From assembly GCA_002716745.1 (NCBI GenBank), contig PBBW01000005.1:48927-90842 (forward strand): a stretch of DNA of 41,916 nucleotides, read 5' to 3'. The number at the start of each line of letters is the position of its first letter. Position 1 is the first letter of the stretch. Below, one piece after another: positions 1 through 41,916 of the stretch. The DNA is from Gammaproteobacteria bacterium. Lineage in GTDB: Bacteria; Pseudomonadota; Gammaproteobacteria; Magnimaribacterales; TMED112. Both the position numbers and the translations under genes were made by a program. Below the pieces are notes generated by a model. That model did no database searches. It was not told where the DNA came from and saw only the letters and a program-made list of their open reading frames with translations.

Positions 1-1127
1 CGAGCATTTCCTTGTTTATAGATCTTAAACACAGTTTCCGCAGCGTTCTCAGCAGAGGGTTCTAGGCCATAAGAAATTGTAATTTCTGCAAGATTTTTTC
101 CTTCAAGGCTGGTATCCCATTTTGCTTCAGATATTACAACATTTTTAGGATCACCACCTCCACGATCAAATAGGATTCTTTCAATGATTTCCTCTTTTAT
201 TTTTGCTCTTATTTCAGAATCCTCTATTCTTTGTAGCAGCATCTCTCTACCACCAGCTTGTGCCCATTGAGGTATAAGTGCGCGTAGACTTGTTTGTGAG
301 GCTGTATAAGGATATTGATCCAGATAAACATCAAAACCTTCATTGACTGCAGCGTCTACCAACTTAAGTGTTTCTTTGGAAAGCCCCCAATTGCTTTTTC
401 CGATAACCTTATGGTGAGTTATCACTGCTGGAAGTTCCGCAAGCTTTCCAATATCAATTGTCTCATTTACAGATTCAATTATCAGTGCTGCTTCATCCCT
501 CATGTGCGAAATATAGATACCTCCATATTTCGATGCTACTTTAGCCAATTCTACTACTTCATTTTTAGTGCTAAAGCTTCCTGGAACATAGAAAAGTCCC
601 GAAGACAACCCTAATGCCCCGTCTTTCATCGCTTGATCAACAATAGAAATCATTTGTTCTAATTCTTGTGTTGTAGGTGCACGATTCTCAAGACCCATTA
701 CTTCCCTTCTAACAGTTCCCTGCCCTACGAAAACTGCCCAGTTGGGAGAAATTTTAGTTGAAGAGATTTTTTCATAATGCTCTCCAATAGGCAGTGGAGA
801 AGAGCCATCATTACCATCAGTTAATGTGGTAACCCCTTGAAACAAAAAAGCTTCAGCAGTAGGCACATCAAAGATTCCTCTTACCGCATGTGTATGCATA
901 TCGATGAAACCTGGAGAAACTATTAGGCCTTTTGCATTAATTATCTTTAAAGCTGAACCTTTTAAATCTCCAACATTAATAATCTTATCGTTTTTAACAC
1001 CCACAGAAGCAAAAATTGGATCTCTGCCAGAACCATCAACCACTTTCCCATTAATAATTAAGACGTCGTACTCTGGCTCGTAGGTGCAGCCAACCAAGAA
1101 AAGGAGAAGTATAAAAAAACTACGCAT
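1..1127 (-). CDS. N-acyl-D-amino-acid deacylase (D-aminoacylase) family amidohydrolase, probable lipoprotein; 3' end runs off the window
   Basis: Not in the ORF track because there is no stop in the window. Manual reverse translation from ATG at 1127 gives MRSFFILLLFLVGC (lipobox)...YDVLIINGKVVDGSG...VSPGFIDMHTH...QGVTT...GALGLSSGLFYVPG...YISHMRDE...HHK...DQYPYTAS, which are D-aminoacylase motifs. Confidence 0.85.
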   Translation of the reverse strand, partial: MRSFFILLLFLVGCTYEPEYDVLIINGKVVDGSGRDPIFASVGVKNDKIINVGDLKGSALKIINAKGLIVSPGFIDMHTHAVRGIFDVPTAEAFLFQGVTTLTDGNDGSSPLPIGEHYEKISSTKISPNWAVFVGQGTVRREVMGLENRAPTTQELEQMISIVDQAMKDGALGLSSGLFYVPGSFSTKNEVVELAKVASKYGGIYISHMRDEAALIIESVNETIDIGKLAELPAVITHHKVIGKSNWGLSKETLKLVDAAVNEGFDVYLDQYPYTASQTSLRALIPQWAQAGGREMLLQRIEDSEIRAKIKEEIIERILFDRGGGDPKNVVISEAKWDTSLEGKNLAEITISYGLEPSAENAAETVFKIYKQGNA

Positions 1128-1156
1128 TACTTAATAGATTATATTAGAATTTAAAC

Positions 1157-2275
1157 ATGAATTTCTGCTTAAAAACTTCAATACTATTTTTACTATTTAT
1201 TTCATATCTTTCAAAAGCATATGAATTTAATTTTAGACAAGTTGGCGGGGAGTTTAATGACCCTTGGAGCTTAGCTTTTTTAGACAATGATAAATTTATT
1301 CTTTCAGAACTTTCTGGGAAACTAAAACTCGTATCTTTAGAGACGGGTGACGTTCTATATGAGATTGAAGGAGTACCTGAGGTTCTTTATGAGGGCCAAG
1401 GTGGATTGTCAGAGATAGTTTTAGATCCAAATTTCCTAGAAAACAAAAAGATTTATATTTCTTATTCAGCCCGAATTGTAGATGATGGGCAAAAGGTCGA
1501 TAAATTATTCAGCCCGAAAAATACATTGTATGTAGCATCAGCTATTCTTCAGGAAAATAGACTAGAAGATTTGAATGTAATTTTCAAAGCAAAAGCTGAA
1601 AGAGAGGCACCTGCTCACTATGGGGGAAAAATTGGTTTCCTATCAGATGGAAGTTTAATTATTACAAGCGGCGATGGCTATAATAACAAAGAAGATGCTC
1701 AGCTACTTGATAATCATTTTGGAAAAATAATTAGAATATATTCGGACGGTTCAATTCCAAATGACAACCCTTTTATAGGCGATACTAATGCATTGCCAGA
1801 AATCTATTCCTATGGCCACAGGAATATGCAAGGTTTGGTAATAAAAGACGACATAATTTATGAGAATGAACATGGTCCAAAGGGTGGCGACGAATTTAAT
1901 ATAGTTGAGCCTGGTAAAAACTATGGTTGGCCTGCAATTTGTTATTGTGTAGATTACAGCGGTGCTCAAATAACACCATTCACGGAACTGGAGGGCATGG
2001 AACAGCCTCTTACTTATTGGAGGCCTTCAATTGCGCCTTCTGGAATGATGCTCTACAGTGGAAAAAAATTTAAAACCTGGAAAAACTCATTTTTTATCTC
2101 CGCTTTATCAGGGAAAATTTTGAGCAGAGTAACTTTAGTTGACAATAAAGTCGAAGAACAAATACTCCTCAAAGATTTTAATGAAAGACTAAGAAATGTT
2201 TATGAGACTCCTGAGGGTAATATTTTAATATTGACTGATGGCCCAGGCGGTAAAATTTTTGAGCTTTCCCCATAA
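1157..2275 (+). CDS. PQQ-dependent sugar dehydrogenase (GSDH/YliI family), secreted
   Basis: Signal peptide; motifs PWSLAFL, GQGGL, HYGGKI, GKIIRI..DGSIPNDNPF, IYSYGHRNMQG, EHGPKGGDE, GKNYGWP, PSIAPSG. Confidence 0.9.
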   Translation: MNFCLKTSILFLLFISYLSKAYEFNFRQVGGEFNDPWSLAFLDNDKFILSELSGKLKLVSLETGDVLYEIEGVPEVLYEGQGGLSEIVLDPNFLENKKIYISYSARIVDDGQKVDKLFSPKNTLYVASAILQENRLEDLNVIFKAKAEREAPAHYGGKIGFLSDGSLIITSGDGYNNKEDAQLLDNHFGKIIRIYSDGSIPNDNPFIGDTNALPEIYSYGHRNMQGLVIKDDIIYENEHGPKGGDEFNIVEPGKNYGWPAICYCVDYSGAQITPFTELEGMEQPLTYWRPSIAPSGMMLYSGKKFKTWKNSFFISALSGKILSRVTLVDNKVEEQILLKDFNERLRNVYETPEGNILILTDGPGGKIFELSP

Positions 2276-2281
2276 ACTTAA

Positions 2282-2803
2282 ATGCGAATAATTCGTTTTT
2301 TAATTTATTTAGTAAGTACAATTGCTGCTGCAAGTTTACTATCCGCACCTATTAGCTCATTCTTTTCATTATATTGGGTAAGTGTAAACGTTAAAATAGT
2401 TTCATTTGACCAGATAATATATACGCTTCTTTCAGATATATTTAATTATGGACCCACACTTTTTTTGATTTACCTGATTGGTTTTTTTTCAGTATTCACG
2501 ATTGCCATTCCAATTTTAAACTACCGTAAGATTCAATCACCAAGTGCTTTTGGATTGATGGGAATTTTTTCAGTTATGCTTTCAATATTTTTAGTCCAAG
2601 AACTCATTGTTGGGACTAAAGTGATAAGTGGTTCTAGAACCTTTCTAGGGTTATTGCTTCACTATTTTGCGGGATATCTGTCAGGATTGTTTTTCCATAG
2701 AATCCGAAGAAAACAGCTGACCAAAAAATTCATTTTAATATTTTCTACCATAGCTGTAATTTTTTTTACTGCTCCCACTATATTGGCATTCACTTTTAGT
2801 TAA
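2282..2803 (+). CDS. Membrane protein with about 5 TM helices, probable partner of the PQQ dehydrogenase
   Basis: 173 aa hydrophobic ORF starting 6 nt after the GSDH stop. Confidence 0.6.
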   Translation: MRIIRFLIYLVSTIAAASLLSAPISSFFSLYWVSVNVKIVSFDQIIYTLLSDIFNYGPTLFLIYLIGFFSVFTIAIPILNYRKIQSPSAFGLMGIFSVMLSIFLVQELIVGTKVISGSRTFLGLLLHYFAGYLSGLFFHRIRRKQLTKKFILIFSTIAVIFFTAPTILAFTFS

Positions 2804-2847
2804 AAAAACCAAATTATTAGGAGTAAATATATGTATAATTCCCTAAT

Positions 2848-3678
2848 ATGCGAATCGCACTTAGCTTATTAGGAATAATTGGTCTTTTAATATTATCTAT
2901 ACCTGCTGGAGTGCACCTTGCAGGTCTGCATCCTAAAAATACCCATGAATTCGACTTTAATTTTAAAGGGCAAAAAGCATTAATAATTGCAACAAATCAT
3001 GGTGTATTAAATAAACCTGGTGAAGAAACTGGCAAAAGGACGGGATTATTTCTGTCCGAGCTATCCATTCCTTATTTTCATTTTATTGAAGCAGGACTGG
3101 ATGTTGAAATAGCGAGCATTGAAGGAGGAGACGTGCCATTAGAGCCAACCCCCTTCTTTATAAAAACACGCGAGGATAATGCTTTTGAATCAAACCCCTT
3201 AACCATGAATAAATTAAAAAATTCAAAAAAAATAGACAATTTAGATTTTACAGAATATTCAATAATTTTTATTTCAGGTGGCTGGGGGGCTTCATATGAT
3301 CTAGGCTACTCAGACTTGTTAGGACAAAAAATTACGGATGCTTACTACAATTCCGATGCTATTCTTGCTGGAATATGTCATGGGGTGTTAGGGTTTATAA
3401 GAGCAATGAAACCGAATGGAGATTTTCTTGTAGCAGGCAGAAAAATGACTGGAGTAACTGATAAGCAAGTAAAAGAACTTGGGATCTCTATAACTCCTAT
3501 GCATCCTGAAACCGAACTAAAGAGGGTTGGTGTGACATTTAAAAGTCAAACAAATTTTAGAGATATCTTTTCAAATTATACGGTAGTTGATGATGAGAAG
3601 AGGTTTGTTACGTCTCAAAATCAGAATGGCGGACATGATATTAGTTATACTATTCTTGAGCTCTTACAGGTTAAATAA
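2848..3678 (+). CDS. DJ-1/PfpI (type 1 glutamine amidotransferase-like) family protein with N-terminal membrane anchor
   Basis: TGLFLSELSIPY (catalytic Glu), SGGWG, GICHG (nucleophile Cys), VTSQN. Confidence 0.85.
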   Translation: MRIALSLLGIIGLLILSIPAGVHLAGLHPKNTHEFDFNFKGQKALIIATNHGVLNKPGEETGKRTGLFLSELSIPYFHFIEAGLDVEIASIEGGDVPLEPTPFFIKTREDNAFESNPLTMNKLKNSKKIDNLDFTEYSIIFISGGWGASYDLGYSDLLGQKITDAYYNSDAILAGICHGVLGFIRAMKPNGDFLVAGRKMTGVTDKQVKELGISITPMHPETELKRVGVTFKSQTNFRDIFSNYTVVDDEKRFVTSQNQNGGHDISYTILELLQVK

Positions 3679-3730
3679 TTAAAAAAAGAATACTAAATTT
3701 TTGATATGAGCATATAATAACTGATTCTTT

Positions 3731-3807
<77 letters not shown>

Positions 3808-3818
3808 TTAGAGTAAAT

Positions 3819-5375
3819 ATGAAAAAATTTATCTTAATTTTTTTTAGTTGGCTAAGTCTCATGGTGTTTTCTCACGATGCCTGGAAAGCCATAAAATTAT
3901 CCGAAGAAATTGCTCATGCTCCATCAGTTCTTCCAGACAGAGTTGTACTTACATGGAACGATAATCCAGCAACTACTCAGTCAGTTTCTTGGCGGACCGA
4001 TACCTCTGTTATTAATGGCTATGCTCAAGTTGGGCTTGCTAATGCGAGTGGCAGGACAATGAAAACCTCAGAATTGAAAGCAGTAACAACACCATTTAAA
4101 AGTGATATTAACGATGCACATTATCACAATGTAAATTTTACAAACCTTAAGCCTAATACTTTATATGCCTACCGAGTTGGTGATGGCGAGAACTGGACAG
4201 AATATTATCATTTCAAAACCGCAAACCTTAAACCAGAACCATTTAGTTTTATTTACTTTGGAGATGCGCAAAATGAAGTCAAAACTCATTGGTCAAGGGT
4301 TTTTAGAGAGGCGTTTCGTGATGCGCCTAGAGCTGCATTTACCTTACATGCTGGCGATCTTGTAGATGAACATTATATGGATGCTCAGTGGGGTGAATGG
4401 CATCAAGCCCCAGATTGGGTTAACGGAACAATACCTGTCATTGCCACACCTGGAAATCATGAATACCTTGATGATTCTCAACGCAAGAGAATTTGGAAAA
4501 CTAAAAAAGAAAAAGAAGTAAAAGTAAAAATAGATGAATACAAACTACATGCTCCGGGTATATTTAAAATTACTGTGGAGGATGAGCTTGACCAGAGAGG
4601 CACTCTATTCATTAAAGAAAGTGGCCAGATTGAATCCATTGATTCTGGAATAGAATTAATAACTGGTTTTTCTCAAGCTGAATTAAAAGATGCATTAATA
4701 TTGGGAGGAGGTGCTCCTCTTTATGATCGTCTTCAAAACCCAACTGGAACACCAATTTTGAGTACCCATTGGCGCCCGCAATTTTCCTTTCCAATACAAG
4801 ACGTGCCAAAAGAAAGCTTAAAAGAAACGGTTTACTACATTGATTATCAAGGTGTAAGATTTATTTCATTAGATTCTAATACTGAGCTTGAGGCACAAAT
4901 CCCTTGGTTACAAAAAGTACTTGAACAGAACTCCAATAAATGGACAATCGTTACGTTTCATCATCCAATGTATTCACCTGCATCAGATCGTGACAATATT
5001 GAGTTAAGACAAGCTTGGAAGCCACTTTTTGATAAATATAAAGTCGACTTAATATTAAGCGGGCATGACCATACTTATTCTAGAACTGGTCTTGTTGATA
5101 CCAAGAATTTAAAGAATGTTCCGACTGGTTATCAGCAGGCTTATGACCCTAACATTGGAACTGTAAATGTTGTCTCTGTGAGTGGTCCTAAAATGTATGA
5201 AATCACTAAAGGTAAATATGCTAAAACTTTTGCAGAGAATAAACAGCTTTACCAAATAATCGATGTAGAAAACGATGCTCTGAGATATAGGGCATTTACA
5301 GCGATAGGCGAGCTATACGATGAATTTGTCCTCAAGAAAGTTGTTGATAAGCCAAATATTCTGATAGAAAAATAA
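3819..5375 (+). CDS. Secreted purple acid phosphatase-like metallophosphoesterase (FN3/PAP-N plus calcineurin-like domain)
   Basis: Signal peptide; LKPNTLYAYRVGDG (FN3-like); metal motifs GDAQ, GDLVD, GNHE, HHP, GHDH. Confidence 0.88.
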   Translation: MKKFILIFFSWLSLMVFSHDAWKAIKLSEEIAHAPSVLPDRVVLTWNDNPATTQSVSWRTDTSVINGYAQVGLANASGRTMKTSELKAVTTPFKSDINDAHYHNVNFTNLKPNTLYAYRVGDGENWTEYYHFKTANLKPEPFSFIYFGDAQNEVKTHWSRVFREAFRDAPRAAFTLHAGDLVDEHYMDAQWGEWHQAPDWVNGTIPVIATPGNHEYLDDSQRKRIWKTKKEKEVKVKIDEYKLHAPGIFKITVEDELDQRGTLFIKESGQIESIDSGIELITGFSQAELKDALILGGGAPLYDRLQNPTGTPILSTHWRPQFSFPIQDVPKESLKETVYYIDYQGVRFISLDSNTELEAQIPWLQKVLEQNSNKWTIVTFHHPMYSPASDRDNIELRQAWKPLFDKYKVDLILSGHDHTYSRTGLVDTKNLKNVPTGYQQAYDPNIGTVNVVSVSGPKMYEITKGKYAKTFAENKQLYQIIDVENDALRYRAFTAIGELYDEFVLKKVVDKPNILIEK

Positions 5376-5441
5376 TCTTTATCTTAGGCTTAATATGTGC
5401 TGCGAATATATCTATCTACATTACTTCTTTATAATTATTTA

Positions 5442-5684
5442 ATGAATAAATACTGGCAAGAAAATCTAAGAATAATATTTGCACTTCTATCGATCTGGTT
5501 TTTGGTTTCCTTTGGATTTGGAATAATTTTTTCTGAGTGGCTTGACCAGTTCAAAATTGGTGGTTTCAAGCTTGGATTTTGGTTTGCTCAGCAAGGCAGT
5601 ATTTTTTTCTTTGTGATACTTATTTTCGTTTATGTCCATCTAATGAATAAATTAGATGAAAAATATAAGGACAAGGAAAAATGA
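5442..5684 (+). CDS. DUF4212 family small membrane subunit of a solute:sodium symporter
   Basis: YWQENLRII...IWFLVSFG...GFKLGFWFAQQGS pattern; overlaps the start of the symporter. ATG 5442 preferred over GTG 5397. Confidence 0.85.
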   Translation: MNKYWQENLRIIFALLSIWFLVSFGFGIIFSEWLDQFKIGGFKLGFWFAQQGSIFFFVILIFVYVHLMNKLDEKYKDKEK

Positions 5685-7429
5685 GCACTCAAGCATTAAC
5701 TTATCTATTTGTTGGAATCACATTTGCTCTTTACATTGGAATTGCATTTTGGAGTAAAGCAAAAGATACGCGTGATTTCTATGTAGCTGGCAAAGGAGTA
5801 AGCCCACTTGCTAATGGTATGGCTACTGCAGCTGATTGGATGTCCGCTGCTTCATTTATTTCAATCGCAGGAATAATTGCTTTTTCAGGTAGAGATGGCT
5901 CCGTTTACTTAATGGGTTGGACGGGAGGTTATGTTTTGCTAGCGCTTTTGCTTGCTCCATATCTAAGAAAATTTGGAAAATATACCGTCCCAGAGTTCAT
6001 AGGCACAAGGTACTACTCCGATCTAGCAAGAATTGTAGCCGTGCTTTGTTTAATTTTTATCTCTTTTACCTATATAGCAGGACAGATGCGCGGCGTCGGG
6101 ATTGTTTTCTCAAGGTTCCTTGAAGTTGATATTAATCTTGGGGTAATCATAGGGATGGTAATAGTTTTCTTCTATGCAGTTATGGGGGGAATGAAAGGTA
6201 TTACTTATACTCAAGTAGCCCAATATTGTGTGTTAATTTTTGCTTATTTAGTTCCTGCAATTTTTATTTCTATTTTAATCACAGGTAATCCTGTTCCACA
6301 GCTTGGTTTTGGAAGCACTGTAAGTGGAAGCTCTGAATACATATTAGATAAATTAGATCGAATTACTGAGGAACTTGGGTTTAATCCATATACTGAGAAT
6401 ACTAAAAGTACATTTGATGTGATCTGTATTACAGCGGCGCTAATGTTTGGAACTGCAGGACTTCCGCATGTAATTGTGAGATTTTTTACAGTACCAAAAG
6501 TTAAAGACGCAAGGAAGTCCGTTGGATATGCTTTAATCTGTATAGCACTTTTATTTACAACCGCTCCTGCTGTAGGTGCATTTGCAAGGGTAAATATTGC
6601 TGACTCCATCCAAGATACAAAATATGTAGAAGCGCCAGAATGGTTTAAAAATTGGGAAAACATAGGTCTAGTTGCTTGGAAAGATAAAAATAATGATGGA
6701 GCAATGCAACTTTATCCAGGAAATGCTTTTGAAGAAATACAGCCTTCCTTTTCAGAAAAAGTGGGGCAGTATGGAGAGAGGGTTGTTACCAACAATATCA
6801 ATGAGGATAGTAAAAATGAACTTTACATTGATAGAGATATTATGGTTCTTGCAAACCCAGAGATTGCTAGCCTGCCACCGTGGGTATTTGCTCTAGTTGC
6901 TGCAGGTGCATTAGCAGCTGCTCTTTCAACTGCAGCAGGATTATTATTAGTAATTTCATCTTCAATTTCACATGATCTTATGAAAAAGACATTCAGACCA
7001 AATATTACAGAGAAACAAGAACTCCTTTATGCAAGAATTGCGGCAAGTGCTGCAATTTTAGTTGCAGGTTATTTTGGCATCAACCCACCAGGATTTGTAG
7101 CTCAAGTTGTTGCTTTGGCATTTGGTCTAGCAGCCTCAACCATATTCCCTGCATTATTAATGGGCATATTTTTTAAAGAGATTAATAAGGAAGGAGCAAT
7201 ACTTGGAATGGTGCTAGGTCTAGTTACGACATTGTCGTACATTATTTATTTTAAGTTTATATTCCCAGAATTAAACAACTCAGAATATTGGTTATTAGGT
7301 ATTTCTCCTGAAGGATTTGGTGTAATTGGGATGCTTGTAAACTTTGCGACTGCCATAATTTGCCTTCAGGTGTTCTCAAAGCCACCTAGCAGTGTGACTA
7401 ATTTGTTAAATTCAATCAGAAAACCCTAG
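5681..7429 (+). CDS. Sodium:solute symporter (ActP/VC_2705-like, probably monocarboxylate uptake)
   Basis: GMATAADWMSAASF, GWTGGY, GGMKGITYTQVAQY, GTAGLPHVIVRFFT, AAALSTAAGLL. Confidence 0.92.
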   Translation: MSTQALTYLFVGITFALYIGIAFWSKAKDTRDFYVAGKGVSPLANGMATAADWMSAASFISIAGIIAFSGRDGSVYLMGWTGGYVLLALLLAPYLRKFGKYTVPEFIGTRYYSDLARIVAVLCLIFISFTYIAGQMRGVGIVFSRFLEVDINLGVIIGMVIVFFYAVMGGMKGITYTQVAQYCVLIFAYLVPAIFISILITGNPVPQLGFGSTVSGSSEYILDKLDRITEELGFNPYTENTKSTFDVICITAALMFGTAGLPHVIVRFFTVPKVKDARKSVGYALICIALLFTTAPAVGAFARVNIADSIQDTKYVEAPEWFKNWENIGLVAWKDKNNDGAMQLYPGNAFEEIQPSFSEKVGQYGERVVTNNINEDSKNELYIDRDIMVLANPEIASLPPWVFALVAAGALAAALSTAAGLLLVISSSISHDLMKKTFRPNITEKQELLYARIAASAAILVAGYFGINPPGFVAQVVALAFGLAASTIFPALLMGIFFKEINKEGAILGMVLGLVTTLSYIIYFKFIFPELNNSEYWLLGISPEGFGVIGMLVNFATAIICLQVFSKPPSSVTNLLNSIRKP

Positions 7430-7458
7430 CTTAAAACATACCTAAGTGCGCTTCATAA

Positions 7459-7486
7459 TTGATTATAATCATAGTTTTGGTATAGT
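7459..7486 (+). promoter_or_regulatory. Putative sigma70 promoter (TTGATT-16 nt-TATAGT, extended TG) overlapped by the perfect palindrome TGATTATAATCA, a possible Fur/Zur-family operator
   Basis: Palindrome 7460-7471; -35 at 7459-7464; TG at 7478-7479; -10 at 7481-7486; ATG 7 nt downstream. Confidence 0.45.
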
Positions 7487-7493
7487 CTGCCTT

Positions 7494-7760
7494 ATGTTTA
7501 ATGCCCAACTAAAACTACTGGTTGCAATTTTCTTTGCTTCAGCCCTTAGCGCAGAGCCGTTGGTACATGATCACCATGATCATGATGAGGCTGTTAAAAT
7601 TGAGTGCCTTGCATGTGAGAATTCTTTTTCATTTGAAATTACTGATACAACTAAAGAAACCTTTAGTCTACCTTTTTCTAATAAAAGCGTATTAATAGAT
7701 CAAAAAATTGAATCAATTGAAGTTCCAATCTCCAATTCTAGAGCGCCTCCTAGAATTTAA
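7494..7760 (+). CDS. Small exported leader protein with His-rich patch, CxxC and C-terminal RAPP arrest motif (DUF2946/CruR/CutF-like)
   Basis: 88 aa from ATG 7494: signal peptide ending ALSA, HDHHDHDE, CLAC, then 41 residues, then RAPP-RI-stop; lies directly upstream of a TonB receptor. Confidence 0.8.
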   Translation: MFNAQLKLLVAIFFASALSAEPLVHDHHDHDEAVKIECLACENSFSFEITDTTKETFSLPFSNKSVLIDQKIESIEVPISNSRAPPRI

Positions 7761-7800
7761 GTTCTTTCACAAAATAATTTAATTTTTTTTAATAGGAGGT
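7745..7800 (+). promoter_or_regulatory. Putative anti-SD/SD pairing controlling translation of the TonB receptor
   Basis: GCCTCCTA (7745-7752, inside the A-P-P-R codons) can pair with TAGGAGGT (7793-7800, the receptor SD): 7 Watson-Crick pairs plus 1 G-U. Confidence 0.55.
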
Positions 7801-7807
7801 AATCAAA

Positions 7808-10111
7808 ATGAAAAAAATATTAACAGTTTTAATTTTTATGGCGACACTCAACTTAGTTGCCCAAGAAGTCGAAGAAGTAGTTGTTGTATCTTCACTTACA
7901 GATGCAAATGGCCAATTAAGTGAAATTGGCGATCCAATTCATGTGGTCAGTGGAGAAGATTTAGACGCATCGGCTACTCAAAGTTTAGGTGAGTCAATTG
8001 ACGAATTACTTGGAGTATCATCTGTAGATTATGGTGCTGCAGTTGGCCAACCTGTTATTCGTGGTTTATTAGATGGTAGAGTCAAGATACTAAGAAATGG
8101 TCTTAGCGTTGCAGACGTAGCAGGTATGGGGGCAGATCACCTAAATGAAGTTGATCTTTTTAATGTTCAACAAATCGAAATTATAAGAGGACCATCATCC
8201 TTGCTTTATTCAAAAGGTTCGATTGGTGGTGTTATAAATATCATTGACAATACTATTGCACAACGGGACTTTGATTCACAAAAAGTTAGTCTTGGTCTTG
8301 AGGCTCAAACTGTAAATGAAGGTGATTCTAAAAATTTTTCTTATGAAAATAATTTTAATGGAATAAATTTCAGCGTTTCTTACAAAGACTCACAATTTGG
8401 TAATTACGAAATACCTAATGGAGCAATCATTCATTCCGAAGATGAGCATGACGATCATGGCGATGAAGATCATGGCGATGAGCACGACGAGCACGAAGAA
8501 GATATGTCTGTTTTAGCTAACTCAGATTTTGGATCTACCACTTCAAGAATTGGTGTTTCAAGAACTGGTGACTGGGGCTACTTTGGAATTTCACTTGAGG
8601 ATCAAGAAACTGTATATGGCATTCCTTTTCATGGTGATGAGCACGGTGATGAGCACGGTGATGAGCACGGTGATGAACATGGTGATGAGCACGGTGATGA
8701 GCATGAAGGAGAAAGAATTTACGCTTTTACTGACTCTCAAGCAGTGAATTTAAGAGGTGGATTCATTGTCAATAATAGTATGTTGAATGGCATTGATTAT
8801 TTTTACAGAGATACAGACTATTCATTTTCTGAGCAGCATGCCGAAGAAGAAGGTCATGAAGAAGAAGGTCATGAAGACGAAGGTCATGACGATCATGGGC
8901 ATGAAGAAGGACCAACAGTGTTTAATAATCAAGCACAAGAATTTGGTGCCATTTTTGATTTTGCTGTTTCTGGAAACGTAAACTCATCTAAAGTTATGGT
9001 GAATTATCTTGCAATGGATGAATCAATAGTAGGGCACGAAGCTTTTATGGATCCTGTTGAAAGTGAAAGTTTTAACATTGGATATTATGTTAGCAGAAAC
9101 CTTCCTGGGGACTTTGACTTAGATTTAGGTTTTAGATATGACCAAATAAATAGAAAAGGTTCAGTAACTGAAGAACATCATGAGGAAGAAGGTCATGACG
9201 ATCACGGTGACGAAGATCATGGCGATGAGCATGATGAAGACCATGAAGAAATGGAAGTAGAATACTTTGATAAAGACTTTGATGAATTAAGTTTTTCAGC
9301 AAGCCTCAATAAGCAATTAAATGATTCTATGGTGGTTAATTTTAGCTTTTCTAGTGTTGCAAACGCACCATCAAGTACAGCAATGGCTATGAATGGACCG
9401 CACTTAGCTCGTGGCAGATTTGAAACTGGTGATGTAAACCTTTCAGCGGAGAGAGCTTCCAACTTTGAAGGCACATTGTTTTATAATGATGGAGATTATT
9501 TTGGGCAATTTACTTTATTTCAAAATAGTATTGCTGATTATATTTATCTTCAAGACGAGTTAGAGCATCACGACGAGGATCATGGTGATGAAGATCATGA
9601 TGAGCATGGTGATGAAGATCATGATGAGCATGGTGATGAGCACGGAAATTTAATCCATGCCGATTTTCTTCAACAAGATGCTGATTTTAATGGTTACGAA
9701 TTTGAATTTGGTAGAAGGTTTAAACTTGCGTCGGGAGAGCTAGAGGTAAGTTATGGTAGAGATGTAGTGAATGGTGAGTTTTCTAACGGAGAAAATGTTC
9801 CAAGAATTGTCCCTGCAAGAAATCTTTACAATTTGTCATATGTTGGTGGGGATCTAAGTTTAAATCTTACCCTTAAGGATGTAGAAGCTCAAAAAGACAT
9901 TGGTGATGGTGAAACAGCCACTGATGGATATAAGATGCTTAATCTTTTAGCAATGAGAAATTTTAATCTTTCATCAGGCAATAATCTGAAAGTATCAGTA
10001 TTTGCTAATAATATTCTCGATGAGGTTGGAAGAAATCATGCATCATATGTTAAAGATGAGGTCCCACTTCCGGGATTGAATTTTGGTGTCAAATTTAGAC
10101 TAGATTTTTAA
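7808..10111 (+). CDS. TonB-dependent receptor, ZnuD-like (Zn or other divalent metal uptake), with five His/Asp/Glu-rich loops
   Basis: Strong SD AGGAGGT; signal peptide; plug motifs QPVIRGL, IEIIRGPSSLLY..GSIGGVIN; YGIPFH; GPHLA; RNHASYVKD; terminal Phe. Confidence 0.88.
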   Translation: MKKILTVLIFMATLNLVAQEVEEVVVVSSLTDANGQLSEIGDPIHVVSGEDLDASATQSLGESIDELLGVSSVDYGAAVGQPVIRGLLDGRVKILRNGLSVADVAGMGADHLNEVDLFNVQQIEIIRGPSSLLYSKGSIGGVINIIDNTIAQRDFDSQKVSLGLEAQTVNEGDSKNFSYENNFNGINFSVSYKDSQFGNYEIPNGAIIHSEDEHDDHGDEDHGDEHDEHEEDMSVLANSDFGSTTSRIGVSRTGDWGYFGISLEDQETVYGIPFHGDEHGDEHGDEHGDEHGDEHGDEHEGERIYAFTDSQAVNLRGGFIVNNSMLNGIDYFYRDTDYSFSEQHAEEEGHEEEGHEDEGHDDHGHEEGPTVFNNQAQEFGAIFDFAVSGNVNSSKVMVNYLAMDESIVGHEAFMDPVESESFNIGYYVSRNLPGDFDLDLGFRYDQINRKGSVTEEHHEEEGHDDHGDEDHGDEHDEDHEEMEVEYFDKDFDELSFSASLNKQLNDSMVVNFSFSSVANAPSSTAMAMNGPHLARGRFETGDVNLSAERASNFEGTLFYNDGDYFGQFTLFQNSIADYIYLQDELEHHDEDHGDEDHDEHGDEDHDEHGDEHGNLIHADFLQQDADFNGYEFEFGRRFKLASGELEVSYGRDVVNGEFSNGENVPRIVPARNLYNLSYVGGDLSLNLTLKDVEAQKDIGDGETATDGYKMLNLLAMRNFNLSSGNNLKVSVFANNILDEVGRNHASYVKDEVPLPGLNFGVKFRLDF
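8630..8701 (+). repeat. In-frame 12-bp tandem repeat CAYGGTGATGAR x6 encoding (HGDE)6
   Basis: Read directly from the sequence, inside the TonB receptor. Confidence 0.95.
9581..9640 (+). repeat. In-frame 24-bp tandem repeat CATGGTGATGAAGATCATGATGAG x2 plus a partial third copy (HGDEDHDE)
   Basis: Read directly from the sequence. Confidence 0.9.
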
Positions 10112-10118
10112 TTTCTTT

Positions 10119-10152
10119 TGGGAGAGGTTTCGGCCTCTCCCACACTCTTTTT
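10119..10152 (+). terminator. Rho-independent terminator after the ZnuD-like receptor
   Basis: TGGGAGAGGT-TTCG-GCCTCTCCCA hairpin followed by CACTCTTTTT. Confidence 0.8.
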
Positions 10153-10205
10153 AAACTCTTTAATTTATATTAGATGGTACTATTAAATAAGTACTCTATT
10201 ACTAA

Positions 10206-12788
10206 ATGAAAGTGAACTATTTAAAAACCATACTTTTTGCATTCTTTTTTTATGGTTCTTTCGTTTCAACTGCTGATAAAGATATAGAAGAAGTACTGGT
10301 TACAGGTTCTTATATTAAAGATGCGGTAGATTCCATAGGCCCCCTAGAAGTCTTGTCAGAAGACGATTTTATATCACTCAATATAACGAATTTAGCTGAG
10401 ATTAGTAAATACTTAAATATTGCATCAGGGTCACATTTTCAATCAAATACTTTGGGCGGTGTTGATCAAGGCATGTCATCAATTACATTGAGAGGCTTAG
10501 ATCATGCATCTACTCTGTTACTTATTAATTCAAAACGACATACTTTTGCTGGCACTCCTTCCAATGAGGGCGAAGGGTATATAGATTTAAATATTATTCC
10601 TGAAATCTCTTTTAAGAGAATTGAGATTTTAAAGGAAGGTGCAACTTCGTTATATGGATCGGATGCAGTGGCAGGAGTTGTAAATTTTATAACACATAAA
10701 GATTTTAAGGGTTTGAAGATTCGTTTTGGAGACCAAACAACAACAAACTATAATCAAAAAGACCAAAATATAGGTCTGCTTTATGGACAAGAGTTAAATA
10801 ATTGGGATTTAGTTTTTGCTGCAAACCTACTTGATAGGGCACCATTATCTGCTTCAGAAATCCCAAATATTGCAGAGTTAGCATTAAGCGGTCTTGGAAA
10901 CACATTTATTACTACTGCAGCTGATGAAATAACAGAAGGAAGATACGAAGGTGTCTATGAAGCAAATCAAATAGTTCCTGATCCAAATTGTGTTGAGAAT
11001 GGTGGTATTTTGCAGGGGTTTTGTAGATTTCTTTATGGGACAAGATTCAATATAGTTAATACTGAAGACCACTCAAAATTTTATTTGAATCTGAGCAATG
11101 ATATTCATAACCTTTCATTAATTGCCTCAAATGTCAGAGTAATCGATAATCCTCAGTCACCCTCTTATCCTGCGTTACCCTACTTAACAAGACTAATTCA
11201 ACCAGGTGAAGGATCCTCACCATTCAATACACCAGTAAAATGGCGAGGCCGGCCATTAGGCTCACAATATGCTTCCCCATTTTCACCAAAAGACATAAAA
11301 CAATTTCACTTAAATTATTCGTATTTTACAAAAATAGAAAATATTGATTTTGAATTTTCTTTGTCTACAAGTGAGCATCAGAACAAACACAACAGACCAG
11401 ATATTATTGATTCAAGATTTCAAAGCGCAATGCAAGGCAGTGGCGGCCCATCACAGAACGAAACATGGAATATTTTTGAACCAGAGCTAAATAGTCAATC
11501 ATTAATTGATTATGTAAGAGGAGCCGAAATTTCAAATAAAACTGGAAGCTTATCTGTCTTTGATGTAATTGGGAGAACAGAACTATTTAATTTTGATTTT
11601 GCATTTGGCTCACAAATTAGTGATGAAAAATTAGATATAAGCTATAACGAGATAGCTCGTGCTGAATTTGATCGTGATGGAAAAATAATTAAAACAGCAG
11701 ATCTTTTTTTCCTTGGCGGTGGAAAAAATGTTTCTACAAATAGAAACAAAGTAGCATTCTTTTTAGAGGGAAGGACAAATTTAGTAGAAGTCATTGATAT
11801 AAGTTTGTCAGGCAGATATGAAGAGTCAAAAAATTACTCGTCTTTTGATCCAAAGGTTTCTATAAAATCAACATTTAATGAAAATATTTTTTTAAGGGGT
11901 TCATTTGGTTCTTCTTTTTCGATGCCATCAATGGCTCAAATGTTTTCAAGTAATATAAATCTTGGAAGTGTAAGAGATATTGAAGGTAACATCTTTGTTC
12001 GACAGGCTCAGATTGGCAACCCTGATCTCAAGCCCTCCACAGCTGACAATTCAAATTTTGGAGTTGTTCTTGATTATAAAAACAGAGTTTTTACGATCGA
12101 CTACTGGTTAATAGATTATAAAAATAGAGTTGAATCGCAAAGCTCACAGGCATTGCTTTTAAGCGATCCGTTTGGACCAAGTATTACTAGAAATGACGAA
12201 GGGGAATTAATTGGAGTTACTACAACTTACTTTAACGAAACGACAACAAAACTTTCTGGTTTTGATTTTTCATACGACGAAAATTTAATTCTGGAAGACT
12301 ATGGGAAGATTAATCTCTCTGTAAAAGGTACAAGTTTTATTGAATTTTTAACTCCTGAAATTGGAGCAAATCCGTCTTCAAATCTAGTTAATAGGGTAGG
12401 AAGGTTTAATTTTGATGCGAATACACACTCTATACCAAAGTACAGAATCAATTCATTTCTAAATTGGAATTATGATAACTATGAGGTTGCCTTAAATACA
12501 AGATTTATTGATGGCTATATAAATGAAAGAAGTATTCCTGAGAGTGCATTGAATCAAGGCTATAAGAATAAAATTGATAATTTCTTGGTTTTTGATTTAA
12601 CTTTTAGACAAAACTTCCCACAATTTTTTGACAATATGAATTTTAAAACTTCATTCTCAATAATTAATATTCTTGATGAGCAGCCACCAAAAATCTACGA
12701 TGCGCCTGATTTTAGTTTTGACACAAGAGTTCATGACCCTAGAGGGAGATTAATTAATATTCAATTTGAACTCGCCCCAAAGAATTAG
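10206..12788 (+). CDS. TonB-dependent receptor
   Basis: TonB box EEVLVTGS; plug ITLRGL...TLLLINSKR; IEILKEGATSLYGSDAVAGVVNFIT; GNPDLKP; SIINILDEQPP; DPRGR. Confidence 0.92.
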   Translation: MKVNYLKTILFAFFFYGSFVSTADKDIEEVLVTGSYIKDAVDSIGPLEVLSEDDFISLNITNLAEISKYLNIASGSHFQSNTLGGVDQGMSSITLRGLDHASTLLLINSKRHTFAGTPSNEGEGYIDLNIIPEISFKRIEILKEGATSLYGSDAVAGVVNFITHKDFKGLKIRFGDQTTTNYNQKDQNIGLLYGQELNNWDLVFAANLLDRAPLSASEIPNIAELALSGLGNTFITTAADEITEGRYEGVYEANQIVPDPNCVENGGILQGFCRFLYGTRFNIVNTEDHSKFYLNLSNDIHNLSLIASNVRVIDNPQSPSYPALPYLTRLIQPGEGSSPFNTPVKWRGRPLGSQYASPFSPKDIKQFHLNYSYFTKIENIDFEFSLSTSEHQNKHNRPDIIDSRFQSAMQGSGGPSQNETWNIFEPELNSQSLIDYVRGAEISNKTGSLSVFDVIGRTELFNFDFAFGSQISDEKLDISYNEIARAEFDRDGKIIKTADLFFLGGGKNVSTNRNKVAFFLEGRTNLVEVIDISLSGRYEESKNYSSFDPKVSIKSTFNENIFLRGSFGSSFSMPSMAQMFSSNINLGSVRDIEGNIFVRQAQIGNPDLKPSTADNSNFGVVLDYKNRVFTIDYWLIDYKNRVESQSSQALLLSDPFGPSITRNDEGELIGVTTTYFNETTTKLSGFDFSYDENLILEDYGKINLSVKGTSFIEFLTPEIGANPSSNLVNRVGRFNFDANTHSIPKYRINSFLNWNYDNYEVALNTRFIDGYINERSIPESALNQGYKNKIDNFLVFDLTFRQNFPQFFDNMNFKTSFSIINILDEQPPKIYDAPDFSFDTRVHDPRGRLINIQFELAPKN

Positions 12789-12804
12789 GGATATAATATC
12801 TAAC

Positions 12805-13623
12805 ATGAAATTCGTTCTAGTTTTATTTATCCTAATACTTTATATAAAACCTACTAAGGCAAATGAAAAAGACCATGAATTGTTAATGGCAACATTATTT
12901 GTTCAATCGTCGGCTGAATTTTACGCAAATTCAAAATCCTTATACAGTTCTGCTCAACAAAATCTTCTAGACGTGCTTGAAAACAAAAATCATACTGCTG
13001 CCCTTGAGCAAATGGGAAATTTTCAAGACAAACCACCAGCAATTATTTTAGATGTCGATCAAACAGTCTTAGATAATAGCGCCTATCAAGCAAGGCTAAT
13101 AAAAAATAATTCTTCTTATCCTAATGGTTGGGTAAGTTGGGCAAAAGAGGAGAAAGCTGAATTTCTTCCAGGCGCACTAGAATTTATAAAATTTGCTCAA
13201 TCAAAAGGCGTAGAAATTTTCTTCGTAACGAACAGAGTTATAGAAATTGAAAATGCAACCCTTAGTAATTATGAAAAGCTAGGTCTAAAACTTTCATCAC
13301 GAGTTGATCATATATTATCTAGAGGAGAGAATGGATGGGATTCAAATAAGACTTCAAGGAGGGAACTAGTTGCAAAAGATTACAGAATATTAATGATGTT
13401 TGGCGATAACTTAGGAGATTTTGTTGATATTAAAGATAATTTATTAACACCTCAGAAAAGAGTAGAAATCACAAAAAAATATGATGATTTTTGGGGTATT
13501 TCTTGGTTTATGTTTTCAAACCCAATGTATGGAGCATGGGAGGGAGCTATTATCGATTTTGATTATTCAGTTCCTAGAAATAAAAAATTAGAGATGAAAG
13601 AATTATCTCTTGATGCAAAATAA
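12805..13623 (+). CDS. e(P4)-family 5'-nucleotidase / class C acid phosphatase (HAD)
   Basis: AIILDVDQTVLDNSAY, FVTNR, GDNLGDF, NPMYGAWE; N-terminal signal without a lipobox Cys. ATG 12805 preferred. Confidence 0.88.
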   Translation: MKFVLVLFILILYIKPTKANEKDHELLMATLFVQSSAEFYANSKSLYSSAQQNLLDVLENKNHTAALEQMGNFQDKPPAIILDVDQTVLDNSAYQARLIKNNSSYPNGWVSWAKEEKAEFLPGALEFIKFAQSKGVEIFFVTNRVIEIENATLSNYEKLGLKLSSRVDHILSRGENGWDSNKTSRRELVAKDYRILMMFGDNLGDFVDIKDNLLTPQKRVEITKKYDDFWGISWFMFSNPMYGAWEGAIIDFDYSVPRNKKLEMKELSLDAK

Positions 13624-14875
13624 AAAATTTCCAAAAAATATGACATCTTTTTTTTCAAAAAATACATTTAACTCTGGTTTATTTTTCTTCTTTGTCTTAT
13701 TTTCTATATTCGTTTTAAGGCCTTTTAGAAATACAATTGCTGCAAATATTGGAACTGCAGATTTGCCAATCTATCTAATATTGATTGTCTTTTTGATGTT
13801 AGTTGCGAACACAGTTTACTCTTTAGTAGTATCTAGAATTAGTCTTAAAAATCTAGTTCAGTCAATCTATGGATTTTTTATTATTTGCCTTGGGGCATTT
13901 CTTTTAATCTATTCGTATTTCCCTGAAAACAATGCAATAAAATCAACATTTTATGTGTGGTATAACATATTTAATTTTTTTATAGTTGCAATTTTTTGGG
14001 CCATGACTGTCAATTCTTACGATATAGAGGATGGTAAAAAATTCTTTGGGATAATAAGCGCTTTCGGTTCCTTAGGCGCCTCTTTTGGCGGACTACTTGT
14101 CGATAACTATTTATATGACAAAGAAAACCTGTCTCTAATGATTACTGTTGCATCTCTATTGCTAGCAATTTACTTTTCATCAAGGGTTCAAAGAAAGAAA
14201 GTAAATTTAAATTTTTCTTCTGAAACAAATTTATCTAGTTCTTTTGAGCAGTTTTCTCAAATAAAAAGTAACCCACTTATAAGGAAGTTTATTTTATATG
14301 CTTTTGTATGGACGTCTTTATCAACTGCCTTATGGTTTTTCCAGCTAGAGATTATAAATAGTTACACTAACGACTCAGATATAAAAACGAAAATCTTTGG
14401 AAGGGCAGACTCTATTGTTCCTTTGCTGACATTATCTATTCAGCTTCTACTGACCTCCTCGATACTTAGATCGAAATACTTTGGTATTAAATTCGTTCTT
14501 TCAATTTACGGAGTCATTTTTAGTTGCGCATTCTTAGCTATTTCCGGTTATTTCTCTGAATATTTGTTGGCATCATCTGGAGTTTTAGTTTTTCTTGTTT
14601 TGCAGGGGGTAATAAGACCTTTCGAATACGGTCTAAATAAACCAGCTAGGGAAGCGATTTATACCACTCTAACATCAAAAGAAAAATATAAATCTACGGT
14701 TTTTATAGATACTTTCACAAATAGGTTTGGTGATGCCACTGGTGGTCTTCTTTTTAACCTTCTATTGACACTAGGATTTGTTATGTACACAGCTCCGTTA
14801 GCATTAATTCCTTTGTGTTTATTTCTTGTATATCTTGGATTATCGATATCAGAAAGTGTCAAGAGTGTTAAATAA
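13613..14875 (+). CDS. Npt1/Npt2 (TLC)-like nucleotide transporter, MFS-type membrane protein
   Basis: VLRPFRN, FYVWYNIFN....FW, KKFFGIISAFGSLGASFG, YGLNKPARE.IYT....EKYKS..FIDT...RFGD. Start could be 13613 or 13640. Confidence 0.75.
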   Translation: MQNKKFPKNMTSFFSKNTFNSGLFFFFVLFSIFVLRPFRNTIAANIGTADLPIYLILIVFLMLVANTVYSLVVSRISLKNLVQSIYGFFIICLGAFLLIYSYFPENNAIKSTFYVWYNIFNFFIVAIFWAMTVNSYDIEDGKKFFGIISAFGSLGASFGGLLVDNYLYDKENLSLMITVASLLLAIYFSSRVQRKKVNLNFSSETNLSSSFEQFSQIKSNPLIRKFILYAFVWTSLSTALWFFQLEIINSYTNDSDIKTKIFGRADSIVPLLTLSIQLLLTSSILRSKYFGIKFVLSIYGVIFSCAFLAISGYFSEYLLASSGVLVFLVLQGVIRPFEYGLNKPAREAIYTTLTSKEKYKSTVFIDTFTNRFGDATGGLLFNLLLTLGFVMYTAPLALIPLCLFLVYLGLSISESVKSVK

Positions 14876-14948
14876 TTAAAAAAAAGGGCGATTAAACGAA
14901 ATATTAGTTGATATTTTTTCTTTGACACATAAAATATCTTCTTTGCTT

Positions 14949-15353
14949 ATGCTTACAAAAGATAAAATCTTAAAAGCTCCTAAGAAAAATTATATGAATA
15001 AGGAGCAACTTCATTTCTTTAGAGATTTACTTGATGATCTCAAAAAAGAAACATTAACTCACATCAAAGATGCAAAAGATCGTCTGAGCAATCCTCCTGC
15101 ATGTAGTGATGAAGTTGATAGAGCGCAGCACGAAATAGACTCAATGTTATTCCTAAGGATTGTCGAAAGAGAATCAAAATTACTTCCGAAAATAGATAAA
15201 GCTATTATGAGGATCAAATCTGGAGACTATGGATATTGTTTAGAATCTGGTGAGCCTATTGGTCTTGCAAGACTAATTTCTAGACCAACTGCTGAATTTT
15301 GCGCAGAAATTAAAACAATTAACGAAGAAAAAGAAAAACATTTTGTTGATTAA
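14949..15353 (+). CDS. dksA: RNA polymerase-binding factor DksA, two-Cys (DksA2-like) variant
   Basis: YMN..QL.FFR; coiled-coil tip DEVDRA; finger region C-LE-S-x17-C-AE-I. Confidence 0.9.
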   Translation: MLTKDKILKAPKKNYMNKEQLHFFRDLLDDLKKETLTHIKDAKDRLSNPPACSDEVDRAQHEIDSMLFLRIVERESKLLPKIDKAIMRIKSGDYGYCLESGEPIGLARLISRPTAEFCAEIKTINEEKEKHFVD

Positions 15354-15403
15354 GAAAATTTTTCCCCCTTTCTAAATCTCTCTACCCCTACTAGAATAAA
15401 TAT

Positions 15404-15832
15404 ATGAGTAATTTTTTAAGTGTAATTTCCAATTCAAAATTAGAGGTACTTTCAGTGCTAGCACTTCGAGTCACTCTCTCATTATTAATGTTTTCACATG
15501 GAGAGGGGAAGCTATATTCACTCATTGAGGAACCAGAACAACCATTAAACTTTATAATGAGAATGACTTTTTTTAGTGACTTTCCACTTATCTCCTCTTG
15601 GATAGTGGCAGTTAGTGAAGCAATTATAATACCTGTATGCATTCTGGTTGGCTCTTTTAATTTTATTGGCGACTTAAATAAAACCATCTCTACGTTTGGT
15701 GGCTTAATCTCAACAATTCTTATGCTGGTGATAATTTTTGGATTTCATATTGATGTTTTAGAACAAGGTTGGGCTGACTTCAAATATCAAATATCACTTT
15801 TAGCAATTTCAATATATTTCTTATTTAAGTAA
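15404..15832 (+). CDS. DoxX family membrane protein
   Basis: LRVTLSLLMFSHG..KL motif and about 4 TM segments. Confidence 0.7.
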   Translation: MSNFLSVISNSKLEVLSVLALRVTLSLLMFSHGEGKLYSLIEEPEQPLNFIMRMTFFSDFPLISSWIVAVSEAIIIPVCILVGSFNFIGDLNKTISTFGGLISTILMLVIIFGFHIDVLEQGWADFKYQISLLAISIYFLFK

Positions 15833-16071
15833 TGCTTAGATTCACAGTGGCTACAGTGATTTCCACAGTTTTGCTCTCTACAATCATGTCAGGGCTAGTA
15901 AGTTTCTTTATCACCGCTTTAAATACAGGTGATTTTCCACCAGATTTAGCACCCTGGATCAGTTCATGGATGTTGGCATGGGCTATTGCTACCCCAATCG
16001 TTTTTATCACTGCACCCTTTTCCAAATTTGTGGCCAATAAACTTTCTGATGACCCAAGAGATAAAGAATAG
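15832..16071 (+). CDS. Small two-TM protein, DUF2798-like
   Basis: MS.LVS...W..SW.LAW.IA.P pattern; TAATG stop/start overlap with the DoxX gene. Confidence 0.65.
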   Translation: MLRFTVATVISTVLLSTIMSGLVSFFITALNTGDFPPDLAPWISSWMLAWAIATPIVFITAPFSKFVANKLSDDPRDKE

Positions 16072-16110
16072 TTGTATTTTTTGCTTTTGATATTTATTAT
16101 TTGAGGTCTT

Positions 16111-16186
16111 GGGGCTATAGCTCAGCTGGGAGAGCGCCTGCTTTGCACGCAGGAGGTCTGCGGTTCGATCCCGCATAGCTCCACCA
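16111..16186 (+). tRNA. tRNA-Ala (TGC)
   Basis: GGGGCTATAGCTCAGCTGGGAGAGCGCCTGCTTTGCACGCAGGAGGTCTGCGGTTCGATCCCGCATAGCTCCACCA with encoded CCA. Confidence 0.98.
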
Positions 16187-16256
16187 TTTTCGTTATTGTA
16201 TTCGACTTAAATTATGACAGAATCTAGGGAGTAATTATTAATTTATGAAAACATCT

Positions 16257-17034
16257 ATGAACAATGAAATCTATTTTGTAAATTCATTCACTGATGAAGT
16301 TTTTTCAGGCAATCCTGCAGGCGTAGTATTCCATGAAAAAAAAAATAGATATAAATTTGATGCAAAAAATAGCGGCAGAAAATAACCTATCAGAGACTGC
16401 ATTTATTGAACTTCCAACAAAGAAAATTCTTTTTTTTACTCCAATCATGGAGGTTGATTTGTGTGGGCATGCGACTTTAGCTTCAGCATTTATATTCTTT
16501 AATTTCATAGATCAGAATTCTAAAGAAATTAATTTTCAATCTAAAAGAGGAGAGCTTAGAGCAATAAGAAAAGATGAAAAAATACAGATGGAGCTCCCAA
16601 GAGATTTTCCAAAACCATCTGAAGATCTTGATTTAATCCAATCATCAGTTAATTCTGAAGTTCTTGAGCTTTATAAAGGAGTTGACGATTATTTAGCAGT
16701 TGTAGATTCAGAAGATGAGGTTTTAAATTTAGATTTAGATTTTGAAGTTATAAAAACCTTTGACTCTAGAGGTTTGATTATTTCATCTATTGGGAGTGAT
16801 GTTGATTTTGTTTCAAGGTGGTTTGGCCCTCAGACTGGAGTTGATGAAGACCCAGTTACAGGATCTGCACATACACTTTTGACCCCTTACTGGGCAAAAA
16901 GACTAAATAAAACAAGAATGGAAGCAAGACAACTATCTAAAAGAGGTGGAAATTTATCCTGTGAGTTAAAAGATAGCTCTGTTCTAATTTCTGGCAAAGC
17001 AAAACTTTATCTGAGAGGGGAGTATTTTTCTTAA
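16257..17034 (+). pseudogene. PhzF family isomerase, frameshifted at an A10 run (16336-16345); may be a sequencing artefact
   Basis: The N-terminal motif YFVNSFTDEVFSGNPAGVV (ATG 16245/16257) is in a different frame from NLSETAF, EVDLCGHATLAS and EDPVTGSAH. Removing one A joins them. Confidence 0.7.
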
Positions 17035-17065
17035 GATTATTTTTTATGGTTTATAATACGTTCAC

Positions 17066-17105
17066 TGGTCCAGTTCTTTAGGTTCAGAATAGGCCCATTT
17101 TTTTT
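17066..17105 (+). terminator. Imperfect hairpin plus T8 tract between phzF and the cyclophilin gene
   Basis: TGGTCCAGTTCT...AGAATAGGCCCA (two mismatches) followed by T8. Confidence 0.35.
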
Positions 17106-17119
17106 AAAAAAAGGAATAA

Positions 17120-17701
17120 ATGAAAAATATTTATATATTAATTTCTTTAGTAATTCTTGGATTTTTAATTTATGTTTTTAACAAAGGAGAGACGATGCCA
17201 AAAGTAAAACTAACTACTTCTGTCGGCGACATAGTTATTGAGCTAGACAGTGAAAATGCACCAATATCGACAGAAAACTTTCTGTCCTACGTAGATAGCG
17301 GTTTTTATAACGGAACTATATTTCACAGAGTTATATTTAATTTTATGATTCAAGGAGGCGGTCTCCTTGAAGATATGTCATCTAAAGATCAAAAACTAGA
17401 AGCAATATTAAATGAGGCTGATAACGGCTTATTAAATGAAAGAGGAACGATTGCAATGGCTAGAACATCAAGCCCTCATTCAGCAACGTCTCAATTTTTT
17501 ATCAATCATGTAGATAATGGTTTTCTGAATTACAGGGGCAATCAAAGTGATCAAGACTGGGGTTATGCTGTTTTTGGAAAAGTGGTGGAAGGAATAGAGG
17601 TAGTTGATAATATTGCTGGTGTGGAGACCTCTGCGTCGCCACCACATCAAGATGTTCCAGTTGAAGCAGTAGTTCTAGTAAAGGCAGAAAGATTAGACTA
17701 G
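17120..17701 (+). CDS. Cyclophilin-type peptidyl-prolyl cis-trans isomerase (PpiA/PpiB-like)
   Basis: [47 protein letters not shown]; N-terminal TM segment, second ATG at 17195. Confidence 0.93.
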
Positions 17702-18817
17702 CTAAATACCTATAGCTTTCTCAATTTCTTCTTGAGTTTCATATGGTTTTGAAATTTCCGCCCAATCAGGTTGGAAATTGTCTTCCATTTCTTGGTAACT
17801 AAGTACACCCAGTTTGTCATATTTTGGTTTAACTTTATCTGTAATAAGACCAATTCTCGTGAGGTTAGGAATGATCTTGGTAAATAACATATTTTTAAAA
17901 TGCTCGCCCTGTTGAGAATTTGCAGTAATTCTTGTTGCTTCTTCTTTTGAAATGTCTAGGAACCTTGAAATTACATCACCTGTAATTAATCTATCTCTCA
18001 TTACAACACACGCCTCAAATGCAAATTGTGCTCTATCTTCAATTTCAGCTTTCGTTAAAGTCTTGAGATAGTCTTCCAAATAATTTACTCCAAATGTTAC
18101 ATGTCTTGCTTCATCTCTAATTACATAATGTAATAGCTGTTTCAATAGACCATCATTTAAAATAATTTTCATATTATTGAATGCTGCTAATGCAAGTCCC
18201 TCAATTATGATTTGCATTCCAATAAATTTTAGATCCCATCTTTCATCAGTCAAAATTTTATCTAACAAGGATTTCAATCCATCTGTAGCAGGATATTGGA
18301 ATCCTATTTTTTCTTTTAAGTATTTATTGAAGCCCTCTACGTGTCTTGCTTCATCAAAAGTTTGAGAGGCTGCATAAAGTTTTGCATTAAATGTAGGTGC
18401 ACATGATACAAGTTGAGAGGCCACTAACAAAGCGCCTTGCTCTCCATGCAAAAATTGACTCAACTGCCATGAAACTCTATGTCTATCCATTTCTATCCTA
18501 GTCTCTGGAGATAAATCGGAAAACCCTGGAAGTTTTTCTTCTGGAAATTGAAAAATCTCAGGATTTACCAGTGGTTTATCTTTTGGATATTGTTGCTTCC
18601 AATCTAAATCAAATTCAACATTCCAATTGAGTTTCTTTCCAAGCTCATAGAGTTTTTTGATTCGATCCTCAACAACCACATAATCCCAATTGTAGGATCC
18701 TGTTAAGGGGCTTTTGAAAATCTCATTAACACATTCAACTGCATCTTGGTCTTTGGGGTTAATTTCAGGATATGAAGTAACCTTTTGTGGTTGATTTTGA
18801 ACAATTTTATTTTTCAT
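17702..18817 (-). CDS. Ferritin-like diiron protein (AurF-like superfamily)
   Basis: Paired diiron motifs HGEQGA...DEARH and EGLA...DEARH. Confidence 0.8.
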   Translation of the reverse strand: MKNKIVQNQPQKVTSYPEINPKDQDAVECVNEIFKSPLTGSYNWDYVVVEDRIKKLYELGKKLNWNVEFDLDWKQQYPKDKPLVNPEIFQFPEEKLPGFSDLSPETRIEMDRHRVSWQLSQFLHGEQGALLVASQLVSCAPTFNAKLYAASQTFDEARHVEGFNKYLKEKIGFQYPATDGLKSLLDKILTDERWDLKFIGMQIIIEGLALAAFNNMKIILNDGLLKQLLHYVIRDEARHVTFGVNYLEDYLKTLTKAEIEDRAQFAFEACVVMRDRLITGDVISRFLDISKEEATRITANSQQGEHFKNMLFTKIIPNLTRIGLITDKVKPKYDKLGVLSYQEMEDNFQPDWAEISKPYETQEEIEKAIGI

Positions 18818-18864
18818 AATGTTTGCTGTTTAATGATATATTATAATGCCTATTTTTTGTAATT

Positions 18865-19617
18865 ATGCCAAATAGATTAAAAAATAAGACAGCCTTTATA
18901 ACTGGTGGAGCCCAAGGTTTCGGAAAAGGTATTGCATCTAAGTTTAAAGAGGAGGGGGCAAAAGTAATTATTTCAGACATCAATAAAGCCCTTGGAGAAG
19001 AGACTGCTAAAGATTTGGGAGTTTCATTTTTAGAGCATGATGTTGGTGATCCAACACAATGGGAAAAAGCAATTAGTGAAATTAAAAGAAAAGAAGGAAA
19101 GCTTAACATTCTTGTTAATAACGCTGGCATTGGTTATTTGGGTAATGTTGAGCAGACCAGTGTAGAGGACTGGGATAGAGTCCACAAAGTTGATTTAGAT
19201 TCAGTATTTTATGGATGCAAATTCGCATTACCGCTTTTACGAGAATCTGGTAATGGTTCTATAGTAAATATCTCCTCAATTTCAGGAATTATCGCAGGAC
19301 ACAATTTTAGTGCATATAACAGTGCAAAAGCAGGAGTTAGACATCTTACAAAATCTGTAGCACTACATTGTGCAAGAACTACTGACCTCGTTAGATGTAA
19401 TAGCTTGCATCCTGTTTTCGCAAGAACAGAAATTCTTGAGGCATTGCTCAGTGATACGTCATCAGGCATGTTGGAGAAGTTAGAAAAACAAATCCCTGTA
19501 AGAAAGCTCGCAGAGATTGAGGATATTGCTAATGCAGTTCTGTTCCTATCATCAGATGAATCAAAAATGATAACTGGTACTGAACTAGTTATTGATGGTG
19601 GGCTATCAGCACAATAA
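18865..19617 (+). CDS. Short-chain dehydrogenase/reductase
   Basis: TGGAQGFG, NNAG, YNSAK, IDGG. Confidence 0.92.
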   Translation: MPNRLKNKTAFITGGAQGFGKGIASKFKEEGAKVIISDINKALGEETAKDLGVSFLEHDVGDPTQWEKAISEIKRKEGKLNILVNNAGIGYLGNVEQTSVEDWDRVHKVDLDSVFYGCKFALPLLRESGNGSIVNISSISGIIAGHNFSAYNSAKAGVRHLTKSVALHCARTTDLVRCNSLHPVFARTEILEALLSDTSSGMLEKLEKQIPVRKLAEIEDIANAVLFLSSDESKMITGTELVIDGGLSAQ

Positions 19618-19619
19618 TA

Positions 19620-20510
19620 ATGGATCCCAAAAAACTAAGTCAATCTGAAAATTCATTTGAAAGCGTAATTGATAGGCTGTCTCTCGAGCAACTAGATACT
19701 TACTTATTCAGATATAAAGGAAAAAATGCAGGTATTGTAAGAATTTTTGGGGGCCAAGTAATAGCCCAAGCTTACATTGCAGCAAATTCGACTGTAAGTG
19801 AAGAAATGTATCTCCACTCATTGCATGCATATTTTTTGCGCCCAGGAATTATCAAGCAACCTGTTCTCTTTACAGTAGATCCTGTAAGAGACGGAAAAAG
19901 CTTTTTTACTCGTACAGTAAAAGCAATCCAAAATAATGAAATTATTTTTATAATGACCGCTTCTTTTCAAAAGGAAGAAGATGGCTTAACTCACAGCATT
20001 GAAATGCCAAAAGTTCCAGACCCAGACCAGCTTAAAGATGAGATTCAAATGAGAGAAGAAAATATTGAAATTATCCCAAAGGAATTAAGAAAATTTTTTC
20101 TAAAGAAAAGGGAATATACACTCAAATGTGTGGAATGGAATGATGTCTTTGACCCAAAACCTATGCCACCTGTGCGAAATGTTTGGCTGAAGCCAAATGG
20201 CGATATTCCTAATAAAGCGTTTTTACATCATGCATTCCTAGCCTATGTTTCTGACTCTGGTCTTCTGGCCCCATGTTTATATCCTCATGGGATGAGCTAT
20301 ATGTCCCCAGACTTAATGATGGCAAGTCTTGACCATGCAATGTGGTTCCATAAAAGAGACTTTCTTTGGAATGATTGGATTCTTTACTCTACAGACAGCC
20401 CATATACCGGTGGCTCAAGAGGTCTAGGAAGAGGTACATTTTTTACCAGACAAGGCGAGGTTATAGCTTCAGTTACGCAAGAGGGATTATTTAGAGTTAA
20501 GAAAACGTAA
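19620..20510 (+). CDS. tesB: Acyl-CoA thioesterase II
   Basis: IFGGQVIAQA, HSLHAYFLRPG, RDGKSF.TR, ASLDHAMWFH, QEG. Confidence 0.92.
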   Translation: MDPKKLSQSENSFESVIDRLSLEQLDTYLFRYKGKNAGIVRIFGGQVIAQAYIAANSTVSEEMYLHSLHAYFLRPGIIKQPVLFTVDPVRDGKSFFTRTVKAIQNNEIIFIMTASFQKEEDGLTHSIEMPKVPDPDQLKDEIQMREENIEIIPKELRKFFLKKREYTLKCVEWNDVFDPKPMPPVRNVWLKPNGDIPNKAFLHHAFLAYVSDSGLLAPCLYPHGMSYMSPDLMMASLDHAMWFHKRDFLWNDWILYSTDSPYTGGSRGLGRGTFFTRQGEVIASVTQEGLFRVKKT

Positions 20511-21506
20511 CTTATTTAGAAAAACGCTTACTTTGTCTGGATTAATATCTGGAGTTAATCCTGATCCTAAATTACAAACATAATTGTATTTCTGGGAGTA
20601 TTTTTCAAAAATTTCTTCAGCCAATGACTCTAAATAGTTATCGTTTTCATGGAAAATATTTGGATCAAGATTACCTTGAATAGCAATTTCTTCATTAATG
20701 TATTCTCCAATATTTTCGTTTACATTAAGGTTAAAAATTTTTGCACTAGTCTCTTTAGTAAATGGTTTAATCTTCAATCCTCTTGCATACAGTATTACAG
20801 GAATAGAATCATGAAGGGAGTTAATAATTTTATCTACATACTGCAATGAAAACTCGTGATAGTCATTTTCAACTATACCTCCCCAAGAATCAAAAATTTG
20901 TAGACAATCAGCGCCAGACTGAGCCTGATTTCTTAAATATTCTACTGTTATCTCGGTAATTATATTTAGTTTTTCATGAGTGCTTTCGCTATTGTTTCTT
21001 ACATAATCTTGGATTTGATTAAAGTTTTTTGGTGATTTGCCGTAATACATATATGTGAAGATTGTCCAAGGGCTCCCACAAAAACCAATAAGCGGAACAT
21101 CGACCTTACTTTTAATAAGTTTAGTAGCCTCATATACGTAGCTTAACTGATCATCAGAATTAAATTTTAATTTCATATCTGGAGAATTTCTAAAGCTATC
21201 AGAAAATACTGGACCCTTTCCGGAGATAAATTGAATTTTAGACCCTAGAGCTTCAGGCACAGTCAGAATGTCAGAAAAAGTAATTGCAGCATCTAAAGGA
21301 AACTTTCTAAGTGGTTGCAGGGTAAGCTCACAACATACCTCTGGTTTTTTAATCATGTCAAAAAAATCAGTGTATTTTGATCTTATACTTCGGTATTCAG
21401 GCATATACCTTCCAGCTTGCCTCAAAAACCATACAGGAACATATCCTTTCTGATTCTTTCTATTTAATGCGTCTAAAAAAATTCTATTTTTCAAAATCTT
21501 TTGCAA
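20487..21506 (-). CDS. hemE: Uroporphyrinogen decarboxylase
   Basis: PVWFLRQAGRYMPEY, DAAITFSDIL, LIGFCGSPWT, QIFDSW, QGNLDP. TTG start is uncertain (21506 or 21494). Confidence 0.92.
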   Translation of the reverse strand: MQKILKNRIFLDALNRKNQKGYVPVWFLRQAGRYMPEYRSIRSKYTDFFDMIKKPEVCCELTLQPLRKFPLDAAITFSDILTVPEALGSKIQFISGKGPVFSDSFRNSPDMKLKFNSDDQLSYVYEATKLIKSKVDVPLIGFCGSPWTIFTYMYYGKSPKNFNQIQDYVRNNSESTHEKLNIITEITVEYLRNQAQSGADCLQIFDSWGGIVENDYHEFSLQYVDKIINSLHDSIPVILYARGLKIKPFTKETSAKIFNLNVNENIGEYINEEIAIQGNLDPNIFHENDNYLESLAEEIFEKYSQKYNYVCNLGSGLTPDINPDKVSVFLNKLRFLNSK

Positions 21507-22560
21507 ATGTATTTAAAAAATTTAAAAGTTTGTTTGTATCTGTTTCTTCGTAAATTACAGGTTCCCCAAATCCATTAAGTAAAATTAATGAAATACTTTG
21601 ATTTGATGAATTCTTCTTGTCAGATTTCATAAAGTTATAAATTTTATTTGGATCTAATTCTATTTTAGAGAAATCATAGTTAATTGATCTCAAAAGATTA
21701 GAAGATTTATTAAAATCATTTTTACTCAATAATTCTTGGTCATATGAATATTGAAGAGCCATTAACATTCCAATCGCAACTGCATGACCATGGAGTATTG
21801 AGTTTTCTACATTTGCAGATTCAATTCCATGCCCAAAAGTATGACCAAAGTTTAAAAATTTTCTTTTACCAGCTTCAAGGAAGTCTTCGTTAACAATATC
21901 TTTTTTAATGTTTATTGATCTATTTATGATTTCCTCAAGAGATTTTGTATTTCTTTGATTAATTGCCTCAATATTTTCATAGATATAATCAGTTTCAGCC
22001 TCAGATGTAATAAGAGCATGTTTAATAATTTCTGAGACCCCAGTGAGATACTGTTGTTTATCTTGCGACATCAGGAATTCAGTACAAATTACAATTTCAT
22101 TAGGATTATAAAACGACCCAATTAAATTTTTTACTTCTAGAAAGTTAATAGCAGTCTTTCCTCCTATACATGCATCAACTTGAGATAGAAGTGAAGTCGG
22201 AATTAAACAAAGTTTTATACCTCTCTTAAACGTTGACGCAATAAAGCCTACTAAATCTGTCGTAGCTCCACCACCAATTGCAACAACAGTGTCATTACGT
22301 TGAACATTAATTTCATGTAAAAACTCGTAACATTGTTGTAGCTTAGCGAAACCTTTATCTCTTTCAGGATCCTCCAAAACAAAAATTTCTAATTCAAGCT
22401 TTCCTAGGACATTGGAAATTACATTGTTGCTTTCAAGGACCGCCTTATCAATAAATACAACTTTAGGTTGAATGTTTTCAAGGTATTGCAAAACACTTTC
22501 AATACTCACCAATGAATTAACAGTTACTTCTGAACTTTTCTGACTTATTTTAAAATTCAT
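21484..22560 (-). CDS. aroB: 3-dehydroquinate synthase
   Basis: GGGATTDLVGF, PTSLLSQVDACIGGKTAIN, LNFGHTFGH.IE, HGHAVAIGM. Confidence 0.95.
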   Translation of the reverse strand: MNFKISQKSSEVTVNSLVSIESVLQYLENIQPKVVFIDKAVLESNNVISNVLGKLELEIFVLEDPERDKGFAKLQQCYEFLHEINVQRNDTVVAIGGGATTDLVGFIASTFKRGIKLCLIPTSLLSQVDACIGGKTAINFLEVKNLIGSFYNPNEIVICTEFLMSQDKQQYLTGVSEIIKHALITSEAETDYIYENIEAINQRNTKSLEEIINRSINIKKDIVNEDFLEAGKRKFLNFGHTFGHGIESANVENSILHGHAVAIGMLMALQYSYDQELLSKNDFNKSSNLLRSINYDFSKIELDPNKIYNFMKSDKKNSSNQSISLILLNGFGEPVIYEETDTNKLLNFLNTFAKDFEK

Positions 22561-23053
22561 AATATTCCATAATTTTTTTCACAGTTTCCCTAATATCTGT
22601 GTTTGAAGTATCAAGTGTTAAATTTGAAATGGAAGAATAAATTTTTCTTCTTTCATTGTAAAGCTGCTCAAATTCTTTGTAATTTAGATTTTTCAATAAA
22701 GGCCTGTCATCCTTACGTTTCGATGCCCTTTGAAATAATATATCAGGATAGGCATCTAAAAAAATTACCTCATTCCCCAAAAAATGGTTTTTACAACCTG
22801 AGTTGAGTGGAGCCCCACCTCCAGTAGATATAACTTTTTCATTATCGATGGCTATTATTTCTGAGAAACATTCAGCCTCTATTTTTCGAAAATACTCTTC
22901 GCCATTATCCTCAAAAATTTTTGGAATTTTCGAATTATGTCTTTTTTCAATCCAATGATCTAAATCGTAAAAATCTTTTGATATTTTCCCTGCGAGCCTA
23001 TTTCCCACTAAAGATTTTCCAGCCCCCATCATTCCAATTAAAATTATGTTCAT
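22550..23053 (-). CDS. aroK: Shikimate kinase
   Basis: GMMGAGKS, GEEYFR..E, STGGG, RPLL. Confidence 0.95.
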   Translation of the reverse strand: MNIILIGMMGAGKSLVGNRLAGKISKDFYDLDHWIEKRHNSKIPKIFEDNGEEYFRKIEAECFSEIIAIDNEKVISTGGGAPLNSGCKNHFLGNEVIFLDAYPDILFQRASKRKDDRPLLKNLNYKEFEQLYNERRKIYSSISNLTLDTSNTDIRETVKKIMEYYEF

Positions 23054-23094
23054 AATGTAAAATGTAATTTAAATTGAATAATAATATATATCTA

Positions 23095-25437
23095 ATGATT
23101 TTGAGACCATTACTGATTCTACTTCAGATATTTTTTATATTGATAGGGGCCCTTTATCTGTCATTCTCGAGAGACTTGCCATCTGTTGAGACAATTACAG
23201 AGATAAAACTAACAAATCCAATGCGCATCTATACAAAAGATGAAAAACTTATTGGATTATTTGGTTCAGAAAAAAGGAAGATAATCTCTTACGATGAAAT
23301 CCCAGAGACTTTAAAACATGCAATCATATCTGCAGAGGATGCAGGCTTTTTTAATCACTCTGGTGTCAAATTTACAAGTTTACTAAGAGCTGCTTACGGC
23401 CAATTAACTGGGCGATCATTAGGTGGTGGAGGGACAATAACAATGCAAGTTGTTCGTAATTATGTTCTTTCATTTGAAAGGACATATGAAAGGAAAATAA
23501 GAGAAATAATCCTTGCATTCAAATTAGAAGATAGCTTTTCGAAAGAAAAAATATTTGAGCTCTATTTCAATAAGGCTTACTTAGGGAACAGAAATTATGG
23601 TTTTGCAGCGGCATATCAATTTTATTTTGGGGGAGATTTTTCAAACGCAACAAATTCAGAATCTGCATTATTAGCAGCTATACTTCAGCGTCCATCAAAA
23701 ACTAATCCTATAAATGATCCTGTAGCTACAAAAGCAAGAAGAGACTTAATTTTAAATCTCATGTATCAAAATGGCCACATTACACAAAAAGAGCTTGTTA
23801 CCTCAAAAAAAGAAGATGTGACCACGAAAAGTTTTGGTCCTCAGATTGATATCGAGGCAAAATATATATCCGAATCAATTAGAGAGGAACTAATCAAAAA
23901 ATTTGGTGTGTCTGCGTATGAAGATGGTTTTAATGTTTTTACAACAATAGATTCAAAAAAACAGAAGAATGCGGTTAAGTCATTAAGAGAAAATCTTTAT
24001 AAGTACCAAAGAAGAGCAGGTTGGGAAGAAGAAGCAGTTATCAAGGATCTAAATTTCAATGTCTTAAAAATGCTCTATTTGCCTAATCGTTTATTTTTGC
24101 TTCCAAAACAAATTAACTTTGAAAAAGTCTCAGAAATGAACCTTAGTAAAATAAGCCAAATTCTTTCAGAAGTTCCACAGTTTAATAACTCTTCAAATGC
24201 AATTGTAATTAATATTGAGGATGATTTAATCCATGTTTTAGATCAAGATTTAAATATGTTCCAAATTGAATGGAATGCAGAAGAATTTTCATCAAACGGT
24301 TTTCAATCCTTCTTTGATTTTCTTGAAGAGGGCAGCCTTATCAACTTCAAAGAGGAATTAGAGAGTTATAGTATTGTTCAAATACCCGAAGCAGAGGCTG
24401 CATTTGTTGCAATGAGTTCTGAAAGCGGTGAAGTTCAAGCATATATTGGGGGATTTGATTTTAAACGTTCGAAGTTTGATCGAGCGAAAAAATCTCAACT
24501 TATGGTTGGATCAAGTATTAAACCTTTTATATATGCATGCGCTTTTGAAAACGGCTTAAATCCCTCATCGGTATTTCTAGATGGTCCAATAACATTACAA
24601 GATGAGCTGCTTGAGGATATTTGGAGACCAAAAAATAATTCAGGTGACTTTTTAGGGCCTGTTCGTTTAAGAGAGTCTTTAATTGATTCTTTAAACTTAG
24701 TATCAATTAAATTGGTTAGATATTTGGGATTAGATAAGACCTTAGAATGTTTAAGAAAATACAGTTTTGGTGAATCTTTATTACCAGAAAATCTCTCAGT
24801 AGCACTAGGAACAGGCACTACAAATCCATTAGATTTTGTTGAGAATTATTCCATATTCACTAACAAAGGGAATCTTATTGAATCCCATATTATTGATAGA
24901 GTTGAGGATATTAATGGAAATATTGTCTATGATCCAAATCATAAATATACAAGTGGAAAAATCCCCTTAGTCAAAAAAGTTTTGGATGAAAGGGTTGCAT
25001 TTATGCTTGCCGATATTTTAAAAGATACTCTTTACAGAACTTCAGTTGCAAAATCTTTTGATCTACCGTTAGAAAATCTTGGAGGAAAGTCTGGAACAAC
25101 AAATAATTCTACTAGCACGTGGTATGCAGGTTTTGCTGGAGATATGATAATTGCAGTATGGGTTGGTAAAGATAATTTCAGTTCATTAGGGGATGAAGAG
25201 TTTGGTGGAACCATTGCTTTGCCAATCTGGTTGGATTTTTTATCTCACTCCAAAGATAGCATCGTAGACAAGCCCTTGATCCTACCTGAGGGAGTTTCAG
25301 TAGTGAGGGTGAACAAAAAAACTGGCAACATCTCAAATACATTTGATGATAGTGTTTTTGAGTTTTTCTTGGAGGAGAATTTAGAGCAATTACTTGAGGA
25401 AGCTTACAAAACCGATTTCTTAAATGTATTTGATTAA
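23095..25437 (+). CDS. mrcA: Penicillin-binding protein 1A
   Basis: Transglycosylase AED..FF.H.G and GGGTITMQ; transpeptidase SSIK, SLN, KSGT. Start ATG 23095 (or TTG 23074). Confidence 0.92.
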   Translation: MILRPLLILLQIFFILIGALYLSFSRDLPSVETITEIKLTNPMRIYTKDEKLIGLFGSEKRKIISYDEIPETLKHAIISAEDAGFFNHSGVKFTSLLRAAYGQLTGRSLGGGGTITMQVVRNYVLSFERTYERKIREIILAFKLEDSFSKEKIFELYFNKAYLGNRNYGFAAAYQFYFGGDFSNATNSESALLAAILQRPSKTNPINDPVATKARRDLILNLMYQNGHITQKELVTSKKEDVTTKSFGPQIDIEAKYISESIREELIKKFGVSAYEDGFNVFTTIDSKKQKNAVKSLRENLYKYQRRAGWEEEAVIKDLNFNVLKMLYLPNRLFLLPKQINFEKVSEMNLSKISQILSEVPQFNNSSNAIVINIEDDLIHVLDQDLNMFQIEWNAEEFSSNGFQSFFDFLEEGSLINFKEELESYSIVQIPEAEAAFVAMSSESGEVQAYIGGFDFKRSKFDRAKKSQLMVGSSIKPFIYACAFENGLNPSSVFLDGPITLQDELLEDIWRPKNNSGDFLGPVRLRESLIDSLNLVSIKLVRYLGLDKTLECLRKYSFGESLLPENLSVALGTGTTNPLDFVENYSIFTNKGNLIESHIIDRVEDINGNIVYDPNHKYTSGKIPLVKKVLDERVAFMLADILKDTLYRTSVAKSFDLPLENLGGKSGTTNNSTSTWYAGFAGDMIIAVWVGKDNFSSLGDEEFGGTIALPIWLDFLSHSKDSIVDKPLILPEGVSVVRVNKKTGNISNTFDDSVFEFFLEENLEQLLEEAYKTDFLNVFD

Positions 25438-25439
25438 AT

Positions 25440-26801
25440 CTATGTGTATTTTAATTCTAGATTGGGAAAAATTCTTTTGAGGTTTTTTTCAAATTCAATT
25501 TGTATTTTATTCAAGCTTTCCTTCGAGTTACCCTCAAACCTTAATACTAGCTTGGGAGATGTATTTGATGCTCTTATCAGACCCCAACAATCCTTATAAC
25601 TTACCCTCACACCATCAAGAAGATTGATATCAGCATTAGGAAAATCCATTTGCTCCGTAAACTGCTCAACAAAGAGAAATTTTTCTTCATCAAGAACATT
25701 TAAATTTAGTTCCTCAGTTGAAAAACTTTTTGGAAATTCAGCAATAATCTCATTTAGATCTTTATTATTTTGCGAGACAATACTAGAAATGACAGCTGCA
25801 GTATAAATAGCATCATCAAACCCATACCATTTATAATTTATAAAAATATGTCCAGACATTTCTCCCCCTAAAATGGCAGATGTTTCTTTGATAGTATTTT
25901 TTATATTGAAATGCCCTGTTTTTTCCATGATAGGTTTACCACCATGGCTCTTAATTAATTTAGGCAATTCATTTGAGCACTTAACGTCATAAACAACTGG
26001 CCCTTTTTTAAATTTTAAAAAATAAGAGCTCAAAAGCATTATGATGTGATCTGAGAGAACCTGGTTACCTGATCTTGTAATTAAGCCAACTCTATCGCCA
26101 TCACCATCAAATGCAAAACCAAGATCTGCTTTATTTTCCTCAATTGTACGTTTAAGCTGCACTAAATTTTTTTCTTTTCCTGGATCGGGATGATGATTGG
26201 GAAAATTTCCATCTGGCTCCTCATTAATAGAGATTATATCTATACCTATACCTTCAAAAACTTTACGAGCTAGAGGTCCTGAAGCTCCATTTCCAGCATC
26301 CAAGACAACTTTTAATGGCTTTTTTATAAGAATCTTTTCTTTTATTTCATTCAAATACTGATCTGTAAAATCATGACTAATAACTTTTCCATCTTTCTTT
26401 TTATTTTCTTTGAAGTTAACTACTTTATCTTTTATTTCTAGGCCTGAAACAGGATTACCTTTAATTACAATCTTCATCCCATTATCTTCTTTGGGATTAT
26501 GACTTCCTGTAATCATTACACCATGTTCACTCCCAGTAGCCTTAGTCGCATAGTACACCATAGGCGTTGGAACTAAGCCTAAGTCATGAACATCAACACC
26601 AATAGAAGTGATACCAACTATAAGATTTTTTTTAATTCTATCTTTTGAGAGCCTGCTATCATGACCAACATAAATAGATTGATCGCCCGCTTTAACAACA
26701 TAATTACCCAGAACAGAACCTATTTTTTGAACGACATTATCCGTTAAATCTTCATAAGCATTTCCTCTAATGTCGTATGCTCTAAAAATATTTTCGTTCA
26801 T
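25440..26801 (-). CDS. algC: Phosphomannomutase/phosphoglucomutase (AlgC-like)
   Basis: FRAYDIRG, TGSHNP, FDGDGDR, GEMSGH, RASNT. Confidence 0.9.
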   Translation of the reverse strand: MNENIFRAYDIRGNAYEDLTDNVVQKIGSVLGNYVVKAGDQSIYVGHDSRLSKDRIKKNLIVGITSIGVDVHDLGLVPTPMVYYATKATGSEHGVMITGSHNPKEDNGMKIVIKGNPVSGLEIKDKVVNFKENKKKDGKVISHDFTDQYLNEIKEKILIKKPLKVVLDAGNGASGPLARKVFEGIGIDIISINEEPDGNFPNHHPDPGKEKNLVQLKRTIEENKADLGFAFDGDGDRVGLITRSGNQVLSDHIIMLLSSYFLKFKKGPVVYDVKCSNELPKLIKSHGGKPIMEKTGHFNIKNTIKETSAILGGEMSGHIFINYKWYGFDDAIYTAAVISSIVSQNNKDLNEIIAEFPKSFSTEELNLNVLDEEKFLFVEQFTEQMDFPNADINLLDGVRVSYKDCWGLIRASNTSPKLVLRFEGNSKESLNKIQIEFEKNLKRIFPNLELKYT

Positions 26802-26841
26802 TTGGTTTCCAAAATCGGTTACAAGTAATTATACTACCTCT

Positions 26842-27750
26842 ATGTCAGATACGTATTGGGTTGACGGCAAATATCTTAAAAAGGAAGATGTTTCTATAAG
26901 CCCACTAACACACACTTTTCACTATGGCCTTGGAGTTTTTGAGGGAGTCAGATCTTATGGAGCTGAAGATGGAAGTGTAAATATCTTCAGACTAGATGAG
27001 CACACAAATAGACTTCTTGAATCTGCAAAAATAACTGGCATCGATATTAACTTTTCATATGATGAAATTTTTGATGCTCAGATACAGGTTGTAAAAAAAT
27101 CGAATCTACAAAATGCTTACATAAGACCCTTGCTTTATCTTGGTAGTGAGCGCTTAGGCTTAGATATTGATGGAATAGATTCTCATGCAATGGTAACTTG
27201 TTGGGAGTGGCCAGCCTATTTTGGTGAAGATGCACTGGAAAAGGGAATCGATGTAATGGTATCTTCATTTACAAGACAATTTCCAAATAGTTTAATGACA
27301 AAATCTAAGATTAGTGGTGGATACGTTAATGGAATAATGGCTCATGACCAAGCAAAGAAAAATGGATATCAAGAGGCGGTACTTCTCGATACTAATGGAT
27401 TTGTTGCAGAGGGAAGCGGACAAAATATTTTTGTAGTAAAAGATGGATCTTTAATTACACCCTCATTAAATTGTTGCCTAAATGGGATTACAAGGAGGTC
27501 GGTTTTAAAGTTTGCGGAAGATGAAAATATTGATGTAATTGAGCGAAATATTACCCGAGATGAATTATATACTGCAGATGAATTATTTTTTTGCGGAACA
27601 GCAGTTGAGATAACCCCAATCAGATCAGTTGATAAAAAACTTATTTGTAATGGAAATAGGGGTGAAATAACAAATTTAATACAATCATTGTACCTTGATA
27701 CTGTTCAAGGCAAATCTAAAAAATATCAAGATTGGCTCACTAGAGTTTAA
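26842..27750 (+). CDS. ilvE: Branched-chain amino acid aminotransferase
   Basis: HYGLGVFEGVR, YIRP, K.SG.Y, EGSGQN, GITR, GTAVEITP. ATG 26842 preferred because it avoids overlap with algC. Confidence 0.95.
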   Translation: MSDTYWVDGKYLKKEDVSISPLTHTFHYGLGVFEGVRSYGAEDGSVNIFRLDEHTNRLLESAKITGIDINFSYDEIFDAQIQVVKKSNLQNAYIRPLLYLGSERLGLDIDGIDSHAMVTCWEWPAYFGEDALEKGIDVMVSSFTRQFPNSLMTKSKISGGYVNGIMAHDQAKKNGYQEAVLLDTNGFVAEGSGQNIFVVKDGSLITPSLNCCLNGITRRSVLKFAEDENIDVIERNITRDELYTADELFFCGTAVEITPIRSVDKKLICNGNRGEITNLIQSLYLDTVQGKSKKYQDWLTRV

Positions 27751-28982
27751 TGAAAAAACTCAAAATTGCTTTCTTAAGCTATAGGAGTGATCCATTTTCT
27801 GGAGGCCAAGGGATCTATTTAAAAAATGTCTGTGAGTCTTTAGCTGATTACGGACACGAAATTACAATCTATTCAGGAAGCCCTTTACCAATTGTCTCCA
27901 GTAAAATTTCAATTGTTGAGGTTGAAACTCCAAAATATTTTGAGACGTTTAGTTTTTCTAAAAGAATTAAAATTTTTAAAAATCAACCAAAAAGTCCTTT
28001 GGAATTCCAAGATTTTTTTGAAACAATTACTGGAACCTTTTCCGAACCAATGTTTTTTGGACAACGATTACAAAGGAATAATCACTTTAAGGCAAATGAA
28101 AAGAAATATGACGTTTTTCATGATAATCAATCTCTTGGCATATATCCGGGCACTATTAAAAGCAGATTAGTTACTACCCTTCATCATCCAATCCAAATAG
28201 ATAGAAGTATTGATCTAATGAATGAGAAGTCGGTACTTAAGAGAATATCGATCAATCGCTGGTATTCATTTCTTAATTATCAAGAAGCAAATGTGTTCTC
28301 ATCACGTCTTGTTATAACCCCATCTAATAATTCGAAGAATGATATAACTAAGTTTTTTAAATATCCTTCAAATCAAATTGAGGTTTTATGGAATGGGATT
28401 AATCTTGACGATTTTCAATTTAGAAAGAAAAAAGATTTTGGTAAGAAACTTGTGACAATAATAAGTTCAGATGTTCCTATGAAAAATTTAAAAAATATTT
28501 TAATTGGCTTTTCAATTGCACTTAAAAATGATGAAGGCCTTACTCTGACAATAGTTGGTGATGTTAGAGAGGAAAATTTGAAATTAATAAAAAGTCTTGG
28601 CTTAGATGATTTTGTAATTATCCATCAAAAACTAACTAAGAAAAAATTAATTGAGATCTTATCGGCATGCGATATTGGCATAAGTGGTTCTTTATATGAA
28701 GGGTTTGGTTTTCCACTCATTGAAATGATTGCTATTGGTTTACCAATACTGGCTTCAAATAAGGGGTCTCTTCCAGAAATTATGGGAGATGCAGGAATCA
28801 CTTTTAACCCATATGATCCAAATGAATTATCAGATTCTATTCAGAAATTAGTTAATAATGATGAAATGCAAAATAAAATTTCAAGTAATTGCCAAATTCG
28901 AAGGGATGATTTTTTTGGTTGGGACGAGTATGCTAAAAAGCTTGAATTCTTCTACCAAAAAATAATTGATGGACACATTTAA
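27750..28982 (+). CDS. GT4 glycosyltransferase resembling mycobacterial MMP mannosyltransferase ManT
   Basis: IAFLSYRS...GGQG.Y, FHDNQSLG, TLHHPI..DR, RWY.F, SSDVPMK, YEGFGFP.IE. Confidence 0.8.
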   Translation: MKKLKIAFLSYRSDPFSGGQGIYLKNVCESLADYGHEITIYSGSPLPIVSSKISIVEVETPKYFETFSFSKRIKIFKNQPKSPLEFQDFFETITGTFSEPMFFGQRLQRNNHFKANEKKYDVFHDNQSLGIYPGTIKSRLVTTLHHPIQIDRSIDLMNEKSVLKRISINRWYSFLNYQEANVFSSRLVITPSNNSKNDITKFFKYPSNQIEVLWNGINLDDFQFRKKKDFGKKLVTIISSDVPMKNLKNILIGFSIALKNDEGLTLTIVGDVREENLKLIKSLGLDDFVIIHQKLTKKKLIEILSACDIGISGSLYEGFGFPLIEMIAIGLPILASNKGSLPEIMGDAGITFNPYDPNELSDSIQKLVNNDEMQNKISSNCQIRRDDFFGWDEYAKKLEFFYQKIIDGHI

Positions 28983-29664
28983 TTTTAATTCTATAAACCT
29001 TAAAAAAATTAAATCATTTGCTGATATAGGTTGTGGAAACGGAAGACACTTAAAATCACTTGGTTTTAAGCTTCAAATGTGCCGTATGACTGGAGTCGAT
29101 CATTCTTCAAGTGAAATCATGCAGTTGAGATCAGAATTTCAGAATTATATTTGTAAAAATCAAAATTCATATGAGTTTATTGACGAAGATATAAGAAAAC
29201 TTTCAATAGATAGCTCATCACAAGATTTGGTAATTTGTTCGGAAGTTTTAGAACATGTTCCAAATTTTGAAATGGTTCTTAAAGAGTGTGTACGAATCTT
29301 GAAACCAAACGGAGTTTTACTAATAAGTGTGCCCAGCTATCTCCCTGAAAAGTTTTGTTGGCTTTTCTCAAAAGAATATCAACAAACACCTGGAGGACAC
29401 ATAAGGATTTTTAAGAAAAATTTCCTCAGGGAGGTCTTTAAAAGACAAGGCTTAAAAATATTTAAGGCACATAGGCAGCATGCTTTTCATTCTTTTTATT
29501 GGATAATGAGATCTAAAAATAAAATGAAAGATTCTAAATTTTTGCAATCATTTCATGAGCTCCTCGTTAAACAGATGTTCGGTAAAGCTAAGATTAGTGA
29601 AAGGTTTGAAAAGGTGATTAATCCATTATTTGGAAAGAGTGAGTGCTTCTATTTACATAAATGA
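28969..29664 (+). CDS. Class I SAM-dependent methyltransferase (OrfD-like candidate 3-O-methyltransferase)
   Basis: DIGCGNGRH, SEVLEHVP, SVP..LPEKFCW..S.EY...PGGHIRI, HAFHS.YW, GKS...YL.K. Confidence 0.8.
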   Translation: MDTFNFNSINLKKIKSFADIGCGNGRHLKSLGFKLQMCRMTGVDHSSSEIMQLRSEFQNYICKNQNSYEFIDEDIRKLSIDSSSQDLVICSEVLEHVPNFEMVLKECVRILKPNGVLLISVPSYLPEKFCWLFSKEYQQTPGGHIRIFKKNFLREVFKRQGLKIFKAHRQHAFHSFYWIMRSKNKMKDSKFLQSFHELLVKQMFGKAKISERFEKVINPLFGKSECFYLHK

Positions 29665-30635
29665 ACAAAAGAGAATTTATAGAGAATATATCTTGGATAA
29701 AAAGAAATCAGAATGCTGATGGTTCCATACAGTGGGATGAGAAGGGTAAGTGTGATCCCTGGGATCACATTGAATGTCTGATTGCTTTGGCAATTTATAA
29801 TGAAAATGAATCTTTTTTGGCAGGCATTGAATGGGTCAGAAATAATCTAAATGAAGAATTCATGGTTGCACCAGTTTTTCATAGACAAAAAGCTAGTGAA
29901 GATCATTTTGAGTACCATCATGCTCCTTATTTTGCAGTAGCATTGCTTCAGTATTACTACAGCTCCAATAACAAGAAAGTTTTACATGATAACTTAGAGA
30001 TACTTAGAGGAATAGTATTAAAAACTCTTGCTGCACGTGATGAATATGGATATTTTTACTGGGCAAAGGATGAGAATGGCTTTAATGATAATTCCTTAAT
30101 TACAGCAACTAGTTCAATTTTTTTGTCACTGAAGTGTGTCTCTGCTATCTATAAAATTTTGGGGATAAGGTCATTAAAACTGGAAAATGAGATTGCTTCT
30201 ATAAAACAAACTTTTGATTTGAAATCAAAAAGATTTAATAGGGACAATATTGATAGATCTAGGTTTTCAATGGATTGTTATTACCCTTATTTAAGTGGTT
30301 TAATCATGGATGCAGGTTTAAATAGAAATCTAGAGAAATTCTATGTGAAAGATCTTGGAATAAAATGTGTCATCGAAGAGCCTTGGGTGACAATTGCTGA
30401 GAGCTCAGAAGCTATAATCGCATTATTACGTTCTGGAGATAAAGCTTTTGCTCATAAGATTTTCGAGAATATTTTGAAATTAAGAGGAACTGATGGGCTA
30501 TTTCCAACTGGTTATCAATACGAACAGAAAATTTTTTGGCCAGATGAAAAATCTACCTGGACAAATGCTGCTGTTGTAATAGCCGCAGATGCTCTTTTTG
30601 ATCTAACAAGCAAAAATAAAGCTATTCTTGTTTAA
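29661..30635 (+). CDS. (alpha/alpha)-barrel 'prenyltransferase-like' protein resembling MMP hydrolase MmpH
   Basis: Q..DGSI.W...DPWDHIE, RFSMD.YYP.L.G, PWVT.AE..E, TGYQY...WP.E..TWT.AAV..AADAL. Confidence 0.72.
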   Translation: MNKREFIENISWIKRNQNADGSIQWDEKGKCDPWDHIECLIALAIYNENESFLAGIEWVRNNLNEEFMVAPVFHRQKASEDHFEYHHAPYFAVALLQYYYSSNNKKVLHDNLEILRGIVLKTLAARDEYGYFYWAKDENGFNDNSLITATSSIFLSLKCVSAIYKILGIRSLKLENEIASIKQTFDLKSKRFNRDNIDRSRFSMDCYYPYLSGLIMDAGLNRNLEKFYVKDLGIKCVIEEPWVTIAESSEAIIALLRSGDKAFAHKIFENILKLRGTDGLFPTGYQYEQKIFWPDEKSTWTNAAVVIAADALFDLTSKNKAILV

Positions 30636-31230
30636 TTAGTGCGACAAGGCTTTTCTCTCTCTTTACTAACTTAAAACCTTTCTTTAGCGCTTTCTCCATT
30701 ATGGCCTTCGGTGCTTGCCCCCCTTCTTCAATAGAATCGTATATATCATGAATGGCCATTATTCCGCCTTTTTTAATTTTTTTATTCCAGAAATTAAAAT
30801 CATCTTCTGCAGATTCAAATGTATGACTTCCATCAATGAATAATAATGAAATATCATCTTTAAGAATCTTTGAGGCTGTTTTAGAACTCGTCACCATAGG
30901 TATGACAAAATCATCAAGATCGTTATCAGTCAGATTTTTAATGAATGAAGGGAAAGTGTTGATTCGTCCTAAAACATGATCATATTCTTCTGAATCATGG
31001 TAAAGCTCTCCAAGCTGATGTTCTTCAGAGCCCTTATGATGATCAATTGAAATAAAGGTAGCAGATACTTCTTTTGCAGCTGCAGCCAAATAGCAAGTTG
31101 ATTTTCCACAATACGATCCGATCTCCACTGTGACTCCATCTTTTGAATATTCTTTTACAAGTTGAAATAAAAAATTCCCCTCCTCAATGTCAAGAAAACC
31201 TTTTACGTGCTGATAATTTTTTCTACTCAT
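30622..31230 (-). CDS. Methyltransf_24 class I SAM methyltransferase resembling MMP 1-O-methyltransferase MeT1
   Basis: KGF...EG, VEIGSYCGKST, IDHHKGSEEHQ.G..YHD, LFIDGSH, IHDI......GGQAP. ATG 31230 overlaps the lpxL stop. Confidence 0.85.
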   Translation of the reverse strand: MSRKNYQHVKGFLDIEEGNFLFQLVKEYSKDGVTVEIGSYCGKSTCYLAAAAKEVSATFISIDHHKGSEEHQLGELYHDSEEYDHVLGRINTFPSFIKNLTDNDLDDFVIPMVTSSKTASKILKDDISLLFIDGSHTFESAEDDFNFWNKKIKKGGIMAIHDIYDSIEEGGQAPKAIMEKALKKGFKLVKREKSLVALIKQE

Positions 31231-32086
31231 AAATTTCAGGGTACTGTGATTTGAATCTTCGATGATGCCACAAATATTGCTCAGGTGCCTTTGAAATACT
31301 GTTTTCAATTTCAATGTTAAGATTTTCTGCAAATTTTTTCTCTGAATCTGATTCATTATTAAAATCCTTTATTACAGCTCTGAAACCACCACTAACTCTG
31401 AAGAAGTCAAAATAAACAACATTACATCCAGATATTTTCTTTAATTTTGCTGGGACCGTAGTTGTTAAACACCTCTTCCCATAAAAGCTTGAAATAATGG
31501 AATGTTTATTTCTATAGTCTTGGTCTGGTCCATACATCACAATCTTCCCATCCTTCAATATTTTTAGACATTGTTTTATATCAGAGTTAGAAATGATCCC
31601 TTTCAGAGACTTTGTTCTACCTTTCATTTGAATCATTTGAATTAGGGCATTATTATTCGGTCTTTCTAAGCCGTACATACCAAATTTAGTTGCTAAGATT
31701 CTAGCAGAGAGCTCAAGATAAAGTGTATGTCTAAATAAGACTAAAGCTCCCTTATTTGAACTCTGAAATTTATCCAAAATCTCTAACCCGATAAATTCAA
31801 TATTTAGTTTGCTTATCTGCTCATTGCTGGCATTCCAAGCAAAATTATTTTCATATAGAGCTCTATATGTTTCATTCCATATGTTTGTCTTCAACAATGA
31901 CTTTTCAGAATCAGTTAGATTAATAAAACAGTGATCAATATTGGCATTTATAATTCGCCTCCTTCTTTTAAGAAACATGCTCAAAAATCTCCACATATGA
32001 GAGTCATTGCCTTTAAACCAGCGCCTTGGCAAAATACAAATAAATTTTGTGAAAATAAGTATTAATGGGAGAATAATATTATTCAT
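31223..32086 (-). CDS. lpxL: Lipid A late acyltransferase (LpxL/HtrB family)
   Basis: RR.I...NI..CF, H....E, PDQDY, PEQYLWHHRRFK. Confidence 0.85.
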   Translation of the reverse strand: MNNIILPLILIFTKFICILPRRWFKGNDSHMWRFLSMFLKRRRRIINANIDHCFINLTDSEKSLLKTNIWNETYRALYENNFAWNASNEQISKLNIEFIGLEILDKFQSSNKGALVLFRHTLYLELSARILATKFGMYGLERPNNNALIQMIQMKGRTKSLKGIISNSDIKQCLKILKDGKIVMYGPDQDYRNKHSIISSFYGKRCLTTTVPAKLKKISGCNVVYFDFFRVSGGFRAVIKDFNNESDSEKKFAENLNIEIENSISKAPEQYLWHHRRFKSQYPEIYE

Positions 32087-32088
32087 AA

Positions 32089-33315
32089 ATGTTTATTGTA
32101 TATAACTTAATTTATATTTTTGTCCTGCCACTATTAATTCTAAAAGATTTCTTTAGAAAAGATCATGGAGGCATTAGATTGATTTCAAAAAGATTTGGTC
32201 TTGGGCTATCAGAGCAAAAGCATACACACATTTGGCTTCATGGCGTAAGTTTAGGAGAAATTAAAACACTAATTCCAGTAGCTAATTCTTTTTTACAAAA
32301 AAATGAAAGAATTCTTTTATCTTCTACAACAAATACGGGAATCTCTAAGATAAATAAATTATTTGGTGAAAACCCAAATGTTGAAATAATACCATTTCCA
32401 TACGACTTTCAATCAATTCATAACAAAATAATTAAGAGTTTTCGTGTTAAAAAGATAATTCTTTTTGAAAGTGAGTTTTGGCCAAACCTATTATCTCAAA
32501 AGAATGATGAAGTAAAAATTGTATCGTTTAATACAATTATTTCTGATAACACTTTTTCGAGATATAAATTTTTTAAATCATTCATAAAAGAGGCACTAAG
32601 TACTATAGATATGTTTTTTGTACAGTCACTAGATGCTGCGTCTAAACTTAAAAATTTTGGGTTATCCAATGTAAAAGTTTTAGGAAATATTAAGATATAC
32701 AAAGAAACCTATGAGGCAAATCAAAGTGATTACCAAAGAATAAAAAACAAAATTAGTGATTGCTCAAAATGTATATTTACTGCAGGTAGCACACATAACA
32801 ATGAAGAAGAATTTATTATTTCTAGTTTACCGGAAAATAATGAGCTCCTTCTATTTATTGCTCCTAGGCATCCGGAAAGATTCATCAGTGTAGAGAGACT
32901 TTTAGAAAAACAAAAGTTTAAGTGGTCAAAATTCTCAGAAATTGAAAAGGTTACTGATGAAAAAATAATTCTCTTTGATGAAGTAGGGACATTATTTGAG
33001 TTATACATGAATTCAAATTTTGCTGTTGTTGGAGGGAGTATAAAATATAAGAAGGGACATAACTTTTTAGAGCCAATATTTGCTGGAACATCAGTAATAA
33101 CAGGAGCAAATCTTGAAAACTACTTAGAAATAAAATCACTATTTTGTGATACTGGAGTTATTGAAACATTTACGTCTGAATCTGAGTTGAGAGGGCTAGT
33201 AAATTTATATATTGATCAGAAAGTCAGAGAAAGGCGACTAATAGTACAGAAAACAGAAATTGATAAATTTGGAGGCAAATATAAACAGATCATCCAGGAA
33301 TTACATGAAATATAA
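32089..33315 (+). CDS. waaA: Kdo transferase
   Basis: IWLHGVSLGE, ESEFWPN, GNIK, GSTH..EE, APRHPERF, VGGS....GHNFLEP. Confidence 0.93.
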   Translation: MFIVYNLIYIFVLPLLILKDFFRKDHGGIRLISKRFGLGLSEQKHTHIWLHGVSLGEIKTLIPVANSFLQKNERILLSSTTNTGISKINKLFGENPNVEIIPFPYDFQSIHNKIIKSFRVKKIILFESEFWPNLLSQKNDEVKIVSFNTIISDNTFSRYKFFKSFIKEALSTIDMFFVQSLDAASKLKNFGLSNVKVLGNIKIYKETYEANQSDYQRIKNKISDCSKCIFTAGSTHNNEEEFIISSLPENNELLLFIAPRHPERFISVERLLEKQKFKWSKFSEIEKVTDEKIILFDEVGTLFELYMNSNFAVVGGSIKYKKGHNFLEPIFAGTSVITGANLENYLEIKSLFCDTGVIETFTSESELRGLVNLYIDQKVRERRLIVQKTEIDKFGGKYKQIIQELHEI

Positions 33316-34255
33316 ATATAATATTCCTGCAGTTTTTATCCTTGGACCAACAGCTTGCGGTAAAACAGAAATCTCTTTGGAACTAATTGATTCATTCCCA
33401 TTTGAAATTGTCAGTGTTGATTCGGCAATGGTTTACAAAGATATGAATATCGGCACTTGCAAGCCTTCTAACGAAATTCTTAAATCTAAAAAGCATCACC
33501 TTGTGGATCTGATAACACCAAAACAAAATTTTGATTTAGGGGTATTTCTAAAAAATTTAGATCATTCTATTGAAGAGATTTTGTCACATGATTGTGTTCC
33601 TCTTTTTGTTGGCGGATCAATGATGTATCATCACATTCTTCTAAATGGATTCCATGATTTTCCATCTGAACCCAATATTAAACAAAGAATTCAAAATGAT
33701 TACGATCAAAATGGCATTACTTCATTGCAAAAAAAGCTTAGTTCTCTTGATTCTGAACTCTTCACTCAGATCGATATATCAAATTACAGACGAGTTATAA
33801 GAGCTCTAGAGATTATTGAGATAACTGGTGAAAAGCTTTCGGTACTTAAGGAAAAACAAAAGACCATGTTCTTCAATCAAAAAAAATGCTTAACACTTTC
33901 TTTAAATACCAATAAAGAAACATTGATTGAACATGCAGCAAATCGCTTGGATAAGTTAATAGAAAAAGGTTTTATAGATGAATTTAAAGAAATAATTTGT
34001 AAATATGAACTTGAAGAAGAAGATCAAAGTATGCAATCAATAAATTACAGACAATACTTTAATCATGTTCGGGGTAAGAAATCATCTCAAGAATCGTATA
34101 CAGAAGCAATGATCGCAACTAAATTGCTTATTAAATCACAACAAACATGGTTGAAAAAAATCAATGCAGACACATCTATTGACAGTACAAATATAAATTT
34201 GAAGAAAGAAATTTCTGATACAATAAGCAATTATCAAAGGAGAATAATGCGATGA
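33305..34255 (+). CDS. miaA: tRNA dimethylallyltransferase
   Basis: GPTACGKT, SVDSAMVYKDMNIGT.KP, VGGSMMY, RALE, Q.TW. Confidence 0.93.
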   Translation: MKYKYNIPAVFILGPTACGKTEISLELIDSFPFEIVSVDSAMVYKDMNIGTCKPSNEILKSKKHHLVDLITPKQNFDLGVFLKNLDHSIEEILSHDCVPLFVGGSMMYHHILLNGFHDFPSEPNIKQRIQNDYDQNGITSLQKKLSSLDSELFTQIDISNYRRVIRALEIIEITGEKLSVLKEKQKTMFFNQKKCLTLSLNTNKETLIEHAANRLDKLIEKGFIDEFKEIICKYELEEEDQSMQSINYRQYFNHVRGKKSSQESYTEAMIATKLLIKSQQTWLKKINADTSIDSTNINLKKEISDTISNYQRRIMR

Positions 34256-35283
34256 GTTGGAATCCAAATGAAAAAGATCCTTGGGGAAGAAAAAACAACA
34301 ACCCACCAGATCTAGATGACGCAATTGAACAATTAAGAAAAATGTTTTTTTCTGGTAATTCTGGAAAAAGCTCTGGAGGGGGAGGCAGTCCTTTCAAATT
34401 CGGATTTAAATTCTTTTCCTATCTCCTTTTAGGAGCAGTTACACTCTATTTATTTCTTGGTGTAAGAATTGTCAACGAGGCTGATAGAGAGGTTGTATTT
34501 ACACTAGGTAAATATAATAGAGTTCTTGGTCCAGGGTTGCAGTTTCATTTTCCAGTGGTTGAAGAAATATATGCGTCAGAAAATATTTCTAAAATAAGAA
34601 CATTTGTATTGCCCACAAATATGCTTACAAAGGATGAAAATATTGTTGATGTTGAGTTGAATGTTCAATACACAATTAGTGATTTAATGAATTACTCACT
34701 TAATGTTGAAGATCCTGAAATCACAATAAGACAAGCTGCTGAGAGTGCTTTAAGACATGTTGTAGGAGAAAACTTAATGGATGATCTTCTAACATCTGGC
34801 GCTGCAGCAATTAGTTCTGGAATTTTACTCAGGCTTGATGAATATTTGGCAATTTACGACGCTGGTATATCAGTCCAACAGGTCAACATTGAACAAAGAC
34901 AACCGCCTGCAGAAGTAATAGATTCATTCAGGGATGTTGTGGCAGCAAGAGAGGATAAAGAAACTCTAAGAAACGAGGCACAAAAATATGCACTTTCAAT
35001 AGTGCCAGTGGCAAGAGGTGATGCACAAAGACAATTACAGGATGCCGAAGGCTACAAGCAAAAGGTGATAGCAATTGCTGAGGGTGAATCTCAAAGATTT
35101 GAAGCGCTTTTGACAGAATATCAAAAGGCTCCTGAAGTCACCAGAGAAAGATTATATCTGGATGCTTTGGAAGAGGTCTATTCCTCAAGCACTAAGGTAA
35201 TGATTGATGTAGAGGGCGGCAATAATCTTTTGTATTTACCAATAGACCAAATAATGAAAAAAGCGGAGGAAGATGATGAATAA
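34252..35283 (+). CDS. hflK: FtsH modulator HflK
   Basis: MSWN...DPWG...PPDLD, MLTKDENIVDV, APEVTRERLYLD. Confidence 0.95.
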   Translation: MSWNPNEKDPWGRKNNNPPDLDDAIEQLRKMFFSGNSGKSSGGGGSPFKFGFKFFSYLLLGAVTLYLFLGVRIVNEADREVVFTLGKYNRVLGPGLQFHFPVVEEIYASENISKIRTFVLPTNMLTKDENIVDVELNVQYTISDLMNYSLNVEDPEITIRQAAESALRHVVGENLMDDLLTSGAAAISSGILLRLDEYLAIYDAGISVQQVNIEQRQPPAEVIDSFRDVVAAREDKETLRNEAQKYALSIVPVARGDAQRQLQDAEGYKQKVIAIAEGESQRFEALLTEYQKAPEVTRERLYLDALEEVYSSSTKVMIDVEGGNNLLYLPIDQIMKKAEEDDE

Positions 35284-36142
35284 CAACCTTATAGGAATAA
35301 TATCACTTGTAATAATTATAGTTTTAGCTCAATCGATAGTGATCGTTAAAGATACTGAAAAGGCACTACTTTTAAAACTTGGAGCTTTTGAAAGAACTCT
35401 AGAACCTGGATTAAATTTCAAAATTCCTCTCATGGACACTGCCTTAAAGTTTGAAGGAAGATTGAGAACACTTGATACTCAACCAGATAGGGTATTATCA
35501 AGCGAATCAAAACCTTTATTGGTAGACTCTTTCGTCAAATATAAGATTGTTGATGCAGAAACTTTTTATACATCGACAAACGGTGGCCAAGATAGAGTTG
35601 CAGAAGATACACTGCAAAGAAGGGTAAGAGATAAGCTTAGAAACGAGTTTGGTAAAAGAACTCTCCAAGAAGTTGTGTCTGGAGACAGAGATGGTCTTAT
35701 GTTGTCCTTAAAAGAATCATTAGGTGAGGATTCAAACGAGCTTGGAGTTGAAATCGTTGATTTTAGAGTCAAGAGAATAGACTTTGAGAGAGAGATAAGA
35801 GCATCGGTATTTGAAAGAATGAAAACCGAGAGAAATAGGATCGCTGAAGAGCTGAGAGCAGAAGGGAGAGAGCTCGCAGAGGAAATTAAAGCTGATGCGG
35901 ACAAGCAAAGAACTATTATTCTTGCGAATGCTACCAGAGAATCAGAAAAAATTAGAGGTGAGGGTGATGCTATTGCAACAGCAACCTATGCATCCGCCTT
36001 TAACAAAGACCCAGAATTCTATGATTTCACTAGAAGCTTAAAAGCATATAAAGGCACGTTTAATAATAAAGGCGATGTTTTGCTTCTTGATCCAGACAGT
36101 GACTATTTTAAGTATCTAAATAAATCAGACGCAAGGCCTTAA
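35273..36142 (+). CDS. hflC: FtsH modulator HflC
   Basis: PGLNFKIP, LRNEFG.R, RM..ER, RGEGDA, DPEFY.F.RSL.AY. Confidence 0.95.
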   Translation: MMNNNLIGIISLVIIIVLAQSIVIVKDTEKALLLKLGAFERTLEPGLNFKIPLMDTALKFEGRLRTLDTQPDRVLSSESKPLLVDSFVKYKIVDAETFYTSTNGGQDRVAEDTLQRRVRDKLRNEFGKRTLQEVVSGDRDGLMLSLKESLGEDSNELGVEIVDFRVKRIDFEREIRASVFERMKTERNRIAEELRAEGRELAEEIKADADKQRTIILANATRESEKIRGEGDAIATATYASAFNKDPEFYDFTRSLKAYKGTFNNKGDVLLLDPDSDYFKYLNKSDARP

Positions 36143-37405
36143 ATGAAAAAGTCCCTGATTCTAGTGGGCACTCAGTGGGGCGATGAAGGTAAAGGAAAAA
36201 TTGTTGATTATTTTTCTTCAAAATTTAAGGCTGTCTGTCGATTTCAAGGAGGCCACAATGCTGGCCATACAATTTATCAAGGAAAGGAAAAATTTGTTCT
36301 CCACTTAATACCTTCTGGGATCTTCTATGATCATGTAAAATGCTTCATAGGTCAGGGTGTCATTCTTTCACTTGACTCTCTTTTAAGTGAGATAGATGAA
36401 ATTGAATCAAAAGGAATTAATTTAGAAGGAAAATTACGCATAAGCAGATACTGTAGTTTGTTGTTACCTATTCACGCAAAAATTGATCAACTTAGAGAGG
36501 ATCACAAAAATTCAATTGGAACTACTCGAAGGGGGATAGGGCCAGCATACGAAGATAAAACTGCTAGAAGAAGCATAAAAGCTTTTGATCTTGAAGATAA
36601 AGATTTATTAAAAAAGAAAGTTTTTGATTTAGTTAGTTATTATAATTATCAGATAGAGACAATTTTTAATTCTACAACTTTTGATCCTGGTGAAGTTCTC
36701 AAAGAATTAATAGAAAAATACAAAAAAGCTTCAAAATATTTTGGCGATGTTACTGATACCCTTGAGGACATTTATGGGGATGGCGATCCAATCTTATATG
36801 AGGGAGCACAAGGAACCCTTTTAGACGTTGATTACGGTACTTATCCTTATGTCACCTCCTCGAACACTCTGGCAACATCTGTTGGAATTGGTTCAGGGTT
36901 CCCAAAAAGTATTTTCTCTGATGTGCTCGGAGTTGCAAAAGCCTACACCACAAGAGTAGGTGAGGGGCCTTTCCCTACAGAACTATTTTGTGATGATGGA
37001 AAGAAAATTGCTGATATTGGTAATGAATATGGTGCAACTACTGGAAGACCAAGAAGATGTGGATGGCTTGATTTAGAGGCTCTTAAATATTCAGCTAAAT
37101 TAAATAACCTAACAAGTTTATGCATAACAAAGTTAGACGTTCTTGATGATTTTAATCAAATCAAAGTCTGTATAGGGTATCAAGTCGATGGAGAACTATC
37201 TTCTTTTAAATCTCGGTTGCTGCACAAATCAAAGCCAATATACAAAACAATTGATGGTTGGGGATGTTCTTTAAAGGATGCTAAAAATTTCAATGAACTA
37301 CCAATTGAAGCAAAAGCATTCATAGAACTAATAGAGGAATTTACAAAAATACCAGTGTCACTTATCTCAAATGGACCTAATCGAGAAGATTTAATCCTTA
37401 GATAA
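36143..37405 (+). CDS. purA: Adenylosuccinate synthetase
   Basis: QWGDEGKGK, GGHNAGHT, IGTTRRGIGPAY, EYGATTGRPRRCGW. Confidence 0.97.
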   Translation: MKKSLILVGTQWGDEGKGKIVDYFSSKFKAVCRFQGGHNAGHTIYQGKEKFVLHLIPSGIFYDHVKCFIGQGVILSLDSLLSEIDEIESKGINLEGKLRISRYCSLLLPIHAKIDQLREDHKNSIGTTRRGIGPAYEDKTARRSIKAFDLEDKDLLKKKVFDLVSYYNYQIETIFNSTTFDPGEVLKELIEKYKKASKYFGDVTDTLEDIYGDGDPILYEGAQGTLLDVDYGTYPYVTSSNTLATSVGIGSGFPKSIFSDVLGVAKAYTTRVGEGPFPTELFCDDGKKIADIGNEYGATTGRPRRCGWLDLEALKYSAKLNNLTSLCITKLDVLDDFNQIKVCIGYQVDGELSSFKSRLLHKSKPIYKTIDGWGCSLKDAKNFNELPIEAKAFIELIEEFTKIPVSLISNGPNREDLILR

Positions 37406-38164
37406 TTCTTGAGCCCTTGAAATACCTTTATCTACCGCTTCTGAAAAAATTGAATTGAAATTTTTATCTCGTAAAAGTCTAAGACCAGCTTCAGTTGTGC
37501 CGCCTTTAGATGCGACAGAATCTACTAAAGCATCTAGACTTTCATCATTTTTAATTGCACTAATTATACTTGTGAGGAACAATATTGTTATTTCACGTCT
37601 TATCTCTTTATCAATAACTATACCCTGCATTTTATCTTCAAATTCATTCAAAAGGTCAAAGAAAAATGCTGGAGTGCTTCCAATAAGGACAGTATGTAAA
37701 TCTATCTGATCTTCGCTATCAACAATGATAGCCTTCCCTAGAAAATTAAATAGTGAAACAATGCTTTTATTCTTATGGTTTGAGTAAATTGCAGTTACTC
37801 CCAAATTATCTTTGGTACCAACATTTGTCATCACTCTGGTAATTTTTGTGCGTGGAAGCAGCTCATTGAGCTTTTCAAGTTTTACTCCAGCTGCAACACT
37901 TATTATTTCTTGCCCTTCTTTAGTGACACGTGAGAGATTTCCACAGAGGTCTGGTAAGTCTTGCGGTTTAACACATAAAAAAATAATATCTGCATTTTTG
38001 CAACAATCATCAATTGATAGAACGGTATGCCCGTTATCGACTAACCAATCTAAGCTTCCTTGAAAAATATCATGTCCTGATATCCTTATTTCACGATCTT
38101 TTGAAAGACCAGATATTAGACATTTTGCTAAATGACCACAACCTATAAAACTTAATTTCTTCAT
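37391..38164 (-). CDS. proC: Pyrroline-5-carboxylate reductase
   Basis: FIGCGHLA, VKPQ, SVAAG, RVMTN, VASKGGTTEAG. Confidence 0.9.
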   Translation of the reverse strand: MKKLSFIGCGHLAKCLISGLSKDREIRISGHDIFQGSLDWLVDNGHTVLSIDDCCKNADIIFLCVKPQDLPDLCGNLSRVTKEGQEIISVAAGVKLEKLNELLPRTKITRVMTNVGTKDNLGVTAIYSNHKNKSIVSLFNFLGKAIIVDSEDQIDLHTVLIGSTPAFFFDLLNEFEDKMQGIVIDKEIRREITILFLTSIISAIKNDESLDALVDSVASKGGTTEAGLRLLRDKNFNSIFSEAVDKGISRAQELSKD

Positions 38165-38586
38165 TTATAAGACTCTAATATTTTTTCAAGACTAGCGTTC
38201 ACAAATTTATATGAATTTTCTGCACCAAATTTTTTTGCGAGCCTGACAGATTCATCCAGCAAAATATTTTTAGGCGTTTTTTCTATCTCTGCTTCTGCAA
38301 GTGCTATTAAAAGTATATTCTGTTCCATCTTTTCAATAGTCTTAATTCCAAATAATTCAAATTCTGCATTTCCTTTAATCTTTTCTTGAAGCTCTTTATA
38401 GGATTTGGTGAGGAACCTAAAAATATTTTTAAAAAAAATATAATCTACTTTGGTTTTTGTATAGTTTTTTATAAATGATTCTTCAATCTCATTAGCAGCA
38501 TTATGACCAAAAGAAAATTCATACATTGCTTGCACAAGTAGATTTCTTGCATTTACTTTATCTTTAAATCTTGCAAGATTTTTCAT
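38161..38586 (-). CDS. nusB: Transcription antitermination factor NusB
   Basis: AR...VQAMYE, ESVRLAKKFG...SYKFVN; follows ribH. Confidence 0.88.
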   Translation of the reverse strand: MKNLARFKDKVNARNLLVQAMYEFSFGHNAANEIEESFIKNYTKTKVDYIFFKNIFRFLTKSYKELQEKIKGNAEFELFGIKTIEKMEQNILLIALAEAEIEKTPKNILLDESVRLAKKFGAENSYKFVNASLEKILESYK

Positions 38587-38978
38587 GAGCCTTTTAATAG
38601 ACTCAATAGTGCTTGAATATTACTGGAAGTATTTTTTACAATTCTTTCATCAAGCTGATCTTTGTTTTCAACACAGATTACATTATTGATCATTGGAACA
38701 TATGGTACTTCTAGTGCAAGGCTTCCAATTGACCTAAAAGTTTCAGAAGTGACCAAATCATAATGAGAAGTTTCTCCACGTATAACGATTCCACAAAATA
38801 TTAAGGCATCTGGGCCTTGTTCAAGAAATGCTTTACCACCTGCAGCCAATTCAAGTGAGCCAGGAACCTTTTTTATTTCATATACTGGTCCCTGAACACT
38901 CGTAATTGTATCAACCATAATTTGTATTTGATCTTCGTACCAGCTGGTTTTTATTACGCCAATTTTAAAATTATTCAT
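38583..38978 (-). CDS. ribH: 6,7-dimethyl-8-ribityllumazine synthase (short, divergent)
   Basis: VPGSLEL, GIVIRGETSHYD; expected position between ribB and nusB. Confidence 0.85.
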   Translation of the reverse strand: MNNFKIGVIKTSWYEDQIQIMVDTITSVQGPVYEIKKVPGSLELAAGGKAFLEQGPDALIFCGIVIRGETSHYDLVTSETFRSIGSLALEVPYVPMINNVICVENKDQLDERIVKNTSSNIQALLSLLKGS

Positions 38979-40050
38979 CAACAAATTCCTCTATATTTAA
39001 ATCAAAACCGGAAAGACCACTATACTTTGTTGGAGTTCCTAAAAACTTTATCTTTTTTAATCCTAGTGCTCTTAAAATTTGTGAACCGACTCCAATAACT
39101 CGTCGATTTCTTTTTACCTCAACAGGCTTCCCCATTAGCATGTTCAACCAGTAGGATTTTGCATCTCTGTGATTTATTAATACGAATATTCCCGCATCCT
39201 CTTTTGCCAATCTCTTTAAGGAACCTCTTGTTGACCACTTCTTACCTATTTCGTCAATGCTAAGCACATCTTGTAAAACACTTTGAGTTTGAACTCGTAC
39301 CAATGGAATTGTTTCCTCAGTTATGCTGCCCTTGCTTAAAGAGAAATGATGTTCATCAAAAATTATGTCACGCCATACGCCTAATTTAAATTCACCGTAT
39401 TCGGTAGTTACATCCTTTTCCAATATTCTTTCTACTGTGGATTCTTTTGAAAGTCTAAAATCAATAAGGTCAGCAATTGTTCCAATTTTTAGATCAAACC
39501 TTTCTGCGAATGTTATTAAATCGTCTCTCCTTGCCATACTGCCATCATCATTCATAATTTCACAAATTACCCCAGCTGGAGTGAAACCTGCTAGTGATGA
39601 TAAATCACATGCTGCCTCTGTATGACCAGCTCTTGCCAACACACCCCCATCCATGGCTTTTAGAGGGAAAACATGACCTGGTTGAACAATGTCGTCTGCA
39701 GACGCGTTTTTATTTACAGCGGTCAAAATAGTATGAGCTCTATCATTTGCTGATATTCCAGTAGTAACTCCAGTTTTTGCCTCTATTGAAACAGTAAAAG
39801 CTGTTTTATTAGAAGTTTTATTATTTGAAGTCATGGGCTTTAGATCAAGTTTCTTACACTTGTCTGAATTAAGTGTTAGGCAAATTAAACCTCTGCCATG
39901 TTTTGCCATGAAGTTAATTATTTCCGGAGTTACTGACTCTGCAGCACATACAAGATCCCCTTCGTTCTCTCGATCTTCATCATCTAAAATGATGACCATT
40001 TTTCCTTCTTTTAAATCTTGTAAAAGTTCTAAAATATTATTCTTATTCAT
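38971..40050 (-). CDS. ribB: DHBP synthase RibB fused to a degenerate GTP cyclohydrolase II-like domain (RibBX type)
   Basis: [38 protein letters not shown]. The C-terminal domain reads VRVQTQS and lacks the Zn-binding Cys. Confidence 0.9.
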
Positions 40051-41045
40051 TTTTCAAAAACCATCTTAGTGTCCGGCCCAATAGTATAGTTTGATTTAAC
40101 TTTAAATCCATATCTATCAATTAAATCTGGCGAATCAAACCAAGGTACTCCCGCATCTCCTAATTCCTTATTTGATTCATAAATTATGAGTTGATCGCAC
40201 AACTCATTTTTTATAAAAGAATTTACTAGTTTTGGACCTGCTTCGACCAAAATAGAGTTAATCTCAGTTTGTGATATAGAGTCAATTACTTTTTTTAAAT
40301 CACCCAAGTTGAATATTTCTACGTCTGCATTTTGAAAAAAGTGAAGATTTTTATCCCAGTTCCTTTGTGCTGTTAGAAGTATTTTTTTTGGCTGATTAAC
40401 TGGAAAATTTACTCTTGCATTCATTCTTGGATTGTCATTTCTAACAGTATTACCCCCTGTCAGAATTGCATCATGCTTAGCACGAACTATCTGAACGTCA
40501 CTCCTTGAAGCCTCAGATGTAATCCAAGTAGAACTTCCGTCATTATTATGAGACTTCCCATCTTTTGAGCTTGCTAATTTGATGGTTATGAAAGGGCGTT
40601 TTGTTTTGTGCTTGAAGAAAAAAAATTTATTTAAATTTATTGTTTCCTGCCTTAAAACATCCTCTATAACTTCAATTCCATTTTCCACCATCTTTTTGAT
40701 TCCTGTGCCTGAAACTTTAGGATTGGGATCATCCGAGCCAATCACTACTCTCTTTATACCTGAAGCAATTATTGCATCTGTACATGGAGGTGTTTTTCCA
40801 AAATGATTACACGGTTCTAGAGTGCAAATTAAAGTAAGGTTTTCTGTATTTGTAATATTTAATTTTTTTAACTCGTTTAGACAGTTAACTTCAGCATGTG
40901 CTCCACCATATTGTTCATGAGCACCCTGACATATGACCTCGTTCTTATGTAAAATTAGGGCCCCAACCACAGGATTAGGTTTAGTAGTATATCTATACTT
41001 TTGAGCCAAAAGAATGGCTTGTTGCATGAATTTTTCGTAATCCAT
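40047..41045 (-). CDS. ribD: Bifunctional pyrimidine deaminase/reductase RibD
   Basis: PNPVVGA, HAE, TLEPCNH...PPC, KLASS.DG, VEAGP. Confidence 0.95.
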
Positions 41046-41497
41046 TATTTTTTTGAAAGTTCAGAAATTTCGTCGGTAAAGTCTTTTACATCTTGGAAAT
41101 TTTGATAGACAGAAGCAAACCTCACGTATGCAACTTCATCCAATTCTTTAAGTTGGTTCATGACTTGCTTTCCAAGAATCTGCGACCCAACCTCTCTTTC
41201 ACCAATCTTCCTTATAGAGTCTTTAATTTCTTGAATAGCATTTTCTATCTTATCTGAAGAGACTGGTCTCTTTTCAAGAGCTTTATGAAAACCAGCTCTG
41301 AGTTTTTCTTCATCAAATGGCTCTCTTCTATCATTTGATTTAATTATTCTTGGCATAACAAGTTCTGCTTCTTCATAGGTTGAAAATCTCTCCCCACAAT
41401 TTGTACACTCTCTTCTTCTTTTTATTTGTGATCCTCCTGCTACTAGACGAGAATCAACCACTTTGGTCTCTTCATTACTGCAAAAAGGACAAAACAT
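41045..41497 (-). CDS. nrdR: Transcriptional repressor NrdR
   Basis: CPFC...VVDSR...RRREC..C.ERF.TYE, ATP cone, [10 protein letters not shown]. Confidence 0.97.
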
Positions 41498-41916
41498 TAC
41501 TTATAAACCGGAAAATTCTCACACAATTGGTTTACTTCTCTAAGGATTTCAACATGTTTATCACTTTGATCTTTGTATTCAATTGCGTCGCAAATTAGGT
41601 TGGCAACTTTATTAGCCTCATTTCCTTTAAAACCTCTTGTCGTTATAGCAGGAGTACCGATTCTAATCCCAGAAGTAACAAATGGTGATTGAGGATCATT
41701 AGGGATAGAGTTTTTATTTACAGTTATATTTAATTTCCCAAGAAGCTCTTCTGCCTCTTTGCCAGTAACGTCCTTATTTGTAAGGTCTAAAAGAACCAAG
41801 TGATTTTCAGTTTTAGGACTTACAGTTAAGAAGCCACGTTCCTGAAAAACTTTACACATCTCTGAGGCATTTAATTTAATTTCTTTTTGATATTTTTTAA
41901 ATTCCGGTGTCATTGC
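41497..41916 (-). CDS. glyA: Serine hydroxymethyltransferase, C-terminal part (5' end outside the window)
   Basis: [31 protein letters not shown]. Confidence 0.95.

What the first reader, a model, noticed from the sequence alone, without database searches (positions are those of the whole stretch)
7494..10111. Candidate metal-sensing ribosome-arrest leader (signal peptide + His patch + CxxC + RAPP) controlling a ZnuD-like receptor
Seen: an 88-aa ORF with a signal peptide, HDHHDHDE, CLAC and, 41 residues later, RAPP two codons before the stop. It ends 47 nt before a His-loop TonB receptor. Established: RAPP/RAGP motifs stall ribosomes (SecM, ApdA/ApdP), and Bordetella CruR (DUF2946; CxxC plus RAPP) regulates a downstream TonB transporter in response to copper. 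Inference: the spacing places the His/Cys site just outside the exit tunnel during stalling. The His patch and the ZnuD-like target point to a Zn (or Ni/Co) responsive variant, which would be a transcription-factor-free metal sensor suited to a streamlined genome.
Basis: partly seen in the sequence, partly recalled or inferred. Interest (0 to 1): 0.88.

Follow-up and report, generated by a model that had tools for sequence, protein, structure and literature searches.

The report
Conserved RAPP leader before zinc-type receptor
A tiny secreted peptide gene ending in the ribosome-stalling motif RAPP sits just ahead of a zinc-receptor-like outer-membrane transporter in SAR86 and related marine bacteria, and probably acts as a built-in metal sensor of a kind so far shown only for copper.

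Summary
Window 7494-7760 (+) encodes an 88-aa peptide with a signal-peptide-like N-terminus, HDHHDHDE, CLAC, a 41-residue spacer and RAPP two codons before the stop. It ends 47 nt before a 767-aa TonB receptor with five His/Asp/Glu loops.

The pair is strongly conserved. A profile finds the leader in 86 of 103 genomes of the order. A leader precedes 74 of 80 receptor homologues from named SAR86, Porticoccaceae/SAR92 and Luminiphilus records.

One Cys and R-x-P-P are invariant. The Cys-to-RAPP distance is fixed at 40-43 residues although the spacer sequence drifts, and the RAPP codons vary synonymously. RAPP occurs once in the whole 1.12-Mb genome.

The receptor's best sequence and fold match is ZnuD.

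The leader fails Pfam DUF2946 (CruR/CutF), giving only sub-threshold hits. It differs from CruR in spacing, intergenic length and receptor type.

Best reading: a CruR/CutF-like arrest leader coupling a metal signal, probably zinc, to receptor expression. No Zur, ZnuA or ZIP was found. Stalling, the metal and the output route (Rho or SD unmasking) remain untested.

It is a new variant of a known kind.

The parts
7459..7486 (+). Promoter-like site TTGATT-16 nt-TATAGT with TG before the -10. It ends 7 nt before the leader ATG. A perfect 12-bp palindrome (7460-7471) overlaps the -35.
   Evidence: 9 of 12 match, but 2 sites were found where shuffles give 2.4, so this is weak; the exact palindrome is unique in the genome. 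It is not conserved in relatives.
7494..7760 (+). Leader ORF of 88 aa, including the stop codon.
   Evidence: The family is conserved.
7494..7553 (+). Signal-peptide-like N-terminus (residues 1-20; ALSA before EP).
   Evidence: Read from the sequence. A heuristic finds an N-terminal hydrophobic run in 103 of 111 family members and K/R in the first 15 residues in 107 of 111. No signal-peptide predictor was available.
7566..7589 (+). His/acidic patch HDHHDHDE (residues 25-32).
   Evidence: H25 is conserved in at least 90% of sequences. The mean is 2.9 His between the hydrophobic region and the Cys, and only 1 sequence has none, among the 103 members with a hydrophobic run.
7605..7616 (+). CLAC (residues 38-41). 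C38 is invariant in the family; C41 is not.
   Evidence: C38 invariant. (CxxC in 85 of 110).
7617..7739 (+). 41-residue spacer with fixed length, drifting sequence and C>G base skew.
   Evidence: Spacer is 40-42 residues in 106 of 110 representatives and 40-43 in all 70 named loci scored. C-G is +0.07 here against -0.044 in genome coding windows.
7740..7751 (+). RAPP codons AGA GCG CCT CCT. The expected stall has Pro85 (7746-7748) in the P site and Pro86 in the A site.
   Evidence: codons vary synonymously among loci. The stall register is taken from the CruR toeprint in PMC12992588 (passage read); it was not tested here.
7761..7807 (+). 47-nt A/T-rich intergenic spacer holding the receptor's Shine-Dalgarno AGGAGG (7794-7799).
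   Evidence: The SD is predicted paired with the GCGCCUCCU of the RAPP codons (probability 0.98). No Rfam family matches 7200-8100.
7808..10111 (+). ZnuD-like TonB-dependent receptor, 767 aa.
8429..8509 (+). His/Asp/Glu-rich loop (residues 208-234), between strands 3 and 4.
   Evidence: strands. The extracellular placement follows the standard topology of TonB receptors (inference).
8624..8719 (+). HGDE-repeat loop (residues 273-304), between strands 5 and 6. It is homologous in position to ZnuD loop-3 cluster 1.
   Evidence: The ZnuD cluster is described in a PMC4557270 figure legend.
8831..8917 (+). His/Glu-rich loop (residues 342-370).
9164..9262 (+). His/Asp/Glu-rich loop (residues 453-485).
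9551..9652 (+). His/Asp/Glu-rich loop (residues 582-615).

Best explanation
The 88-aa ORF is a cis-acting leader of the RAPP arrest-peptide kind, like CruR and CutF. It is not a protein that works after release.

Inferred mechanism: the ribosome translating the leader stalls with R-A-P in the P site and the second Pro codon in the A site, four codons before the end of the message's first cistron. At that moment about 40 C-terminal residues fill the exit tunnel. The invariant Cys (44-47 residues from the peptidyl-transferase centre) and the His patch (54-60 residues away) have just emerged. The signal peptide can already engage the export machinery.

Occupancy of the His/Cys site by a divalent metal then changes how long the stall lasts, either by folding or by altering the pull of export.

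While the ribosome sits on the RAPP codons it does two things. It covers the C-rich, G-poor 3' part of the leader that could load Rho. It also holds apart the GCGCCUCCU segment that would otherwise pair with the receptor's AGGAGG. Either effect permits expression of the downstream ZnuD-like receptor; release shuts it down. For an uptake receptor the logical sign is metal-replete = release = off, as in CruR.

The metal is most likely zinc (about 0.45 absolute). The other candidates are copper, cobalt/nickel and iron.

Shown here: the anatomy, the conservation pattern, the uniqueness of RAPP, the ZnuD-likeness of the receptor, and the presence of Rho.

Inferred: the stall, the ligand, the sign and the output route.
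For: (1) Conservation pattern typical of a nascent-chain ruler.
- C38, R83, P85 and P86 are invariant in 33 sequences and in 111.
- The spacer is 40-42 residues in 106 of 110 representatives and 40-43 in all 70 named loci scored. The spacer columns show no conserved residue.

(2) The R, A and P codons vary synonymously among 30 loci (aga/agg/cga; gcn; cct/cca/ccg/ccc). Selection therefore acts on the peptide.

(3) RAPP occurs once in all six-frame ORFs of at least 40 aa in the genome. This matches the published exclusion of RAPP from proteomes (abstract of PMC12992588).

(4) The linkage is tight.
- The leader is found in 86 of 103 genomes of the order and 17 of 19 genera.
- It lies upstream of 74 of 80 receptor homologues, including Porticoccaceae/SAR92/HTCC2207 and Luminiphilus.
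- It precedes ZnuD-like receptors in 3 of 7 weak hits outside the order.
- Downstream neighbours of the pair vary.

(5) Precedent.
- CruR's RAPP is needed for receptor expression, its CXXC for copper control, and its spacing matters (PMC9426467 section 9).
- CruR arrest was shown in a PURE system (passage in PMC12992588).
- The CutF stall melts a stem-loop over the next gene's ribosome-binding site (abstracts of PMC9973294 and of the 2025 preprint 10.1101/2025.02.05.636593).

(6) Output routes.
- Rho is present.
- The last 130 nt of the leader have C-G +0.071 against -0.044 (sd 0.058) in genome coding windows. 25 of 29 loci lie above the background 90th percentile.
- The SD is predicted paired with mean probability 0.88 in 29 loci, with a mean of 0.69 falling on a partner inside the stall footprint.
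- In the window's own locus the real codons pair better than 300 of 300 synonymous recodings.

(7) Zinc.
- The receptor's best NCBIfam model is ZnuD (E 3.5e-46).
- Its best PDB sequence match is ZnuD (6e-32, against 5e-9 for the next).
- Its best fold matches are the four ZnuD chains.
- The ZnuD loop-3 His/Asp cluster aligns with the HGDE repeat.
- The receptor has no Cys.
- The only Fur-family protein is Fur itself, and no ZnuA or ZIP was found.
- A MerC-family membrane protein follows the receptor in two relatives and exists elsewhere in this genome.
Against: - No experiment shows a stall, a metal response or any effect on the receptor.
- The leader does not reach Pfam DUF2946. There are only sub-threshold hits, and hhalign aligns just the RAPP tail (probability 17%). 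Homology to the proven systems is therefore at best remote.
- The second Cys is missing in 25 of 110 representatives.
- Some relatives carry QAPP, RDPP, RASP, RTPP or TAPP, although R is critical in CruR.
- SD masking is not clearly selected. 71 other strong-SD genes of the genome already show mean pairing of 0.68. Across 29 loci the recoding test gives mean z -0.45, with 11 loci below -1 and 4 above +1. The Pro wobble bases follow ordinary codon usage.
- The C>G skew could be a by-product of the spacer's amino-acid make-up, and its background came from one genome only.
- The intergenic spacer (33-52 nt in SAR86) is far shorter than CruR's 162 nt.
- The receptor scores 158 bits against ZnuD's 950-bit cut-off. 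Fold neighbours also include iron, haem and copper receptors.
- The genome is 88.5% complete, so missing Zur/ZnuA is not proof of absence.
- 4 receptor homologues with enough upstream sequence have no leader (L069, L074, L107, L110).
Confidence: 0.63

Rival explanations
1. It is simply a compact CruR orthologue. The mechanism is the same but the ligand is copper, and the receptor imports copper for haem-copper oxidases.
For: - All proven members of this kind (CruR, CutF) respond to copper (PMC9426467; PMC9973294).
- DUF2946 is the most frequent, though sub-threshold, Pfam hit among relatives: 8 of 111 and 14 of 73.
- One protein (G091) scores with both DUF2946 (23.4 bits) and the leader profile (25.9 bits).
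- Cys plus His can bind copper.
- OprC copper transporters are among the receptor's fold neighbours.
Against: - The receptor is nearest to ZnuD by sequence and fold.
- The receptor has no Cys and has His/Asp/Glu loops.
- No PepSY_TM-type gene or other recognisable copper gene lies beside it in the window or in 12 relatives. The CruR paper lists such neighbours (section 10).
- The second Cys of CxxC, essential for copper control in CruR, is dispensable in a quarter of the family.
- The spacing is 40-43 residues, not 45.
Confidence: 0.17
2. The stall is constitutive or reports on export rather than on metal. The leader is a fixed translational or transcriptional enhancer, or a SecM-like monitor of secretion, that keeps an unusually strong Shine-Dalgarno site usable.
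For: - RAPP leaders were first found monitoring Sec/YidC pathways (abstract of PMC12992588).
- A signal-peptide-like N-terminus is found in 103 of 111 members.
- A GGAG-type Shine-Dalgarno is present in all 30 loci, whereas only 71 such sites precede long ORFs in this genome.
- RAPP codons are inherently complementary to GGAGG; recoded duplexes still average about -8.5 kcal/mol.
Against: - An invariant Cys and a near-invariant His at a fixed distance from RAPP have no role in this model.
- The downstream gene is a metal-type receptor, not an export factor.
Confidence: 0.1
3. The peptide works after release, as a small periplasmic metal-binding partner of the receptor (a chaperone or metallophore-like peptide). 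RAPP is then incidental or only slows translation.
For: - Signal peptide, His patch and Cys are conserved.
- The gene is always next to the receptor.
Against: - The 40-residue segment after the Cys has fixed length but no conserved residues, which is unlike a folded domain.
- The strongest conservation is the C-terminal RAPP, which the rest of the proteome avoids.
- CruR was not detected as a stable protein (PMC9426467 discussion).
Confidence: 0.07

Closest known systems
CruR (Bp2923, Bordetella pertussis; Pfam DUF2946) upstream of the TonB transporter BfrG/CrtA
   Same: - A small first gene with an export signal, a Cys motif, a length-constrained spacer and RAPP a few residues before the stop.
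- It lies directly upstream, on the same strand, of a TonB-dependent receptor.
- There is a C>G tract in the leader, and Rho is present.
   Different: - It does not reach the DUF2946 model.
- It is 88 aa, with RAPP at residues 83-86; in CruR RAPP is at 139-142.
- The spacer is 41 residues (family 40-43), not 45 +/- 1-2.
- There is a His patch before the Cys, and the second Cys is not invariant.
- The intergenic spacer is 47 nt, not 162 nt.
- The receptor is ZnuD-like, not CrtA or OprC type.
- No PepSY_TM gene follows.
- The ligand is unknown.
CutF (Rhodobacter capsulatus) and the 'CutF-like' set of Ozturk et al. 2023
   Same: - It meets their operational filters: under 150 aa, PP within the last 15 residues, an N-terminal signal peptide, and a downstream same-strand gene within 1000 nt.
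- It has a short intergenic region and a predicted hairpin over the next gene's ribosome-binding site.
- That paper already notes clusters with Cys, His or both, and TonB neighbours.
   Different: - CutF turns a detoxifying oxidase on when copper rises (stall enhanced). An uptake receptor needs the opposite sign.
- CutF's stall motif is described as a proline-rich PPP repeat needing EF-P (preprint section titles), not RAPP.
- I could not check whether this SAR86 family is in their list because the supplements are closed.
RAPP/RAGP arrest peptides SecM, ApdA, ApdP and the RAPP uORF survey (EMBO J 2025, PMC12992588)
   Same: - A C-terminal RAPP in a small secretory protein upstream of the regulated gene.
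- RAPP is otherwise excluded from the proteome.
- The survey reports RAPP uORFs with signal peptides upstream of TonB receptors across Gram-negative bacteria.
   Different: Those of known function monitor protein export. This one carries a conserved His/Cys site and precedes a metal receptor.
ZnuD (Neisseria meningitidis zinc receptor; PDB 4RDR/4RDT/4RVW)
   Same: - It is the best sequence and fold match of the downstream receptor.
- The plug motif ...DH... is conserved.
- The His/Asp/Glu cluster in loop 3 aligns.
   Different: - Identity is only about 19% in the fold alignment, and the score is 158 bits against a 950-bit family cut-off.
- There are five greatly expanded His/Asp/Glu loops.
- No Zur or ZnuABC was found in the genome.
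- ZnuD is known (recalled, not checked here) as Zur-regulated, without a leader peptide.

Membership tests
RAPP-type translation arrest peptides | R-A-P-P (or RGPP/RAGP) close to the C-terminus of a small ORF | tested here: met
   RAPP is at residues 83-86 of 88. Of 110 full-length representatives, 106 have RAPP, 3 RGPP and 1 RTPP.
RAPP-type translation arrest peptides | Ribosome stalls at the motif (peptidyl-tRNA, toeprint) | not testable with these tools
   This needs in vitro translation.
RAPP-type translation arrest peptides | Motif otherwise avoided in the proteome | tested here: met
   There is 1 RAPP in all six-frame ORFs of at least 40 aa, and 0 in the 934 ORFs of at least 150 aa.
RAPP-type translation arrest peptides | Encoded directly upstream, on the same strand, of the gene it controls | tested here: met
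   The gap is 47 nt here and 33-52 nt in 29 related loci. 74 of 80 receptor homologues have a leader. Control itself was not tested.
CruR / Pfam DUF2946 (PF11162) | Match to the family HMM at the gathering score (23.7 bits) | tested here: not met
   No hit at E<=1 for the window protein. 0 of 33 at E<=10. Sub-threshold hits in 8 of 111 (best E 0.0048) and 14 of 73 (best E 9.4e-4). No PF11162 match in the genome at E<=10.
CruR / Pfam DUF2946 (PF11162) | Invariant CXXC | tested here: inconclusive
   The window protein has CLAC. In the family the first Cys is invariant, but CxxC is present in only 85 of 110.
CruR / Pfam DUF2946 (PF11162) | 45 residues (+/- 1-2) between CXXC and RAPP | tested here: not met
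   The spacer is 41 residues here, 40-42 in 106 of 110 and 40-43 in named loci. Four DUF2946-type proteins fetched here give 43-47.
CruR / Pfam DUF2946 (PF11162) | Long structured intergenic region with Rho-dependent termination | tested here: inconclusive
   The spacer is 47 nt and A/T-rich. Rho is present. C>G skew is seen in 25 of 29 leaders. Termination was not tested.
CutF-like proteins (operational definition of PMC9973294) | Under 150 aa; PP within the last 15 residues; N-terminal signal peptide; same-strand downstream gene within 1000 nt | tested here: met
   The signal peptide was judged by a heuristic only.
CutF-like proteins (operational definition of PMC9973294) | Stem-loop shielding the downstream ribosome-binding site, opened by the stalled ribosome | tested here: inconclusive
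   SD pairing probability is 0.99 here and averages 0.88 over 29 loci, against a background of 0.68. The recoding test is significant for this locus but not family-wide.
ZnuD zinc receptors (NCBIfam NF038289) | HMM score at or above 950 bits | tested here: not met
   158 bits, although it is the best-scoring model.
ZnuD zinc receptors (NCBIfam NF038289) | Closest solved structure and loop-3 His/Asp/Glu cluster | tested here: met
   phmmer against 4rdr gives 6e-32. The top four Foldseek hits are ZnuD, from an AlphaFold model of modest quality (mean pLDDT 55.7). The cluster aligns.
ZnuD zinc receptors (NCBIfam NF038289) | Transports zinc | not testable with these tools
   No assay is available.

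The most novel reading that the evidence does not exclude
This would be the first zinc-responsive nascent-peptide sensor. In SAR86 and SAR92-type bacteria it has taken over the job of Zur.

While the ribosome is parked on RAPP, the leader is threaded co-translationally through SecYEG. Its His patch then samples periplasmic Zn(II), and the invariant Cys sits at the channel/ribosome junction.

A streamlined cell would thus read the metal that its own His-loop receptor has just imported, and would shut the receptor off without any transcription factor.
Probability: 0.25. Interest if true: 0.8.

Novelty: new variant of a known kind. Interest (0 to 1): 0.55.

Why it matters
SAR86 is among the most abundant heterotrophs of the surface ocean, and how such minimal genomes regulate trace-metal uptake is poorly known.

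If this leader senses zinc or another non-copper metal, it extends arrest-peptide metal sensing beyond copper. It would explain how a genome in which only Fur was found controls a zinc-type receptor. It would also provide a compact, portable sensor module of 88 codons plus 47 nt.

The same module occurs in the named SAR92-clade strain HTCC2207 (record L063). By my recollection, not checked here, that strain is cultured, which would make the question testable at the bench.

If the ligand is copper after all, this is a routine extension of CruR.

Tried and rejected
- **Known family by HMM.** Pfam and NCBIfam give nothing for the leader. The ESM Atlas gives only unnamed clusters: 29 of 30 hits have no common Pfam family.
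- **hhalign against four DUF2946-type proteins.** It aligned only the RAPP tail. That alignment was small, and one row was misaligned.
- **Known RNA element.** No Rfam match at E<=1 in 7200-8100. No terminator-like site in 7300-8000.
- **Fur or Zur box.** The 12-bp palindrome at 7460-7471 is unique in the genome but is not conserved upstream of other leaders. It is not among the 32 sites within 4 mismatches of a Fur-box consensus. I dropped it as a regulator site.
- **Conserved anti-SD selection.** The Pro wobble bases in 30 loci are 14 cct, 10 cca, 5 ccg and 1 ccc at the first Pro. This is ordinary usage, and the recoding test is mixed.
- **Functional neighbours.** Genes after the receptor vary: a second receptor, phosphatases, RNase, a methylase, LpxC, a desaturase, a photolyase. 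None names the metal.
- **The ~415-aa proteins** behind related leaders in other gammaproteobacteria have no Pfam family at threshold.
- **RNA runs (Logan contigs only).**
  - One contig of run X3 (954 nt, 32 differences) lies across 7532-8485, covering leader and receptor.
  - Contigs of X1, X2 and X4 begin at 7795-7811, and nothing covers 7134-7484.
  - Contigs cannot show transcript ends or prove transcription, so I draw nothing from the gaps. The bridge gives only a weak hint of co-transcription.
- **Literature.** Searches found no paper linking a CruR/CutF-like or RAPP leader to zinc or ZnuD. Search 60 looked instead for SAR86, TonB receptors, histidine-rich loops and zinc, and its listing showed none either.
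  - The supplementary tables of PMC9426467, PMC9973294 and PMC12992588, which list thousands of such proteins, were closed and may already contain this family.
- **Sequences left out.**
  - A1 omitted L013 and L017 because they contain N/X.
  - skipped L013 for the same reason.
  - A5 holds 73 of the 74 leaders; L134 contains X.
  - In some searches the Cys used for the spacer was the one giving a distance nearest 41. This favours a narrow range, but it is the alignment's invariant Cys.

Full report
**What is there**

On the + strand an ATG at 7494 opens an 88-codon frame that ends at TAA 7758-7760. The peptide has these parts:
- a lysine-containing start, a hydrophobic core and ALSA before EP (residues 1-20);
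- HDHHDHDE (residues 25-32);
- CLAC (residues 38-41);
- 41 further residues;
- RAPP (residues 83-86), then R, I and the stop.

Forty-seven A/T-rich bases follow. They contain AGGAGG (7794-7799) 8 nt before the ATG of a 767-aa protein (7808-10111) with TonB Plug and barrel domains. No Shine-Dalgarno sequence precedes the leader's own ATG. A -10-like TATAGT ends 7 nt before it, but the promoter scan is no better than shuffles.

**The receptor**

- Its best NCBIfam model is the zinc receptor ZnuD (E 3.5e-46). At 158 bits it is far under the 950-bit cut-off.
- Its best solved relative by sequence is ZnuD 4RDR (6e-32). The next is 5e-9.
- An AlphaFold model from 13 homologues is of modest quality (mean pLDDT 55.7). 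The barrel strands score about 70-85 and the plug is poor.
- The four best Foldseek matches of that model are ZnuD chains. Iron, haem and copper receptors follow.
- The protein has 40 His. Of these, 34 lie in five H/D/E/G-rich segments, and there is no Cys.
- The five segments fall between strands 3-4, 5-6, 7-8, 11-12 and 15-16 of the model. By the standard topology of these barrels, those are extracellular loops (inference).
- The second segment (an HGDE repeat) aligns with ZnuD's loop-3 cluster HSHEYDDCHAD. The ZnuD paper describes that cluster as a peripheral metal site (figure legend, PMC4557270).

**Is the leader real?**

- A single-sequence search of 61 related genomes gave 30 loci. All 30 hold a small ORF ending in RAPP (28) or RDPP (2) plus 1-4 residues. 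In 29 of them a receptor start with a GGAG-type Shine-Dalgarno follows 33-52 nt later. For the thirtieth, L012, one search shows the SD and ATG.
- In an alignment of 33 sequences only C38, R83, P85 and P86 are invariant. The 41-residue stretch between them has no conserved column.
- The codons of R, A and both P differ synonymously among loci, so the peptide is what is kept, not the RNA.
- A profile search of 1.84 billion cluster representatives found 175 at E<=0.001, nearly all 85-110 aa.
  - Of the 150 listed, 110 end in R-x-PP: 106 RAPP, 3 RGPP and 1 RTPP.
  - The other 40 are mostly cut or chimeric fragments, plus 3 QAPP, 1 TAPP and 1 RATP.
  - The Cys-to-R distance is 40-42 in 106 of 110, and CxxC is present in 85 of 110.
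- In the window's genome (1.12 Mb, GC 33.6%), RAPP occurs only in this ORF among all six-frame ORFs of at least 40 aa.

**Distribution**

- The profile finds one copy in 86 of 103 genomes of the order that are at least 85% complete, in 17 of 19 genera.
- In an even sample of 401 genomes of the class there are 10 hits. Three belong to the order, including the window's own genome. The other seven are weak (E 1e-5 to 1e-3).
- Three of those seven leaders precede ZnuD-like receptors. Four precede about 415-aa outer-membrane-like proteins of no known family.
- Searching named genomes with the receptor gave 80 loci, labelled SAR86, Porticoccaceae, SAR92, HTCC2207, Luminiphilus and others.
  - 74 have an upstream leader: 67 RAPP, 6 QAPP and 1 RASP.
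  - 2 have too little upstream sequence.
  - 4 have none.
  - The spacer is 40-43 in all 70 scored.
  - The intergenic gap is longer in Porticoccaceae (49-140 nt).
- The window itself is from a SAR86-type genome, judged from the titles of its closest named relatives.

**Relation to CruR and CutF**

CruR (DUF2946) of Bordetella pertussis heads an operon with a TonB transporter.
- Its RAPP is required for expression.
- Its CXXC is required for copper control.
- The 45-residue spacing tolerates +/-2 but not +5.
- Rho terminates transcription when the stall is relieved.
- Its signal peptide was dispensable (PMC9426467, sections 9-11 read).

CruR arrest with the two Pro codons in the P and A sites was shown in a PURE system. 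RAPP uORFs with signal peptides upstream of TonB receptors were reported as widespread (passages of PMC12992588).

CutF of Rhodobacter senses periplasmic copper during co-translational export, and its stall opens a stem-loop over the next gene's ribosome-binding site. A set of 5,334 'CutF-like' proteins falls into clusters with Cys, His or both. TonB neighbours are common, and the His-only clusters lie next to Ni/Co genes (PMC9973294, abstract and sections 10-12; preprint 10.1101/2025.02.05.636593, abstract).

The present leader meets the CutF-like operational definition but not the DUF2946 model:
- no hit for the window protein;
- 0 of 33 at E<=10;
- sub-threshold hits in 8 of 111 and 14 of 73 relatives, where DUF2946 is the commonest family;
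- one outside protein scoring weakly with both profiles.

I read this as a remote, unrecognised branch of the same superfamily. Convergence on SP-Cys-ruler-RAPP cannot be excluded.

**How the stall could act**

Rho is encoded. The last 130 nt of the leaders are C-rich and G-poor. Mean C-G is +0.071 against -0.044 (sd 0.058) in 3,346 coding windows of this genome, and 25 of 29 loci lie above the 90th percentile. CruR's rut region has the same character.

Independently, the receptor's Shine-Dalgarno is predicted to pair, mostly with the RAPP codons. Mean pairing probability is 0.88 over 29 loci, of which 0.69 falls on a partner inside a footprint of +/-15 nt around the P site.

These are not strong tests:
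- The 71 other strong-SD genes of the genome already average 0.68.
- Synonymous recoding shows a significant excess of pairing in this locus (-14.3 against -8.7 kcal/mol, 0 of 300 recodings as good) and in a few others. It does not show this across the family (mean z -0.45).
- Any GCN-CCN-CCN is partly complementary to GGAGG, so some masking comes free with RAPP.

I therefore leave both routes open. Both give stall = receptor on.

**Which metal?**

For zinc:
- the ZnuD-like receptor, with His/Asp/Glu and no Cys;
- Glu-flanked Cys plus a His patch in the leader;
- the only Fur-family protein scores as Fur proper (159.8 bits, cut-off 146);
- ZnuA and ZIP were not found (genome 88.5% complete);
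- a MerC-family membrane protein directly follows the receptor in two relatives and exists elsewhere in this genome. MerC proteins are known for mercury; zinc belongs to the same group of metals (my own inference).

Against a firm call:
- every proven member of this kind senses copper;
- the receptor's more distant fold neighbours carry iron, haem and copper;
- nothing here measures binding.

My split is zinc about 0.45, copper about 0.2, cobalt/nickel about 0.15, iron about 0.1, and the rest non-metal or none.

**Expression**

Contigs from marine RNA libraries of two studies cover the receptor. One 954-nt contig from a related strain runs from codon 13 of the leader into the receptor. Its differences at the RAPP region are an Arg-synonymous change and R87K. 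Contigs cannot prove a single transcript or give its ends.

**Verdict**

Its most likely function is that of a CruR/CutF-type arrest leader for a ZnuD-like receptor.

The kind is known. The variant is not found in print in the searches made (supplements closed).

Noticed in passing
window 10206-14875 and 3819-5375; relatives L037, L044: A second TonB receptor (860 aa) follows the His-loop receptor. It does so here and in 7 of 12 relatives examined, in two of them after the MerC-like gene. After it come an e(P4)-type acid phosphatase and a weak MFS-like protein. In two relatives an alkaline phosphatase lies between them. A purple acid phosphatase lies upstream. Together these look like a phosphorus-scavenging cluster beside the metal module.
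   Followed up: partly
L038 7089-7490 (-), the equivalent 134-aa ORF in L039, and G000 C2:53013-53348: A 134-aa protein directly follows the His-loop receptor in two relatives. The one scanned (L038) is MerC-family (E 7.8e-25). The same family is encoded elsewhere in the window's genome. It is a candidate inner-membrane partner for the imported metal.
   Followed up: partly
window 7481-7496: The leader has no Shine-Dalgarno sequence, and a TG-extended -10-like TATAGT ends 7 nt before its ATG. Similar -10-like hexamers lie 6-10 nt before the ATG in several relatives (by eye). The leader may be translated from a leaderless or nearly leaderless mRNA.
   Followed up: no
window 8644-8681 and about 9581: RNA-library contigs of related strains carry in-frame length differences inside the His-rich loops: 36 nt skipped in runs X1 and X4, and 24 nt left out in X3. 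The loops also differ greatly in length among the 13 aligned receptors. The repeat number is polymorphic.
   Followed up: no
L104, L113, L115, L123, L132, L064; L006, L013; L062: Some lineages have QAPP (6 named loci, 5 of them SAR86), RDPP (2 loci) or RASP (1 locus) in place of RAPP. Since the Arg is critical in CruR, these may stall differently or not at all.
   Followed up: no
L050, L052, L053, L054: Related RAPP leaders in other gammaproteobacteria precede outer-membrane-like proteins of about 411-421 aa. The three scanned (behind L050, L052 and L054) have no Pfam family at threshold. This is an uncharacterised second target class.
   Followed up: partly
L086, L102: Two receptor loci sit in records labelled Hyphomicrobiales and Candidatus Poseidoniales (an archaeon). 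L086 carries a typical SAR86-type leader. These are probably mis-binned or mislabelled contigs.
   Followed up: no
Porticoccaceae-type leaders (e.g. L060, L064, L075, L137) and L010, L056, L104: In some lineages the Cys motif reads CxxCH, the haem-attachment pattern of c-type cytochromes. Most SAR86 leaders read CxxCE(N). Weak Pfam noise hits to cytochrome families probably reflect this.
   Followed up: no

Follow-up and report, generated by a model that had tools for sequence, protein, structure and literature searches.

Can the last codons of a small upstream open reading frame (uORF) serve both as a translational arrest signal and as the mRNA segment that hides the next gene's ribosome-binding site? 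This question is raised by a two-gene unit in the window (the whole stretch of 41,916 nt that was analysed), where an uORF whose 3' end reads AGA GCG CCT CCT AGA ATT TAA (R A P P R I stop) precedes a gene for a TonB-dependent receptor (Table 1). The original prediction held that a ribosome stalled on RAPP would cover an anti-Shine-Dalgarno (anti-SD) contained in these very codons and thereby expose the Shine-Dalgarno (SD) of the receptor. To our knowledge, the arrest peptides studied so far as metal sensors are two, CruR and CutF, and copper is what each of them responds to.

Table 1. Coordinates of the features of the uORF-receptor unit, in positions of the window.
Feature	Position	Strand	Basis or remark
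Weaker promoter-like match	7431-7459		Consensus scan
Promoter-like site (TTGATT, 16 nt, TATAGT, with TG)	7459..7486	+	Consensus scan; 8 nt 5' of the uORF ATG
Perfect 12-bp palindrome TGATTATAATCA	7460..7471	.	Read from the sequence; overlaps the promoter-like site
uORF, 88 codons plus stop	7494..7760	+	
Modelled footprint of a RAPP-stalled ribosome (P-site nt -14 to +15)	7732..7761	+	Modelling assumption; covers the anti-SD and the stop codon
RAPP codons AGA GCG CCT CCT	7740..7751	+	Predicted arrest: P site 7746-7748, A site 7749-7751 (from published toeprints)
Anti-SD GCCUCCUA, 5' arm of the hairpin base	7745..7752	+	Sequence, fold
Intergenic region, 47 nt, A/U-rich; hairpin loop and inner helix	7761..7807	+	Sequence, fold
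Receptor SD UAGGAGGU, core GGAGG 7795-7799; 3' arm of the hairpin base	7793..7800	+	
TonB-dependent receptor, 767 aa, start codon ATG at 7808	7808..10111	+	Pfam Plug and beta-barrel domains
Hairpin of 10 pairs (6 G-C) with a T run after it, resembling an intrinsic terminator	10119..10152	+	Closes the two-gene unit

The uORF peptide begins with a signal-peptide-like N-terminus (aa 1-20), where inspection of the sequences by eye picks out a basic N-region, then a hydrophobic core, then A-x-A ahead of E/D-P. A His-rich stretch (aa 25-31) and a CxxC motif (aa 38-41; nt 7605-7616) come next, and after a spacer of 41 aa the peptide ends with RAPP (aa 83-86) and two further residues. Scanning metagenome contigs with this single protein yielded 4 close relatives and 3 weak matches, the weak ones being left unused, and a profile built from 23 relatives matched 204 of the 266 genomes of the order (51 of 57 high-quality genomes). 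Residues C38, R83, A84, P85 and P86 are invariant across the 23 aligned relatives and the remaining peptide columns average 35% identity; the first Cys of CxxC is present in 23/23 relatives and the second in 20/23, being absent from L016, L024 and L026. Between the two motifs, apart from one Cys and one His, length is kept but sequence is not: the CxxC-to-RAPP spacing is 40-42 aa at 24/24 loci and in 93 of 108 wider family members (peak 41), and a 2-residue tail follows the motif in 82 of 114 wider family members. From these features we infer that the uORF product is probably a small exported metal-binding leader peptide, on whose RAPP motif ribosomes would stall. Its C-terminal motif across 164 distinct loci, at which the uORF is consistently accompanied by the receptor gene, is RAPP in 152, QAPP in 11 and RDPP in 1-2 cases. 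The QAPP and RDPP loci count against the arrest reading, as replacement of Arg by Ala is reported to abolish arrest in the RAPP peptides tested (PMC12992588).

Signal-like N-terminus, His-rich stretch, CxxC and constant company of the receptor would also suit a small protein that acts chiefly in its mature form, binding metal in the periplasm as the receptor's partner or chaperone, with RAPP having no regulatory role. We regard this as very improbable, however: conservation of the inter-motif length but not of its sequence fits a spacer and not a folded domain, RAPP is said to be strongly excluded from proteomes unless it serves arrest (PMC12992588), and both CruR and CutF are reportedly unstable once exported (PMC9426467, PMC9973294).

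The peptide had no NCBIfam match and no Pfam match at E up to 0.1. Despite a layout similar to that of CruR and CutF, membership in DUF2946 (PF11162) was rejected by both Pfam and profile tests: none of the 23 aligned relatives matched PF11162 at E up to 5, nor did anything in the genome of the window, and the 3 of 117 wider family members that reached 17-18 bits stayed under the gathering score of 23.7 bits. When the 23 family sequences were compared by hhalign with 21 canonical DUF2946 proteins, the probability was 21.6%, over 11 columns around SRAPP only. Counted in the same way, canonical DUF2946 proteins (the RAPP/RGPP-ended ORFs among 30 loci) have a spacing of 43-47, which is likewise fixed but longer than here; the present spacing also falls short of the roughly 45 residues, give or take 1-2, expected of DUF2946. 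The conserved CxxC and the RAPP close to the stop are traits that the two groups have in common. Surveys built on DUF2946 would not count the present family, since Pfam misses it.

The receptor carries many His/Asp/Glu-rich inserts. Its best NCBIfam family is ZnuD (NF038289; E 3.5e-46, 158 bits versus a cut-off of 950) and its nearest solved chain is ZnuD 4rdr (E 6.1e-32); going by sequence similarity it is a ZnuD-like protein, predicted to be of the zinc type, and not a ZnuD equivalog. As GGAGG precedes the first ATG in only 10 of 666 long ORFs of this genome, strong SDs are rare, and the unusually strong SD of the receptor is retained at 164/164 loci.

A terminator-like site follows the receptor directly on its 3' side, and none occurs in the interval from uORF to receptor. 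Intergenic lengths in the family are 32-65 nt, mostly 40-43, and the stretch from stop codon to SD is 91% A+T. Contigs from RNA libraries (7532-8485 and 7589-7947; two runs, two studies) span the uORF, the spacer and the receptor start, these runs consisting of contigs only, from which levels, ends and strands cannot be read. A transcript start near 7795-7811, where contigs of runs X2 and X4 (one sample) begin, was discarded, contig starts not being evidence of one. The promoter-like matches ahead of the uORF are weak evidence alone, as the consensus scan returned 6 sites in the region versus 10.7 expected from shuffles. The palindrome may be a candidate operator for a repressor of the Fur family, of which one gene was found in the genome; no conserved Fur/Zur-type box was evident by eye 5' of the uORF in the upstream regions of 23 of the 30 representative loci.

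As had been observed, GCCTCCTA, within the R-A-P-P-R codons, is complementary to the SD TAGGAGGT, with seven Watson-Crick pairs and one G.U pair (7745:7800), and in this window the anti-SD does lie inside the RAPP codons. MFE and centroid folds of 7720-7830 both contain this exact 8-bp helix (7745-7752:7793-7800), which 7753-7755:7784-7786 and an A/U helix further inside prolong. According to published toeprints of RAPP arrest, the P and A sites are occupied by the two Pro codons (PMC12992588), so the anti-SD would lie in the decoding centre of the stalled ribosome and the SD, 49 nt downstream, would be free. The 40 nt that separate the arms (7753-7792) hold 5 G/C and are thus 87.5% A+U. Taken by itself, however, the pairing in the window is within chance: its MFE of -15.5 kcal/mol compares with -11.1 +/- 2.76 for 200 dinucleotide shuffles (z -1.59; 14/200 equal or better), synonymous resampling of the last codons reached at least the observed SD-opening cost in a fraction of 0.148, and shuffling of the loop only gave a z of -0.16. 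In this genome CCT-CCT accounts for 33 of 284 Pro-Pro pairs, with CCT as first codon in 108 of the 284. The case for anything more rests on the family.

Such a chance-level result at the window locus favors another explanation, by which most of the pairing would arise as a by-product: in A/U-rich RNA, a GGAGG some 45 nt 3' of GCN-CCN-CCN would pair with it in any case. The hairpin would then provide only constitutive damping or plain translational coupling, the SD being opened for a moment whenever a ribosome passes over the uORF, and regulation by arrest, if any, would take another route. The family was examined at 164 distinct loci, with pairing defined as three or more of the four SD core bases being paired in the MFE with positions -14 to +15 of the P site. 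By this measure the SD is predicted to pair inside the modelled footprint of the stalled ribosome at 149 of the 164 loci, so that the expectation of pairing in homologues was borne out. The register is +4 in 85 of the pairing loci (Pro-Pro CCUCC), +1 in 36 (Ala-Pro GCUCC), +11 in 20 (tail or stop codons) and other in 8. The notion that a stalled ribosome would cover the anti-SD is supported for the modelled footprint as a whole, but its placement on the Pro-Pro codons applies to only 85/164 loci. At the 15 loci without footprint pairing the SD is open in 7, paired upstream in 4, downstream in 2 and mixed in 2. At 102/164 loci the SD lies 46-50 nt from the P site.

Opening the SD costs a median of 7.0 kcal/mol across the 164 loci when the RNA is free and 2.25 when the footprint is kept single-stranded, the difference reaching 2 kcal/mol or more at 83.5% of them, MFE predictions being soft for A/U-rich RNA. 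For 30 other GGAG-SD genes of the genome, a small set with crude start calls, the median is 2.47. Some loci are predicted to keep the SD masked even in the modelled stalled state (L003, 5.3; L023, 5.9; L026, 6.05 kcal/mol). The hairpin is more stable than its loop-shuffled versions at 24 of 27 representative loci (median z -2.0), the window locus not being among them; the loop had been described as a very AU-rich stretch offering few competing pairings, and although its composition is as described, it is not merely inert. In silico, then, the family has an SD-sequestering hairpin whose 5' arm is overlapped by the modelled footprint of a stalled ribosome.

Is this pairing kept by selection at the nucleotide level? 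Homologues had been expected to prefer CCT or CCC at the two prolines, and a strict constraint of this kind was rejected by the codon counts: the first Pro codon is CCA in 70 loci, CCT in 62, CCG in 28 and CCC in 4 of the 164, and CCT makes up 38% of first and 51% of second Pro codons versus 46% in local usage. This absence of overall codon enrichment favors the by-product explanation. Codon choice is nevertheless tied to the class of SD, as CCT at the first Pro accompanies a GGAGG SD in 61 of 62 cases, and a GGAGU or GGAGC SD goes with GCU as Ala codon at 32/34 loci, with 2 changes on the tree, yielding GCUCC. In the GGAGG class the same Ala third position changes 33 times among 103 loci, meaning that it is kept only in the SD class that requires GCU, which speaks against a mere by-product. 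Third-position changes per row are 0.18 and 0.16 for the two Pro codons, only a little below the 0.21-0.36 of seven four-fold controls, and a control-like 0.25 for Ala.

Synonymous resampling was applied to 30 loci kept after phylogenetic thinning. Opening the SD cost more than the resample mean in 22 of the 30 (binomial p 0.016) and the combined values were Fisher p 2.4e-4 and Wilcoxon p 3e-4, these combined p values being overstated because the thinned loci remain related. Pairing of the SD with the footprint was found in 27/30 loci versus 65% of synonymous resamples (P 0.00055). Much of the pairing therefore follows from the amino-acid sequence, given that about 65% of synonymous variants keep it, and the null opening costs are themselves already high (mean 4.9 kcal/mol); both of these points count for the by-product explanation, and the observed values above the synonymous nulls count against it.

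Covariation was tested at the helix flanks and in the register shifts, registers differing between clades, because covariation in the SD core itself is invisible, the SD being fixed by its ribosomal partner. Within the GGAGG class, pairing exceeded column shuffles only at l = -1 (0.58 vs 0.42), +5 (0.71 vs 0.60) and +6 (0.65 vs 0.40), which delimits the very 8-bp helix seen in the window. Independent pairs on a FastTree tree offered 2-10 informative pairs per test, which is too few to decide: for SD type versus CCT, about 2.2 of 5 pairs pointed the same way and 0 the other way (p of 0.25 or more), CCT versus GCT gave a median p of 0.125, and flank covariation 2-8 pairs with a median p of 1. 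Selection for the hairpin is indicated by the synonymous nulls, the conservation specific to SD class and the loop shuffles, with independent contrasts too few to confirm it. These non-significant contrasts leave the by-product explanation some ground; on the other hand, sequestration is preserved while the register shifts, the loop structure goes beyond shuffles, and a strong SD occurs at every one of the loci in spite of its rarity in the genome. On balance we think it fairly unlikely that the pairing is largely incidental.

The reading we prefer, whose chances we would put slightly above even, is unmasking of the SD by a stalled ribosome, as in secM-secA and cutF-cutO, probably with relief by metal. 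The uORF would make a metal-sensing arrest peptide and a hairpin in the mRNA, with its 5' arm within or beside the RAPP codons, would hide the SD of the receptor. As long as the nascent chain keeps the ribosome at RAPP, the anti-SD would be buried, the SD some 49 nt downstream would be free, and the receptor would be translated; upon release of the arrest the ribosome would terminate 4 codons on, the hairpin would re-form, and less receptor would be made. The probable trigger of release is a metal, most likely zinc, bound by the His-rich/CxxC segment, which at a constant 40-42 residues from RAPP would lie near the tunnel exit. The analysis shows the sequence features, a predicted fold, and a layout and SD sequestration conserved across the order; stalling on RAPP, induction of the receptor by it, which metal acts and in which direction are inferences.

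Several of these features have precedents. SecM-secA, MifM-yidC2 and VemP-secDF2 are described as systems in which arrest near the 3' end of an uORF disrupts an SD-sequestering hairpin (PMC7897499, PMC10987492), but these peptides monitor and regulate the machinery of secretion or insertion, whereas the peptide described here precedes a metal receptor and has a metal-binding motif. In CutF-cutO of Rhodobacter capsulatus the SD is reportedly shielded by a stem-loop (PMC9973294; bioRxiv 10.1101/2025.02.05.636593), and CutF is, as the present peptide would be, a metal-sensing nascent chain with a Sec signal, whose stalling at a C-terminal proline motif melts the stem-loop. The two differ in that CutF has CxxxC and PPP, which EF-P can relieve, in place of RAPP, and that its anti-SD is in an intergenic stem-loop, while here it lies in the arrest codons or a few codons away. 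Copper induces stalling of CutF and turns on a detoxifying oxidase; here the target is an uptake receptor and the opposite polarity would be expected. Among RAPP peptides, ApdA and ApdP are likewise small secretory proteins that carry RAPP at the C-terminus and are encoded 5' of the regulated gene, although no SD-sequestering hairpin is predicted for ApcA, ApdA or ApdP according to the authors (PMC7897499). A screen for RAPP uORFs in 52,895 genomes reported TonB-dependent receptors among the enriched downstream genes and signal sequences in almost all uORFs (PMC12992588); its main text makes no mention of hairpins, mRNA structure, anti-SD or secondary structure, and the family described here could be in its supplements.

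A close parallel in peptide logic is CruR (Bp2923, DUF2946), which precedes the TonB-dependent transporter gene bfrG in Bordetella pertussis (PMC9426467) and whose arrest is reported in PMC12992588; copper is described as relieving the RAPP arrest and so shutting off the receptor (PMC9426467). In each case a small uORF of the exported type stands first in an operon that includes a TonB-dependent receptor gene, a constant number of residues separates a Cys metal motif from a C-terminal RAPP 2-3 residues ahead of the stop, and the logic would be that of metal turning off an uptake receptor. CruR is longer (about 145 aa with 45 intervening residues, compared with 85-95 aa and 40-42 in the present family) and its receptor is tied to copper, whereas the receptor here is ZnuD-like. 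Its output also differs, with a 162-nt GC-rich spacer and Rho-dependent termination in CruR as opposed to a 32-65-nt A/U spacer and a strong SD in a hairpin.

The likeness to CruR in CxxC, fixed spacing, RAPP and downstream TonB receptor (PMC9426467) nonetheless raises Rho-dependent attenuation as an explanation for the present family: a RAPP-stalled ribosome would keep Rho off, and release by metal would lead to termination ahead of the receptor, the SD hairpin being secondary. The genome has a rho gene that scores over the family cut-off, and both the 3' part of the uORF and the spacer contain little G (G 13.8% and C 16.5% over the final 150 nt of the uORF; G 2% in the spacer). The spacer, however, is far shorter (47 nt here) than the 162 nt of CruR, and with 91% A+T and 6.6% C it is a poor candidate for a C-rich rut site. 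Attenuation requires neither a conserved strong SD nor its conserved sequestration, and RNA contigs continue from the uORF into the receptor, which is a weak argument since contigs give no relative levels. We judge attenuation by Rho in place of SD masking unlikely, and the two could also act jointly.

If unmasking of the SD by a stalled ribosome is the mechanism, the locus suggests a third metal-sensing branch beside CruR and CutF, one that is compact, A/U-rich, spread over 204/266 genomes of one order and placed ahead of a ZnuD-like receptor, and that joins the logic of CruR (metal-relieved RAPP arrest shuts uptake) to the output of CutF and SecM (SD unmasking). A single stretch of some 8 nt would then code for the stall and the RNA switch alike, and this would be the first zinc-responsive arrest peptide. 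The authors of the CruR study state that no copper or zinc riboswitch is known (PMC9426467). In a genome in which one Fur-family gene was found, the switch could even be the main zinc control. Although speculative, it is possible rather than probable that, throughout this abundant marine small-genome order, an unmodelled nascent-peptide metal sensor controls the zinc-type receptor, with the arrest codons or their neighbours serving as anti-SD and the register sliding as the SD changed. If confirmed, trace-metal uptake in streamlined genomes would be regulated in cis without a dedicated regulator, a natural module of about 320 nt would be available for studies of force- or ligand-released arrest, and the synonymous sites of an arrest motif would be shaped by an RNA helix, as a case of dual coding. 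The RNA and DNA runs of the order carry marine or seawater labels.

The small upstream ORF (uORF) that directly precedes the ZnuD-like receptor gene encodes an 88-aa product, whose basic and hydrophobic N-terminus ends in A-L-S-A and is followed by a His-rich stretch, a CxxC motif (residues 38-41), 41 residues of low conservation, RAPP and a two-residue tail; no Pfam or NCBIfam match to this product was found. The receptor gene is single-copy in the genome, with ZnuD being both its top NCBIfam family (158 bits, far below the cut-off) and its nearest solved relative (4rdr, E 6.1e-32). The receptor is rich in His/Asp/Glu inserts, among them several long His, Asp and Glu runs (H-G-D-E type repeats) that may represent metal-capturing surface loops. 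The GC skew across 8001-10000 is unusually high (0.249).

Features of the uORF-receptor locus (window positions)
Feature	Position	Strand	Remark
Promoter-like site to uORF start	7459-7496		-10 element 8 nt from ATG
Palindrome TGATTATAATCA	7460-7471		perfect, 12 bp
uORF	7494-7760	+	last codons AGA GCG CCT CCT AGA ATT TAA
Anti-SD GCCTCCTA	7745-7752	+	complementary to TAGGAGGT
Receptor Shine-Dalgarno (SD) TAGGAGGT	7793-7800	+	partner of GCCTCCTA
Receptor start ATG	7808	+
TonB-dependent receptor	7808-10111	+	Plug and barrel domains (Pfam)
His, Asp, Glu runs of the receptor	8400-9700
Second TonB-dependent receptor	10206-12788

The original prediction held that the RAPP codons pair with the receptor SD, and this complementarity is real: the GCCTCCTA/TAGGAGGT duplex consists of seven Watson-Crick pairs and one G.U, and its arms are separated by an AU-rich gap of 40 nt with only 5 G/C. 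Folding of 7720-7830, which had been proposed as a check, returned exactly this 8-bp helix in both the minimum-energy (MFE) and centroid structures, to which the predicted fold adds 3 A/U pairs plus an inner helix of A/U pairs. The fold of this segment has a z of -1.59, with equal or better folding in 14 of 200 shuffles, while synonymous resampling gave p 0.148 and shuffling of the loop alone z -0.16; CCT-CCT accounts for 33 of the 284 Pro-Pro pairs in the genome. Taken alone, the hairpin is unremarkable.

Searching with the single protein turned up relatives in 26 of 61 related genomes; each of the 26 loci has a small ORF laid out in the same way, which ends in RAPP at 24 and in RDPP at 2. 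The profile built from 23 of these relatives matches 204 of the 266 genomes of the order Magnimaribacterales (51 of the 57 of high quality), and, with E no higher than 0.001, 167 clusters among 1.84 billion representative proteins. One Cys and RAPP are invariant in the family alignment and one His is nearly so, and the CxxC-RAPP distance is 40-42 at 24 of 24 loci and in 93 of the 108 scorable members of the wider family. That the uORF product might instead be a mature chaperone is disfavoured, since this spacer keeps its length but not its sequence. The family would work in the manner of the copper-sensing leader peptides CruR and CutF, but membership in DUF2946, the Pfam family of these two, was rejected on Pfam, hhalign and spacing: the Pfam model gave no family match (sub-threshold in 3 of 117 wider members), hhalign gave a probability of 21.6% over 11 columns, and the RAPP/RGPP-ended ORFs of 30 canonical DUF2946 loci show a distance of 43-47, with spacers and codons that also differ from those of the family described here.

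From 195 gathered loci we retained 164 distinct ones, leaving out 7 non-family loci (L027-L030, L035-L037), three for which no ORF or start was found by the rule used (L179, L193, L195), and 21 that were duplicates, contained N or were without flank. GGAG ahead of the receptor start is kept in all 164 (GGAGG 103, GGAGU 33, GGAGA 27, GGAGC 1). In the window's own genome strong SDs are rare: of 666 long ORFs, 47 have GGAG ahead of the first ATG and 10 have GGAGG. The receptor SD stands out against this background. We modelled the footprint of a ribosome stalled on RAPP as -14 to +15 of the predicted P site, which lies 46-50 nt from the SD in 102 of the 164 loci. The SD core is paired with this footprint in the MFE structure of 149 loci: with CCNCC of the Pro-Pro codons, as in the window (register +4, 85 loci); with GCUCC formed by Ala GCU and Pro CC (register +1, 36 loci); with CUCU(U) of the final sense codons and stop (register +11, 20 loci); or in other registers (8 loci). 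In the remaining 15 the core is open (7), paired upstream (4), downstream (2) or mixed (2). Opening the SD costs a computed median of 7.0 kcal/mol, or 2.25 with the footprint kept single-stranded, and 83.5% of loci show a drop of 2 kcal/mol or more; the median for 30 other genes of the window's genome with a GGAG SD is 2.47. As modelled, the conserved feature is SD sequestration and not Pro codon identity.

The CCT/CCC preference predicted for homologues did not emerge as a general one, as judged by codon counts (first Pro CCA 70, CCT 62, CCG 28, CCC 4; second Pro CCT 84, CCA 67, CCC 9, CCG 4) versus a CCT share of 46% in local Pro usage. Third-position parsimony changes per row number 0.18 and 0.16 for the first and second Pro and 0.25 for Ala, with seven four-fold receptor sites as controls giving 0.21-0.36, so that constraint here is at most mild. 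The observation behind the original prediction is real, and its interpretation is partly supported.

Is the pairing selected? Among 30 loci left after thinning by tree distance, SD-footprint pairing occurs in 27 versus 65% of synonymous resamples (P 0.00055), and the opening cost lies above the synonymous-resample mean in 22 (binomial p 0.016, Fisher p 2.4e-4, Wilcoxon p 3e-4). In 24 of 27 loci the hairpin is more stable than with a shuffled loop (median z -2.0). In the GGAGU/C class, 32 of 34 loci have GCU for Ala, with 2 changes on the tree, and this position changes 33 times in the 103 loci of the GGAGG class. Of the 62 loci with CCT at the first Pro, 61 have GGAGG, and in the GGAGG class pairing exceeds column shuffles only at the core flanks (-1, +5, +6), which delimits an 8-bp helix identical to that of the window. 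Against selection, and in favour of the pairing being a by-product or plain coupling, about two thirds of synonymous variants retain pairing, overall codon frequencies are in line with local usage, the thinned loci are related, and none of the independent-pair tests on the tree, with only 2-10 informative pairs, was significant.

A promoter-like site ends 8 nt from the uORF ATG, upstream of which no SD-like sequence was found; judging by sequence, translation of the uORF may start on a leaderless or very-short-leader mRNA. The palindrome TGATTATAATCA overlaps this site just upstream of the uORF. A Fur-family repressor may use it as an operator, in which case metal control would also be exerted on transcription; only a single FUR-family gene turned up in the genome, which is 88.5% complete. 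No terminator-like site was found in the uORF-receptor interval, a strong terminator-like hairpin lies 3' of the receptor, and RNA-library contigs from two studies span the uORF, spacer and receptor start, a single transcript not being provable from contigs. None of the adjacent genes is metal-related. Past the terminator lies the second TonB-dependent receptor, which is unrelated and has no RAPP-type uORF ahead of it, followed by an acid phosphatase and an MFS transporter. Rho attenuation by analogy with CruR would be compatible with the rho gene present in the genome, but the short spacer has 91% A+T and little C, and the masked strong SD would be left unexplained.

The best-supported reading, which draws on published RAPP, CruR and CutF work and on the locus anatomy, is arrest-dependent SD unmasking that is relieved by metal. 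RAPP arrest is described as refractory to EF-P, with one of the two Pro codons in the P site and the other in the A site (PMC12992588); for CruR, RAPP is reported to be needed for expression of the downstream TonB receptor, with copper relieving arrest via CxxC (PMC9426467); and CutF stalling is reported to melt a stem-loop that masks the SD of cutO (PMC9973294; 2025 preprint, bioRxiv 10.1101/2025.02.05.636593). If the family works alike, a RAPP-arrested ribosome would keep the anti-SD within its decoding centre, leaving the SD exposed and the receptor made. Metal on the His/CxxC segment, kept at a constant distance of 41 residues from the peptidyl-transferase centre, would end the arrest, upon which the freed ribosome would terminate four codons on and the hairpin would close. 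We infer all steps beyond the sequence features and predicted folds, and zinc as the sensed metal is a guess from the ZnuD-like receptor. RAPP uORFs upstream of TonB-dependent receptors are already described as a class (PMC12992588), and uORFs of this kind are therefore known. In the literature and paper texts searched, we found no zinc-type member, no SD masking in the TonB class, and no case in which the arrest codons themselves supply the anti-SD and its register shifts; no SD hairpin is predicted for ApcA, ApdA and ApdP according to their authors (PMC7897499).

Several loci depart from the common pattern. QAPP replaces RAPP in one clade of 11 loci (L139, L145, L146, L150, L153, L154, L156, L157, L159, L160, L162), all of which keep a CCT first Pro and a GGAGG SD; in RAPP peptides tested for arrest, Arg is reported as essential (PMC12992588). 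L006 and L013 end in RDPP, with Asp for Ala, and the MFE structure of L006 is without SD-footprint pairing. L016, L024 and L026 have lost the second Cys of CxxC to another residue (CEYF, CEYT, CEYA), and the SD partner of L024 and L026 also lies outside the footprint; decay or a changed sensing mode may lie behind this. Finally, L189-L195, which belong to a single genus, have GTG as the receptor start, CGC GCA CCA CCA as the uORF codons and UGGAGGU as the SD; they pair in the Pro-Pro register, which here carries a mismatch at its centre.

What the first reader, a model, noticed from the sequence alone, without database searches (positions are those of the whole stretch)
27750..31230. Complete mycobacterial-type methylmannose polysaccharide (MMP) gene set in a Gram-negative, marine-type genome
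Seen: four adjacent genes encoding a GT4 (SYRS..GGQG, HDNQSLG, HHPI), a SAM methyltransferase (GGHIRI, HAFHS.YW), an alpha/alpha-barrel protein (DPWDHIE, FSMD.YYP, PWVT.AE) and a convergent Methyltransf_24 enzyme (EIGSYCGKST, DHHKGSEEHQ, FIDGSH, GGQAP). Established: in nontuberculous mycobacteria MMP is made by a four-gene cluster of ManT (alpha-1,4-mannosyltransferase), OrfD (putative 3-O-methyltransferase), MmpH (hydrolase) and MeT1 (1-O-methyltransferase). MMP helices bind long-chain acyl-CoA. From memory the motifs here match those enzymes, most clearly MeT1 and ManT. Inference: this organism may make an O-methylated mannan acyl-CoA chaperone, a polymer I know only from actinobacteria. A PMM/PGM gene lies one gene away and tesB is nearby. 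Retention in a genome this streamlined suggests the cluster is important.
Basis: partly seen in the sequence, partly recalled or inferred. Interest (0 to 1): 0.9.

Follow-up and report, generated by a model that had tools for sequence, protein, structure and literature searches.

The report
Mycobacterial methylmannose-polysaccharide genes in SAR86
A very abundant ocean bacterium (SAR86) carries, as a core part of its tiny genome, the same four-gene set that mycobacteria use to make a methylated mannose polymer that binds fatty chains, a polymer so far described only in actinobacteria.

Summary
Window 27750-31356 holds four tightly packed genes. They are reciprocal best hits of the mycobacterial MMP enzymes ManT, pMeT3, MmpH and MeT1, in the same order and orientation. 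PDB matches: 7qsg E 5e-51, 7qsj E 3e-38, 6g7d E 1e-42. Catalytic residues of ManT and MmpH are kept, and the MmpH model overlays 7qsj (TM 0.93).

The genome is SAR86. An MmpH homologue is found in 40 of 41 genomes of the order, and all four genes lie in the same chromosomal slot in all four families. The same cluster also occurs in Cellvibrionales/Halieaceae, Caulobacter and Syntrophales. It is rare in the phylum sample (5 of 401) and commoner in Actinomycetota (53 of 301). In the four-protein tree each major taxon forms its own clade, so this is not a recent transfer from actinobacteria.

Best reading: an intracellular, self-priming, O-methylated alpha-1,4-mannan-like oligosaccharide. The product has not been seen. 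Most SAR86 genomes lack a recognisable GDP-mannose pyrophosphorylase, and ManT's guanine-contact Asp is not kept, so the donor sugar is uncertain.

None of my five relevant literature searches found this cluster described outside actinobacteria. It is a new member of a known kind, and it can be tested in cultured carriers.

The parts
27750..28982 (+). ManT homologue (GT4, GT-B alpha-1,4-mannosyltransferase family of the MMP cluster), 410 aa
   Evidence: PDB 7qsg (M. hassiacum ManT) E 5.4e-51 over residues 4-406; the next PDB hit is 2e-11. Best hit in the M. parascrofulaceum genome is the ManT position, E 2.3e-50, against 2.7e-8 for the next. The reverse hit maps here. Gly15, Lys240, Glu313, Gly314, Phe315 and Glu321 are conserved; Asp293 is Lys297. 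No TM segment.
28969..29664 (+). pMeT3 homologue (Methyltransf_11 class I SAM methyltransferase, putative 3-O-methyltransferase); overlaps the ManT stop by 14 nt
   Evidence: Pfam PF08241, 72.1 bits. Best hit in the M. parascrofulaceum genome lies directly beside ManT, E 2.3e-36, against 3.2e-7 for the next. The reverse hit maps here, E 5.5e-37. GGH.RI and H..H...W are conserved in 86 sequences. No solved MeT3 structure exists; PDB hits are generic. Start codon.
29661..30635 (+). MmpH homologue ((alpha/alpha)6-barrel endo-alpha-1,4-mannosidase family); ATGA overlap with the MeT3 stop
   Evidence: PDB 7qsj E 3.1e-38 is the only PDB hit. No Pfam or NCBIfam family. AF2 model pLDDT 94.8, Foldseek TM 0.93 to 7qsj. 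D32/W34/D35/E247/E250 correspond to MmpH D47/W49/D50/E262/E265; 9 of 11 site residues are kept.
30622..31230 (-). MeT1 homologue (Methyltransf_24, 1-O-methyltransferase family). Convergent with MmpH, 3' ends overlap by 14 nt. Probable start ATG 31230; the longest ORF runs to 31356
   Evidence: PDB 6g7d/6g80/6h40 E 1.4e-42 over residues 50-229; the next hit is 0.16. The reverse hit from M. parascrofulaceum is E 1.8e-37, 41% identity. Relatives align only from about residue 16-51 onward. The start at 31230 overlaps the lpxL stop by 8 nt.
25440..26801 (-). PMM/PGM (phosphomannomutase/phosphoglucomutase). Possible supplier of hexose-1-phosphate; its association with the cluster is inferred only
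   Evidence: Four PGM_PMM Pfam domains. NCBIfam PgmG 403.8 bits, below the cut-off of 600. The order PBP1-PMM-ilvE-cluster is kept in three of the four SAR86 families; in the fourth, ilvE lies upstream with a 3-kb gap before ManT and PMM is not in the fetched loci.

Best explanation
The four genes are orthologues of the mycobacterial MMP cluster, in the order ManT > pMeT3 > MmpH, with MeT1 convergent. They most likely make a soluble, cytoplasmic, polymethylated alpha-1,4-linked mannose-type oligosaccharide whose reducing end is capped by 1-O-methylation.

The mechanism is inferred by orthology to the scheme in PMC9883506. MmpH cuts mature chains into defined oligomers. The GT4 enzyme extends these primers one hexose at a time from a nucleotide sugar. 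pMeT3 methylates the new units with SAM. MeT1 methylates the free reducing end of the fragment that lacks a cap. The polymer is thus copied from pre-existing polymer and passed to daughter cells.

In SAR86 the set is an anciently held core trait, not a recent import. Its likely role is to sequester long hydrophobic acyl chains (fatty acids or acyl-CoA), or to help at low temperature, in a lineage whose carbon metabolism centres on lipids.

Shown: homology, synteny, conserved catalytic residues, fold and distribution. Inferred: the sugar, the linkage, the methylation pattern, the self-priming scheme in this organism and the physiological role.
For: (1) Three of the four proteins hit the solved M. 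hassiacum MMP enzymes far above anything else in the PDB: ManT 7qsg 5.4e-51 (next 2e-11), MmpH 7qsj 3.1e-38 (only hit), MeT1 6g7d 1.4e-42 (next 0.16).

(2) Reciprocal best hits. The window GT4 and MT11 find the adjacent ManT and pMeT3 genes in the M. parascrofulaceum genome, with gaps of about 29-42 orders of magnitude to the next hit. The four M. parascrofulaceum proteins hit only the window's four genes in G000, apart from one weak MeT3 hit at 2.6e-5.

(3) The gene order equals MHAS_04402-04405. Of 80 loci from named genomes, 49 hold all four genes, and 48 of those 49 have this order and orientation.

(4) ManT residues Gly15, Lys240, Glu313 and Glu321 are kept in every row that covers them; 13 of the 81 rows are cut before Gly15. 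MmpH Asp47, Asp50 and Glu262 are kept in the window. 9 of 11 MmpH subsite residues are kept in the window, and the exact mycobacterial 11-residue pattern occurs in 11 of 23 SAR86 rows.

(5) The MmpH model overlays 7qsj at TM 0.93/0.87, rmsd 1.6 A.

(6) None of the four proteins has a predicted TM segment, unlike the neighbouring LpxL and WaaA. ManT/MeT3 and MeT3/MmpH overlap, which suggests translational coupling.

(7) 40 of 41 genomes of the order have an MmpH homologue; the one miss is 74% complete. All four genes are present in 14 of 14 fetched loci from all four families.

(8) In the four-protein tree Actinomycetota (12 rows), Syntrophales (5) and other Gammaproteobacteria (21) are each one clade at SH-aLRT 100, Alphaproteobacteria (3) are one clade at 92, and SAR86 is separate from all of them.

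(9) SAR86 papers describe lipid degradation and beta-oxidation as central (PMC3358033 and PMC11582366, passages read).

(10) Weak: contigs from RNA libraries of three studies carry near-identical fragments of all four genes. The tool warns that DNA carry-over cannot be excluded.
Against: No polymer has been observed in any carrier outside actinobacteria.

A canonical GDP-mannose pyrophosphorylase was not found in G000, which is 88.5% complete. In the order, TIGR01479 passes its cut-off in only 4 of 41 genomes, and only 7 of 41 have a match that includes the nucleotidyltransferase part. NF052502 never reaches its cut-off; the best score is 131.6 against 440 bits. G007 (single contig, 93% complete) has only GalU-like, MurU-like and GlmU-like nucleotidyltransferases.

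ManT Asp293, proposed in PMC9883506 to contact guanine N2, is Lys in the window. It is K/R/N/F/E/H across SAR86 and Thr in most Cellvibrionales.

MmpH Asn101 and Phe102 are both His in the window.

pMeT3 has not been characterised biochemically even in mycobacteria.

MMP's proposed role concerns mycobacterial fatty-acid synthesis (PMC9883506). From my own knowledge, Proteobacteria lack the FAS-I that MMP is said to modulate.

One SAR86 family, CHAB-I-7, is reported to lack fadB and the raised copy numbers of beta-oxidation genes (PMC11582366 passage). Yet all four families keep the cluster.
Confidence: 0.68

Rival explanations
1. The enzymes work by the same logic (primer-dependent GT4, two methyltransferases, recycling endo-hydrolase), but SAR86 builds a chemically different polymethylated oligosaccharide. 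It could use another hexose (for example glucose from UDP-glucose) or mannose from a nucleotide sugar other than GDP-mannose.
For: Most SAR86 genomes lack a recognisable Man-1-P guanylyltransferase, while GalU-like and GlmU-like genes are always among the few nucleotidyltransferases found. The guanine-contact Asp293 is not kept. Two MmpH subsite residues differ in the window. By contrast, three cultured non-SAR86 gammaproteobacterial carriers all have ManC above the cut-off, so SAR86 is the odd one out. Twenty-four of 41 SAR86 genomes have a TIGR01479 match to the PMI cupin part alone. Where I looked, this ORF is a cytidylyltransferase-like plus PMI-cupin fusion that could make a non-GDP nucleotide-mannose: by Pfam in G007, and by full-length alignment to the G007 protein in G027 and over residues 43-254 in G000.
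Against: Half of the SAR86 rows (11 of 23) carry exactly the mycobacterial MmpH subsite pattern, and the window's His-His variant also occurs in an actinobacterium. MeT1 is 38-41% identical to the Mycobacterium enzyme. Asp293 also varies in carriers that do have ManC, so it is not diagnostic. The sugar contacts in ManT are mainly main-chain (PMC9883506), so sequence cannot decide.
Confidence: 0.2
2. The cluster decorates or builds an envelope glycan, such as a methylated mannan on the LPS core or an O-antigen-like chain. This would fit its position beside lpxL and waaA.
For: meT1 overlaps the lpxL stop by 8 nt, and waaA follows directly. lpxL and/or waaA lie within about 1-5 kb of the cluster in the SAR86 loci that reach that far, and waaA does so in several Halieaceae and other gammaproteobacterial loci. 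From my own knowledge, methyl-capped polymannan O-antigens made by GT4 enzymes exist in E. coli O8/O9.
Against: The same four genes in the same order occur in Actinomycetota, which have no LPS, and in Caulobacter and Syntrophales loci where no lpxL or waaA match lies within the 6-kb flanks. No TM segment or signal-like N-terminus is present in any of the four proteins. A reducing-end 1-O-methyltransferase and a recycling endo-hydrolase fit a free oligosaccharide, not a lipid-linked one (PMC9883506). In other SAR86 families lpxL is separated from meT1 by 1.5-3 kb.
Confidence: 0.07
3. The MmpH homologue is mainly catabolic, and the set salvages exogenous methylated mannans from seawater rather than making a resident polymer.
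For: SAR86 is described as a polysaccharide and lipid scavenger with many TonB receptors (PMC3358033 abstract and passages).
Against: No transporter, TonB receptor or secretion signal accompanies the cluster. A glycosyltransferase and two SAM methyltransferases are anabolic. The flanking genes are housekeeping genes.
Confidence: 0.03

Closest known systems
MMP biosynthetic cluster of nontuberculous mycobacteria (M. hassiacum MHAS_04402-04405: ManT, pMeT3, MmpH, MeT1; PDB 7qsg, 7qsj, 6g7d)
   Same: Same four protein families as reciprocal best hits, same gene order and orientation, same catalytic residues in ManT and MmpH, same MmpH fold, all soluble proteins.
   Different: Identity to Mycobacterium is only 28-38%. 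The host is a Gram-negative, 1.1-Mb marine gammaproteobacterium. Most SAR86 genomes lack a recognisable GDP-mannose pyrophosphorylase. ManT Asp293 is not kept. MmpH N101H and F102H. meT1 is coupled to lpxL. The product has not been seen.
Acetylated MMP of Streptomyces griseus and MMP-cluster homologues in other Actinomycetota (Nocardia, Rhodococcus, Corynebacterium), as cited in PMC9883506
   Same: They show that the cluster and polymer are not limited to mycobacteria and that the polymer can carry lineage-specific decoration (passages). Actinomycetota form one clade in my tree.
   Different: All are actinobacteria. The SAR86 and other proteobacterial clusters fall outside that clade.
Mycobacterial 6-O-methylglucose lipopolysaccharide (MGLP)
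   Same: The other known cytoplasmic polymethylated polysaccharide proposed to bind acyl chains (PMC9883506). It is a model for the rival reading in which the hexose is glucose.
   Different: MGLP is made by unrelated genes (recalled, not tested here). No MGLP-type genes were looked for.
GH15 / GH125 (alpha/alpha)6-barrel glycoside hydrolases (clan GH-L)
   Same: Same barrel fold and a conserved general-base Glu (weaker Foldseek hits).
   Different: Sequence identity is below 15% and TM is at most 0.75, against 0.93 to MmpH. MmpH-type enzymes are endo-acting on methylated alpha-1,4-mannan.

Membership tests
MMP biosynthetic gene cluster (ManT-pMeT3-MmpH-MeT1) | All four proteins present as reciprocal best hits of the mycobacterial enzymes | tested here: met
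   PDB; window proteins against the M. parascrofulaceum genome; M. parascrofulaceum proteins against G000.
MMP biosynthetic gene cluster (ManT-pMeT3-MmpH-MeT1) | Gene order ManT, pMeT3, MmpH, then MeT1 (MHAS_04402 to 04405), contiguous | tested here: met
   48 of the 49 complete loci among 80 share the order.
MmpH (MMP endo-alpha-1,4-mannosidase) | Catalytic Asp47/Asp50 and general base Glu262 | tested here: met
   D32, D35 and E247 in the window. Glu262, Glu265, Met215, Tyr219 and Trp49 are the same in all 102 rows. Asp47 and Asp50 vary in a few rows: E in 1 row, and N in 8 rows.
MmpH (MMP endo-alpha-1,4-mannosidase) | Subsite residues Trp49, Asn101, Phe102, Thr163, Met215, Tyr219, Glu265, Trp315 | tested here: inconclusive
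   6 of 8 are kept in the window; Asn101 and Phe102 are both His. The exact mycobacterial pattern occurs in 11 of 23 SAR86 rows, and the His-His variant occurs in 1 of 15 actinobacterial rows.
MmpH (MMP endo-alpha-1,4-mannosidase) | (alpha/alpha)6-barrel fold like 7qsj | tested here: met
   pLDDT 94.8; TM 0.93/0.87; rmsd 1.6 A over 325 columns.
[quoted passage not shown] | Gly15 loop, Lys240, Glu313-Gly-Phe, Glu321 | tested here: met
   G18, K245, E317-G-F and E325 in the window. Conserved in every row that covers them; 13 of 81 rows are cut before Gly15.
[quoted passage not shown] | Asp293, the proposed contact to guanine N2 of GDP-Man | tested here: not met
   Lys297 in the window. It is D in 12 of 14 actinobacterial rows, T in most Cellvibrionales and variable in SAR86. 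It also varies in carriers that have ManC, so its diagnostic value is doubtful.
[quoted passage not shown] | GDP-mannose available in the cell | tested here: not met
   No ManC-type gene in G000. TIGR01479 passes its cut-off in 4 of 41 genomes and NF052502 in 0 of 41. An unrecognised route cannot be excluded.
MeT1 (MMP 1-O-methyltransferase) | Close homology to 6g7d across the catalytic domain | tested here: met
   E 1.4e-42 over residues 50-229; 38-41% identity to the M. parascrofulaceum enzyme.
MeT1 (MMP 1-O-methyltransferase) | Metal- and mannoside-binding residues defined in the 2019 structure paper | not testable with these tools
   The paper (PMC6338870) is not held, so I do not list those residues.
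pMeT3 (putative MMP 3-O-methyltransferase) | Orthology to MHAS_04403 / MSMEG_6483 | tested here: met
   The activity is uncharacterised even in mycobacteria.
MMP (the polymer) | Linear alpha-1,4-linked 3-O-methylmannose chain of about 11-14 units with a 1-O-methyl reducing end | not testable with these tools
   Needs chemistry on a cultured carrier.

The most novel reading that the evidence does not exclude
SAR86, and several other lipid- or hydrocarbon-associated Proteobacteria, keep a heritable, self-primed methylated mannan as a cytoplasmic carrier for hydrophobic acyl chains. If so, polymethylated polysaccharides would be a widespread bacterial device rather than a mycobacterial oddity.

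In SAR86 the nucleotide-sugar supply would run through a non-canonical, streamlined enzyme. This is a 256-aa fusion of a cytidylyltransferase-like domain and a PMI cupin, which in G007 sits between metK and ahcY. It would replace the usual ManC and tie polymer synthesis to the methyl cycle.

Because SAR86 is so abundant, such a polymer could be a sizeable source of O-methyl sugars in marine dissolved organic matter.
Probability: 0.2. Interest if true: 0.85.

Novelty: new member of a known kind. Interest (0 to 1): 0.68.

Why it matters
MMP and its four-gene cluster have been treated as a trait of nontuberculous mycobacteria and a few related actinobacteria. Its proposed roles are tied to mycobacterial fatty-acid synthesis and cold adaptation (PMC9883506).

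This finding would change the frame in several ways:
- The intact cluster is a core, syntenic trait of an entire order of very abundant, genome-streamlined ocean bacteria, and it occurs in Cellvibrionales/Halieaceae, Caulobacter and Syntrophales. The polymer's function would then be general rather than mycobacterial.
- Retention in 1-Mb genomes argues for a strong fitness contribution.
- It offers simple, non-pathogenic Gram-negative models for the self-replicating polymer mechanism.
- It raises a concrete biochemical puzzle: how SAR86 activates the sugar without ManC.
- It suggests an unrecognised source of methylated sugars in the sea.

It can be tested now, because a SAR86 isolate and several cultured carriers exist.

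Tried and rejected
1. NCBIfam gave only sub-threshold generic hits for the GT4 and the MT11, and none for the MmpH and MeT1 homologues. Pfam has no family for MmpH. Standard annotation therefore cannot name the cluster.

2. PDB search with the MT11 gave only generic class I methyltransferases.

3. I tried to read the 2019 MeT1 structure paper (PMC6338870). It is not held, so MeT1 substrate residues were not checked.

No earlier findings were used.

5. I considered using ManT Asp293 as a marker of donor specificity and rejected it. The residue varies (Thr, Asn, Ser) in Cellvibrionales, and the three cultured members of that group that I checked have canonical ManC.

6. I considered the small 210-220-aa nucleotidyltransferase as a hidden Man-1-P guanylyltransferase. 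It sits beside an AmgK-like kinase, and its best match is MurU at 142 bits, below the cut-off of 250. It is more likely peptidoglycan recycling.

7. The CBS-nucleotidyltransferase in G000 (106 bits to NF052502) is present at E<=1e-20 in only 16 of 41 genomes. It cannot be the general supplier.

8. The cupin fusion is not universal. By TIGR01479 at E<=1e-5, 24 of 41 genomes show a cupin-only match, 7 show a ManC-like match and 10 show none; three of those ten are 92-93% complete. G080 (97% complete) gave no match to the G007 fusion protein at E<=1e-8.

9. tesB proximity: six unrelated genes lie between tesB and the cluster (hemE, aroB, aroK, a PBP1-like gene, PMM, ilvE, with the PBP1 label from my reading of the translation). 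I did not test whether this linkage is conserved and give it no weight.

10. RNA evidence: only assembled contigs from RNA libraries could be laid. Bins without cover mean nothing, and DNA carry-over cannot be excluded, so expression is not shown.

11. The tree is rooted at the midpoint only. It used a quick LG+G4 search, and 37 of 57 rows have deviant composition. No donor or direction of transfer is claimed. Forty-five of the 102 loci were left out because one or more of the four proteins was missing or truncated.

12. Supplements of PMC9883506 (Table S1, Figs S7 and S10) are closed. They may list homologues outside the genera named in the text.

13. Searches behind the statement that this is not in print. 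In addition, the word search of the SAR86 isolate paper PMC11582366 gave 0 hits for 'methyltransferase' and 'glycosyltransferase', and that of the earlier SAR86 genome paper PMC3358033 gave 0 hits for 'mannos'. The library lacks most subscription journals.

Full report
WHAT IS THERE. Window 27750-31356 holds four ORFs.
- A 410-aa GT4 glycosyltransferase at 27750-28982(+).
- A 232-aa Methyltransf_11 enzyme at 28966-29664(+).
- A 324-aa protein with no Pfam or NCBIfam family at 29661-30635(+).
- A convergent Methyltransf_24 enzyme at 30622-31356(-).

The first three overlap one another: 14 nt at ManT/MeT3 if MeT3 starts at ATG 28969, and ATGA at MeT3/MmpH. The fourth most likely starts at ATG 31230, where it overlaps the stop of the upstream lpxL by 8 nt. 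None of the four has a hydrophobic segment of TM type, whereas the flanking LpxL and WaaA do. Upstream lie a PBP1-like gene (my reading of the translation), PMM/PGM and ilvE. Downstream lie lpxL, waaA and miaA. A TesB-type thioesterase lies 7 kb upstream.

HOMOLOGY TO THE MMP ENZYMES. Against all PDB sequences:
- The GT4 hits 7qsg at E 5.4e-51 over its whole length. 7qsg is the ManT entry that PMC9883506 cites; its PDB molecule name is generic. The next hit is 2e-11.
- The unnamed protein hits only 7qsj, 'Methylmannose polysaccharide hydrolase (MmpH)', at 3.1e-38.
- The Methyltransf_24 protein hits 6g7d/6g80/6h40 at 1.4e-42; the next hit is 0.16. I recall these entries as the M. hassiacum MeT1 structures; the PDB name is only 'Methyltransferase domain protein'.
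- No MeT3 structure exists, and the MT11 protein gives generic hits.

Reciprocal tests hold. In the 6.6-Mb M. parascrofulaceum genome the window GT4 and MT11 find two adjacent genes, at E 2.3e-50 and 2.3e-36, against next-best hits of 2.7e-8 and 3.2e-7. The four proteins of that Mycobacterium locus (L072) hit the four window genes in G000 and essentially nothing else. The order ManT, pMeT3, MmpH, MeT1 equals MHAS_04402-04405 as given in the Methods of PMC9883506.

RESIDUES AND FOLD. The residue roles come from PMC9883506 (sections 11 and 14).
- MmpH Asp47, Trp49, Asp50, Glu262 and Glu265 correspond to D32, W34, D35, E247 and E250 in the window protein.
- Of the 11 listed site residues, 9 are kept. 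Asn101 and Phe102 are both His.
- The exact mycobacterial pattern occurs in 11 of 23 SAR86 rows and 30 of 38 other gammaproteobacterial rows. A His-His variant also occurs in one actinobacterium.
- ManT Gly15, Lys240, Glu313-Gly-Phe and Glu321 are kept in every row that covers them; 13 of the 81 rows are cut before Gly15.
- Asp293, proposed to read guanine N2, is Lys in the window and variable outside actinobacteria.
- An AlphaFold2 model of the MmpH homologue (pLDDT 94.8) overlays 7qsj at TM 0.93/0.87 and rmsd 1.6 A. The next entry reaches TM 0.75.

WHOSE GENOME, AND HOW WIDESPREAD. The window lies in a 1.12-Mb, 9-contig genome that is 88.5% complete. Its closest named relatives are 'SAR86 cluster bacterium' records.
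- An MmpH homologue is found in 40 of 41 genomes of the order: 23/24, 6/6, 5/5 and 5/5 in the four families, not counting G000. The one miss is 74% complete.
- In 14 of 14 fetched loci from all four families the four genes sit together. In three families they sit in the slot PBP1-PMM-ilvE-[cluster]-lpxL-waaA, with 1.5-3 kb of other DNA between meT1 and lpxL in two of the families. In the fourth family ilvE lies upstream with a 3-kb gap before ManT, and PMM and the PBP1-like gene are not in the fetched loci.
- Outside the order the gene is rare and patchy. Six further genomes are positive in a class sample of 301. A phylum sample gives 5 of 401 including G000. An Actinomycetota sample gives 53 of 301.
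- A scan of one genome per species found at least 584 relatives. The 80 most similar to the query profile came from SAR86, Cellvibrionales/Halieaceae/Spongiibacteraceae (including the cultured Zhongshania aliphaticivorans, Seongchinamella sediminis and Pseudomaricurvus hydrocarbonicus), Caulobacter, Syntrophales/Smithella, Desulfobacteraceae and Actinomycetota.
- Forty-nine of these 80 loci hold all four genes, 48 of them in the window's order. Fifteen of the 23 Desulfobacterota loci hold MmpH alone within 6 kb.

A maximum-likelihood tree of the four concatenated proteins has 57 rows; 45 loci were dropped for missing or truncated genes. It puts Actinomycetota, Syntrophales and the other Gammaproteobacteria each in one clade at SH-aLRT 100, and the three Alphaproteobacteria in one clade at 92. 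SAR86 forms two groups on either side of the midpoint root, and one unnamed gammaproteobacterial row falls inside them. The cluster is therefore old in each lineage. SAR86 did not receive it recently from actinobacteria. No direction of transfer can be claimed, because the tree has only a midpoint root and strong compositional heterogeneity.

HOW IT PROBABLY WORKS. By orthology with the scheme established for mycobacteria (PMC9883506 Discussion):
1. MmpH cuts mature chains into defined oligomers.
2. The GT4 extends primers of three or more units.
3. pMeT3 3-O-methylates the added units.
4. MeT1 caps the free reducing end.

New polymer is thus copied from old polymer. All of this is inference for SAR86. 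The soluble nature of the four proteins, the presence of a reducing-end methyltransferase and a recycling hydrolase, and the same cluster in bacteria without LPS all argue for a free cytoplasmic oligosaccharide. They argue against an LPS decoration despite the lpxL/waaA neighbourhood.

The role is open. The mycobacterial proposals are modulation of fatty-acid metabolism and help at low temperature. SAR86 is described as centred on lipid uptake and beta-oxidation, and several other carriers carry hydrocarbon- or fatty-acid-related names. I did not test that association statistically. The smallest SAR86 family reportedly lacks fadB yet keeps the cluster.

THE OPEN PROBLEM: THE DONOR SUGAR.
- G000 has no ManC. 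Its five NTP_transferase genes look like RfbA, GalU, a CBS-fused enzyme, MurU and (by its 463-aa size only; not scanned) GlmU.
- Across 41 genomes of the order, GMP_PMI passes its cut-off in 4. It includes the nucleotidyltransferase part in 7.
- The mycobacterial-type guanylyltransferase model never passes its cut-off.
- A closed 1.0-Mb relative, G007, has only GalU-like, MurU-like and GlmU-like enzymes.
- Three cultured gammaproteobacterial carriers outside SAR86 all have ManC.

So either SAR86 activates mannose by an unrecognised enzyme, or its polymer uses another donor. One candidate turned up in passing. It is a 256-aa fusion of a cytidylyltransferase-like domain with an intact HxGH motif (best NCBIfam match the RfaE domain II model, 62.5 bits) and a ManC-type PMI cupin (64.9 bits). 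In G007 it lies between metK and ahcY. SAR86 genomes show no GT9 heptosyltransferase and no heptose kinase in the 5 of 5 examined, so the domain is unlikely to serve ADP-heptose synthesis. The fusion is common in marine data and is named only 'cytidyltransferase-like'. It is not universal in the order: 24 of 41 genomes show a cupin-only match and 10 of 41 show none. It was full-length only in SAR86 genomes in the class sample.

LITERATURE. PMC9883506 searched only mycobacteria and eight related actinobacteria. Its text names homologues only in actinobacterial genera. Four full-text searches found nothing on MMP or polymethylated polysaccharides in Proteobacteria or SAR86. The word searches of the two SAR86 genome papers add that one (PMC11582366) has no hit for 'methyltransferase' or 'glycosyltransferase' and the other (PMC3358033) has no hit for 'mannos'. 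The library omits most subscription journals, supplements were closed and the 2019 MeT1 paper was not held.

EXPRESSION. Contigs assembled from four RNA libraries (three studies) carry near-identical fragments of all four genes. One piece bridges the MeT3/MmpH junction. This is a weak hint only.

VERDICT. The cluster is a new, unexpectedly broad and deeply rooted occurrence of a known system. There is one unresolved difference, the sugar activation step, which could make the SAR86 version a chemical variant. The product and its role await chemistry on a cultured carrier.

Noticed in passing
Outside the window: G000 C6:130148-130813(+), about 52 kb downstream of the cluster; clean copy in G007, L119:1401-2171(-): A 256-aa fusion of a cytidylyltransferase-like domain (HxGH motif intact; best NCBIfam match the RfaE domain II model) with a ManC-type mannose-6-P isomerase cupin. 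In G007 it sits between metK and ahcY. It is a candidate non-canonical PMI or nucleotide-mannose enzyme. It is abundant in marine metagenomes (at least 7919 protein clusters) and named only 'cytidyltransferase-like'. By TIGR01479, 24 of 41 SAR86-order genomes show a cupin-only match. The G000 copy looks broken or ambiguous in the assembly.
   Followed up: partly
window 31223-31230 and 31223-33315: The probable meT1 start (31230) overlaps the lpxL stop by 8 nt, so lpxL and meT1 look co-translated here. The linkage ilvE-cluster-(lpxL)-waaA is kept across SAR86, and waaA lies within about 5 kb of the cluster in several Halieaceae and other gammaproteobacterial loci.
   Followed up: partly
Loci L032, L033, L035, L036, L043-L045, L053, L055, L069, L077, L078, L083, L086, L098: In 15 of 23 Desulfobacterota loci the MmpH homologue stands without ManT, MeT3 or MeT1 within 6 kb. 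In L033 its neighbours are MoxR/BatA-type genes upstream and a hexapeptide acyltransferase and an OmpA-domain protein downstream. Whether the partners lie elsewhere in those genomes was not checked.
   Followed up: partly
G000, G007, G016, G027, G026 (whole genomes): No GT9 heptosyltransferase and no HldE-type heptose kinase were found in 5 of 5 SAR86 genomes. This suggests a heptose-free LPS core.
   Followed up: no
window 17702-18817(-), 18865-19617(+), 19620-20510(+): A di-iron AurF-like protein (35.2 bits; also a sub-threshold match to fatty aldehyde decarbonylase, 26.2 bits against a cut-off of 28) lies head-to-head with an SDR that is followed by a TesB-type acyl-CoA thioesterase. This may be a small lipid-related group.
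   Followed up: no
Representative proteins P0149 (740 aa), P0156 (590 aa), P0221 (606 aa), P0195 (519 aa); G101 open frame 654 aa: Some MmpH-family members carry the barrel as the C-terminal part of much longer proteins, which suggests fusions with an unknown N-terminal domain.
   Followed up: no
window 27000-27750 (ilvE) against 27750-31356: In the RNA-library contigs laid on the region, ilvE is covered by longer and deeper contigs than the four cluster genes. Contig depth cannot rank genes, so nothing is concluded.
   Followed up: no
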